Shown: positions 1 to 32,000 of the stretch, piece after piece
Layout of the letters: every line of letters begins with the position of its first letter
How positions within the stretch are numbered: the first letter of the stretch is position 1
Origin: Erysipelotrichaceae bacterium
Lineage (GTDB): Bacteria; Bacillota_I; Bacilli_A; Erysipelotrichales; Erysipelotrichaceae
DNA: 32,000 nucleotides
Reading direction: 5' to 3'
Assembly (NCBI GenBank): GCA_030604855.1
Contig: JAUVVC010000001.1
Location: 180,001 to 212,000, forward strand
The notes under the pieces: generated by a model
Database searches by the model: none
What the model saw: the letters and a program-made list of their open reading frames with translations, nothing else
What the model was told of the DNA's origin: nothing
Translations under genes and position numbers: made by a program

Positions 1-348
1 AATATCTTCAAATTGAACAATTGAATCAAATGAGAGAAACGGATAATCCACTTTTTTCATAAGATACTGTGTTGGTAAGAGTTTGATCGTACCATCTGGT
101 TTTTTCTTGTTTTCTGCATCAGTCATGATCGCAACAATAACGTTTGTACTTGTTAAATTGTTCTGATCGTTAGAGATTATTAAAACGGGTCTCGAATTTG
201 ATTTTTCATGTCCAACATTTTCACCAAGTTCAGCGAAATATACGGTGCCTCTAACGATTTTACTGTTTACAAATCGATGAAAACTTTCATTTATGGATAC
301 ACTTTTACCAAACCAATCAATCGCTTCTTTGTGTCTTGTATATGTCAT
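1..348 (-). CDS. MazF/PemK-family endoribonuclease toxin, N-terminal part only (3' end lies beyond the window start)
   Basis: Hand translation of the minus strand from ATG 348-346 gives MTYTRHKEAIDWFGKSVSINESFHRFVNSKIVRGTVYFAELGENVGHEKSNSRPVLIISNDQNNLTSTNVIVAIMTDAENKK... The RGxVYxxxLG..E..xxRPVLIISND..x..vIVaxxT pattern is the MazF/PemK core. A purine-rich SD (aggggtggg) sits just upstream and the frame is open to base 1. It is absent from the ORF track because there is no stop in the window. Confidence 0.7.
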   Translation of the reverse strand, partial: MTYTRHKEAIDWFGKSVSINESFHRFVNSKIVRGTVYFAELGENVGHEKSNSRPVLIISNDQNNLTSTNVIVAIMTDAENKKKPDGTIKLLPTQYLMKKVDYPFLSFDSIVQFEDI

Positions 349-368
349 TAACCCACCCCTGTTTAATT

Positions 369-397
369 ATTAAAACAATAACTCAATGGTAAGTCAA
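369..397 (-). promoter_or_regulatory. candidate sigma-A promoter for the mazF-like gene
   Basis: Read on the minus strand: TTGACT (397-392), 17-nt spacer, TTTAAT (374-369), about 20 nt upstream of the ATG at 348. Confidence 0.4.
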
Positions 398-503
398 TCT
401 AAAAATAACTAAAAAATCGATCATATTTAATGAGTCATATGTTTGTAATTTTTGTCTCAAATTATCATGAAAAACATGCACTTAGTAAATGAATTTTTCG
501 ATA

Positions 504-1505
504 TTAAGACTCAGATACTCGTCCTTCTAATATCAACTCCTGCTTATCCGCATCCAGTGTCGCCAACACTCCTATCGGTAAGGTAAGCATCGGATGCGTA
601 TGTGCACAATCAAACTCTGCGAGAATTGGAAATGTGGGTTTACCAATGACTTCCAATAACAACTCATAGGGTCTACGACCTGTACCCATGTCTTTGAACA
701 GTTCATGCTTACCTAAGATCAAACCACCAATGCGATCGAATACACCATTGACTTTGAGATGAGCGAAGTTACGTTCCAATGTCGCAATATCTTTTAGTGA
801 ATCCTCAATGAGCAGGATATCTCCTTGCTTGATTTCAGGCATGTATTCAGAACCCCAGATGCCACCCATGGTATTGAGATTGCCACCGATGAGTCGACCG
901 GTATGATGACCTGAATGTACGGTGATTAATTGGTTTGTTTGTGGAAGTTTACTTCGATCTTGAAGTGACCAATCGATATACTCCTCTGTCCACTCTTTTG
1001 GAGTAGGAAGAGGATAAGGATACTTAATTTGACCCGATACAATCGCTTCAAAACTTGCGAAAGTTTCGTCCACATACGGAGGAAACTCCCCGAATGATGC
1101 GACTAAAGCAGGACCATAATAGGTCACCAAACCTGTTTTCGCATAGATGCCTAAGAGGAGTGCCGTCACATCTGAATACCCTACAAAGATCTTCGGATCT
1201 TTTTTGATGGCTTCATAATCCAAATAGGGAAGAAGTGAATTGGAGTTCATACCACCAATCATCGACATGATGCAGCGTACTTCAGGATCACGAATCAATT
1301 CGTTTAACTCTTCCACACGTTCTTGAATAGAACCAGAGCGATAGAAATCACGTTGTCCTGTTAAAGAGCCTTCCTTGATGATATAGCCCTTGGCTGATAA
1401 ATAAGCCTTGGCACGTTCAAAACGTGCTAGCGCAAAAGCACTGGCAGGTGAAGAAGGGGAATAAACAGCGATGATATCGCCTTTACGTAAGGGTTGTGCG
1501 AACAT
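504..1505 (-). CDS. S66-family LD-carboxypeptidase (LdcA / microcin C7 immunity MccF-like)
   Basis: Motifs GDIIAVYSPSS, RDPEVRCIMSMIGG, VGYSDVTALL (nucleophile Ser) and C-terminal EFDCAHTHP. Start trimmed to MFAQPL (ATG 1505) because GGAG lies 7 nt upstream; the track start at 1538 has no SD. Confidence 0.8.
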   Translation of the reverse strand: MFAQPLRKGDIIAVYSPSSPASAFALARFERAKAYLSAKGYIIKEGSLTGQRDFYRSGSIQERVEELNELIRDPEVRCIMSMIGGMNSNSLLPYLDYEAIKKDPKIFVGYSDVTALLLGIYAKTGLVTYYGPALVASFGEFPPYVDETFASFEAIVSGQIKYPYPLPTPKEWTEEYIDWSLQDRSKLPQTNQLITVHSGHHTGRLIGGNLNTMGGIWGSEYMPEIKQGDILLIEDSLKDIATLERNFAHLKVNGVFDRIGGLILGKHELFKDMGTGRRPYELLLEVIGKPTFPILAEFDCAHTHPMLTLPIGVLATLDADKQELILEGRVSES

Positions 1506-1626
1506 ATATGGTCTCCAGATATTGAATTCATTATACAAGAAAACGTCCTAAATTAAATGTCGCTTCGCAAGCGACCTTTCAATTGTTCCCAGCGATTAAA
1601 CTATGAACATAAAGGAGCAATACATT

Positions 1627-2274
1627 ATGAAAAACAACGCTACAGAATTGGTCTTCATCTTAGACCGCAGTGGATCCATGGCAGGTTTGGAAAGGGATAC
1701 GATTGGTGGTTTCAACGCCATGCTTAAGAAACAACAAGCAATCGAAGGCGAATGCCGCATCACCACCGTCCTCTTTGATAATCAGATAAACATCCTCCAT
1801 GATCGTTTAGACATCCAAGCCATTGGATGTTTAACTGAAAAAGATTACCAAGTGGGAGGTTCCACTGCACTCTTGGATGCGATCGGCTCAACGATAAATA
1901 AGATCGGTAATGTCCAGAAGCACAGTGCTTATGAACATCGTGCATCCAAAGTCCTCTTTGTGATCATCACCGATGGCGAAGAGAACTCCAGTCGAGAATT
2001 CTCGTCTGAACGTGTCAAGAAGATGACTGAGCATCAGATGAAGAAATATAATTGGGAATTCATCTTCTTAGGCGCAAACATCGATGCGGTAGAAACCTCA
2101 AAGATGTATGGTATACGTCCTGATCGTACCCAGAACTATCATGCGGACGCAAAGGGAGTCAACTTGAACTTCGATGTCATGAGCAAGACCGTCGCAAACT
2201 TCCGGATGAGTGCCTGTATTGATGAGGGTTGGAAGGATCAGATCGAGAAGGATTTTGATGAACGGAATAAATGA
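1627..2274 (+). CDS. stand-alone von Willebrand factor type A (vWA) domain protein
   Basis: MIDAS motif LVFILDRSGSM, followed by GGSTALLDA and ITDGEEN. Start trimmed to MKNNATE (ATG 1627), with AAGGAG 9 nt upstream. Confidence 0.8.
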   Translation: MKNNATELVFILDRSGSMAGLERDTIGGFNAMLKKQQAIEGECRITTVLFDNQINILHDRLDIQAIGCLTEKDYQVGGSTALLDAIGSTINKIGNVQKHSAYEHRASKVLFVIITDGEENSSREFSSERVKKMTEHQMKKYNWEFIFLGANIDAVETSKMYGIRPDRTQNYHADAKGVNLNFDVMSKTVANFRMSACIDEGWKDQIEKDFDERNK

Positions 2275-2308
2275 TTTATGGCTTAGATCAATCATTGAAC
2301 TCATTTTG

Positions 2309-2336
2309 AAACACAGCGATAAGCTGTGTTTTTTTG
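2309..2336 (+). terminator. rho-independent terminator after the vWA gene
   Basis: aaacacagc / gctgtgttt stem with a 5-nt loop, followed by a T-run (2330-2335). Confidence 0.7.
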
Positions 2337-2412
2337 AGCCTGCATCAATAAAAAATATTCAGGAAAAACTGAAGTAATAGCGTAAGAAAGAAGGTAAAGT
2401 CATACTAATGGA

Positions 2413-2441
2413 TTGAAAAAATGAGTTGATTATATTACAAT
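2413..2441 (+). promoter_or_regulatory. candidate sigma-A promoter of the higB-higA module
   Basis: TTGAAA (2413-2418), 17-nt spacer, TACAAT (2436-2441). Confidence 0.5.
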
Positions 2442-2444
2442 TAA

Positions 2445-2461
2445 TTTACCTTTGAGGTAAA
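2445..2461 (+). promoter_or_regulatory. inverted repeat TTTACCT-ttg-AGGTAAA between the -10 and the SD (candidate HigA operator)
   Basis: Perfect 7-bp arms at 2445-2451 and 2455-2461. An extra AGGTAAAG half-site occurs about 60 bp upstream (near 2391-2399). Confidence 0.4.
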
Positions 2462-2471
2462 GAGGTGAAAC

Positions 2472-2768
2472 TTGATCATTTGGTACAAATCGAAGAAGCT
2501 TGAAAAAGTATGTACTGATTATGCAAGTGCTCAAAGGGTGCATGGTAAAGATATGGCTCGAATCATCCATATGCGAATCGATCAGATTGCTGCTGCGGAT
2601 TCAGTGGAAAGCTTGGTAAAATATTCAATCGGTCGTTGCCATTCTTTGCAGGGTAATCGAGATGGGGAATATGCCATGGATTTAATTCACCACTATCGAC
2701 TCCTATTTGAAGTTAAGAAAACAGAAATCAATATTGCAAAAATAATGTGTATCGAAGATTATCACTGA
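2472..2768 (+). CDS. higB: HigB-type (plasmid-maintenance killer, RelE/ParE superfamily) toxin
   Basis: 98 aa with a TTG start and SD agaggtga. The sequence ...RCHSLQGNRDGEYAMDLIHHYRLLFEV...CIEDYH matches the HigB/COG3549 pattern LHxLKGDRxGxxS...RxxF...EDYH. The toxin-first gene order is typical of higBA. Confidence 0.75.
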   Translation: MIIWYKSKKLEKVCTDYASAQRVHGKDMARIIHMRIDQIAAADSVESLVKYSIGRCHSLQGNRDGEYAMDLIHHYRLLFEVKKTEINIAKIMCIEDYH

Positions 2769-2794
2769 TATTAATGTGATGAGGAGGTAGAAAG

Positions 2795-3847
2795 GTGCAT
2801 AAAAGCAAGACAACGATTGCGATACCGCCAGGTTCAACGATTCGTGAACAACTCCTTGACCGTGGCATGATGCAAAAAGAATTTGCAGTGAGAATGAATT
2901 TAAGTGAGAAACATATTAGCCGTTTAATCACTGGACAGGTGGAGTTGACGTATGAAGTCGCTTTGAGACTCGAATCCGTTCTCGGTATTCCAGCGCAATT
3001 TTGGAATAATTTGGAAGCAATCTATCGAGAAAAGATTGTACGTATCGAAGAAGAGAATGAAATGACTAAAGAATTGACGTTGGCAAAGCTGTTCCCATAC
3101 AACGAAATGGCTTTGCTTGGTTGGGTTGAGAATTCAAAGAATGGGGTCGATCGTGTTAAAAACTTAAGAAGCTTTTTTGAAGTGGCTCGATTGTCATCCA
3201 TTTCAGAACTTGGAATTCCAGGGATCGCCTATCGAAAAGTTGGAGAAGGGAAGAAAAGTGACTATGCACTTGCGGTTTGGTCACAAAAAGCGCGCATTGA
3301 AGCCCGTAATTATGATACATCATTGATAAATATCAATAAGCTTCATACATTATTACCAAAGATTAGAGCAATGACCTTGAAAGAACCGAAAATATTTAGC
3401 TTTGAGCTGAAAGAACTGTTTTCTGCATGTGGGATCGCTTTGGTTTTCTTACCACATATCAAAGGCTCCTTCCTACATGGAGCGACTTTTGTGGATGGGG
3501 ATCATATCGTTATCGGATTGACACTTCGAGGCAAAACATCCGATAAGTTTTGGTTCAGTCTATTCCATGAGCTGCATCATATCATTAAGGGTGATGTATT
3601 CAAACCCGTAATGGAACTCGGTGACTCAGAACTGGAAGCGGATCGCTTTGCGCGTGATGTTCTGATTCCAATGGATGCCTTTGAACGATTTATAAGCAAG
3701 GGTGTTTTCGATCAAGATACCATATTGGATTTTTCTAAAAAACAAGGAATAGCACCTGGAATCGTAGTTGGTCGCTTACAAAAAGAAAACATCATTCCTT
3801 ACAATGAATTGAATAGTTTAAAGATGGTATACGCTGTAGATGAATGA
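2795..3847 (+). CDS. HigA-type XRE HTH antitoxin domain fused to an ImmA/IrrE (peptidase M78, COG2856) zinc-metallopeptidase domain
   Basis: GTG start with GAGGAGG 7 nt upstream. The N-terminus PPGSTIREQLLDRGMMQKEFAVRMNLSEKHISRLITGQVELTYEVALRLESVLGIPAQFWNNLE is HigA/VapI-like. The C-terminal part has HELHH (nt 3566-3580) followed by SELEADRFARDVLIP, the M78 signature. Confidence 0.75.
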   Translation: MHKSKTTIAIPPGSTIREQLLDRGMMQKEFAVRMNLSEKHISRLITGQVELTYEVALRLESVLGIPAQFWNNLEAIYREKIVRIEEENEMTKELTLAKLFPYNEMALLGWVENSKNGVDRVKNLRSFFEVARLSSISELGIPGIAYRKVGEGKKSDYALAVWSQKARIEARNYDTSLININKLHTLLPKIRAMTLKEPKIFSFELKELFSACGIALVFLPHIKGSFLHGATFVDGDHIVIGLTLRGKTSDKFWFSLFHELHHIIKGDVFKPVMELGDSELEADRFARDVLIPMDAFERFISKGVFDQDTILDFSKKQGIAPGIVVGRLQKENIIPYNELNSLKMVYAVDE

Positions 3848-3855
3848 TGGTTTCC

Positions 3856-3899
3856 AAAGATGTGTGTCCGATAAAACGGACATACATCTTTTATGTTTT
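3856..3899 (+). terminator. strong rho-independent terminator after the higA-M78 gene
   Basis: A 15-bp stem, aaagatgtgtgtccg / cggacatacatcttt (one G-U pair), with loop ataaaa and a T-rich tail. Confidence 0.8.
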
Positions 3900-3936
3900 G
3901 CACATTAGATTAAACTATGCATAAGGGGGAAGTGTT

Positions 3937-4152
3937 ATGCCGATCATCTTATGGTTAGCTTATATGGTGGCATTGTTTTCTGGAGGATTGATCTATGTCT
4001 CCATTTTTGGTGGCGTACTCAGAGCAGAGAGCTTGATCATCGGACTCCTGTTCTTCGTAGGATCATCCTTTGTGATCCATCATTTGAATAAACAGATACC
4101 GGATGGTCAAGATATTGAAGATTTGATCGATCGAACAGAGCCAAGAGAATAA
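3937..4152 (+). CDS. small membrane protein (two predicted TM helices, acidic C-terminal tail), function unknown
   Basis: SD aagggggaag upstream. Hydrophobic stretches IILWLAYMVALFSGGLIYVSIFGGVL and LIIGLLFFVGSSFVI are followed by DGQDIEDLIDRTEPRE. The ORF is flanked by terminators on both sides. Confidence 0.55.
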   Translation: MPIILWLAYMVALFSGGLIYVSIFGGVLRAESLIIGLLFFVGSSFVIHHLNKQIPDGQDIEDLIDRTEPRE

Positions 4153-4161
4153 GCTTACAAG

Positions 4162-4192
4162 AGACTGTGACGTGATGTCGCAGTCTTTTTTA
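4162..4192 (+). terminator. rho-independent terminator
   Basis: A 10-bp stem, agactgtgac / gtcgcagtct, with loop gtgat, followed by TTTTTT. Confidence 0.75.
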
Positions 4193-4222
4193 GGAAGATG
4201 AGTACTTATTACATAACCATTA

Positions 4223-4501
4223 TTGATATCGTATGTGATATTATGGAGGTGTAAGATTAGTAAAAAGAAGAGAAGAGCAGATCGATTATTATCGGAACCA
4301 TTTCGTAGTGATGTTCGCTTCAAAGAAGTTTTTGTAGTACTTAATGATTATGGTTATTTGCTCAAAAGGTCTCGTGGAAATCATTTCATATTTGATCATC
4401 CGCAGCTTCAAAGCATTTGCATTCCAAAGTCAGAGCCTATTAAAGTTGCATACATTCGAATGATTGCTGTAATTCTCAAAAAGGAGGAGGAAGATAGATG
4501 A
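4223..4501 (+). CDS. hicA: HicA-family toxin (mRNA interferase); start codon uncertain
   Basis: ...KKKRRADRLLSEPFRSDVRFKEVFVVLNDYGYLLKRSRGNHFIFDHP... fits the long-N-terminus HicA pattern (LLxxPxxxxFxExxxxLxxxGfxxxxxxGSHxxF). The 3' end overlaps hicB by ATGA. The track start is TTG 4223, but the only good SD (GGAGG 4245-4249) points to ATT at 4256 (see findings). Confidence 0.7.
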   Translation: MISYVILWRCKISKKKRRADRLLSEPFRSDVRFKEVFVVLNDYGYLLKRSRGNHFIFDHPQLQSICIPKSEPIKVAYIRMIAVILKKEEEDR

Positions 4502-4842
4502 GTTATCCGATGCGCTTGTTTACTGTAAAGACTACGAAGGGATTTGAGTGGGTTGCTGAGTTTGTAGATTTCAAAGGATGTGTTGGAGGAGGTGATACTG
4601 CTCAGGAAGCACTTGACGCGGCATTAGTAAATCTTGATGTTTACTTGCAATACCTTAAAGAAAAGGGTGAGGACATTCCTCAACCCTCTGATTATAATGA
4701 ATGCAATGGTAAGATTGCCTTGCGTATACCAAAGTCGATGCATCGTCGTTTGGTAATGAAAGCGGATGAAGAGGGTGTGAGTTTGAATCAACTCTTGGTT
4801 TCTTATCTTGCGGAAATGTTGGGAGCTAAAAGTAAGGATTGA
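4498..4842 (+). CDS. hicB: HicB-family antitoxin
   Basis: The N-terminus FTVKTTKGFEWVAEFVDFKGCVGGGDTAQEAL is a HicB fold. The C-terminus IALRIPKSMHRRLVMKADEEGVSLNQLLVSYLAE is a ribbon-helix-helix-type DNA-binding tail. Translationally coupled to hicA. Confidence 0.8.
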   Translation: MSYPMRLFTVKTTKGFEWVAEFVDFKGCVGGGDTAQEALDAALVNLDVYLQYLKEKGEDIPQPSDYNECNGKIALRIPKSMHRRLVMKADEEGVSLNQLLVSYLAEMLGAKSKD

Positions 4843-5320
4843 TGACTTTCTTCATCCATACGATGTCTCGCCATTGATTGAATTTATAACCTAATTTCTC
4901 GAAATGGGCCACCTGTTCAAAGCCCATTTTTTTATGGAATTCAATACTCAAGTCATTGGGGTAGGTGATGCATGCCAACATGGTTACGATGCCTTGTGTA
5001 CGTAAAGCTTCTTCTAAGGCCGTATAGAGCTGTTTACCATAACCCCGAACTTGGACATCTTGACGGATATAAACACTCGTCTCAACCGTCCAATCGTAGG
5101 CAGAACGTTCTTTGTACTTCGTCGCATAGGCATAGCCTACGATGATATTGTCTACTTCAAGAACGAGGTAAGGGAAACGTTGTTGGATGTTATTTATGCG
5201 TTGTGTGAAATCATTTAACGTCGGAACTTCTGTTTCAAAGGTGATTGTGGTATTCAAGACATAAGGCGTATAAATATCTAAAAGTGCTTGTGCATCATCC
5301 AAAGTAGCTGTCCGTATCAT
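4826..5320 (-). CDS. GNAT-family N-acetyltransferase (phosphinothricin/MSO acetyltransferase-like)
   Basis: MIRTATLDDAQALLDIYTPYV..TFETEVP...VRGYGKQLY... is typical of the PAT/YwnH subgroup. Its 3' end overlaps the hicB 3' end by 17 nt (convergent). Confidence 0.75.
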   Translation of the reverse strand: MIRTATLDDAQALLDIYTPYVLNTTITFETEVPTLNDFTQRINNIQQRFPYLVLEVDNIIVGYAYATKYKERSAYDWTVETSVYIRQDVQVRGYGKQLYTALEEALRTQGIVTMLACITYPNDLSIEFHKKMGFEQVAHFEKLGYKFNQWRDIVWMKKVINPYF

Positions 5321-5421
5321 AATGACCTCATTTCAATGCTTCTATTATAAAACCATTTTACAAACATGGATGAATAATCTTTGAATTCGCTGTAAAATGT
5401 GGGTATAAGGAGGAAATGTTT

Positions 5422-5943
5422 ATGACACAGATCATTCGTTCCATTCCCGCCTATTCCGCTGAAGACAACGTGACAGGCTGCTGTCCCGTTTTTCATCCCG
5501 AACACTACGATAATAAGCTCTTTGATTTCAGTGATCTACACTTCATTCAAACATCAACCAAGAGTTTGATGTACGTGCCAACAAACATGGACAAAGTCTT
5601 CACAAAGACCCAAGCCGACATCGAAGCCAGTGGTCAAGGCATTCATGATCGTTACTTGATCCTCTCACAGGATGTCAGTCCATTTAAATGCAATCACTAC
5701 TTCATGACCCAAGGTTCTGTAAAAGATTATCCAAGTATGGAAATCAAAGGCAACTATCTTGCCAAAGTCTACGATGGTGATTTCAAAGACATGGGGAAGT
5801 GGATCAAGGACTTTTCAAAGGTGCTGAAAGACCAAGGAAATCCAAAGCCATCGATCTATACGTTCTACACCACCTGCCCGAATTGCGCCAAAGTCTACGG
5901 CCATAATTATGTCGTCTTATTTGGCGAACTTCCACACGCATGA
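5422..5943 (+). CDS. conserved hypothetical protein with C-terminal TCPNCAKVYGHNYVV motif
   Basis: The second ATG (5422) is 8 nt from AGGAGG (5408-5413); the track ATG at 5416 is only 2 nt away. ATGA overlap with the downstream HAD gene. I cannot assign a family confidently. Confidence 0.5.
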   Translation: MTQIIRSIPAYSAEDNVTGCCPVFHPEHYDNKLFDFSDLHFIQTSTKSLMYVPTNMDKVFTKTQADIEASGQGIHDRYLILSQDVSPFKCNHYFMTQGSVKDYPSMEIKGNYLAKVYDGDFKDMGKWIKDFSKVLKDQGNPKPSIYTFYTTCPNCAKVYGHNYVVLFGELPHA

Positions 5944-6560
5944 AGCCAGTCTTGATCTTCGACATCGATGGGACACTCCTCGATACCCTCCGATTGAACA
6001 TGGTCACACTCTTGGAACTGGTTCATGAACTGGGCTTCAAGAACGAAGACGGTCATAGCATACTCCGCTTTGCATCTCATCCCGGCATGCAAGTCATGCA
6101 TGAATTTGGGCTTGAGAAGCCTGAAGAAGCCTATGCCCGTTGGGTTCAAAAAGTGCGTGCTTTTCCTGAGCAAGCACAGCCCTATCCAGGCGTGGTGGAA
6201 ATGATTAAAAGCCTCCATGACTCAGGCTATCGACTTGCCATCGTCAGTTCAAAGAGACGCCAACAATACGAGATCGAATTCAAGCGTTTAGCCTTGATCG
6301 ACTATTTTGATGTGGCTGTATTGGCGGATGATTGTGCTAAGCAAAAACCCGATCCAGCTCCTTTGCTTCAGTGTTGCGAACTGTTGGGTGTTGATGTCAA
6401 AGATGCGGTCTATTTTGGTGATTCAATCATGGATCGCTTAGCCGCAGAAGCTTGTGGCATGCCATTCATTGCATGTGTCTGGAAAGGATTTGTGGAAGAA
6501 GGTTTGGAAAATTCTAAGATCATCGAATCACCAGCTGACATCCTCGAAATCTTCAAATAA
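5940..6560 (+). CDS. HAD-superfamily hydrolase (phosphoglycolate phosphatase/PpaX-like)
   Basis: Motif I FDIDGTLLDT, motif II IVSSK, motif III K...YFGDSIMD. Confidence 0.8.
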   Translation: MKPVLIFDIDGTLLDTLRLNMVTLLELVHELGFKNEDGHSILRFASHPGMQVMHEFGLEKPEEAYARWVQKVRAFPEQAQPYPGVVEMIKSLHDSGYRLAIVSSKRRQQYEIEFKRLALIDYFDVAVLADDCAKQKPDPAPLLQCCELLGVDVKDAVYFGDSIMDRLAAEACGMPFIACVWKGFVEEGLENSKIIESPADILEIFK

Positions 6561-6584
6561 AAAGGATTTCATGAATCCTTTTAT
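6559..6584. terminator. bidirectional terminator hairpin between convergent genes
   Basis: aaaggatt / aatccttt stem with a 5-nt loop, with A-run/T-run flanks on both strands. It overlaps both stop codons. Confidence 0.6.
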
Positions 6585-6880
6585 GCGTATTTCGTTAGTC
6601 GATCTTTGATGAACGGTAGGACATTCAACACAATCGTCCCAATGATCAGAATCCTCGATGCGAACACCACCGCATCATTCGTATCCAACAAAGCAATGGT
6701 ATCATTGATTTGGATTAGATGATTCGTATACAGGATCTGAGCATACAAAGCAATCATACAAGCTGTAAGGCTCAAACCACTGTACAAATTTCTTTTTACA
6801 TTGCGCATTAGCAGGATGCTGATTGGCAATCCCCACGCCAATAAACCCATGATAAGACTTAGGATATTCAAGTAAGCCAT
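6581..6880 (-). CDS. small integral membrane protein (three hydrophobic segments), function unknown
   Basis: SD gggggaaaca upstream of ATG 6880. Strongly hydrophobic 99-aa product. Confidence 0.55.
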   Translation of the reverse strand: MAYLNILSLIMGLLAWGLPISILLMRNVKRNLYSGLSLTACMIALYAQILYTNHLIQINDTIALLDTNDAVVFASRILIIGTIVLNVLPFIKDRLTKYA

Positions 6881-6925
6881 TGTGTTTCCCCCTTGATTTA
6901 TAATCGTTTTACATGATTGAAAATC

Positions 6926-7756
6926 TTACCCATGCTTGATGAACGTGCCTCTACGTAATTCTTCAAACGCATGTTCCAACTCACCCCGTGTGTTCATGAC
7001 GATCGGACCCCCAAAGGCCACCGGTTCACGTAAAGGCTCACCTTCAAACCACATGAAACGCGCATCATCCAAAGCCGTGATCGTGACTTTGGTGCCTTCA
7101 TCGAATAATACCGCAGATTTTTGTGGTAGTACTTTATCCATGTGTTTAAGTTGACTGTTGAAGGTATAGATGAACAAAGTATCATTCATATTCATGCTAA
7201 GGGTCAATGAATGATCCTTTTTTAAACTGATATCCAAGATTCGTGCTTGGACATATTTCGGTTGAATCTTTGGTACCACCCCATGCACTTCACCCGAAAT
7301 GACACGGATCGTATAACCATCCGTCACAATCGGTTCCACATGATCCGCTTGAATGTCCCAATAAGCGGGTTCACACATCTTGGCTTTCTTCGGTAGATTG
7401 ATCCAAAGCTGCAGACCCAACATGCGTTGTGTTGGTTTGGGCATCTCTTGATGGATGATTCCAGAACCGGCTGTCATCCATTGCGCTTCACCGCTGTGAA
7501 TGATGCCTTTATTGCCTAAACTATCTTGATGTTCAATCATCCCTTCAATCAAGTAAGTGAAGGTTTCGATGCCACGATGCGGATGAAAGGGGAAGCCCGC
7601 CACATAATCACTGGGATTATTGGAATCAAAGGCATCCAGCATCAAGAAGGGATCCACATCATAGACATTCTGAGCCCCGATGACCCGTGTGAGTTTGACA
7701 CCTGCCCCATCCTGAGTAGGATGTCCCTGTATGATTTTCTTTACATTGCGTTCCAT
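6926..7756 (-). CDS. pirin-family (bicupin) protein
   Basis: GFPFHPHRGIETFTYLIEG and QLWINLP are pirin signatures. Start trimmed to MERNVKK (ATG 7756), with GGAGAAA 7 nt upstream and 1 nt after the upstream gene's stop. Confidence 0.85.
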   Translation of the reverse strand: MERNVKKIIQGHPTQDGAGVKLTRVIGAQNVYDVDPFLMLDAFDSNNPSDYVAGFPFHPHRGIETFTYLIEGMIEHQDSLGNKGIIHSGEAQWMTAGSGIIHQEMPKPTQRMLGLQLWINLPKKAKMCEPAYWDIQADHVEPIVTDGYTIRVISGEVHGVVPKIQPKYVQARILDISLKKDHSLTLSMNMNDTLFIYTFNSQLKHMDKVLPQKSAVLFDEGTKVTITALDDARFMWFEGEPLREPVAFGGPIVMNTRGELEHAFEELRRGTFIKHG

Positions 7757-7757
7757 C

Positions 7758-8105
7758 TTATTTCTCCATTCGATCGATGATCTTGAGTTCATACAAATCA
7801 TTCAAACTGATCAGACCTGCCGCATAGAAATGTTTGACCTTGATGATTTCTTCATCGGATACAAAGAAGATTTGATCACTTTTCAAGCAGTTGAAATAGT
7901 ACTGATAATTCGCATCCGTATCCAAGTATTCAATGGCTTCAGCACAAGCAAGCTGATTTTGCTCAATCAAATCATAGATTGCATAGTCGCCATAAATCGC
8001 TTTCGGCTCAAGTTTGTCAAAACGTGCAAAAGGATCCGTTCGTTGACAGGATGCTAAGAAAAGAAGTGAAAGTAGAATTATTTTACGCATGGCTCTTTTT
8101 GTCAT
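7758..8105 (-). CDS. putative lipoprotein, function unknown
   Basis: Signal peptide with lipobox LLFLASC. Tightly coupled to the pirin gene. Start uncertain (8105 or 8090). Confidence 0.6.
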   Translation of the reverse strand: MTKRAMRKIILLSLLFLASCQRTDPFARFDKLEPKAIYGDYAIYDLIEQNQLACAEAIEYLDTDANYQYYFNCLKSDQIFFVSDEEIIKVKHFYAAGLISLNDLYELKIIDRMEK

Positions 8106-8197
8106 TATAGCACTTATATGATGAACATGGAAAGGAAGAGGAAGCTTCTAGCTCAGGATTAGAGCTCATGTGCAACACAAAGCAGAGGAGTGTTATA

Positions 8198-8923
8198 ATG
8201 AGTCTAATGATCAAGAAATTCAGTATCTACAGCCTTTATTTCGCTCTATGGCAAGGGATCGCCATGATGGTGAACAGACCCGTGATTCTTCCAAGCTTTG
8301 TGGATGTTTTTTTACGCTTGGTCAATCTCTTGCTTACCAGTGATCTATATCTCCATGTGTCCATGACGCTACTCCGTGTCATCCAAGGTACAGCTTTAGC
8401 CTTTGTTTTGGCTTTGATTGTAGCCCTCATGACCCATGAATCCAAGCTCCTTAAAGATCTTCTAAGTCCACTTATACTCATCACAAAAACCATCCCTAAC
8501 ATCACTTACATACTCCTAGTTCTCATTTGGTTCGCTCGTGAATTATCAGTGATTGCGGTTAGTTTCTTAATCCTATTTCCCGTTCTCTACAGTCAATTCA
8601 AGACCGGCTTGGATCAAATCAATCCGGAGCTGATCGAGCTTTTTAAACTCTATCCTGAAGGTTTGATTCATAAGGTGAGTAAAGTCTTGGTTCCACTCAT
8701 CAAACCTTATCTCTTTGCAGGTTTAAAGAATGGTCTATCCTTAGGGTTCAAAGTCGGTGTCATGGCTGAGATTCTTGGCCAAGTCCAACCCGGTCTAGGC
8801 TATTTGATGCACATCGCACGCATGAATTTCGAAACAACCGATCTCTTCGCTTATACCACTATTATGATTCTTGTGGTGGTGATCATTGAGAAGGGAATCG
8901 ACCACTTTTTAATCAAAAAATAG
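8198..8923 (+). CDS. ABC transporter permease, NitT/TauT (SsuC/TauC-like) family; no partner genes nearby
   Basis: Six hydrophobic segments and a binding-protein-dependent permease layout (...GFKVGVMAEILGQ..GLGYLM...). Start trimmed to ATG 8198, with GGAG 7 nt upstream. Confidence 0.7.
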   Translation: MSLMIKKFSIYSLYFALWQGIAMMVNRPVILPSFVDVFLRLVNLLLTSDLYLHVSMTLLRVIQGTALAFVLALIVALMTHESKLLKDLLSPLILITKTIPNITYILLVLIWFARELSVIAVSFLILFPVLYSQFKTGLDQINPELIELFKLYPEGLIHKVSKVLVPLIKPYLFAGLKNGLSLGFKVGVMAEILGQVQPGLGYLMHIARMNFETTDLFAYTTIMILVVVIIEKGIDHFLIKK

Positions 8924-8924
8924 C

Positions 8925-8945
8925 TTAAGTGCAGATAAGTGGCAA
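8925..8945 (+). repeat. copy 1 of the 21-bp repeat TTAAGTGCAGAtAAGTGGCAA
   Basis: Begins 2 nt after the permease stop. Contains two AAGTG half-sites 10 bp apart (8927, 8937). Confidence 0.8.
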
Positions 8946-8996
8946 AATCTACAATTTTACACAAAGCTAAATATCTAAGTTTATTGAAGATATGAT

Positions 8997-9014
8997 GTGT
9001 TGATTAATTAACAC
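8997..9014 (+). promoter_or_regulatory. imperfect palindrome GTGTTGATTAATTAACAC upstream of phd (candidate operator)
   Basis: 16 of 18 positions are self-complementary. It lies about 35 bp upstream of TATAAT (9048-9053). Confidence 0.3.
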
Positions 9015-9073
9015 GTATAAAAACATGCTTATAGTTTTTTTGTCGTGTATAATAATTTAAAGGAGCCTATAAT

Positions 9074-9319
9074 ATGCCAAATATAAAACCAATCTCTGAT
9101 TTAAGAAACTATACTGAAGTTTTAAGTGAAGTACATGAAGACAGTCCGGTATATCTAACGCGTAATGGACGAGGTGAGTATGTCATCATTAAACTTCAAG
9201 AACTGGACAAATTGAAAGCAAGAATCCAACTTTTAGAAAAACTTGCGGAAGGTGAAGCTTCTGTTCAAGATAAAGCTTGGATCAGTGTAGATGATGTCAA
9301 TAAAATGCTTGGGCTGTAA
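9074..9319 (+). CDS. Phd/YefM-family antitoxin
   Basis: MPNIKPISDLRNYTEVLSEVHEDSPVYLTRNGRGEYVI is the Phd/YefM N-terminal signature. AGGAG lies 8 nt upstream. Confidence 0.85.
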   Translation: MPNIKPISDLRNYTEVLSEVHEDSPVYLTRNGRGEYVIIKLQELDKLKARIQLLEKLAEGEASVQDKAWISVDDVNKMLGL

Positions 9320-9322
9320 AGT

Positions 9323-9625
9323 ATGTATATAATTGATTTCTCGATATCAGCTTTACAGGACTTAAGAAACATAAAATATTATCTTGAAGAGAACTATGGG
9401 GAAAGTGTAGTTTTGGAGAAAATACGAGAAATATCTAGAAGAGTTCGTAGACTCGAACAATTCCCTTTAACCGGGGTTTCTTTATCTAACTTGGTGAAAT
9501 CTAGTCTAAATTATCGGTATTTGGTTGTAGAAAAGAATTATGTCTTTTATCGAATCGATAATAATCGAATAAAAATTATTAGAATACTAAATGAACGTCA
9601 GGACTTCATTAAGCTGTTATTCTAG
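9323..9625 (+). CDS. RelE/ParE-family toxin (ParE-like)
   Basis: 100 aa, starting 3 nt after phd. The sequence ...DLRNIKYYLEENYGESVVLEKI...LEQFPLTG...YRYLVVEKNYVFYRIDNNRIKIIRILNERQD is the ParE/RelE pattern. Confidence 0.8.
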   Translation: MYIIDFSISALQDLRNIKYYLEENYGESVVLEKIREISRRVRRLEQFPLTGVSLSNLVKSSLNYRYLVVEKNYVFYRIDNNRIKIIRILNERQDFIKLLF

Positions 9626-9791
9626 TTTAGATAAGAGACTTTATCATCAATACGATAGATATGAATGTGTAAGTAAAAGGACATACCCTTAGTTATGCCC
9701 ACTCGGGCATGCCCTCATTCTAGTGAATAATTAATAATTGCTCTTCTTAGATGAACGCTTAATCGATAAGTTTAAATTAATCAGAAATTGA

Positions 9792-9812
9792 TTAAGTGCA
9801 GAAAAGTGGCAA
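9792..9812 (+). repeat. copy 2 of the 21-bp repeat TTAAGTGCAGAaAAGTGGCAA
   Basis: 20/21 identical to copy 1. AAGTG half-sites at 9794 and 9804. Preceded by the inverted repeat TTAATCA-gaaat-TGATTAA (9777-9795). Confidence 0.8.
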
Positions 9813-9824
9813 GAATATCAAAAA

Positions 9825-9845
9825 ATAAGTGCAGAAAAGTGGCGA
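9825..9845 (+). repeat. copy 3 of the repeat (aTAAGTGCAGAAAAGTGGCgA), overlapping the -35/spacer of the ATPase promoter
   Basis: AAGTG half-sites at 9827 and 9837, 33 bp from copy 2. Confidence 0.8.
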
Positions 9846-9847
9846 TA

Positions 9848-9856
9848 TGATATAAT
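9848..9856 (+). promoter_or_regulatory. extended -10 promoter element TGaTATAAT; implies a leaderless transcript for the ATPase gene
   Basis: TG at 9848-9849 and TATAAT at 9851-9856. The ATG at 9863 is 6 nt downstream of the -10, with no SD in between. Confidence 0.5.
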
Positions 9857-9862
9857 ATTGCC

Positions 9863-11170
9863 ATGAAACGTCACTTAAGCTCTGAACTCTTAAAATGGAA
9901 GCATCGTTCGAATCGTAGACCCTTGATTTTACAAGGCGCCCGTCAGGTTGGCAAGACGTACTTGTTGAATGATTTTGGAAGAGAACATTATCAGAATGTA
10001 GCTTATTTCAATTTCGAGAGTCAATCGAGTCTAGTTGATATTTTTAAGTTTGATTTCAATCCTGAGCGGATTATTAAAGCTTTATCTTTTAGTTCAAGAG
10101 TGAGCATCGTGCCGGAATCGACATTGATCATTTTTGATGAAGTTCAGGCGTGTGAGGAAGCTCTAACAAGTTTGAAGTACTTTGCAGAAGATGCTCCAAG
10201 TTATCATATAATCGCTTCAGGTAGTCTTTTGGGTATCGCGGTTAATCGAAAAAAGTTTGCTTTTCCAGTGGGTAAAGTGGATTTAATGACATTGTATCCC
10301 TTAAGCTTTGAGGAGTTTCTTTGGGCTATGCAAGAATTTGAACTGATTGAGCGAATTCAAGCATCCTATAAAACCATGTCGGAAATGGCTGTACCTTATC
10401 ATCAAATCGCTATTGAGAAGTTATTAGAGTATTGGGTGGTTGGAGGGATGCCGGCAGTTGTGAAAACTTATCTAGAAACTCAAGATATGAATTTGGTTCG
10501 TAACGAACAGAACGTTATTTTGAATACATATCTTATGGACATGTCCAAATACAGTTCACCGAGCGAAGTTCGTAAAACCAAAATGATCTATCAACAAATC
10601 AGTTCACAATTGACGAAAGCAAACAAGAAATTTAAGTACAGCTCATTAAAAACCGGTGGTCGACAACGAGAATTCGAAGGATCAATCGAATGGCTAACAA
10701 GTACAGGGATCATGAGTCAAGTGTTTAGAATTGACCAAATCAAGCATCCGTTAAGTATTTATCAGGATGTGGAAAGCTTTAAGGCTTTTACCTCTGATAC
10801 AGGCCTATTATGCGCCATCGCTCAGGTACATCCTGAATTGATTCTGTTTCAAGACCAGAGCATTTCAGACTTCAAGGGTGGTTTGGTTGAAAACTATGTA
10901 GCGAATCAATTCACAAATATGGCGATAAACCATTTCTATTGGACTTCAGAGGGTAGGGCTGAAGTTGATTTCATTATTGAGTATAAAAATAGGATCATTC
11001 CAGTCGAAGTGAAGTCATCTGAAAACGTTCGATCACGAAGTCTATCCATTTATAAAGAACGATTCGAACCAACCCAAATGATTCGATTATCGCTTCGTAA
11101 TTTTGGTCTAGAAGGCAATTTGAAAAGCATCCCGCTTTATGCTGCATTTTGCCTAAAAAAGAGCGATTAA
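9863..11170 (+). CDS. AAA+ ATPase of the AAA_14/DUF4143 (COG1373) type with a C-terminal PD-(D/E)xK-like motif
   Basis: Walker A GARQVGKT (9935-9958); Walker B LIIFDE (D92 at 10136). The C-terminal AEVDF-x11-PVEVKS gives D369/E382/K384 (nt 10967-11014). Confidence 0.8.
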   Translation: MKRHLSSELLKWKHRSNRRPLILQGARQVGKTYLLNDFGREHYQNVAYFNFESQSSLVDIFKFDFNPERIIKALSFSSRVSIVPESTLIIFDEVQACEEALTSLKYFAEDAPSYHIIASGSLLGIAVNRKKFAFPVGKVDLMTLYPLSFEEFLWAMQEFELIERIQASYKTMSEMAVPYHQIAIEKLLEYWVVGGMPAVVKTYLETQDMNLVRNEQNVILNTYLMDMSKYSSPSEVRKTKMIYQQISSQLTKANKKFKYSSLKTGGRQREFEGSIEWLTSTGIMSQVFRIDQIKHPLSIYQDVESFKAFTSDTGLLCAIAQVHPELILFQDQSISDFKGGLVENYVANQFTNMAINHFYWTSEGRAEVDFIIEYKNRIIPVEVKSSENVRSRSLSIYKERFEPTQMIRLSLRNFGLEGNLKSIPLYAAFCLKKSD

Positions 11171-11198
11171 ATCATTAAAAAAGAACCGAAGTTCTTTC

Positions 11199-12893
11199 TT
11201 AATCATTGAGTTTAGAATTCACAAAATCCAAGACTTCATCGATGTTCACCAGTTGAACATCTTTTTCATTGCGCAACTTGACTTCAACTTGTCCATTCTC
11301 AATCGTTTTACCAACCGTGATCCGTACAGGTACACCAATCAAATCCATATCATTGAATTTAACCCCAGCACGCTCGTCACGATCATCCAAGATGACATCG
11401 ACTTTTGCTTTTTGAAGTTGTGTATAAAGACTGTTTGCTAAATCGTTCTGAGCTTCTACCTTGGTGTTGATCACAACGATCGCCACTTGGTAAGGTGCGA
11501 CTTCTTTTGGCCATACGATGCCATAATCATCATGGTGTTGTTCCACGATGGCAGCCATGCATCGACCAGGCCCAATGCCATAGGAGCCCATGATGACTGG
11601 ATTGAGTTGATTGTTCTTATCCAAGTAGTTCAAACCCAAGGCTTTGGCATACTTGTCGCCCAGTTTGAAGATATTGCCGATTTCAATCCCTTTTGAGAAT
11701 GTGATGCGTCCTTCGTTGCACTTAGGACAGACATCGCCTTCCTTGATATTGCGAATATCAGCGAAGGTGTGAACTTTGAAATCGGAGAGCTTGACGTTTT
11801 TAAGGTGATAGTCGGATTTATTGGCCCCAACTAAGAAATTGGACATCGATTTGATGCGTAGATCGGCGATGACTTTGAGTGTCGTGTTCACAGGACCTGC
11901 GAAACCCACTTTAGCGTTGGTCAAACGAACCACATCATCATTCTCTGCTAAGACAACCGATTGTGCATTGAATAGCTTCTGAAGTTTGACTTCATTGATC
12001 TCGTCATCACTGCGAACCATGATCAGATAGAACTCACCATCGATCTTGTAGATCATCGACTTGGTCATCTTTTCGAGGGGAATGTTGTAGTTATCGACCA
12101 AGTCTTTGATCTTACCCACATTTGGGGTATAGAGTTCTTCTAGTGTCATTGGATCTTCAAGTTCCAATGGTGTTTCCACACACTCCGCTACTTCAATATT
12201 AGACGCATAATCACAGTGATCACACAAAACCAAGGTATCTTCACCAATATCGGTCACCGCTTGGAACTCTTCAGAAAGCAGCCCCCCCATGACACCGGTA
12301 TCCGCACGTACGACTTTATAGTCCAAACCCATGCGATCGAAGGAGTTACGATATGCTTTATCCATCTTACGATAGGAGACTTCCAAACCATCCAAATCCG
12401 CATCAAAGGAATATGCATCCTTCATGATGAATTCACGCACACGGATCAAACCGAAACGGGGACGCGGTTCATCTCTGAACTTGGTTTGGAATTGATAAAT
12501 ATTGAAAGGGAGATCCTTATAGGACTTCACATTGCTTTGGGCTGCCATCAGGAACAATTCTTCATGGGTAGGACCTAAGACGAAAGGTTTACCAAAACGG
12601 TCTTTCAGAGAGAACATGCTGGAGCCGATCAAAGCACGACGTCCGCTTTGCTCATAGATTTCTTCTGGAATCAAAGCAGGCATCAAGACTTCTTGCGCAC
12701 CACTGTTGTCCATTTCTTCACGGATGATCTTTTCGATCTTCTTGAGCACACGATAGCCCAAAGGAAGATACATGTAGATGCCGGAAGAATTCTTTTTGAT
12801 CATCCCACTGCGGACAAGCAGATTGCCACTCAAAGAGTCTTCATCTTTGACATTTTCGCGTAGGGTATAAAAATAGCTGTTTTTAAGTTTCAT
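11199..12893 (-). CDS. proS: proline--tRNA ligase (bacterial type with INS editing domain)
   Basis: Class II motifs (FRDEPRPRFGLIRVREF, GIGPGR), an internal editing insertion and a C-terminal anticodon-binding domain. Start trimmed to MKLKNSYFYT (ATG 12893), with AGAGG 7 nt upstream. Confidence 0.95.
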   Translation of the reverse strand: MKLKNSYFYTLRENVKDEDSLSGNLLVRSGMIKKNSSGIYMYLPLGYRVLKKIEKIIREEMDNSGAQEVLMPALIPEEIYEQSGRRALIGSSMFSLKDRFGKPFVLGPTHEELFLMAAQSNVKSYKDLPFNIYQFQTKFRDEPRPRFGLIRVREFIMKDAYSFDADLDGLEVSYRKMDKAYRNSFDRMGLDYKVVRADTGVMGGLLSEEFQAVTDIGEDTLVLCDHCDYASNIEVAECVETPLELEDPMTLEELYTPNVGKIKDLVDNYNIPLEKMTKSMIYKIDGEFYLIMVRSDDEINEVKLQKLFNAQSVVLAENDDVVRLTNAKVGFAGPVNTTLKVIADLRIKSMSNFLVGANKSDYHLKNVKLSDFKVHTFADIRNIKEGDVCPKCNEGRITFSKGIEIGNIFKLGDKYAKALGLNYLDKNNQLNPVIMGSYGIGPGRCMAAIVEQHHDDYGIVWPKEVAPYQVAIVVINTKVEAQNDLANSLYTQLQKAKVDVILDDRDERAGVKFNDMDLIGVPVRITVGKTIENGQVEVKLRNEKDVQLVNIDEVLDFVNSKLND

Positions 12894-12916
12894 AGTTGAC
12901 CTCTGAATCATTTGAC

Positions 12917-12925
12917 ATTATAGCA
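12917..12925 (-). promoter_or_regulatory. extended -10 (TGcTATAAT, minus strand) for proS
   Basis: Minus-strand read of 12925-12917. It leaves a 5' UTR of only about 17 nt carrying the SD. Confidence 0.45.
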
Positions 12926-13085
12926 TATTCAAGCTCTTGTGAAAGGGTGTGTTGCTTGTACAAAGAAACGAAAATGACAAGAAATCACAAGGTTTAATGA
13001 AGCTGCTGTGTCATTGCCTCTAATTCGGTGTAAAATGAAGTTAACGAATTGTTATCACATAATGACAACAGAAAGAGGCACGCTC

Positions 13086-13895
13086 ATGTTAGAAGAGATT
13101 ATGCATCCAAGCTTTGATGGGACCCTTTTACGTCTGCGCAAAGACAAGGTGGAGAATCCTAAAGCTGTAGTCGTCATTGCGCATGGACTCTGTGAACACT
13201 TGAATCGTTACGACTATGTCACAGAACAACTGAATGCAAATGGTTTCTGTGTGTATCGCTACGATCAAAGAGGTCATGGCAAGTCCGAAGGGGCAAAGGT
13301 ATTCTTCAGTGATTTCAAAGAAATGGCAGAAGATTGCAACAGTGTGTTCAATGTGGCAGCGCTTGAAAATCCAAGGTCAAAGATTTTTGTCTTAGGACAT
13401 AGCATGGGAGGGGAAACCGTGAGTCTGTTTGGAACTTTGTTTCCAAAACACGCGGATGGCTTTATTCTCTCCGGAGCTCTGACCCGCTACAACAATCCTC
13501 TGATGGGAACCGACTTCCCGATTCCGGCACCGGTCGATCATTATGTCGAAAATGGCTTAAGCGATGGCGTGTGCAGCGATCCAGCGGTTGTGGAAGCCTA
13601 TGTGCAGGATCCTTTGGTTGAGAAGAAGATCTCTATTGGTTTGATCAATGAAATCTATAAAGCCGTTCAATTTTTGAAAGAGCACCCACAAGATTTTGTA
13701 GATCCTGTACTGATCTTGCATGGGGCGAACGATGGCTTGGTTTCCTATAAAGATTCCTTGGCCTTCTATGATGAAATCGCATCCTTGGACAAAGGCCTTC
13801 AGATCTATCCAAAACTCTTTCATGAAATCTTGAATGAACCATCCAAAGATGAAGTCATTTCCGACATCGTCTTATGGCTTAATAAACATCTGTAA
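13086..13895 (+). CDS. alpha/beta hydrolase (lysophospholipase / monoacylglycerol lipase-like)
   Basis: HG oxyanion motif VVIAHGLCEH, nucleophile elbow GHSMGG, late HGANDGLV and FHEI. Start trimmed to MLEEIM (ATG 13086), with AGAGG 7 nt upstream. Confidence 0.8.
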   Translation: MLEEIMHPSFDGTLLRLRKDKVENPKAVVVIAHGLCEHLNRYDYVTEQLNANGFCVYRYDQRGHGKSEGAKVFFSDFKEMAEDCNSVFNVAALENPRSKIFVLGHSMGGETVSLFGTLFPKHADGFILSGALTRYNNPLMGTDFPIPAPVDHYVENGLSDGVCSDPAVVEAYVQDPLVEKKISIGLINEIYKAVQFLKEHPQDFVDPVLILHGANDGLVSYKDSLAFYDEIASLDKGLQIYPKLFHEILNEPSKDEVISDIVLWLNKHL

Positions 13896-13918
13896 CACAT
13901 TCAATAAAAGGGGGATTT

Positions 13919-14125
13919 ATGGAAATCATTAAAACACTGCTTCTCATCGTTCTGGTTTTGGTTTTGATCGGCATTGTCTATAATGCGTCACGTCTGTACC
14001 ACAAACTCTATCACGTCACATACCAATCAACCAAGAATCCTATTTGGCGTGCAATCAAAGCTGGATTCAGATCACTGGCGTACGCGTTTGTGAGTCTGTT
14101 GGCCAGTCAGCCTTACGAAGGCTAA
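13919..14125 (+). CDS. small membrane protein (paralogue 1)
   Basis: SD aaagggggat. TM helix, then RLYHKLY, then a second hydrophobic segment. Confidence 0.55.
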   Translation: MEIIKTLLLIVLVLVLIGIVYNASRLYHKLYHVTYQSTKNPIWRAIKAGFRSLAYAFVSLLASQPYEG

Positions 14126-14127
14126 CC

Positions 14128-14358
14128 ATGAACTGGGAGACACTCGGCCAAACTTTTTTGGTGGCGTTCATTTTCTTTGTGATTGGTGTTGTCATTTATG
14201 CATTGATTAATTCCGTCAAGTATTACCAAAAACTCTACGATGAATCCAAAATTGTTGAACCACGCATCCTAAGAATGATTCTATGTTTCTTGATGGCGAT
14301 GCTCTATGCGATTGTCGCCTTATCCGGAGTGGATCCTTTAAGAGGTCTTGAAGAATAA
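14128..14358 (+). CDS. small membrane protein (paralogue 2)
   Basis: ATG 14128 lies 2 nt after the previous stop. TM helix, then KYYQKLY, then a second TM. The longer track ORF from 14044 overlaps paralogue 1 and was trimmed. Confidence 0.55.
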   Translation: MNWETLGQTFLVAFIFFVIGVVIYALINSVKYYQKLYDESKIVEPRILRMILCFLMAMLYAIVALSGVDPLRGLEE

Positions 14359-14438
14359 GTGTTTGACATCCTGGTTTAATCATGATTAAATAAGCAAGTT
14401 GATAGAGCAATTCATCCATGTATGTCATCGCACTGCGT

Positions 14439-14467
14439 TTGACACACTTAGATAACTATGCTATATT
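14439..14467 (+). promoter_or_regulatory. sigma-A promoter of the infC-rpmI-rplT operon
   Basis: TTGACA (14439-14444), 17-nt spacer ending in TGc, TATATT (14462-14467). Confidence 0.6.
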
Positions 14468-14474
14468 AAACAAG

Positions 14475-14618
14475 CAATAAACGTGGAAAGAAGAAGTTCC
14501 TGCTTCTCACCCGATGGCTTAAGTCATGGGTATCGTGCTACAAATGGTTATTTTAAATAAACCAAGTACATTTAGCGGGACCTTTGTGCCCGCTTTTATA
14601 TTGTAAGGAGGTATATTT
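14475..14618 (+). promoter_or_regulatory. L20-leader-type attenuator upstream of infC
   Basis: A leader of about 145 nt between the promoter and infC. It ends in a terminator-like hairpin, agcggg / cccgct, followed by TTTTAT (14574-14600), right before the SD. Position and layout match the Firmicutes L20 leader; the covariance model has not been run. Confidence 0.55.
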
Positions 14619-23046: not shown

Positions 23047-23532
23047 ATGCTTCATACCATCAAAGTCATCAAATACAACCCGATCAAAAAATGCACTGAA
23101 CTCTGGGGAGATAATTGGATTCAAGTCAAAAAGAAACCCCTTGTTTTAATGGAGGACTATTGCAGTCATTATGGTTTGAGTGTTTCTGGCAGCCAAGGGG
23201 CCATCCGCAAACATTTGAACATTTACCATAAAGTCCCCATTTTGGTACACCCACTTTTACAGTGTTATTTTCTGCCGACGATGGCGCCCCATCATACAGA
23301 CTGTGTTTTCTTGAATGCGAAACGGATCCAAACAATTAAAGCAATTGGTTGTGATACGCTTATCGTTTTTGATGATCAAACAAGCTTGGTTGTGCATCTA
23401 GGTCATCGTGCCATCAAAAAGCAGATGCATCGTGCCCAACGCATGGCTCAGCATATCCAACGTCAGTACCAACTGGACCATTTAAGTCTTGAATCTTCGT
23501 TGAACACAGGTATAATGAGAATATTGAACTAA
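23047..23532 (+). CDS. comK: ComK-family transcription factor homologue
   Basis: KKKPLVLMEDYCSHYGLSVSGSQGAIRKHLNIYHKVPILVHPLLQCYFLPTMAPHHTDCVFLN aligns by eye with B. subtilis ComK (MKPLQIVDRSCRFFGSSYAGRKAGTYEVTKISHKPPIMVDPSNQIFLFPTLSSTRPQCGWIS). Confidence 0.65.
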   Translation: MLHTIKVIKYNPIKKCTELWGDNWIQVKKKPLVLMEDYCSHYGLSVSGSQGAIRKHLNIYHKVPILVHPLLQCYFLPTMAPHHTDCVFLNAKRIQTIKAIGCDTLIVFDDQTSLVVHLGHRAIKKQMHRAQRMAQHIQRQYQLDHLSLESSLNTGIMRILN

Positions 23533-23536
23533 AAAA

Positions 23537-24397
23537 ATGAAAAATCCACTCACCAAACACATCAAAACAAGCCTCGTCATCACGATTTCCGCGCTGATCG
23601 CAGCCATAAACATCAATGTCTTCGTCTACTCCGGAAACTTCTTTCCAGGTGGCTTTTCAGGAATATCGGTCTTGATCAATCGCTTGGGACTCCAGTATTG
23701 GAACATCGACATTCCGTATGGCATCCTCTACATCCTCTTAAACATCTTTCCAACCATCCTGGTCTTCAAGTACATCGGAAAGCGTTTTACAATGTATTCC
23801 ATCCTGCATTTTAGCTTGACCAGTATCTTCACCCTGATTCTACCGATGGTCAAACTGGAATATGACATCATCTTAATCACCATCTTTGGTGGGATCTTCG
23901 CCGGCATCAGTGTCGTCTTGGCTTTGATGCAGAATGCTTCGGGGGGTGGTACGGATTTCATTGCCATCTATGCCTCCAATCGTTATCGCAAGCCGATCTT
24001 CAATTACATCCTATATGGCAATATGGTCATTCTCTCCATCGCTGGAATCTTGTTTGGTTGGGAAGAAGCTTTGTATTCCATCATCTATCAATTCGTTGTG
24101 ACGCAGGTCATTGAATCGCGTTATCAACGTTATAAGTACATGGCTTTACACATGATTACCGAGCATCCGAATGAAGTCAGCGCTGCCATCTTCAAAACGA
24201 CCCGTCATGGCATCACGAAGATGTGGGGGGAAGGGGCTTACAGTCAGAAACCCAAATGCTTGCTTTATATGGTCGTGAATGCATTTGAAGTCAGTGATGT
24301 TGTTCAAGCTGCGAAAAGTGCGGATCCCACGATTTTTATCACCATTTCGAAAGCAGAAAAGATTGTTGGGAATTATTTCTTGAAGCCGATTGAATAA
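23537..24397 (+). CDS. YitT-family membrane protein (DUF2179 C-terminal domain)
   Basis: Five TM segments with FFPGGFSGISVL and GGGTDFIAI, and a soluble C-terminal domain. Confidence 0.75.
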   Translation: MKNPLTKHIKTSLVITISALIAAININVFVYSGNFFPGGFSGISVLINRLGLQYWNIDIPYGILYILLNIFPTILVFKYIGKRFTMYSILHFSLTSIFTLILPMVKLEYDIILITIFGGIFAGISVVLALMQNASGGGTDFIAIYASNRYRKPIFNYILYGNMVILSIAGILFGWEEALYSIIYQFVVTQVIESRYQRYKYMALHMITEHPNEVSAAIFKTTRHGITKMWGEGAYSQKPKCLLYMVVNAFEVSDVVQAAKSADPTIFITISKAEKIVGNYFLKPIE

Positions 24398-24434
24398 TGC
24401 TTGCATCAATCGGAAAAATATGTTTTAATTTTGA

Positions 24435-24575
24435 AGTCTTATCAAGAGCTGGGGTAGAGAATTAGCTCAATAACCCCACACCAACCTACAGCGATGCAAG
24501 GTGGTACTGCTAATCCACGATAAGGGATCCAAACATTTCAATGTGAAGCCCTGTCGTATGCAGGGCTTTTGTTTA
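24435..24575 (+). promoter_or_regulatory. SAM-I (S-box) riboswitch with expression-platform terminator, upstream of metK
   Basis: TCTTATCAAGAG...GGGGTAGAGAATTAGCTCAATAACCCCACACCAACC...GGTACTGCTAATCCACGATAAGG follows the S-box order (P1 CTTATC/GATAAG, CAACC, GCTAATCC). Terminator aagccctg / cagggctt plus T-tract at 24546-24575. Confidence 0.8.
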
Positions 24576-24591
24576 TGTAAGGAGGAAACAC

Positions 24592-25707
24592 ATGAGCCGT
24601 AAGTATTATTTTTCATCCGAGAGTGTCACAGACGGACATCCGGACAAAGTATGTGATCAGATTGCCGATGCGATCCTAGACGAAGCCTTGAAATTGAATC
24701 CCCATGCGAAAATGGCGGTTGAGGCAACCATTAAAGATGGTGTCGTGCTTGTCTATGGTGAGCAGAACCTCGGTCCTGATCTCAAAGATGTGAAGTTGAA
24801 TTATTCTAGAATTGCGAAAGACGTCTTGGCCGATATCGGCTTGGATGAAGATCAGTACAATGTGATCACCTTGGTGGGCGATCAATCTGCGGACATCTTC
24901 AATAAAGTCGTCTTAGGCAATGAAGTCGCAGCAGGTGACCAGGGCATCATGTTTGGTTATGCGTCGAATGAGACGGAGAACTACATGCCATTGGCCATTG
25001 ACACCGCACACAAACTTTCCAAACGTTTATCCGATTTAAAACGTGAAAATAAGCATATCCGTCCGGATGGCAAGACGCAAGTCACGGTTTTGTATGAAAA
25101 TGACAAGCCGGTTGCAATCACCAAAGTCGTTGTCTCAACGCAACACTCCGAAGCCATCAATCTTCAAGATTTGAAAGACTTGATCTTGAGTGAAGTCATC
25201 CATAAGGTCATCGATCCAAAATGGTTGACCCCTGAAACGGAATACATCGTCAATCCAGGCGGACGATTCGTCATCGGCGGTTCGTTTGGAGACAGTGGAA
25301 CCACCGGTCGTAAGATCGTCGTGGATACCTATGGAGGCATGGGACGCATCGGTGGAGGCTGCTTCAGTTCCAAAGATCCTTCCAAAGTCGACCGCAGCGC
25401 AGCGTACTACTGCCGTTATGTCGCAAAGAACATCGTTGCGAACGGCTTGGCCGATCGTTGTGAAATTCAAGTCGCTTATGCGATTGGTCTAACAAAACCA
25501 CTCTCCGTATACATCAATACCTTTGGGACAGAAAAAGTCGACATCGATGCCTTATACGCGATTGTTGAGAAGAACTTTGATTTCTCCGTATCCAACATCA
25601 TCCAAGAATTGGACCTCTTGAATCCAATCTACCGTAAGACAGCGAATTTTGGTCACTTCGGTCGTGATGGCTTCACATGGGAAGTCGTTAAAGAACTCGT
25701 TAAATAG
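24592..25707 (+). CDS. metK: S-adenosylmethionine synthetase
   Basis: ESVTDGHPDKVCDQIADAILD, GDQGIMFGYA, GGGCFSSKDPSKVDRSAAY. Confidence 0.95.
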   Translation: MSRKYYFSSESVTDGHPDKVCDQIADAILDEALKLNPHAKMAVEATIKDGVVLVYGEQNLGPDLKDVKLNYSRIAKDVLADIGLDEDQYNVITLVGDQSADIFNKVVLGNEVAAGDQGIMFGYASNETENYMPLAIDTAHKLSKRLSDLKRENKHIRPDGKTQVTVLYENDKPVAITKVVVSTQHSEAINLQDLKDLILSEVIHKVIDPKWLTPETEYIVNPGGRFVIGGSFGDSGTTGRKIVVDTYGGMGRIGGGCFSSKDPSKVDRSAAYYCRYVAKNIVANGLADRCEIQVAYAIGLTKPLSVYINTFGTEKVDIDALYAIVEKNFDFSVSNIIQELDLLNPIYRKTANFGHFGRDGFTWEVVKELVK

Positions 25708-25712
25708 TTGAA

Positions 25713-25741
25713 AGCACCTCAAATCATTGAGGTGTTTTTTT
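25713..25741 (+). terminator. rho-independent terminator after metK
   Basis: cacctcaa / ttgaggtg stem followed by T7. Confidence 0.8.
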
Positions 25742-25810
25742 AGATCCATGCTATGCCTCAAAGGGGATTTAGGGTAAAATAGGATAGGCTACGCTTAGGA
25801 AGGAATCTCT

Positions 25811-27418
25811 ATGACCATCACACAACTACTGGGTCAAAACCGTAAACAATTCTTCCGCTACATCATCGGTGCCTTGCTTACCACGGTCAATGGCTTAAGT
25901 CAAACCTTTGCCTTATCCATTGCCTTTGGCATCATCGAAGCACCCGATTCATCCATTGCATTACGACTTTTCGGCATGTTTTTCTTTGCCATCCTACCGA
26001 TACCGCTTCAATACCTTTCACGTTTTCTACGCATTGGTTTCATGCGTGATGTCTTGATTCAAGTCCGCTCAATGGCCTATCAAAAAATCATGCATCGTCC
26101 AATTGAAGTCTTCAAGAAACAATCCAAAGAGAGTGCCATGGCCATGGTGGTCTCCGACATCAACTTGTTTGAGAAAGACTTCTTTTTAGCCATCCTGAAC
26201 ATCGTCTTCAGTTTCGGGAGCTTCATCATCGGTGAGATCATTCTCTTCATCATTTCTCCAACCATCGGCTTTGGGACTTTGATCGCAAGCAGTCTGCTTT
26301 ACATCGTTGTTCGATTCTTTGAGAAGCCGACACGTGAGATCAAGCGCTTGACGCAAGAAGCGCATGTGGATTACACAAAGCAGTTGACCAATGTTTTACG
26401 GGGCTTGGAAGTCATCAAACTGTATCGTGTTGAATTGAACTTTAAGAAACCGTTCTATCAGATCGTCCAACATCTGGAGAACATCAAGCAGAAGGCCTTT
26501 CGTTTGGATGAGTACCAAAGCAATCTCAATGTGTGGATTGCATCCAGTTATCAGACCTTGGTATACATCTATGCGACTTATCTCTTCATTCAGAATGAAC
26601 TGTCTTTGACATCTTTGATTCTGGTTTTCAATTTGATTGGTCAGTTGATATGGGGCATGATCAACGGCTTCAATTTCATCAATCGCTTCAAAGCATCCAT
26701 GGATATCTTTGAGCGCATCACCAAGCTTGAGCAATATCCCTATGGAAACAAAGCGTTCAGCTTGAAATCTGGTTTATGTGTGAAGAATCTATCGTTCGCA
26801 TATGAGGATAAATTGGTTCTGGATCAGGTCAATTTTGAAATCAAGCCAAAAGACAAGATTCTGATCACCGGTCCGTCCGGTGCCGGGAAGACGACGCTGC
26901 TGAACTGTTTATCGCAAAGTCTGTCGACCTATAGCGGTGAAGTTCTATACGATCAGAGTGAAGTCAGAGACATCGATCCGAATGCGTTTTTGGCGAACTG
27001 CGGTTACATCCGTCAGAATCATTTCCTCTTCAATGACACGATCCAACAAAACATCATTTTGAATCAAAAGTATGATGAGGCGAAGTTCAAACTGTGTCTC
27101 AAACAAGCCGCGCTGAGTGAATGGATTGAAAGTTTGGACATGAAAGCTTTGCATAAGCTTGAACAGGATGGAACCAACATCTCAGGGGGTCAACGTCAAC
27201 GCATCAGCATTGCCCGAGCACTCTATCATGATAAGGATGTGTTGTTTGTGGATGAACCCTCTGCAAGCTTGGATGATCAAACTGCTTTGACCATCTATGA
27301 AACCTTAATGGCATTGGATAAGACCATCATCTTGGTGGCCCATCGTCATCTCGATTATCTCAATCAACGTTTCACCAAACGATTGGAACTGAAGAAAGCA
27401 GGTGCGCATCATGCATAA
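25811..27418 (+). CDS. ABC exporter half-transporter (TMD-NBD), subunit 1
   Basis: A six-TM N-terminal domain; Walker A GPSGAGKTT, signature ISGGQRQRISIARAL, Walker B LFVDEPSASLD, H-loop VAHR. Confidence 0.85.
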   Translation: MTITQLLGQNRKQFFRYIIGALLTTVNGLSQTFALSIAFGIIEAPDSSIALRLFGMFFFAILPIPLQYLSRFLRIGFMRDVLIQVRSMAYQKIMHRPIEVFKKQSKESAMAMVVSDINLFEKDFFLAILNIVFSFGSFIIGEIILFIISPTIGFGTLIASSLLYIVVRFFEKPTREIKRLTQEAHVDYTKQLTNVLRGLEVIKLYRVELNFKKPFYQIVQHLENIKQKAFRLDEYQSNLNVWIASSYQTLVYIYATYLFIQNELSLTSLILVFNLIGQLIWGMINGFNFINRFKASMDIFERITKLEQYPYGNKAFSLKSGLCVKNLSFAYEDKLVLDQVNFEIKPKDKILITGPSGAGKTTLLNCLSQSLSTYSGEVLYDQSEVRDIDPNAFLANCGYIRQNHFLFNDTIQQNIILNQKYDEAKFKLCLKQAALSEWIESLDMKALHKLEQDGTNISGGQRQRISIARALYHDKDVLFVDEPSASLDDQTALTIYETLMALDKTIILVAHRHLDYLNQRFTKRLELKKAGAHHA

Positions 27419-29051
27419 ACAGGCTTATGGTTCAAAACTTTGGTTAGGCATCATCACCCTCTACATGATCTCCATCACCGCTTTGCATGGATACAGCATC
27501 TACCTGCTTCGTTTCATCACCGATTATGGTCTGGCGCGTGAGATGGATAAATTGGTGGATGTGGCGATCCGGATGCTCGTCATCCTTGCGATCCTCTTGG
27601 TATTGGAGTTAATCGGCACACCGCTACGTTCCTTGTATCTTTCAAAAAGCATGGTTCAGATGAAACAAGCCTACATCGATCGTGTCTTGGACCAAGACAT
27701 CACCCAGGTCCAAAAGGAGCAGGTGAACCGTTATCTCTCGAATCTGACCAATGATTTCGATCGTTATGAACAGAAGTACATTAAGAATTTGATGCAGCTG
27801 ATATTTGTGGGACTGCGCTTCGGCATGTCCGTTGTCTTGTTGGCTATGGTGCATTGGGGCTTGGTCGTGGTCTCCATGGTTTTGCTGGTTGTTTTTGTGA
27901 AGTTCACCTCACGAACAAGTAAGCCGGTTCAAAAGACCGAAGCCAAGAAGTCGGCTTCGCTTGAAGCGTATACGGATTTCGTGAGTGAGAGCCTTCAAGG
28001 TTTCGAAATCATCAAACAACACCAATTGGAATCCGATCGTTACGATGCCTTCCATGCGCATGCGGTAGCGGTCCAAAGTGACAACTACAAGGTCGATGTC
28101 AAGACAACACAAGTCGACGCCTTGAACAATCTCGTTCAAACCTTGGTCATGTTCACCTTAATTGGAGGTGGCATTTTGGTCGCACGCTCCACAGCACTCT
28201 CTTTAGGTAGTCTGATCGTCATCGTATCAAGTTTCGGCAATGCGATGTGGCCATTATCGGAATTCAGTCCTTTGCTTTCGCAGATGAAGGGGATTTCACA
28301 GGTTCTGATTGATTTTGAAAAGAATCTGACCCGGCCTGTGTATCATCGACCCATCCATGTCCAAAGCTTTGAGAAACTGAGTTTTGATGACAATGATCTG
28401 GGTTATCCCGATGAAGAGGCATCCATTCTTCAAGCGGTCAATTTGAGTATTGAAGCGGGTGAGAAGGTCTTGATCGTAGGACGCAGTGGGTCTGGTAAGA
28501 GTACCTTGCTTAAGACCTTACGTCAATCCTTAGTTCCCAAAAAAGGTTCGATCACTTTGAATCAAAATGATATCCAAAGCATCGATCCTCATGACTACCA
28601 TCGCCTTTTCTCTACCGTCGATCAAATCGGTTTCATCTTCAATGGCAGTGTGAAAGACAATCTTGATCTGTATCAAGCCATGGATCCAAGCATTCTCATC
28701 AATGCGATGCGACAGGTTGGTTTGGATAGTTTGGATTTAAATCAGTTGTTGATAAACAATGGTTCGAATCTATCCGGGGGTCAACGTGCACGCTTGATGT
28801 TGGCACGTGCCTTGTGTTTGGACAGTTCGATCATTCTCTGTGATGAGATCTTTGCGAATCTTGAATACAGCATCGCCAAAAGTATTGAAGCGGATCTGTT
28901 GAAGGTCAAGAAGACACTCATCAATGTCAGTCATATCATCTTCAAAGAAAGCCTGGACCGCTATGATCGCGTCTTCATTGTTGAAGAAGGCAAGGTTCAG
29001 GAAAGTCATGATCTCAGCCAAATCTGGTCACGGATGTTGGATGAAAATTAA
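27411..29051 (+). CDS. ABC exporter half-transporter (TMD-NBD), subunit 2
   Basis: Walker A GRSGSGKST, signature LSGGQRARLMLARAL, Walker B/D-loop ILCDEIFANLE, switch NVSHI. ATG 27411 lies 6 nt after AGGTG and overlaps subunit 1 by 8 nt. Confidence 0.85.
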   Translation: MHKQAYGSKLWLGIITLYMISITALHGYSIYLLRFITDYGLAREMDKLVDVAIRMLVILAILLVLELIGTPLRSLYLSKSMVQMKQAYIDRVLDQDITQVQKEQVNRYLSNLTNDFDRYEQKYIKNLMQLIFVGLRFGMSVVLLAMVHWGLVVVSMVLLVVFVKFTSRTSKPVQKTEAKKSASLEAYTDFVSESLQGFEIIKQHQLESDRYDAFHAHAVAVQSDNYKVDVKTTQVDALNNLVQTLVMFTLIGGGILVARSTALSLGSLIVIVSSFGNAMWPLSEFSPLLSQMKGISQVLIDFEKNLTRPVYHRPIHVQSFEKLSFDDNDLGYPDEEASILQAVNLSIEAGEKVLIVGRSGSGKSTLLKTLRQSLVPKKGSITLNQNDIQSIDPHDYHRLFSTVDQIGFIFNGSVKDNLDLYQAMDPSILINAMRQVGLDSLDLNQLLINNGSNLSGGQRARLMLARALCLDSSIILCDEIFANLEYSIAKSIEADLLKVKKTLINVSHIIFKESLDRYDRVFIVEEGKVQESHDLSQIWSRMLDEN

Positions 29052-29084
29052 AAAGGAAATCGTTGGATTTCCTTTCTTTTTATT
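29052..29084. terminator. bidirectional terminator between the convergent ABC operons
   Basis: A 10-bp stem, aaaggaaatc / gatttccttt, with loop gttg and T/A runs on both sides. Confidence 0.8.
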
Positions 29085-30243
29085 CAAAGCGCAAGGCTTC
29101 GACGGGTTCAAGTTTACTGGCGGTATACGCAGGATAGAGACCAAACACCACCCCGATCGACAAGGAGAAGACCAAGGAAAGCAAGACGGCATCCAAGCCG
29201 AGAATGACATTGAAATCCGTGATGTAGGTGATCAATAAAGTCCCTAAGTAACTGATGGCTAAACCAAGGATGCCACCGAGACTGGTGATGATGACGGCTT
29301 CGATCAAGAATTGAGCCAAGATCTGCGACTGACGGGCACCCAAGGCTTTGCGGATGCCGATCTCTTTGGTGCGCTCTCGCACCGTGACCAACATGATGTT
29401 CATAATGCCGATGCCACCGACGATCAAGGAGATTGAAGCGATACCGGATAACAAGGTTGTAAGCAGAGCCATCAAGGTGTCCAAGACACCGAGGATCTGG
29501 GTTTGCGAGAAGGCACGATAGCTGTTCTCGGAAGGCATGATGGTTTCCAAATAAGTCAGGACACGATTCAGAGTCAAATCCACCGTGTCTTCGGAAGCTG
29601 CTTCGATGTAGAAGGTTTTATTGCGTGTGTTGAAGCCACTCATGCGACTTGCGAAACGCATGGGGACATAGACCATCAAGTCATTGTCGCCACTGAAGTT
29701 GGTGCCACGCTCTTCAGCCACTCCGACGACGGTGAAAGGCATGCCTTTGATCATCAGGGTTGAACCGATGACTTCTTGATTGGGAAGAAGCAGACCTGGT
29801 ATCTTGGATCCCAAGACGACGACGGGGGAATCATACGCTAAATCATACTCGTTGAGGAAACGACCTGTGGTCATGTCCAAACTGTTGATGGACGCATACT
29901 TATCGTTCACCCCACTGATGGACACATCCACCGCCTGACCTTCAATCGTATAACGGACTTGCGAGGAAACCAATTGGGAATAGTTTTTGATGAGTGCGGC
30001 ATCCTTGATGTTTTCAAGCCAATCGTTGGGCAGGCTGCCTTCACGGTCGGTGATGTTCACAAAGATCAGATTGGATCCGATGCCACGGATCTGATTGGCG
30101 GCTTCTTCACGTGCGCTGTTGCCCAAGGACATGAGCAAGATCACGGAAGATACGCCGATGATGACACCGAGGGTCGTCAAGAGGGCACGGATCTTATGTG
30201 CCAATACGGAGCGGATGGCAATCGCGAAGTACTCTTTAAGCAT
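29080..30243 (-). CDS. MacB/FtsX-family ABC transporter permease
   Basis: [35 protein letters not shown], an extracytoplasmic domain and a C-terminal FtsX 3-TM bundle (ERTKEIGIRKALGA). Start trimmed to ATG 30243, an 8-nt overlap with the ATPase gene. Confidence 0.85.
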   Translation of the reverse strand: MLKEYFAIAIRSVLAHKIRALLTTLGVIIGVSSVILLMSLGNSAREEAANQIRGIGSNLIFVNITDREGSLPNDWLENIKDAALIKNYSQLVSSQVRYTIEGQAVDVSISGVNDKYASINSLDMTTGRFLNEYDLAYDSPVVVLGSKIPGLLLPNQEVIGSTLMIKGMPFTVVGVAEERGTNFSGDNDLMVYVPMRFASRMSGFNTRNKTFYIEAASEDTVDLTLNRVLTYLETIMPSENSYRAFSQTQILGVLDTLMALLTTLLSGIASISLIVGGIGIMNIMLVTVRERTKEIGIRKALGARQSQILAQFLIEAVIITSLGGILGLAISYLGTLLITYITDFNVILGLDAVLLSLVFSLSIGVVFGLYPAYTASKLEPVEALRFE

Positions 30244-30919
30244 GGTGTTGTACCTCATCTTGGATGACTTTGCCATCACGTAAGGTGATGATGCGATTGG
30301 TGTTCTTTGCGACTTCCAAATCATGCGTGATGATGATGACGGTCTTCCCGCTTTGATTCAGTTTCTTCAACTGATTCAAGACTTCATGACCGGTCGTGGT
30401 ATCCAAGGCTCCTGTGGGCTCATCCGCCAAGATGATGGCGGGATTGTTCGCAAGCGCACGTGCAATGGAGACCCGTTGTTGCTGGCCACCCGAGAGCTCG
30501 GTGGGTTTATGATCCATACGATCGCCTAAGCCCACAAGATTCAAAAGTGCTTCGGCTTTTTCTTCACGTTTCTGTTTGGAGACTTTGGCATAGGTCATCG
30601 GCATCATGACGTTCTCAATCGCTGTAAAATTATTCAAGAGGTTGAACTGTTGAAAGACAAAACCAATCTGTTGGTTTCGAATGTCCGCAAGTTCATCTTG
30701 ATCATAGTCTTTGATGGATATCTTATTCAGTTCATACAAACCACTGGTGACGACATCCAGACAACCAATGATGTTCATCAGTGTGGATTTGCCGCTGCCG
30801 GAAGGTCCGACGATGGCCACCATTTCACCTTCTTCGATTTGGATATCGATGCCATCCAAAGCTTTGACGACGTTATCGCCCATGAGATAACGTTTCGTTA
30901 CGTTTTCGAGGCGGATCAT
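30236..30919 (-). CDS. MacB/LolD-type ABC transporter ATP-binding protein
   Basis: [42 protein letters not shown]. Confidence 0.9.
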
Positions 30920-32000
30920 TGATTCCCAATGATTGGGAAGAGGGAAGTCTTTTCAATGATGAGGACTTCTTTGCCTTCCAAATCCGCTCCGATCACTTCG
31001 ACATAAAAGGCATCGGCTAAACCAGTTTCAATGGGCAAATAATATTCAGATTGAGGACGACGACTGTTTTCAAGCCATTCTGCAGAGACCAGATAACGCT
31101 GTGTTCCTTCGGTAACGATGGCTTCAAAGGGTACGATCAAGATGTTTTCTTTAGTGTTGGTGATGATGGACGCACTACCGCTCATGCCCAAAAAGACAGT
31201 CGCATCCGCCGCATCGAATTCGATGGTCACAGGATAGGTCGTATAGTCTAGATTCGTGTTGCCGACATAAGCGATTTTCACGATCGAACCCTCAAAATGA
31301 CGATCGATGGCTTCGATGTAGATGTCCGCACTTTGACCGATGGAGATTTTGTGAATATCGGTTTCCGTAATGTCTACGGTCAGCTCCAAGGCTACAGGAT
31401 CGGCTATGACGAAACCGGTACTGAGACCGCTTGGAATGGAGGTGATGATGCCATCGCGTGTGGCGACGATCTTCACATTTGTTTTTAAGCTGGATTGATA
31501 TTCACCCAGTTTCTGATTCTTAGTAACGACATCGCCAACTTTGACATCGATTTTAGTCAAGCTGCCATCAATGGTGACACGTGTCTCTTGCGCAGCTTCC
31601 AGCTTACCATGGACAAAATAATCCCCATAGCCTTCCAGTTGCATCTTGCTGACGGCACTCATGCCGACGCGGACTTTGCTGGTATCCCCATCAAAACTAA
31701 GCGTGACGCCAAAGGTGCTTTGAGGACCCAGGATGGTAGCGACTTGATTGATCTTGGTAACGGAACCGTAAAAGGTTTGATCGATGGCAGAAACATAAAT
31801 TTCCGCATACTGTCCCAGTGAAACACGTTTGAGTTCGGTTTCTGGGAGTTGAATGACCATTTTGTATTGATTGGATCCAGCAATCGTCAAGGTCGAACCC
31901 AAGGCACTGGGGACTTCGGTCACCACGCCACTGACGGGGGCATATAAGCTGTTCGTGCTGGATTGACGTGTGTATTCCCCGAGAATGTCTCCTTTGCTTA
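30916..32000 (-). CDS. HlyD/MacA-family efflux adaptor (membrane-fusion) protein, C-terminal part; N-terminus beyond the window end
   Basis: The frame stays open upstream of the track GTG (31926) to base 32000: ...SKGDILGEYTRQSSTNSLYAPVSGVVTEVPS..., a lipoyl-hairpin motif typical of adaptor proteins. ATGA-type overlap with the ATPase gene. Confidence 0.8.
   Translation of the reverse strand, partial: SKGDILGEYTRQSSTNSLYAPVSGVVTEVPSALGSTLTIAGSNQYKMVIQLPETELKRVSLGQYAEIYVSAIDQTFYGSVTKINQVATILGPQSTFGVTLSFDGDTSKVRVGMSAVSKMQLEGYGDYFVHGKLEAAQETRVTIDGSLTKIDVKVGDVVTKNQKLGEYQSSLKTNVKIVATRDGIITSIPSGLSTGFVIADPVALELTVDITETDIHKISIGQSADIYIEAIDRHFEGSIVKIAYVGNTNLDYTTYPVTIEFDAADATVFLGMSGSASIITNTKENILIVPFEAIVTEGTQRYLVSAEWLENSRRPQSEYYLPIETGLADAFYVEVIGADLEGKEVLIIEKTSLFPIIGNQ

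Follow-up and report, generated by a model that had tools for sequence, protein, structure and literature searches.

What kind of module is encoded by a small HigB-like gene and a downstream gene whose product appears to join a HigA-type DNA-binding domain to a zinc peptidase, and which of the two partners is the toxin? These questions are raised by a locus in the window, the whole 32,000-nucleotide stretch of DNA that was analyzed here, in which a 98-aa ORF is followed after a 26-nt gap (2769–2794) by a 350-aa ORF. With a probability of about 0.6, the two genes form a type II toxin-antitoxin (TA) cassette of the HigB/HigA-HTH-M78 kind that is autonomous and represses itself; it is related to the RosmerTA class, and its counterpart in PD-lambda-2 is the A+B core.

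Layout and Boundaries of the Cassette

The features of the cassette are listed in Table 1. An earlier note on this DNA had pointed out the two ORFs and the gap between them, the HELHH motif, a promoter-like site, a perfect inverted repeat and a terminator, all of which are present in the sequence. The hairpin at the end of the upstream vWA gene, which was also kept in the near relatives L099 and L100, is the left boundary of the cassette, and the intrinsic terminator after the 350-aa gene is its right boundary. Therefore, transcription of the cassette is bounded on either side. The first gene past the terminator encodes a 71-aa membrane protein. No mobile-element genes were found around the cassette in the window, and no neighbor of the cassette matched a third gene like PD-lambda-2C in PADLOC or Pfam.

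Table 1. Coordinates of the cassette and its flanking signals in the window.
Feature	Position	Strand	Details
Lone half-site AGGTAAAG	2392–2399	.	5' of the -35, roughly at the O1 position of most relatives
Terminator-like hairpin, end of upstream vWA gene	2309–2331, with T-run to 2338	+	AAACACAGC-gataa-GCTGTGTTT; perfect 9-bp inverted repeat, 5-nt loop
Sigma-70-type promoter	2413–2441	+	-35 TTGAAA 2413–2418, 17-nt spacer, -10 TACAAT 2436–2441; pattern scan, 10/12 matches
Operator O2	2443–2462	.	Palindrome AATTTACCT-TTG-AGGTAAAG; perfect 7+7 core TTTACCT-TTG-AGGTAAA at 2445–2461
HigB-type toxin gene, 98 aa	2472–2768	+	TTG start; RBS AGAGGTG at 2461–2467; ends ...IEDYH
Gene for HigA-HTH/middle region/M78 fusion, 350 aa	2795–3847	+	GTG start; RBS GAGGAGG at 2781–2787
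HigA-type Xre HTH domain, residues 9–78	2819–3028	+	TIGR02607, HTH_3
Helical middle region, family-specific, residues 81–200	3035–3394	+	Near-invariant loop I144-A-Y-R147-K148 at 3224–3238
M78 (ImmA/IrrE, COG2856) zinc-peptidase domain, residues ~200–335	3392–3799	+	HELHH at 3566–3580 (residues 258–262)
Intrinsic terminator after 350-aa gene	3856–3901, stem 3856–3891	+	15-bp stem, 6-nt loop, T-run; terminator scan and inverted-repeat search

The 98-aa HigB-Type Protein

The 98-aa protein scored 19.6 bits (E = 1.3e-3) with the Pfam model PF05015, which is under the cut-off of 27. Among 25 toxins of the clade, 13 matched PF05015 at E ≤ 0.01, and the best E value was 2.1e-4. In addition, a toxin encoded on a Deinococcus plasmid was 35% identical to the 98-aa protein (E = 3e-19) and itself scored 32.5 bits, above the PF05015 cut-off, which links the 98-aa protein to the family transitively. 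The toxin family profile matched HigB chains at E = 5.7e-4, and PHROG 3066, annotated as "toxin of TA system," matched the 98-aa protein at E = 5e-12. No PADLOC model matched it at E ≤ 0.1, hence neither PD-Lambda-2_A nor any RmrT.

The AlphaFold2 model of the 98-aa protein had a pLDDT of 93.8. When this model was searched with Foldseek, the top TM-scores were those of P. vulgaris HigB chains (TM 0.74–0.77, rmsd 2.4–2.9 Å, 21–26% identity), of which structure 4mct was the best (TM 0.77, rmsd 2.5 Å). In the profile alignment, H57 was placed on H54 of HigB, and D96, Y97, and H98 were placed on D90, Y91, and H92, respectively. Each of these four HigB residues is essential for the toxicity of P. 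vulgaris HigB (PMC5027501). Among the relatives of the 98-aa protein, H57 was invariant and the C-terminal DYH was found in 77/81 and 68/71 sequences. The assignment to a HigB-type RelE fold made in the earlier note was borne out by the fold and the catalytic residues, though the PF05015 score is under the cut-off. It is strongly supported by these comparisons that the 98-aa protein belongs to the HigB family of RelE-fold proteins and has the full predicted catalytic set of a ribosome-dependent mRNA endonuclease, for which activity it is a candidate. Finally, the TTG start codon of the toxin gene was shared by 48 of 58 relatives, and ATG was the start codon of the partner gene in 54 of the 58.

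The 350-aa Fusion Protein

Homologs of the 350-aa protein formed more than 3300 clusters, and the best 120 were all 342–358 aa in length. Its AlphaFold2 model had a pLDDT of 85.9. It is labeled "transcriptional regulator" by PHROG, and is predicted here to be antitoxin, autorepressor, and protease in one polypeptide.

At its N-terminal part, the HTH domain scored 46.0 bits with TIGR02607, just under the cut-off of 47.7, and matched HTH_3 at E = 5.7e-8. The HTH profile also matched the solved HigA structures 2icp (E = 2.8e-10) and 4mcx (E = 6.3e-9), and the Foldseek comparison with HigA gave a target-normalized TM of ~0.8 and an rmsd of 0.8–1.8 Å. The HigA-type nature of the domain, as it had been proposed before, agrees with these matches, and the domain is probably the DNA-binding and toxin-neutralizing part of the protein.

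At its C-terminal part, the protein scored 16.4 bits (E = 8e-3) with PF06114, under the cut-off of 22, but 33 of 37 clade relatives matched this model at E ≤ 0.01 (best 1.2e-8), and the Deinococcus relative scored 32.9 bits. Similarly, Foldseek matched the domain with CapP (7t5t, E = 1.3e-3), PprI (8sln), and IrrE (3dti), and the PADLOC capP and RmrA models matched residues 201–342. The proposed ImmA/IrrE M78 domain was therefore recovered at the level of the family. H258, E259, H262, and E279 were invariant in 37 sequences, and HExxH together with ExxA[DN] was found in 80/80 relatives of ~55–60% overall identity. The protease core was the most conserved block of the whole protein, with a column identity of 0.91–0.95 in residues 241–260. 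Residues 279–292 read ELEADRFARDVLIP, in which E279 (3629–3631), part of an ExxADxFA motif, is predicted to be the third zinc ligand, with the motif of H258, E259, and H262. For comparison, the active site of IrrE consists of residues 82, 83, 86, and 113 (PMC6868357). An M78 domain with an intact predicted metal site is strongly supported by this conservation.

Between the two domains lies a helical region that is specific to the family. An exhaustive search with this region, which gave 293 representatives at E ≤ 1e-3, found it at the same position in proteins of ~340–375 aa only, plus shorter fragment-like matches. Its loop was highly conserved: among 81 sequences, R147 was invariant, and I144 and A145 were kept in 79 and 77, respectively. 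Residues 142–145 were also the sole segment of the model with a pLDDT of <50. The middle region is a candidate hinge, cleavage site, or sensor.

Promoter and Operators

The bare promoter pattern was not above chance, as the scan found 4 sites vs. 6.2 expected in shuffled sequences. In related loci, TTGACA-17-TATAAT was found at the same position relative to the operators, between both copies, and both the -35 and the -10 hexamers were kept in diverged near relatives.

The palindrome O2 is located immediately 3' of the -10 and covers the expected transcription start. It is a zero-mismatch match to TTTACCTNNNAGGTAAA, and no other zero-mismatch match was found in the 32-kb window; at ≤2 mismatches, the matches were O2 and one weak site. 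Of 61 related loci, counted without redundancy, 60 had the palindrome AATTTACCTnnnAGGTAAATT 5' of the toxin gene, with its center ~30 nt ahead of the start codon. It was also strongly enriched there, with 110 sites in ~10 kb of upstream regions vs. 21 sites in 363 kb of flanking DNA. A 7-bp repeat alone could be a chance occurrence, yet the repeat at 2445–2461 is real, because it is the promoter-proximal copy of the operator that is conserved in the whole family. Moreover, the O2 palindrome was invariant in L096 and L097 though the remaining intergenic sequence had diverged. The suggestion that the repeat at the transcription start is a functional element was supported by its conservation. O2 is predicted to be the binding site of the HigA-type HTH, and the TTTACCTnnnAGGTAAA palindrome is a candidate target of the 350-aa protein or of its first 90 residues.

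In 50 of the 61 related loci, two operators 55–59 bp apart surrounded the -35/-10. The lineage of the window has a single operator copy only, which weighs against the main explanation. The lone half-site upstream of its -35, a degenerate O1, was not kept in L096 or L097 and is probably without function.

Pairing, Distribution and Genomic Context

When loci were collected with the large gene as a seed, a HigB-like ORF was found directly 5' of it in 81/86 loci; when the toxin was the seed, a full-length large gene was found 3' of it in 98/102 loci. The 52 same-strand ORFs downstream of the pair fell into 44 unrelated clusters, and no conserved third gene was found across 82 related loci. It is strongly supported by these gene neighborhoods that the two genes travel as a pair without a conserved third gene. 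The view of the earlier note that the cassette is autonomous was supported.

The clade was found in at least 588 bacterial species as well as in phages, including gut phages, and plasmids. The cassette was carried by 32 IMG/VR contigs and by plasmids of many phyla, and phage-borne cassettes had the terminase gene on one side and the portal gene on the other. In the lineage of the window, the cassette lay among ordinary genes of the chromosome, with conserved synteny and vertical inheritance. Some relatives adjoined genes of AbiE, PDC-S11, and type III RM, and others adjoined RM, DUF262, and Schlafen genes. These neighbors and the carriage by mobile elements speak for the main explanation, whereas the anecdotal nature of the defence-island context and the vertical inheritance in the window's lineage speak against it. 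In RefSeq, such pairs are routinely labeled "RelE/ParE family toxin" and "HigA family addiction module antitoxin."

Polarity of the Pair

Overexpression of the large protein of PD-lambda-2 on its own was toxic, and rescue came from the HigB-like protein (PMC9519451). The polarity of the pair can therefore not be assumed beforehand. In the related loci, the toxin gene was deleted or truncated while the large gene was intact in 5/86 cases, and one or both operators were intact in 3 of these 5. An intact toxin gene without at least the HTH domain of its partner was found in 0/102 loci. This contrast has a Fisher p of 0.019, which rises to 0.09 if the frameshifted locus L150 is counted as a toxin without antitoxin; the argument is statistical and is drawn largely from metagenome assemblies. 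Furthermore, in the phage contigs L194 and L195 the toxin is intact and its partner consists of the HTH only (92 or 107 aa). This pattern of gene loss suggests that HigB is the toxin in the two-gene clade, opposite to the polarity reported for PD-lambda-2. The comparative evidence hence favors for the clade the polarity that had been assumed at the outset, despite the PD-lambda-2 result.

Comparison with Known Systems

PD-lambda-2 of E. coli ECOR42, which consists of the genes A, B, and C, is a validated abortive-infection system (Vassallo 2022; PMC9519451). Its A and B genes share with the window a HigB-like small protein that comes first and, after it, a HigA-type HTH with a C-terminal ImmA/IrrE (M78) peptidase. 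The PADLOC model PD-Lambda-2_B matched the 350-aa protein at E = 6.8e-34 (115.8 bits), with residues 14–332 aligned to positions 62–377 of the 402-position model, the middle region included. Four differences were found, however. Firstly, PD-lambda-2 has the third gene C, whose product, a Beta_protein of ~360 aa (PF14350), is required for defence (PMC9519451); the window cassette is without it and is not a full member of the system, as neither the A nor the C model was matched. Secondly, PD-lambda-2A belongs to PF09907, whereas the best Pfam family of the window toxin is PF05015, the type of P. vulgaris HigB. Thirdly, the PD-Lambda-2_B model implies an N-terminal extension of ~50 aa, which the window protein lacks, its match beginning at model position 62. 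Finally, the polarity observed on overexpression of PD-lambda-2 is opposite to that of HigB as the toxin, which is indicated by the comparative data here. As the only tested relative, PD-lambda-2 with its reversed polarity and its need for a third gene runs contrary to the main explanation.

Similar to canonical HigBA (P. vulgaris Rts1), the cassette has a toxin-first operon, the toxin fold, the H/D-Y-H catalytic residues, a HigA-like HTH, and palindromic operators around the -35/-10, of which most clade members have two. Different from canonical HigBA, the toxin is too diverged to clear the Pfam cut-off, and the antitoxin is 350 aa long, its HTH being followed by a middle region and an M78 peptidase that looks active, while canonical HigA is ~100 aa. 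That the window proteins fall under the curated cut-offs of PF05015, TIGR02607, and PF06114 is a further point contrary to the main explanation.

In RosmerTA (RmrT/RmrA; Millman 2022) and the NetFlax D25 ImmA-protease hub, Xre-HTH + M78 proteins are found with a toxin, and these modules are often phage-borne and defence-associated (PMC10440598). The same architecture, an Xre-HTH + M78 protein adjoining a toxin, was found in the window, so that the analogy drawn in the earlier note is supported as a likeness to the class, not as membership. Thirteen RmrA models matched the 350-aa protein, but weakly (E = 4.6e-8 to 1.2e-2) and over residues 13–72 or ~237–342 alone, and the middle region is not common to RmrA. 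Moreover, RmrT of Gordonia phage Kita is a membrane-depolarising protein and not a RelE-fold RNase (PMC10440598).

ImmA/ImmR, IrrE/DdrO, and CapP/CapH also couple an M78 peptidase (HExxH...E) functionally to an Xre HTH repressor, and M78 peptidases cut their Xre partner at a loop C-terminal to the HTH (PMC6868357). In those systems, however, the two are separate proteins and the output is a regulon, a mobile element, or CBASS, whereas the window has protease and HTH in one polypeptide and a co-transcribed predicted RNase toxin as the output.

The earlier note had not recognized this combination as a characterized system. Fused Xre-COG2856 genes in operons with RelE/PIN toxins were nevertheless described by Makarova, Wolf, and Koonin (2009), who found them abundant in Firmicutes, phages, and plasmids (PMC2701414). 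This predicted class is exactly the arrangement in the window, though it was set by gene neighborhood only, with no operator, clade definition, or polarity evidence; HigB with a HigA-HTH-peptidase is, in addition, the A+B core of PD-lambda-2 (PMC9519451). The PADLOC search that the note had proposed was positive for PD-Lambda-2_B, far better than for the RmrA models, and negative for PD-Lambda-2_A and C. The note had also allowed that the pair might already be catalogued as a RosmerTA or HigBA subtype, which comes close to the result in view of the PD-Lambda-2_B match, full membership not being found. The window cassette is thus a distinct two-gene variant of an already described kind and not a new system. 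What is new here is the extent of the clade in species, phages, and plasmids, the conserved operator AATTTACCTnnnAGGTAAATT, the usual TTG start of the toxin, and the pattern of toxin loss.

Alternative Explanations

The pair may be an ordinary higBA addiction or stabilization module without a role in phage defence, in which the M78 domain would tune antitoxin turnover or autoregulation, e.g., upon DNA damage, and the module would stabilize prophages, plasmids, or chromosomal islets. The frequent carriage by plasmids, prophages, and phages, the stable synteny in the window's lineage, and the classical autoregulated TA architecture are all consistent with this explanation, as is the response of characterized M78/Xre pairs to DNA damage or stress (PMC6868357). 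However, abortive-infection defence is the function of the closest relative that has been tested, some relatives adjoin AbiE, RM, and other defence genes, and the HTH + M78 antitoxin class (RosmerTA) was repeatedly positive in defence tests (PMC10440598). This explanation is considered unlikely but well worth keeping in mind, and addiction and defence roles are not mutually exclusive. Quite unlikely is the reverse polarity as in PD-lambda-2, by which the 350-aa protein would inhibit growth through uncontrolled proteolysis or mis-repression and the HigB-like protein would be its inhibitor or antitoxin, or the two would restrain each other. PD-lambda-2B, whose model matches the 350-aa protein so well, was toxic alone and was rescued by PD-lambda-2A (PMC9519451), and the strictly conserved protease site would imply an active enzyme in need of restraint. 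Nevertheless, the PD-lambda-2 result came from overexpression, and PD-lambda-2A is from another Pfam family. Were the large protein lethal alone, the 5 loci that retain it intact after loss of the small gene should be inviable. In addition, four RNase catalytic residues, which would be superfluous for an inhibitor, were kept clade-wide in the small protein, its gene has a weak TTG start, and an intact small gene can occur beside a partner that consists of the HTH only.

Two further explanations concern the large protein itself. As a regulatory role is known for fusions of Xre with COG2856 (IrrE; ImmA/ImmR) and PHROG calls the large protein a transcriptional regulator, the locus might be an ImmR/ImmA- or IrrE/DdrO-like switch that mainly controls other genes or a mobile element, with the small ORF as an accessory. 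Apart from one weak site, however, the only operator in the window at ≤2 mismatches is in the cassette's own promoter, no mobile-element genes surround the cassette there, and the two genes move as a unit, with unrelated surroundings and no neighbor that is conserved, all of which makes such a switch very unlikely. It is extremely unlikely that the M78 domain at the C-terminus has lost its catalytic activity and is a relic that serves for dimerization only, in a plain higBA pair with a bulky antitoxin. The score under the PF06114 cut-off and the existence of natural HTH-only versions would fit a relic, but the invariance of H258, E259, H262, and E279 in 80/80 relatives and the position of the protease core as the most conserved block speak against it.

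Proposed Mechanism

Under the main explanation, a two-gene TA cassette with HigB as the toxin, the HTH of the 350-aa protein would bind the palindrome and repress the operon, its N-terminal HigA domain would neutralize the HigB toxin, and the weak TTG start would hold toxin output under antitoxin output. By analogy with ImmA/ImmR, IrrE/DdrO, and CapP/CapH, the M78 domain would be the trigger-responsive part. A signal, e.g., a phage product or DNA damage, may then lead to proteolysis of the HTH-linked loop, in cis or between subunits. Cleavage of the loop would abolish repression and neutralization and free HigB to stop translation, and the end result would be abortive infection or the stabilization of the carrying element.

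In a more specific form, which is put forward tentatively and is considered unlikely, the two-gene clade would be a self-contained switch in which the antitoxin cleaves itself as LexA does. A cue from a phage or from DNA damage would cause the M78 domain to cut its own or a neighboring subunit in the motif I144-A-(C/Y/F)-R147-(R/K), directly before R147. A single cut would detach the HTH from the scaffold, derepress the operon, and free HigB, with no third sensor gene and with a polarity opposite to that of PD-lambda-2. In having Arg after a hydrophobic residue, the I144-R147 loop is similar to the site between L106 and R107 of DdrO.

HTH + M78 antitoxins, as in RosmerTA, PD-lambda-2, and the NetFlax ImmA hub, constitute a large class of defence-associated modules, and the two-gene clade is a minimal and very abundant model of how they are triggered. 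In this clade, the chemistry of the toxin (HigB) is known, the operator sequence is defined, and the protease site is strictly conserved and comes with a loop that may be regulatory. The substrate of the protease, the activating signal, and the true toxin partner, on whose identity the comparative evidence and the PD-lambda-2 overexpression result point opposite ways, are made directly testable by the clade. As the A and C models do not match, the variant with two genes would escape current defence finders. With regard to annotation, proteins of 350–370 aa that are labeled "HigA family antitoxin" are protease fusions.

Identification of the HigB-like and HTH-M78 proteins

The 98-aa protein scored 19.6 bits against PF05015 (HigB-like), which is below the Pfam cut-off of 27, and no match was found for it in PADLOC or NCBIfam. 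A profile built from 25 of its relatives matched the chains of P. vulgaris HigB with an E-value of 5.7e-4, and the alignment extended up to the C-terminus. Its AlphaFold2 model (pLDDT 93.8) also gave the highest TM-scores with P. vulgaris HigB (TM 0.77, rmsd 2.5 Å). H57, D96, Y97 and H98 of the 98-aa protein aligned with H54, D90, Y91 and H92 of HigB, respectively, and HigB loses its toxicity when any of the four is mutated singly (PMC5027501). Among the relatives, H57 was invariant and the C-terminal DYH was retained in 77 of 81 and in 68 of 71. Moreover, PHROG 3066 ("toxin of TA system") covered the 98-aa protein end to end, and the toxin of a Deinococcus plasmid that scored above the PF05015 cut-off was 35% identical to it. 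From these comparisons, we conclude that the 98-aa protein is a diverged member of the HigB family with intact catalytic residues.

Residues 9–78 of the 350-aa protein are a HigA-type HTH, whose score against TIGR02607 was 46.0 bits (cut-off 47.7). The large-protein profile matched solved HigA structures with an E-value of 2.8e-10, and Foldseek comparison of the HTH with HigA gave target-normalized TM-scores of about 0.8 with rmsd values of 0.8–1.8 Å. The C-terminal part, about residues 200–335, is an M78 peptidase domain. PF06114 scored 16.4 bits on the window protein, below its cut-off of 22, and matched 33 of 37 relatives. H258, E259, H262 and E279, the latter in the ExxADxFA motif, were invariant in 37 aligned sequences, HExxH and ExxA[DN] motifs were found in all of the 80 relatives, and a fold search with the large protein returned CapP, PprI and IrrE. 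In between, residues 81–200 are helical. When 1.84 billion representatives were searched exhaustively with this middle region, all matches besides fragment-like shorter hits were in proteins of ~340–375 aa and at the position that the region has here, so it is specific to the HTH-M78 architecture. In the whole model, pLDDT drops below 50 solely at residues 142–145, which lie inside this region and overlap its most conserved motif, I144-A-(C/Y/F)-R147-(R/K), of which R147 was invariant in 81 sequences.

The profile, fold and conserved-residue evidence thus agrees with the domains named in the earlier note (HigB, HigA HTH and M78), and the ORFs, the 26-nt gap between them, HELHH, the promoter, the repeat and the terminator were all confirmed as that note had described them.

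Features of the window and of related loci (L numbers)
Locus	Feature	Position	Strand	Remarks
Window	Second terminator-like hairpin	2309-2331		closes upstream vWA gene
Window	Sigma-70-like promoter site, TTGAAA-17-TACAAT	2413-2441		
Window	Perfect inverted repeat, TTTACCT-TTG-AGGTAAA	2445-2461		
Window	HigB-like ORF, 98 aa	2472-2768	+	TTG start; RBS AGAGGTG 2461-2467
Window	HTH-M78 fusion ORF, 350 aa	2795-3847	+	GTG start; RBS GAGGAGG 2781-2787
Window	HELHH motif	3566-3580	+	residues 258-262 of 350-aa protein
Window	ELEADRFARDVLIP motif			residues 279-292 of 350-aa protein, downstream of HELHH
Window	Terminator, 15-bp stem	3856-3891		3' of cassette
Window	71-aa predicted membrane protein	3937-4152	+	directly 3' of cassette terminator
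Window	HicA-like ORF	4223-4501	+	PF07927 E 4e-4, below cut-off; true start probably later
Window	HicB-family ORF	4498-4842	+	PF05534 E 5.5e-12; overlaps HicA-like ORF
Window	GNAT acetyltransferase	4826-5320	-	convergent; overlaps end of HicB-family ORF
Window	AAA_14/DUF4143 ATPase	9863-11170	+	
Window	Lipoprotein intramolecular transacylase (Lit)-TraX domain fusion	19845-21221	+	
Window	SAM riboswitch RF00162	24436-24526	+	44.7 bits, just above gathering score
Window	S-adenosylmethionine synthetase gene	24592-25707		downstream of SAM riboswitch
L022	Toxin-loss locus	3848-4000		orphan repressor-protease gene
L091	Toxin-loss locus	2020-2240		orphan repressor-protease gene
L024, L062, L077	Toxin-loss loci			orphan repressor-protease genes
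L194	HTH-only variant	3995-4588		middle region and protease absent
L195	HTH-only variant	3947-4642		middle region and protease absent
L009	161-aa protein	4108-4593		Achromobacter phage CF418P1
L093	161-aa protein	3596-4081		Paraburkholderia plasmid
L010	462-aa gene	3580-4968		Deinococcus radiophilus plasmid pRadio3
L095	360-aa relative	2371-3453		E. coli PCN033
L011	360-aa relative	2459-3541		Pantoea plasmid
L096	71-aa ORF, syntenic relative	4071-4286		
L097	71-aa ORF, syntenic relative	6457-6672		
L101	71-aa ORF, syntenic relative	1544-1759		
L097	Variable upstream defense/TA gene	1769-2776		
L098	Variable upstream defense/TA gene	1968-2975		
L099	Variable upstream defense/TA gene	1430-1879		

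Relationship to known systems

The PADLOC model PD-Lambda-2_B matched residues 14–332 of the large protein with an E-value of 6.8e-34, whereas the models of RmrA, the antitoxin of RosmerTA, matched the HTH alone or the protease part alone with E-values of 5e-8 or worse. The large protein is not a member of the RmrA models. PD-lambda-2 of E. coli is an abortive infection system that consists of a HigB-like protein, a HigA-like HTH-peptidase fusion and a third gene required for defense (Vassallo et al., 2022). Its supplement assigns A to PF09907 (HigB_toxin), B to HTH plus Peptidase_M78 and C to PF14350 (Beta_protein). The window shares the pairing of HigB with HTH-M78, but no match to PD-Lambda-2_C or Beta_protein was found near the cassette. 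Given that neither the A nor the C model matched, the window does not hold a full PD-lambda-2 member. The fused Xre-COG2856 genes, which often share an operon with a RelE or PIN toxin, were also proposed to form a more complex TA circuit (Makarova et al., 2009), and in the NetFlax analysis an ImmA-protease protein is the hub antitoxin of the Rosmer zone (PMC10440598). Plasmid copies are labeled in RefSeq as "RelE/ParE family toxin" and "HigA family addiction module antitoxin" of 360–373 aa. The cassette is a two-gene variant of the known PD-lambda-2 kind within a very large clade. The earlier note had recognized this kind of system correctly; its suggestion that the combination was uncatalogued does not stand, given the PD-Lambda-2_B match and the precedent of Makarova et al. 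(2009).

Distribution and two-gene organization

More than 3300 clusters at 90% identity were homologous to the large protein, the best 120 of which were 342–358 aa in length and 55–95% identical to it. When a single genome per species was scanned, relatives were found in at least 588 species, mostly of Bacillota with some of Bacteroidota, Spirochaetota and Veillonellaceae, and the closest was in an Erysipelotrichaceae MAG (68%). Copies were also found in 32 IMG/VR contigs, between the terminase and portal genes of gut phages, on plasmids from many phyla and, alongside integrase and holin genes, in prophage-like settings. The HigB-like ORF was directly 5' of the large gene in 81 of 86 large-gene-seeded loci, and a full-length large gene was 3' of the toxin gene in 98 of 102 toxin-seeded loci. 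The 52 same-strand ORFs downstream of the cassettes fell into 44 unrelated clusters, so a third component is not conserved in this clade.

Several loci differ in their neighbors. In a betaproteobacterial phage and a betaproteobacterial plasmid, the large gene is followed by a conserved 161-aa protein (66% identity between the two), which had no Pfam or PADLOC match and is possibly a different third component. The large-protein relatives of these two loci scored higher against PD-Lambda-2_B (E 4e-49), and no Pfam match was found for the small proteins upstream. On the Deinococcus plasmid pRadio3, the HigB-like/HigA-M78 pair is overlapped downstream by a gene whose 462-aa product is of the Schlafen AlbA_2/HATPase_c_4/Fic-like_C type. 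With a type I RM S subunit and a DUF262 protein as neighbors, this is possibly another three-gene arrangement in a defense context. Finally, 235 of 5426 complete E. coli genomes possess a related 360-aa HTH-M78-like "XRE family transcriptional regulator". This locus, reached via a Pantoea homolog, was considered as PD-lambda-2 and rejected, as no annotated HigB gene was found upstream and its neighbors are different: the gene is convergent with a 314-aa hypothetical gene, thymidylate synthase comes next, and a MazG-like gene is nearby. Its context is different and apparently undescribed.

Operator, promoter and start codons

As bare patterns, neither the promoter hexamers (4 sites vs. 6.2 expected) nor the 7-bp repeat occurred above chance in the window; their significance comes from related loci. 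Alignment of the upstream regions revealed a palindrome, AATTTACCT-nnn-AGGTAAATT, which is shared by 60 of 61 non-redundant loci. The proximal copy is centered ~30 nt before the toxin start codon, just past the -10, and in 50 of the 61 loci a second copy is found 55–59 bp further upstream, just before the -35. The palindrome occurred 110 times in ~10 kb of upstream regions vs. 21 times in 363 kb of flanking DNA. The inverted repeat that had been noticed at the transcription start of the cassette is the window copy of this palindrome, a perfect promoter-proximal copy and the sole zero-mismatch site in the 32 kb. In near relatives with a diverged intergenic region, the proximal palindrome and the -35/-10 were invariant. 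A second operator in the window was rejected, as the candidate is a degenerate half-site that is not conserved in the lineage. The conserved layout of palindrome and promoter, together with an HTH recognition region that is almost invariant among relatives, is strong comparative evidence for a predicted operator autorepression similar to that of canonical higBA.

In the leader RNA (2445–2469), base pairing is also possible between UUUACCUUU, the left operator arm, and AGAGGUGAA, the Shine-Dalgarno region of the toxin gene, at -8.5 kcal/mol (z = -2.1; 9 of 200 shuffles fold at least as well). This pairing is probably incidental. A role at the RNA level was set aside in favor of a DNA operator, since transcription probably begins within the left arm and the second copy upstream of the -35 is conserved.

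The toxin start codon was TTG in 48 of 58 loci, while the large gene started with ATG in 54 of 58 and with GTG in the window. This bias is consistent with a toxin output held below that of its partner.

Assignment of toxin and antitoxin

As a TA pair decays, the toxin is expected to be lost and the antitoxin to be kept. The small gene was missing or survived only as a C-terminal remnant in 5 of 86 loci (L022, L024, L062, L077 and L091), all with an intact large gene. L022 and L091 retained both operators and L077 a single one, and none was found upstream of the large gene in L024 and L062. Conversely, none of the 102 toxin-seeded loci had an intact toxin gene without at least an HTH downstream (0/102 vs. 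5/86, Fisher's test, p = 0.019). The large gene was frameshifted in 2 of the 102, possibly by assembly errors, and p is 0.09 if one such case is counted against the model. On two IMG/VR phage contigs, L194 and L195, the intact toxin gene is followed by an HTH-only partner of 92 and 107 aa, respectively, the size of a canonical HigA; by sequence, the fusion system has here given rise to natural versions of a "canonical HigBA". That the toxin persists beside an HTH-only partner points to the N-terminal HigA domain as the probable neutralizing part.

The large protein might instead be the toxin, as PD-lambda-2 suggests: B alone was, "Unexpectedly", toxic and was rescued by A (Vassallo et al., 2022). 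The comparative record of this clade, in which five loci lost the small gene beside an intact large gene and none of the 102 had an intact toxin gene without at least an HTH behind it, runs against this assignment. The conserved RNase catalytic residues, the toxin-loss asymmetry and the HTH-only partners, from genomes of which many are MAGs, favor HigB as the probable toxin. The fusion would then act as both antitoxin and repressor, with the protease adding a layer of regulation.

Proposed mechanism

In the resting state, a complex of HigB and the fusion would occupy the operator or operators, such that the operon is repressed and HigB is held inactive on the HigA domain. M78 peptidases of the IrrE/DdrO and ImmA/ImmR pairs cut their partner in a loop downstream of the HTH, at L106|R107 of DdrO and F95|M96 of ImmR (PMC6868357). 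By analogy with these pairs and CapP/CapH, a phage or damage cue might trigger proteolysis within the fusion or between subunits. A speculative candidate for the cleavage site is the I-A-(C/Y/F)-R-(R/K) loop, which is conserved and flexible. Cleavage would relieve both repression and neutralization, and HigB would then cut ribosome-bound mRNA. No mechanism for PD-lambda-2 was found in the literature searched. Relative to this literature, the following details are new and make the mechanism readily testable: the conservation of the operator, the bias in start codons, the asymmetric decay and the HTH-only variants.

Genomic context

The window is ordinary low-GC Firmicute chromosomal DNA and also encodes ProRS, MetK behind a SAM riboswitch and ABC transporters. 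The GC content of the cassette (0.38–0.40) is slightly below that of its surroundings. LD-carboxypeptidase and vWA protein genes are upstream, and a 71-aa membrane protein and a HicA/HicB pair are downstream. Exact-sequence searches with the vWA and 350-aa proteins of the window gave no match. The window synteny was retained in relatives whose toxins were 78–90% identical. Upstream of the block of S66 LD-carboxypeptidase, vWA protein and cassette, however, close relatives differ, with Abi_2 and a Macro-domain protein in one and PemK in another, which suggests that this chromosomal site is a small variable islet prone to TA and defense genes.

The 71-aa membrane gene was rejected as a lineage-specific third component, because it lies past the terminator, is kept only in syntenic close relatives in which all neighbors are conserved, and had no match in Pfam, PADLOC or PHROGs. 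An ORF of equal length was called at the corresponding position in the syntenic relatives L096, L097 and L101. The gene was absent from the wider clade, and its product is probably unrelated to the cassette. The TA-like HicA/HicB pair (4223–4842, +) adjoins the cassette. Farther away, the window contains a Lit-TraX fusion and an AAA_14/DUF4143 ATPase, a family common in mobile or defense contexts.

Follow-up and report, generated by a model that had tools for sequence, protein, structure and literature searches.

A 32,000-nucleotide stretch of DNA from an Erysipelotrichaceae bacterium (the window) carries a gene whose product joins an ATPase to a predicted nuclease, and whose upstream region holds phased 18-nt boxes. 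The reading that best accounts for the locus as a whole, to which we assign a probability of roughly 0.55, is that of an accessory ATPase-nuclease of the PDC-S01 family that would bind the phased boxes beside its own gene, be expressed weakly from a leaderless mRNA and act in conflict with foreign DNA.

The gene lies at 9863–11170 on the forward strand and encodes a protein of 435 amino acids. The Walker A (GARQVGKT, residues 25–32) and Walker B (LIIFDE, residues 88–93) motifs are present, as are AEVDF (residues 366–370, including D369) and PVEVKS (residues 380–385, including E382 and K384), the features from which a sequence-only reading had proposed an AAA+ ATPase with a PD-(D/E)xK-like tail. 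The profile search suggested by that reading matched both Pfam AAA_14 (8e-28, 97.4 bits with a cut-off of 27) and DUF4143 (4.5e-30, 104.9 bits with a cut-off of 28.1), and the PADLOC PDC-S01 model PDLC04786 covers residues 1–433 of 435 with an E value of 5.3e-167. By these profiles the protein is a member of the PDC-S01 family (AAA_14 plus DUF4143; COG1373), and at E ≤ 1e-3 it has 12,508 representative relatives; no NCBIfam model covers the ATPase, and a search of the PDB by sequence gave no match to the full protein at E ≤ 1. It shares with the family both Pfam domains, its length and the conserved Walker and E...D...ExK residues, and at the protein level is indistinguishable from it. What sets the window apart is the locus, in which the leader and Shine-Dalgarno (SD) sequence are missing, no recognized defence system adjoins the gene, and a Phd-ParE cassette has been inserted in the control region. 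DUF4143 was listed among the PD-(D/E)xK families in a 2012 census (PMC3424549), and PDC-S01 is a PADLOC phage-defence candidate; candidates of this kind were nominated for lying within or beside established defence systems, and the PDC systems are described as untested. It numbers about 39,000 systems in one survey, is reported among the most abundant candidate defence families of bacteria and archaea, and is placed fourth in frequency among prokaryotic defence types by one paper. The nuclease assignment and the suspicion of a defence role were therefore already known for PDC-S01/DUF4143 and are not new.

The predicted domains, all on the forward strand, comprise an AAA+ core with the Walker motifs (roughly residues 18–153, nt 9914–10321), a helical lid that follows the core, a winged-helix region (roughly residues 228–310, nt 10544–10792) and a PD-(D/E)xK nuclease (residues 311–435, nt 10793–11167), with the catalytic codons at 10889–10891 (E343), 10967–10969 (D369), 11006–11008 (E382) and 11012–11014 (K384). 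Residue conservation was scored in 138 diverse representatives of 34–47% identity. Gly25, Gly30 and Lys31 are invariant, Thr32 is kept in 129 and Asp92 and Glu93 in 137, and all of these are intact in the window protein. The putative active site, whose D, E and K residues the sequence-only reading needed to be conserved among homologues, is kept at 93–99% of the representatives: E343 in 137 and K384 in 129, with 123 Asp and 13 Glu at the position of D369 and 134 Glu and 3 Asp at that of E382.

A full-length structure model (pLDDT 82.8) finds its best PDB structural matches in the archaeal AAA+ ATPases 2fna and 2qen, followed by Orc1/Cdc6–DNA complexes. In Foldseek, 2qby_A, 2v1u_A, 1fnn_A and 1w5s_A align over about 400 columns at E values of 1.6e-4 to 4e-4, and the low TM scores to these Orc1/Cdc6-type matches (0.22–0.40) indicate that the domain arrangement differs. 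Structural comparison of the C-terminal region, also called for by the earlier reading, returned PD-(D/E)xK nucleases as the top 24 matches and as most of the 50 listed, including VRR-NUC, VC1899, Bax1, DdmD, Can2, Cdn1, HindIII, McrC and Hjc; among the matches listed the best E value is 4e-3, with none at E ≤ 1e-3, and TM scores reach 0.59. A C-terminal profile searched against the PDB gave only weak, non-significant matches, to Cas4 and UPF0102, aligned on the D...ExK motif. The proposed fusion of an AAA+ ATPase to a PD-(D/E)xK nuclease is borne out by the profiles, the residue conservation and the C-terminal model, and the protein as modelled is a single polypeptide of an Orc1/Cdc6-like AAA+ module, a winged-helix DNA-binding region and a C-terminal nuclease with intact active-site residues.

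The AAA+ core, helical lid and C-terminal winged-helix region are common to SSO1545 (2fna), PABY2304 (2qen) and Orc1/Cdc6, which, unlike the window protein, have no C-terminal PD-(D/E)xK nuclease. The Orc1/Cdc6 winged helix binds repeated origin boxes; the window gene differs from Orc1/Cdc6 in having no replication context, being chromosomal and situated between a permease gene and proS. The coupling of an NTPase to a restriction-endonuclease fold recalls McrBC, DdmD, Can2/Card1-type effectors and PDC-S27, whose nuclease domains superpose on the C-terminal domain of the window protein. Their ATPase class and architecture are different, however, and the window protein has neither a CARF nor a helicase domain and no known activating ligand or partner.

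Inspection of the upstream DNA confirmed the four AAGTG half-sites (9794, 9804, 9827 and 9837) noticed in the sequence-only reading. The two long copies said to contain them are both present, but their common length is 18 nt (TAAGTGCAGAAAAGTGGC), the first base of the 19-mer originally described being different. The window contains four boxes, not two, beginning at 8926, 9793 and 9826 with an inverted copy at 9860–9877. The distal box R1'' (9793–9810, forward strand) consists of two AAGTG half-sites 10 bp apart and lies at −70 to −53 from the predicted transcription start. The proximal box R2 (9826–9843, forward strand) follows 33 bp after it and spans the −35 position and the spacer (−37 to −20). 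The inverted box (TAAGTGacgtttcATGGC, reverse strand) is about 34 bp from R2 and overlaps the ATG (−4 to +15). The remaining direct copy, R1' (TAAGTGCAGAtAAGTGGC, one mismatch; 8926–8943, forward strand), stands directly after the permease stop codon, where it borders the Phd-ParE insertion on the left and is the counterpart of box R1 at the empty sites in two orthologous loci, L001 and L002.

The boxes are not a chance feature: the pattern TAAGTG-N7-RTGGC has four matches in 32 kb against 0.01 expected, and the claim of an array that is not random and extends over the promoter holds, R2 lying across the −35 position. They are also kept upstream of orthologues, a point on which the earlier reading had staked itself, as in L001 and L002. 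R1'' is conserved in 14 related loci, and R2 together with GATATG is identical at 24 of 24 positions in L002 despite a gene dS of 0.81. Tandem Repeats Finder called no array among the boxes because their spacers differ. The box 20-mer was found in no viral contig and, in 185,579 reference genomes, at this Erysipelotrichaceae locus only, plus one chance match in a coding region (L013); the idea of a dispersed repeat or regulon motif was rejected on this distribution. The boxes may bear some likeness to those of CiaR, PhoB, CodY and Spo0A, on which nothing here depends. The inverted repeat TTAATCA-n5-TGATTAA reported in front of the boxes is present at 9777–9795 but is not conserved even among sister strains, which carry TTGATTA-GAAAT-TGATTAA or TTGATCA..., and it was rejected as a functional site.

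Comparable arrays accompany the gene family. Of 30 diverse homologues, 18 have direct repeats 32–33 bp apart in the upstream region; among the controls such repeats were seen in 7 of 352 windows from the flanks, in 1 of 30 regions downstream and in none of 30 gene interiors (Fisher p about 1e-17 for the 33-bp phasing, an optimistic value as the loci are not phylogenetically independent); ten of the 30 homologue loci have no 33- or 66-bp repeat. The arrays are found with homologues in Bacillota, Bacteroidota, Fusobacteriota and Gammaproteobacteria. The sequence of the box varies by subfamily, with AAAAGTG in many, and L098, L107 and L109 have a proximal box that overlaps the −35. Across 80 metagenome loci, homology extends from about −60 to −110 upstream as far as the stop codon, and by the evidence of these comparisons the box module travels with the ATPase gene. 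A transposon-like unit with terminal repeats was considered and rejected, as homology among loci ends at the stop codon and a downstream copy is absent. In 36 of 76 loci the core of the distal box is the same as that of the inverted promoter box, where permutations give 17.8 ± 3.0. Likeness of the boxes does not simply track likeness of the proteins: L110, at 30% identity, has GAAAAGTGGCA like the window, while a clade at 52% identity has CGTGT/TAGTG boxes. A comparison of box type with winged-helix sequence over 19 loci was uninformative, divergent boxes accompanying globally divergent proteins. The upstream repeats of the window appear to be one case of a 33-bp-spaced array associated with PDC-S01 genes in several phyla, an association that looks new; we found no mention of such arrays in the PDC-S01/DUF4143 literature examined. 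Such arrays probably control expression of the PDC-S01 genes.

Iteron-like direct repeats at three helical turns, set beside an A/T-rich stretch and next to a gene whose product is structurally nearest to Orc1/Cdc6 and related archaeal ATPases, could also mark an initiator-like or maintenance factor that serves the replication, partition or mobilization of its carrier DNA and is not a defence nuclease; homologues do occur on plasmids. We regard this as highly improbable. A homologue is present in only 62 of 72,556 plasmid records, the gene is chromosomal with replication and mobility genes absent nearby, the locus gave no evidence for a replication origin, the conserved unit does not reach beyond the stop codon and has repeats on one side only, and the conserved nuclease active site would be left unexplained.

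The upstream region has been remodelled by a toxin-antitoxin cassette. Phd (9074–9319; Pfam PhdYeFM_antitox 2.6e-9) and ParE/RelE (9323–9625; Pfam ParE_toxin 9.3e-10), both on the forward strand, matched by NCBIfam as well and carrying type II toxin-antitoxin profiles, are 3 nt apart, with a promoter-like site of their own at 9008–9035. An exact look-up of the ParE protein sequence gave no match, and ParE is broken in many strains. The cassette is absent from L001 and L002 (99% and 89% identical) and, on this comparison, is a polymorphic strain-level insertion into the permease–ATPase intergenic region, at which the direct copy R1' would have been left behind. A stretch at 9745–9792 (forward strand) resembles the permease 3' end (58 of 79 positions identical when the box is counted; p about 0.01 when it is left out) and is probably a diverged duplicate of it created with the insertion; the non-conserved inverted repeat at 9777–9795 falls within it. 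At the other end, a hairpin (AAAGAAC-cgaa-GTTCTTT, 11180–11197) lies between the convergent ATPase and proS genes, and homology with loci of other strains from which the ATPase is absent (L015 and L016) resumes at about 11176. By alignment, then, the hairpin is the right boundary of a variable segment, the ATPase is an accessory gene in this Erysipelotrichaceae lineage, and the locus, between the permease gene and proS, is a small hotspot of variation within a housekeeping region and not a classical defence island. The suggestion that the toxin-antitoxin neighbour makes the locus defence-island-like fails here because the insertion is polymorphic and the surrounding genes are housekeeping.

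One box copy on either side of the cassette, a duplication that probably reaches into the permease 3' end and the four gene arrangements seen at the site would suit repeats without a regulatory role, either scars of recombination or attachment-type sites at a hotspot of cassette exchange, the copies flanking Phd-ParE being a duplicated target. This account is quite unlikely: a pair of copies with the 33-bp spacing is already there at the empty sites in L001 and L002, R2 is unchanged at a dS of 0.81, homologues elsewhere show the same phasing on their upstream side and nothing like it downstream, and the cassette has no recombinase gene.

The promoter of the ATPase gene was found where it had been proposed, in front of an ATG without an SD. 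The extended −10 element TGaTATAAT (9848–9856, forward strand) ends at 9856, and 6 nt separate it from the ATG at 9863, whose A is the predicted transcription start; the sequence preceding the ATG, ATATTGCC, contains no purine-rich SD. The promoter is defined by its extended −10 alone, and a promoter scanner made no call for it because a −35 is absent. The extended −10 is conserved in all 14 related loci, and its distance from the ATG is 6 nt in 12 of them, the exceptions being L010, with 5 nt, and the 89% orthologue L002, with 16 nt, in which a 10-nt insertion gives a 10-nt leader. A search of Rfam returned no RNA element at E ≤ 1 in 8800–11300. The 6-nt gap between TGaTATAAT and an ATG without an SD makes a leaderless mRNA starting at 9863 plausible. 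Leaderlessness is evidently not essential, as the 89% orthologue has a leader, and the nearest large clade has an SD in 76 of 76 upstream regions with a leader of 16–33 nt. The prediction of a leaderless message is accordingly upheld in its geometry and narrowed in its scope: on these alignments the state is lineage-specific and atypical for the PDC-S01 family.

The loss of an SD and leader kept throughout that clade might alternatively mean that a leader deletion disabled translation and that the gene is effectively silent here, a decaying passenger, in keeping with its dispensability within the species (L015) and with the decay of the neighbouring ParE in many strains. The coding sequence makes this very unlikely. 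The ORF is intact in 14 of 14 related loci with a dN/dS of 0.04–0.14, values that mark a gene under purifying selection; the catalytic and Walker residues are intact; and a −10 placed exactly 6 nt before an ATG start with A is the geometry expected of leaderless initiation.

From repeats that travel with the gene and co-vary with one another, and from the predicted winged-helix region of its product, we infer that the boxes are a self-operator bound by the Orc1/Cdc6-like winged helix of the ATPase itself, and of the candidate binders that the sequence-only reading proposed to assay, the ATPase is the best hypothesis. The winged helix would bind the boxes cooperatively on one face of the DNA, as iteron-binding initiators do; the bound ATPase would occlude its own promoter, and occlusion would keep a potentially self-damaging ATP-dependent nuclease at a low level. 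Loss of the usual 20–30-nt leader and the SD in this lineage would probably act as a second brake by yielding a leaderless, weakly translated mRNA. The regulation may be repression or activation, because a box in place of the −35 is equally the textbook arrangement of promoters that depend on an activator. Boxes persist beside the permease in L015 and L016, neither of which has the ATPase gene, an observation that counts against a self-operator.

The arrangement invites comparison with plasmid rep genes such as those for pPS10 RepA, R6K π and RK2 TrfA, in which direct boxes of about 18–22 bp recur at whole helical turns and an inverted copy lies over the promoter or start. Likewise, in the window direct boxes at whole helical turns adjoin the gene for a winged-helix protein, and an inverted copy overlaps its promoter and start. 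The differences are an unrelated protein (AAA+ plus nuclease), a spacing of 33 bp with 2–4 copies, and binding that is predicted. A broader proposal, which we hold tentatively and at somewhat less than even odds, is that PDC-S01 carries an iteron-like operator of 2–4 boxes at 33 bp, read cooperatively by the winged helix and setting expression of the nuclease; the window gene would then be an extreme case, in which the array is joined to a start without a leader.

The main competitor for the boxes is a regulator encoded elsewhere, either a winged-helix response regulator of the OmpR/PhoB type or Phd-ParE, of whose regulon the ATPase gene would be just one member. Direct half-sites one helical turn apart in place of the −35 are the classic layout of response-regulator-dependent promoters, and here AAGTG half-sites 10 bp apart replace the −35; one box stands upstream of the Phd-ParE promoter, and L015 and L016 have the boxes although the ATPase gene is absent there. 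Nevertheless we consider an outside regulator unlikely. The 20-mer occurs nowhere else in the window, and its confinement in the reference genomes to this locus and a chance match does not suit a regulon; arrays of differing sequence follow the gene across four phyla in unrelated neighbourhoods, which a host-specific factor would not explain. For Phd-ParE, named earlier as a possible binder, the boxes conserved in the cassette-free L001 and L002 show that it is not a required regulator, and it was rejected in that role.

A role for the ATPase in conflict with foreign DNA is probable from the catalogue status of the family and the neighbours of its homologues, some of which adjoin type III restriction-modification genes, HipA toxin-antitoxin modules, or WYL, nucleotidyltransferase or DUF262 proteins. 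In the window only toxin-antitoxin modules are close to the gene, namely Phd-ParE, HicB and, at a distance of about 6 kb, a protein like PD-Lambda-2_B, and all else is housekeeping; no recognized defence system stands beside the ATPase gene within the 32 kb. Scans of viral contigs with a single protein gave one locus and zero loci. One PDC-S01 representative placed in E. coli B was not among four protective candidates, with no reported protection against T4, T5 or T7, and a Thermus AAA_14/DUF4143 gene is up 6.6-fold when plasmid DNA is present (PMC4406477).

Should the boxes not be the protein's own sites, nothing would set the gene apart from the rest of its catalogued family, and the locus would mainly be a case of toxin-antitoxin and defence-gene turnover at a hotspot. 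If they are its own binding sites, they would explain how a potentially self-toxic nuclease is restrained, provide a ready DNA ligand for biochemical and structural work, and constitute a sequence read-out that could be mined over tens of thousands of loci. If the operator of 2–4 boxes is real, the array would display the DNA preference of each subfamily and may offer a direct experimental handle on the features of foreign DNA that these proteins recognize.

The 435-residue ATPase encoded at 9863–11170 (+) carries the Walker A (GARQVGKT) and Walker B (LIIFDE) motifs and the downstream motifs AEVDF (D369) and PVEVKS (E382, K384) that the sequence-only reading had described. Profile searches place Pfam AAA_14 at residues 18–153 and DUF4143 at residues 226–386, both well over the cut-offs, and the PADLOC model for PDC-S01 matches the protein over its full length (E 5e-167); the family is huge, with 12,508 relatives at E ≤ 1e-3 in a representative library. 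Among 138 representatives sharing 34–47% identity, Walker residues are conserved in 129–138 (G25, G30 and K31 invariant, T32 in 129, D92 and E93 in 137) and the candidate catalytic residues hardly vary: E343 is conserved in 137 and K384 in 129, the D369 position is Asp in 123 and Glu in 13, and the E382 position is Glu in 134 and Asp in 3. In the PDB, a full-length AlphaFold model (43-sequence alignment; pLDDT 82.8) best matches two archaeal AAA+ ATPases, 2fna and 2qen, with Orc1/Cdc6 proteins next, DNA complexes included; all of these have the AAA+ core, lid and winged-helix region in common with the modelled ATPase. When residues 308–435 were modelled separately (pLDDT 76.8), the best-ranked 24 matches and most of the 50 listed were PD-(D/E)xK nucleases, with modest E values of 4e-3 and above (VRR-NUC, VC1899, Bax1, DdmD, Can2, Cdn1, HindIII, McrC and Hjc). 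Profile matches to Cas4 and UPF0102 in the C-terminal region are non-significant, yet the D...ExK motif is where they align. Thus, the conserved catalytic residues and the structural matches establish the nuclease tail as real, and the ATPase-nuclease nature of the protein is confirmed, though not new: DUF4143 is entry 100 in a 2012 PD-(D/E)xK census (PMC3424549), and one paper describes PDC-S01 as a fusion of an ATPase with a PD-(D/E)xK domain and ranks it fourth among prokaryotic defences by frequency (PMC12988326). PDC systems are candidates nominated via 'guilt by embedding' (bioRxiv 10.1101/2024.01.29.577857); in E. coli B, four candidates gave protection against T4, T5 or T7, and one PDC-S01 representative was not among them.

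Upstream of the gene, AAGTG half-sites lie at 9794, 9804, 9827 and 9837, as previously located. The longer repeat recognized around them does have copies at 9793 and 9826 (boxes R1'', 9793–9810, and R2, 9826–9843), but it is 18 nt in length (TAAGTGCAGAAAAGTGGC) and two further copies had been missed: one with a single mismatch (R1', 8926–8943), immediately 3' of the upstream permease stop codon, and an inverted copy on the minus strand (9860–9877) that overlaps the ATG. The pattern TAAGTG-N7-RTGGC occurs four times in the 32 kb, where 0.01 matches would be expected, and each time at the ATPase locus. Relative to the predicted transcription start, R2 spans −37 to −20, and the inverted box runs from −4 to +15. 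Synonymous divergence of the ATPase gene is 0.81 between the window lineage and the related locus L002; R2 with the following GATATG is identical at 24/24 positions and the distal box R1 at 16/18. An Rfam search of the box and ATPase region matched no family. Outside the Erysipelotrichaceae locus, the box 20-mer matches only once (L013, 5395–5414); this match is attributed to chance, as by eye it falls inside an ORF of an unrelated MAG and a few matches are expected in 596 Gb. The inverted repeat reported ahead of the boxes is present, inside a permease-3'-like remnant, but varies among sister strains.

The homology shared by 80 metagenome loci extends to the stop codon on the right-hand side and to about −60 to −110 on the left, so that about 110 nt of upstream DNA travel with the ATPase gene. 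In this clade, the upstream module holds TTCGTGTnATTTAGTGY, whose GTG cores have the 10-bp spacing of the window boxes, a second, similar GTG pair 33 bp farther upstream, and an inverted copy (TTACACGAA) in the −35/−10 spacer; the distal-box core and the reverse-complemented promoter box are identical in 36/76 loci, against 17.8 ± 3.0 in permutations ignoring phylogeny. The array design recurs, with other box sequences, at more distant homologues taken from plasmid and phage collections (percentages are identity to the window protein): AAGTGCGGAWAAATGTAT in Parabacteroides (L099, 39%) and CTTTCCTTTTGAAAAGTGT in Glaesserella (L098, 41%), each twice at 66 bp; in Segatella, three copies each of AAAAGTCCCTCATAAAAGTGT (L105, 36.5%; 33 bp) and GCAGATTATTTCTCGGATTTGAGTA (L106, 32%; 32 bp), and of AATTTGCGTATTTTC in Segatella hominis (L108, 28%; 33 bp); in phage-collection contigs, all at 33 bp, AAGTCNCTTGAAAAAGTT (L109, 34%; three to four copies), TGGAAAAGTGGCATA (L110, 30%) and TTTGCCCCATCTTTGAAAC (L111, 29%; four copies); the palindrome ATGTGAGTATAATCACAT twice at 32 bp in Fusobacterium (L104, 41.5%); and two to three CACTTTT-n8-AAAAGTG palindromes in Vibrio (L101) and Acinetobacter (L102), both 31%. 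Direct repeats (≥10 nt) were counted in the 200 nt upstream of 30 diverse loci: 18/30 have them spaced by 32–33 bp, or 20/30 with 65–67 bp included, compared with 7/352 flank windows, 1/30 downstream regions and 0/30 inside the gene (Fisher p about 1e-17). In L098, L109 and a further homologous locus, L107, the −35 falls within the proximal box (TTGAAAAAGTG..., 17 nt, then TATAAT). The phased AAGTG array is thus real and generalizes to the family, in that its geometry recurs upstream of relatives while the box sequences differ.

The extended −10 (TGaTATAAT, 9848–9856) is followed 6 nt on by the ATG, with no Shine-Dalgarno (SD) sequence, as the earlier description had it; a promoter scanner made no call here because a −35 hexamer is absent. 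The N-terminus and those of homologues align residue for residue, and R3 hardly varies; 9863 is accordingly the true start. Among 14 related loci, the −10 to ATG spacing is 6 nt in 12, 5 nt in L010 and 16 nt in L002, where 10 nt are inserted. Every gene of the nearest large clade (76 unique upstream regions, about 50% identity) is preceded by a GGAG/GAGG-type SD, and nearly all of the 65 loci with a callable −10 place it 22–40 nt ahead of the start codon, which makes the leaderless geometry derived and lineage-specific. A leaderless start of the window gene, predicted from promoter geometry, is therefore plausible but, given L002, not obligatory. In a large Clostridia clade (L017–L096), the leader ATGGTCAGTACCTTTAAGGAGGACTG (about −30 to −1 of the start codon) is highly conserved, beyond the needs of an SD alone, and could form a hairpin pairing partly with the SD; many of these loci also have, at about −125, GTGTCGAAT, which resembles a Spo0A box (TGTCGAA).

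The array keeps its geometry, changes its sequence and stays with a mobile single gene across four phyla, so that its simplest reader would be the gene's own product. We favour the boxes as an iteron-like self-operator, which the ATPase, with its Orc1/Cdc6-like winged-helix region, would read itself; an initiator-like role for the ATPase is less well supported. Because the boxes cover promoter and start, autorepression would be the favoured outcome, but an activator could equally well act at a box in place of the −35. Box likeness, moreover, does not simply track protein likeness (L110), which counts against a self-operator.

The window lineage comprises uncultured Erysipelotrichaceae (UBA8511 and relatives), whose permease–proS interval occurs in four arrangements. 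L001 and L002 (ATPase 99% and 89% identical) have permease, R1, R2, ATPase and proS, without the toxin-antitoxin (TA) cassette; the window, L003–L012 and L014 have permease, R1', Phd, ParE, permease-3'-like remnant, R1'', R2, ATPase and proS; L015, the same species as the window given its 99.5% identical proS, has permease, one box, Phd, a convergent small-ORF pair and proS, without the ATPase; and L016 resembles L015 with both R1 and R2 present. The persistence of boxes in these two genomes without the ATPase gene also speaks against a self-operator; a host regulator acting on the boxes is nonetheless the less well supported explanation. The opposite-strand pair that follows the orphan Phd gene (L015 6600–7330; L016 2022–2744) has a palindromic promoter region (TATATTATAACATATAAGTTATAATATA) and, by reading of the translation, encodes a putative RelE/HigB-like toxin and XRE-type antitoxin.

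Phd-ParE is a presence/absence polymorphism (window 8926–9843; L001 6720–6795; L002 961–1045) within an imperfect direct duplication that includes one box and probably some 40 nt from the 3' end of the permease gene; the copies are 58/79 identical with the box, and p is about 0.01 without it. A circular intermediate that integrated through a single crossover, or else a template switch, would be consistent with such a layout. That the boxes are recombination scars is less well supported than a self-operator. The ParE gene is intact in the window (9323–9625) and L008 and truncated or uncalled in many sister strains (L003–L007, L012, L014), where Phd is nevertheless identical (81/81 aa), which suggests that the toxin gene is decaying. 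The proposal of a defence-island-like setting next to a TA cassette fails, as Phd-ParE is an insertion absent in L001 and L002 and the surroundings are mostly housekeeping (proS, infC-rpmI-rplT, metK, ABC transporters). The TA adjacency is incidental, and the ATPase is, on the arrangements compared, an accessory gene within a turnover hotspot. Purifying selection acts on it (dN/dS 0.04–0.14), and a silent gene is again less well supported.

The window also carries a 350-aa HTH_3 (HTH/ImmA-like) protein (2795–3847, +) matching PADLOC PD-Lambda-2_B (E 6.8e-34) and, more weakly, RmrA and capP, with a HicB antitoxin (4498–4842, +) about 650 nt downstream. A single 458-aa ORF (19845–21221, +), unrelated to the ATPase or boxes, fuses Lit (lipoprotein intramolecular transacylase; 1.9e-35) and TraX (5.2e-26) domains. 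Homologues of the ATPase are carried by only 62/72,556 plasmid and 14/50,697 phage records. The Glaesserella plasmid homologue (L098) adjoins a type III R-M system, those of Parabacteroides (L099) and Acinetobacter (L102) have HipA toxin-antitoxin genes adjacent or no more than about 2 kb away, and that of Segatella (L105) adjoins WYL, nucleotidyltransferase and DUF262 genes.

A Thermus AAA_14/DUF4143 gene is induced 6.6-fold by plasmid DNA (PMC4406477), which would be compatible with regulated expression without being specific to a self-operator. Within limited literature access, we found no mention of a phased array at PDC-S01 genes. The window gene adds a member to a candidate-defence family already known and catalogued, of which the phased upstream array is apparently an undescribed hallmark.
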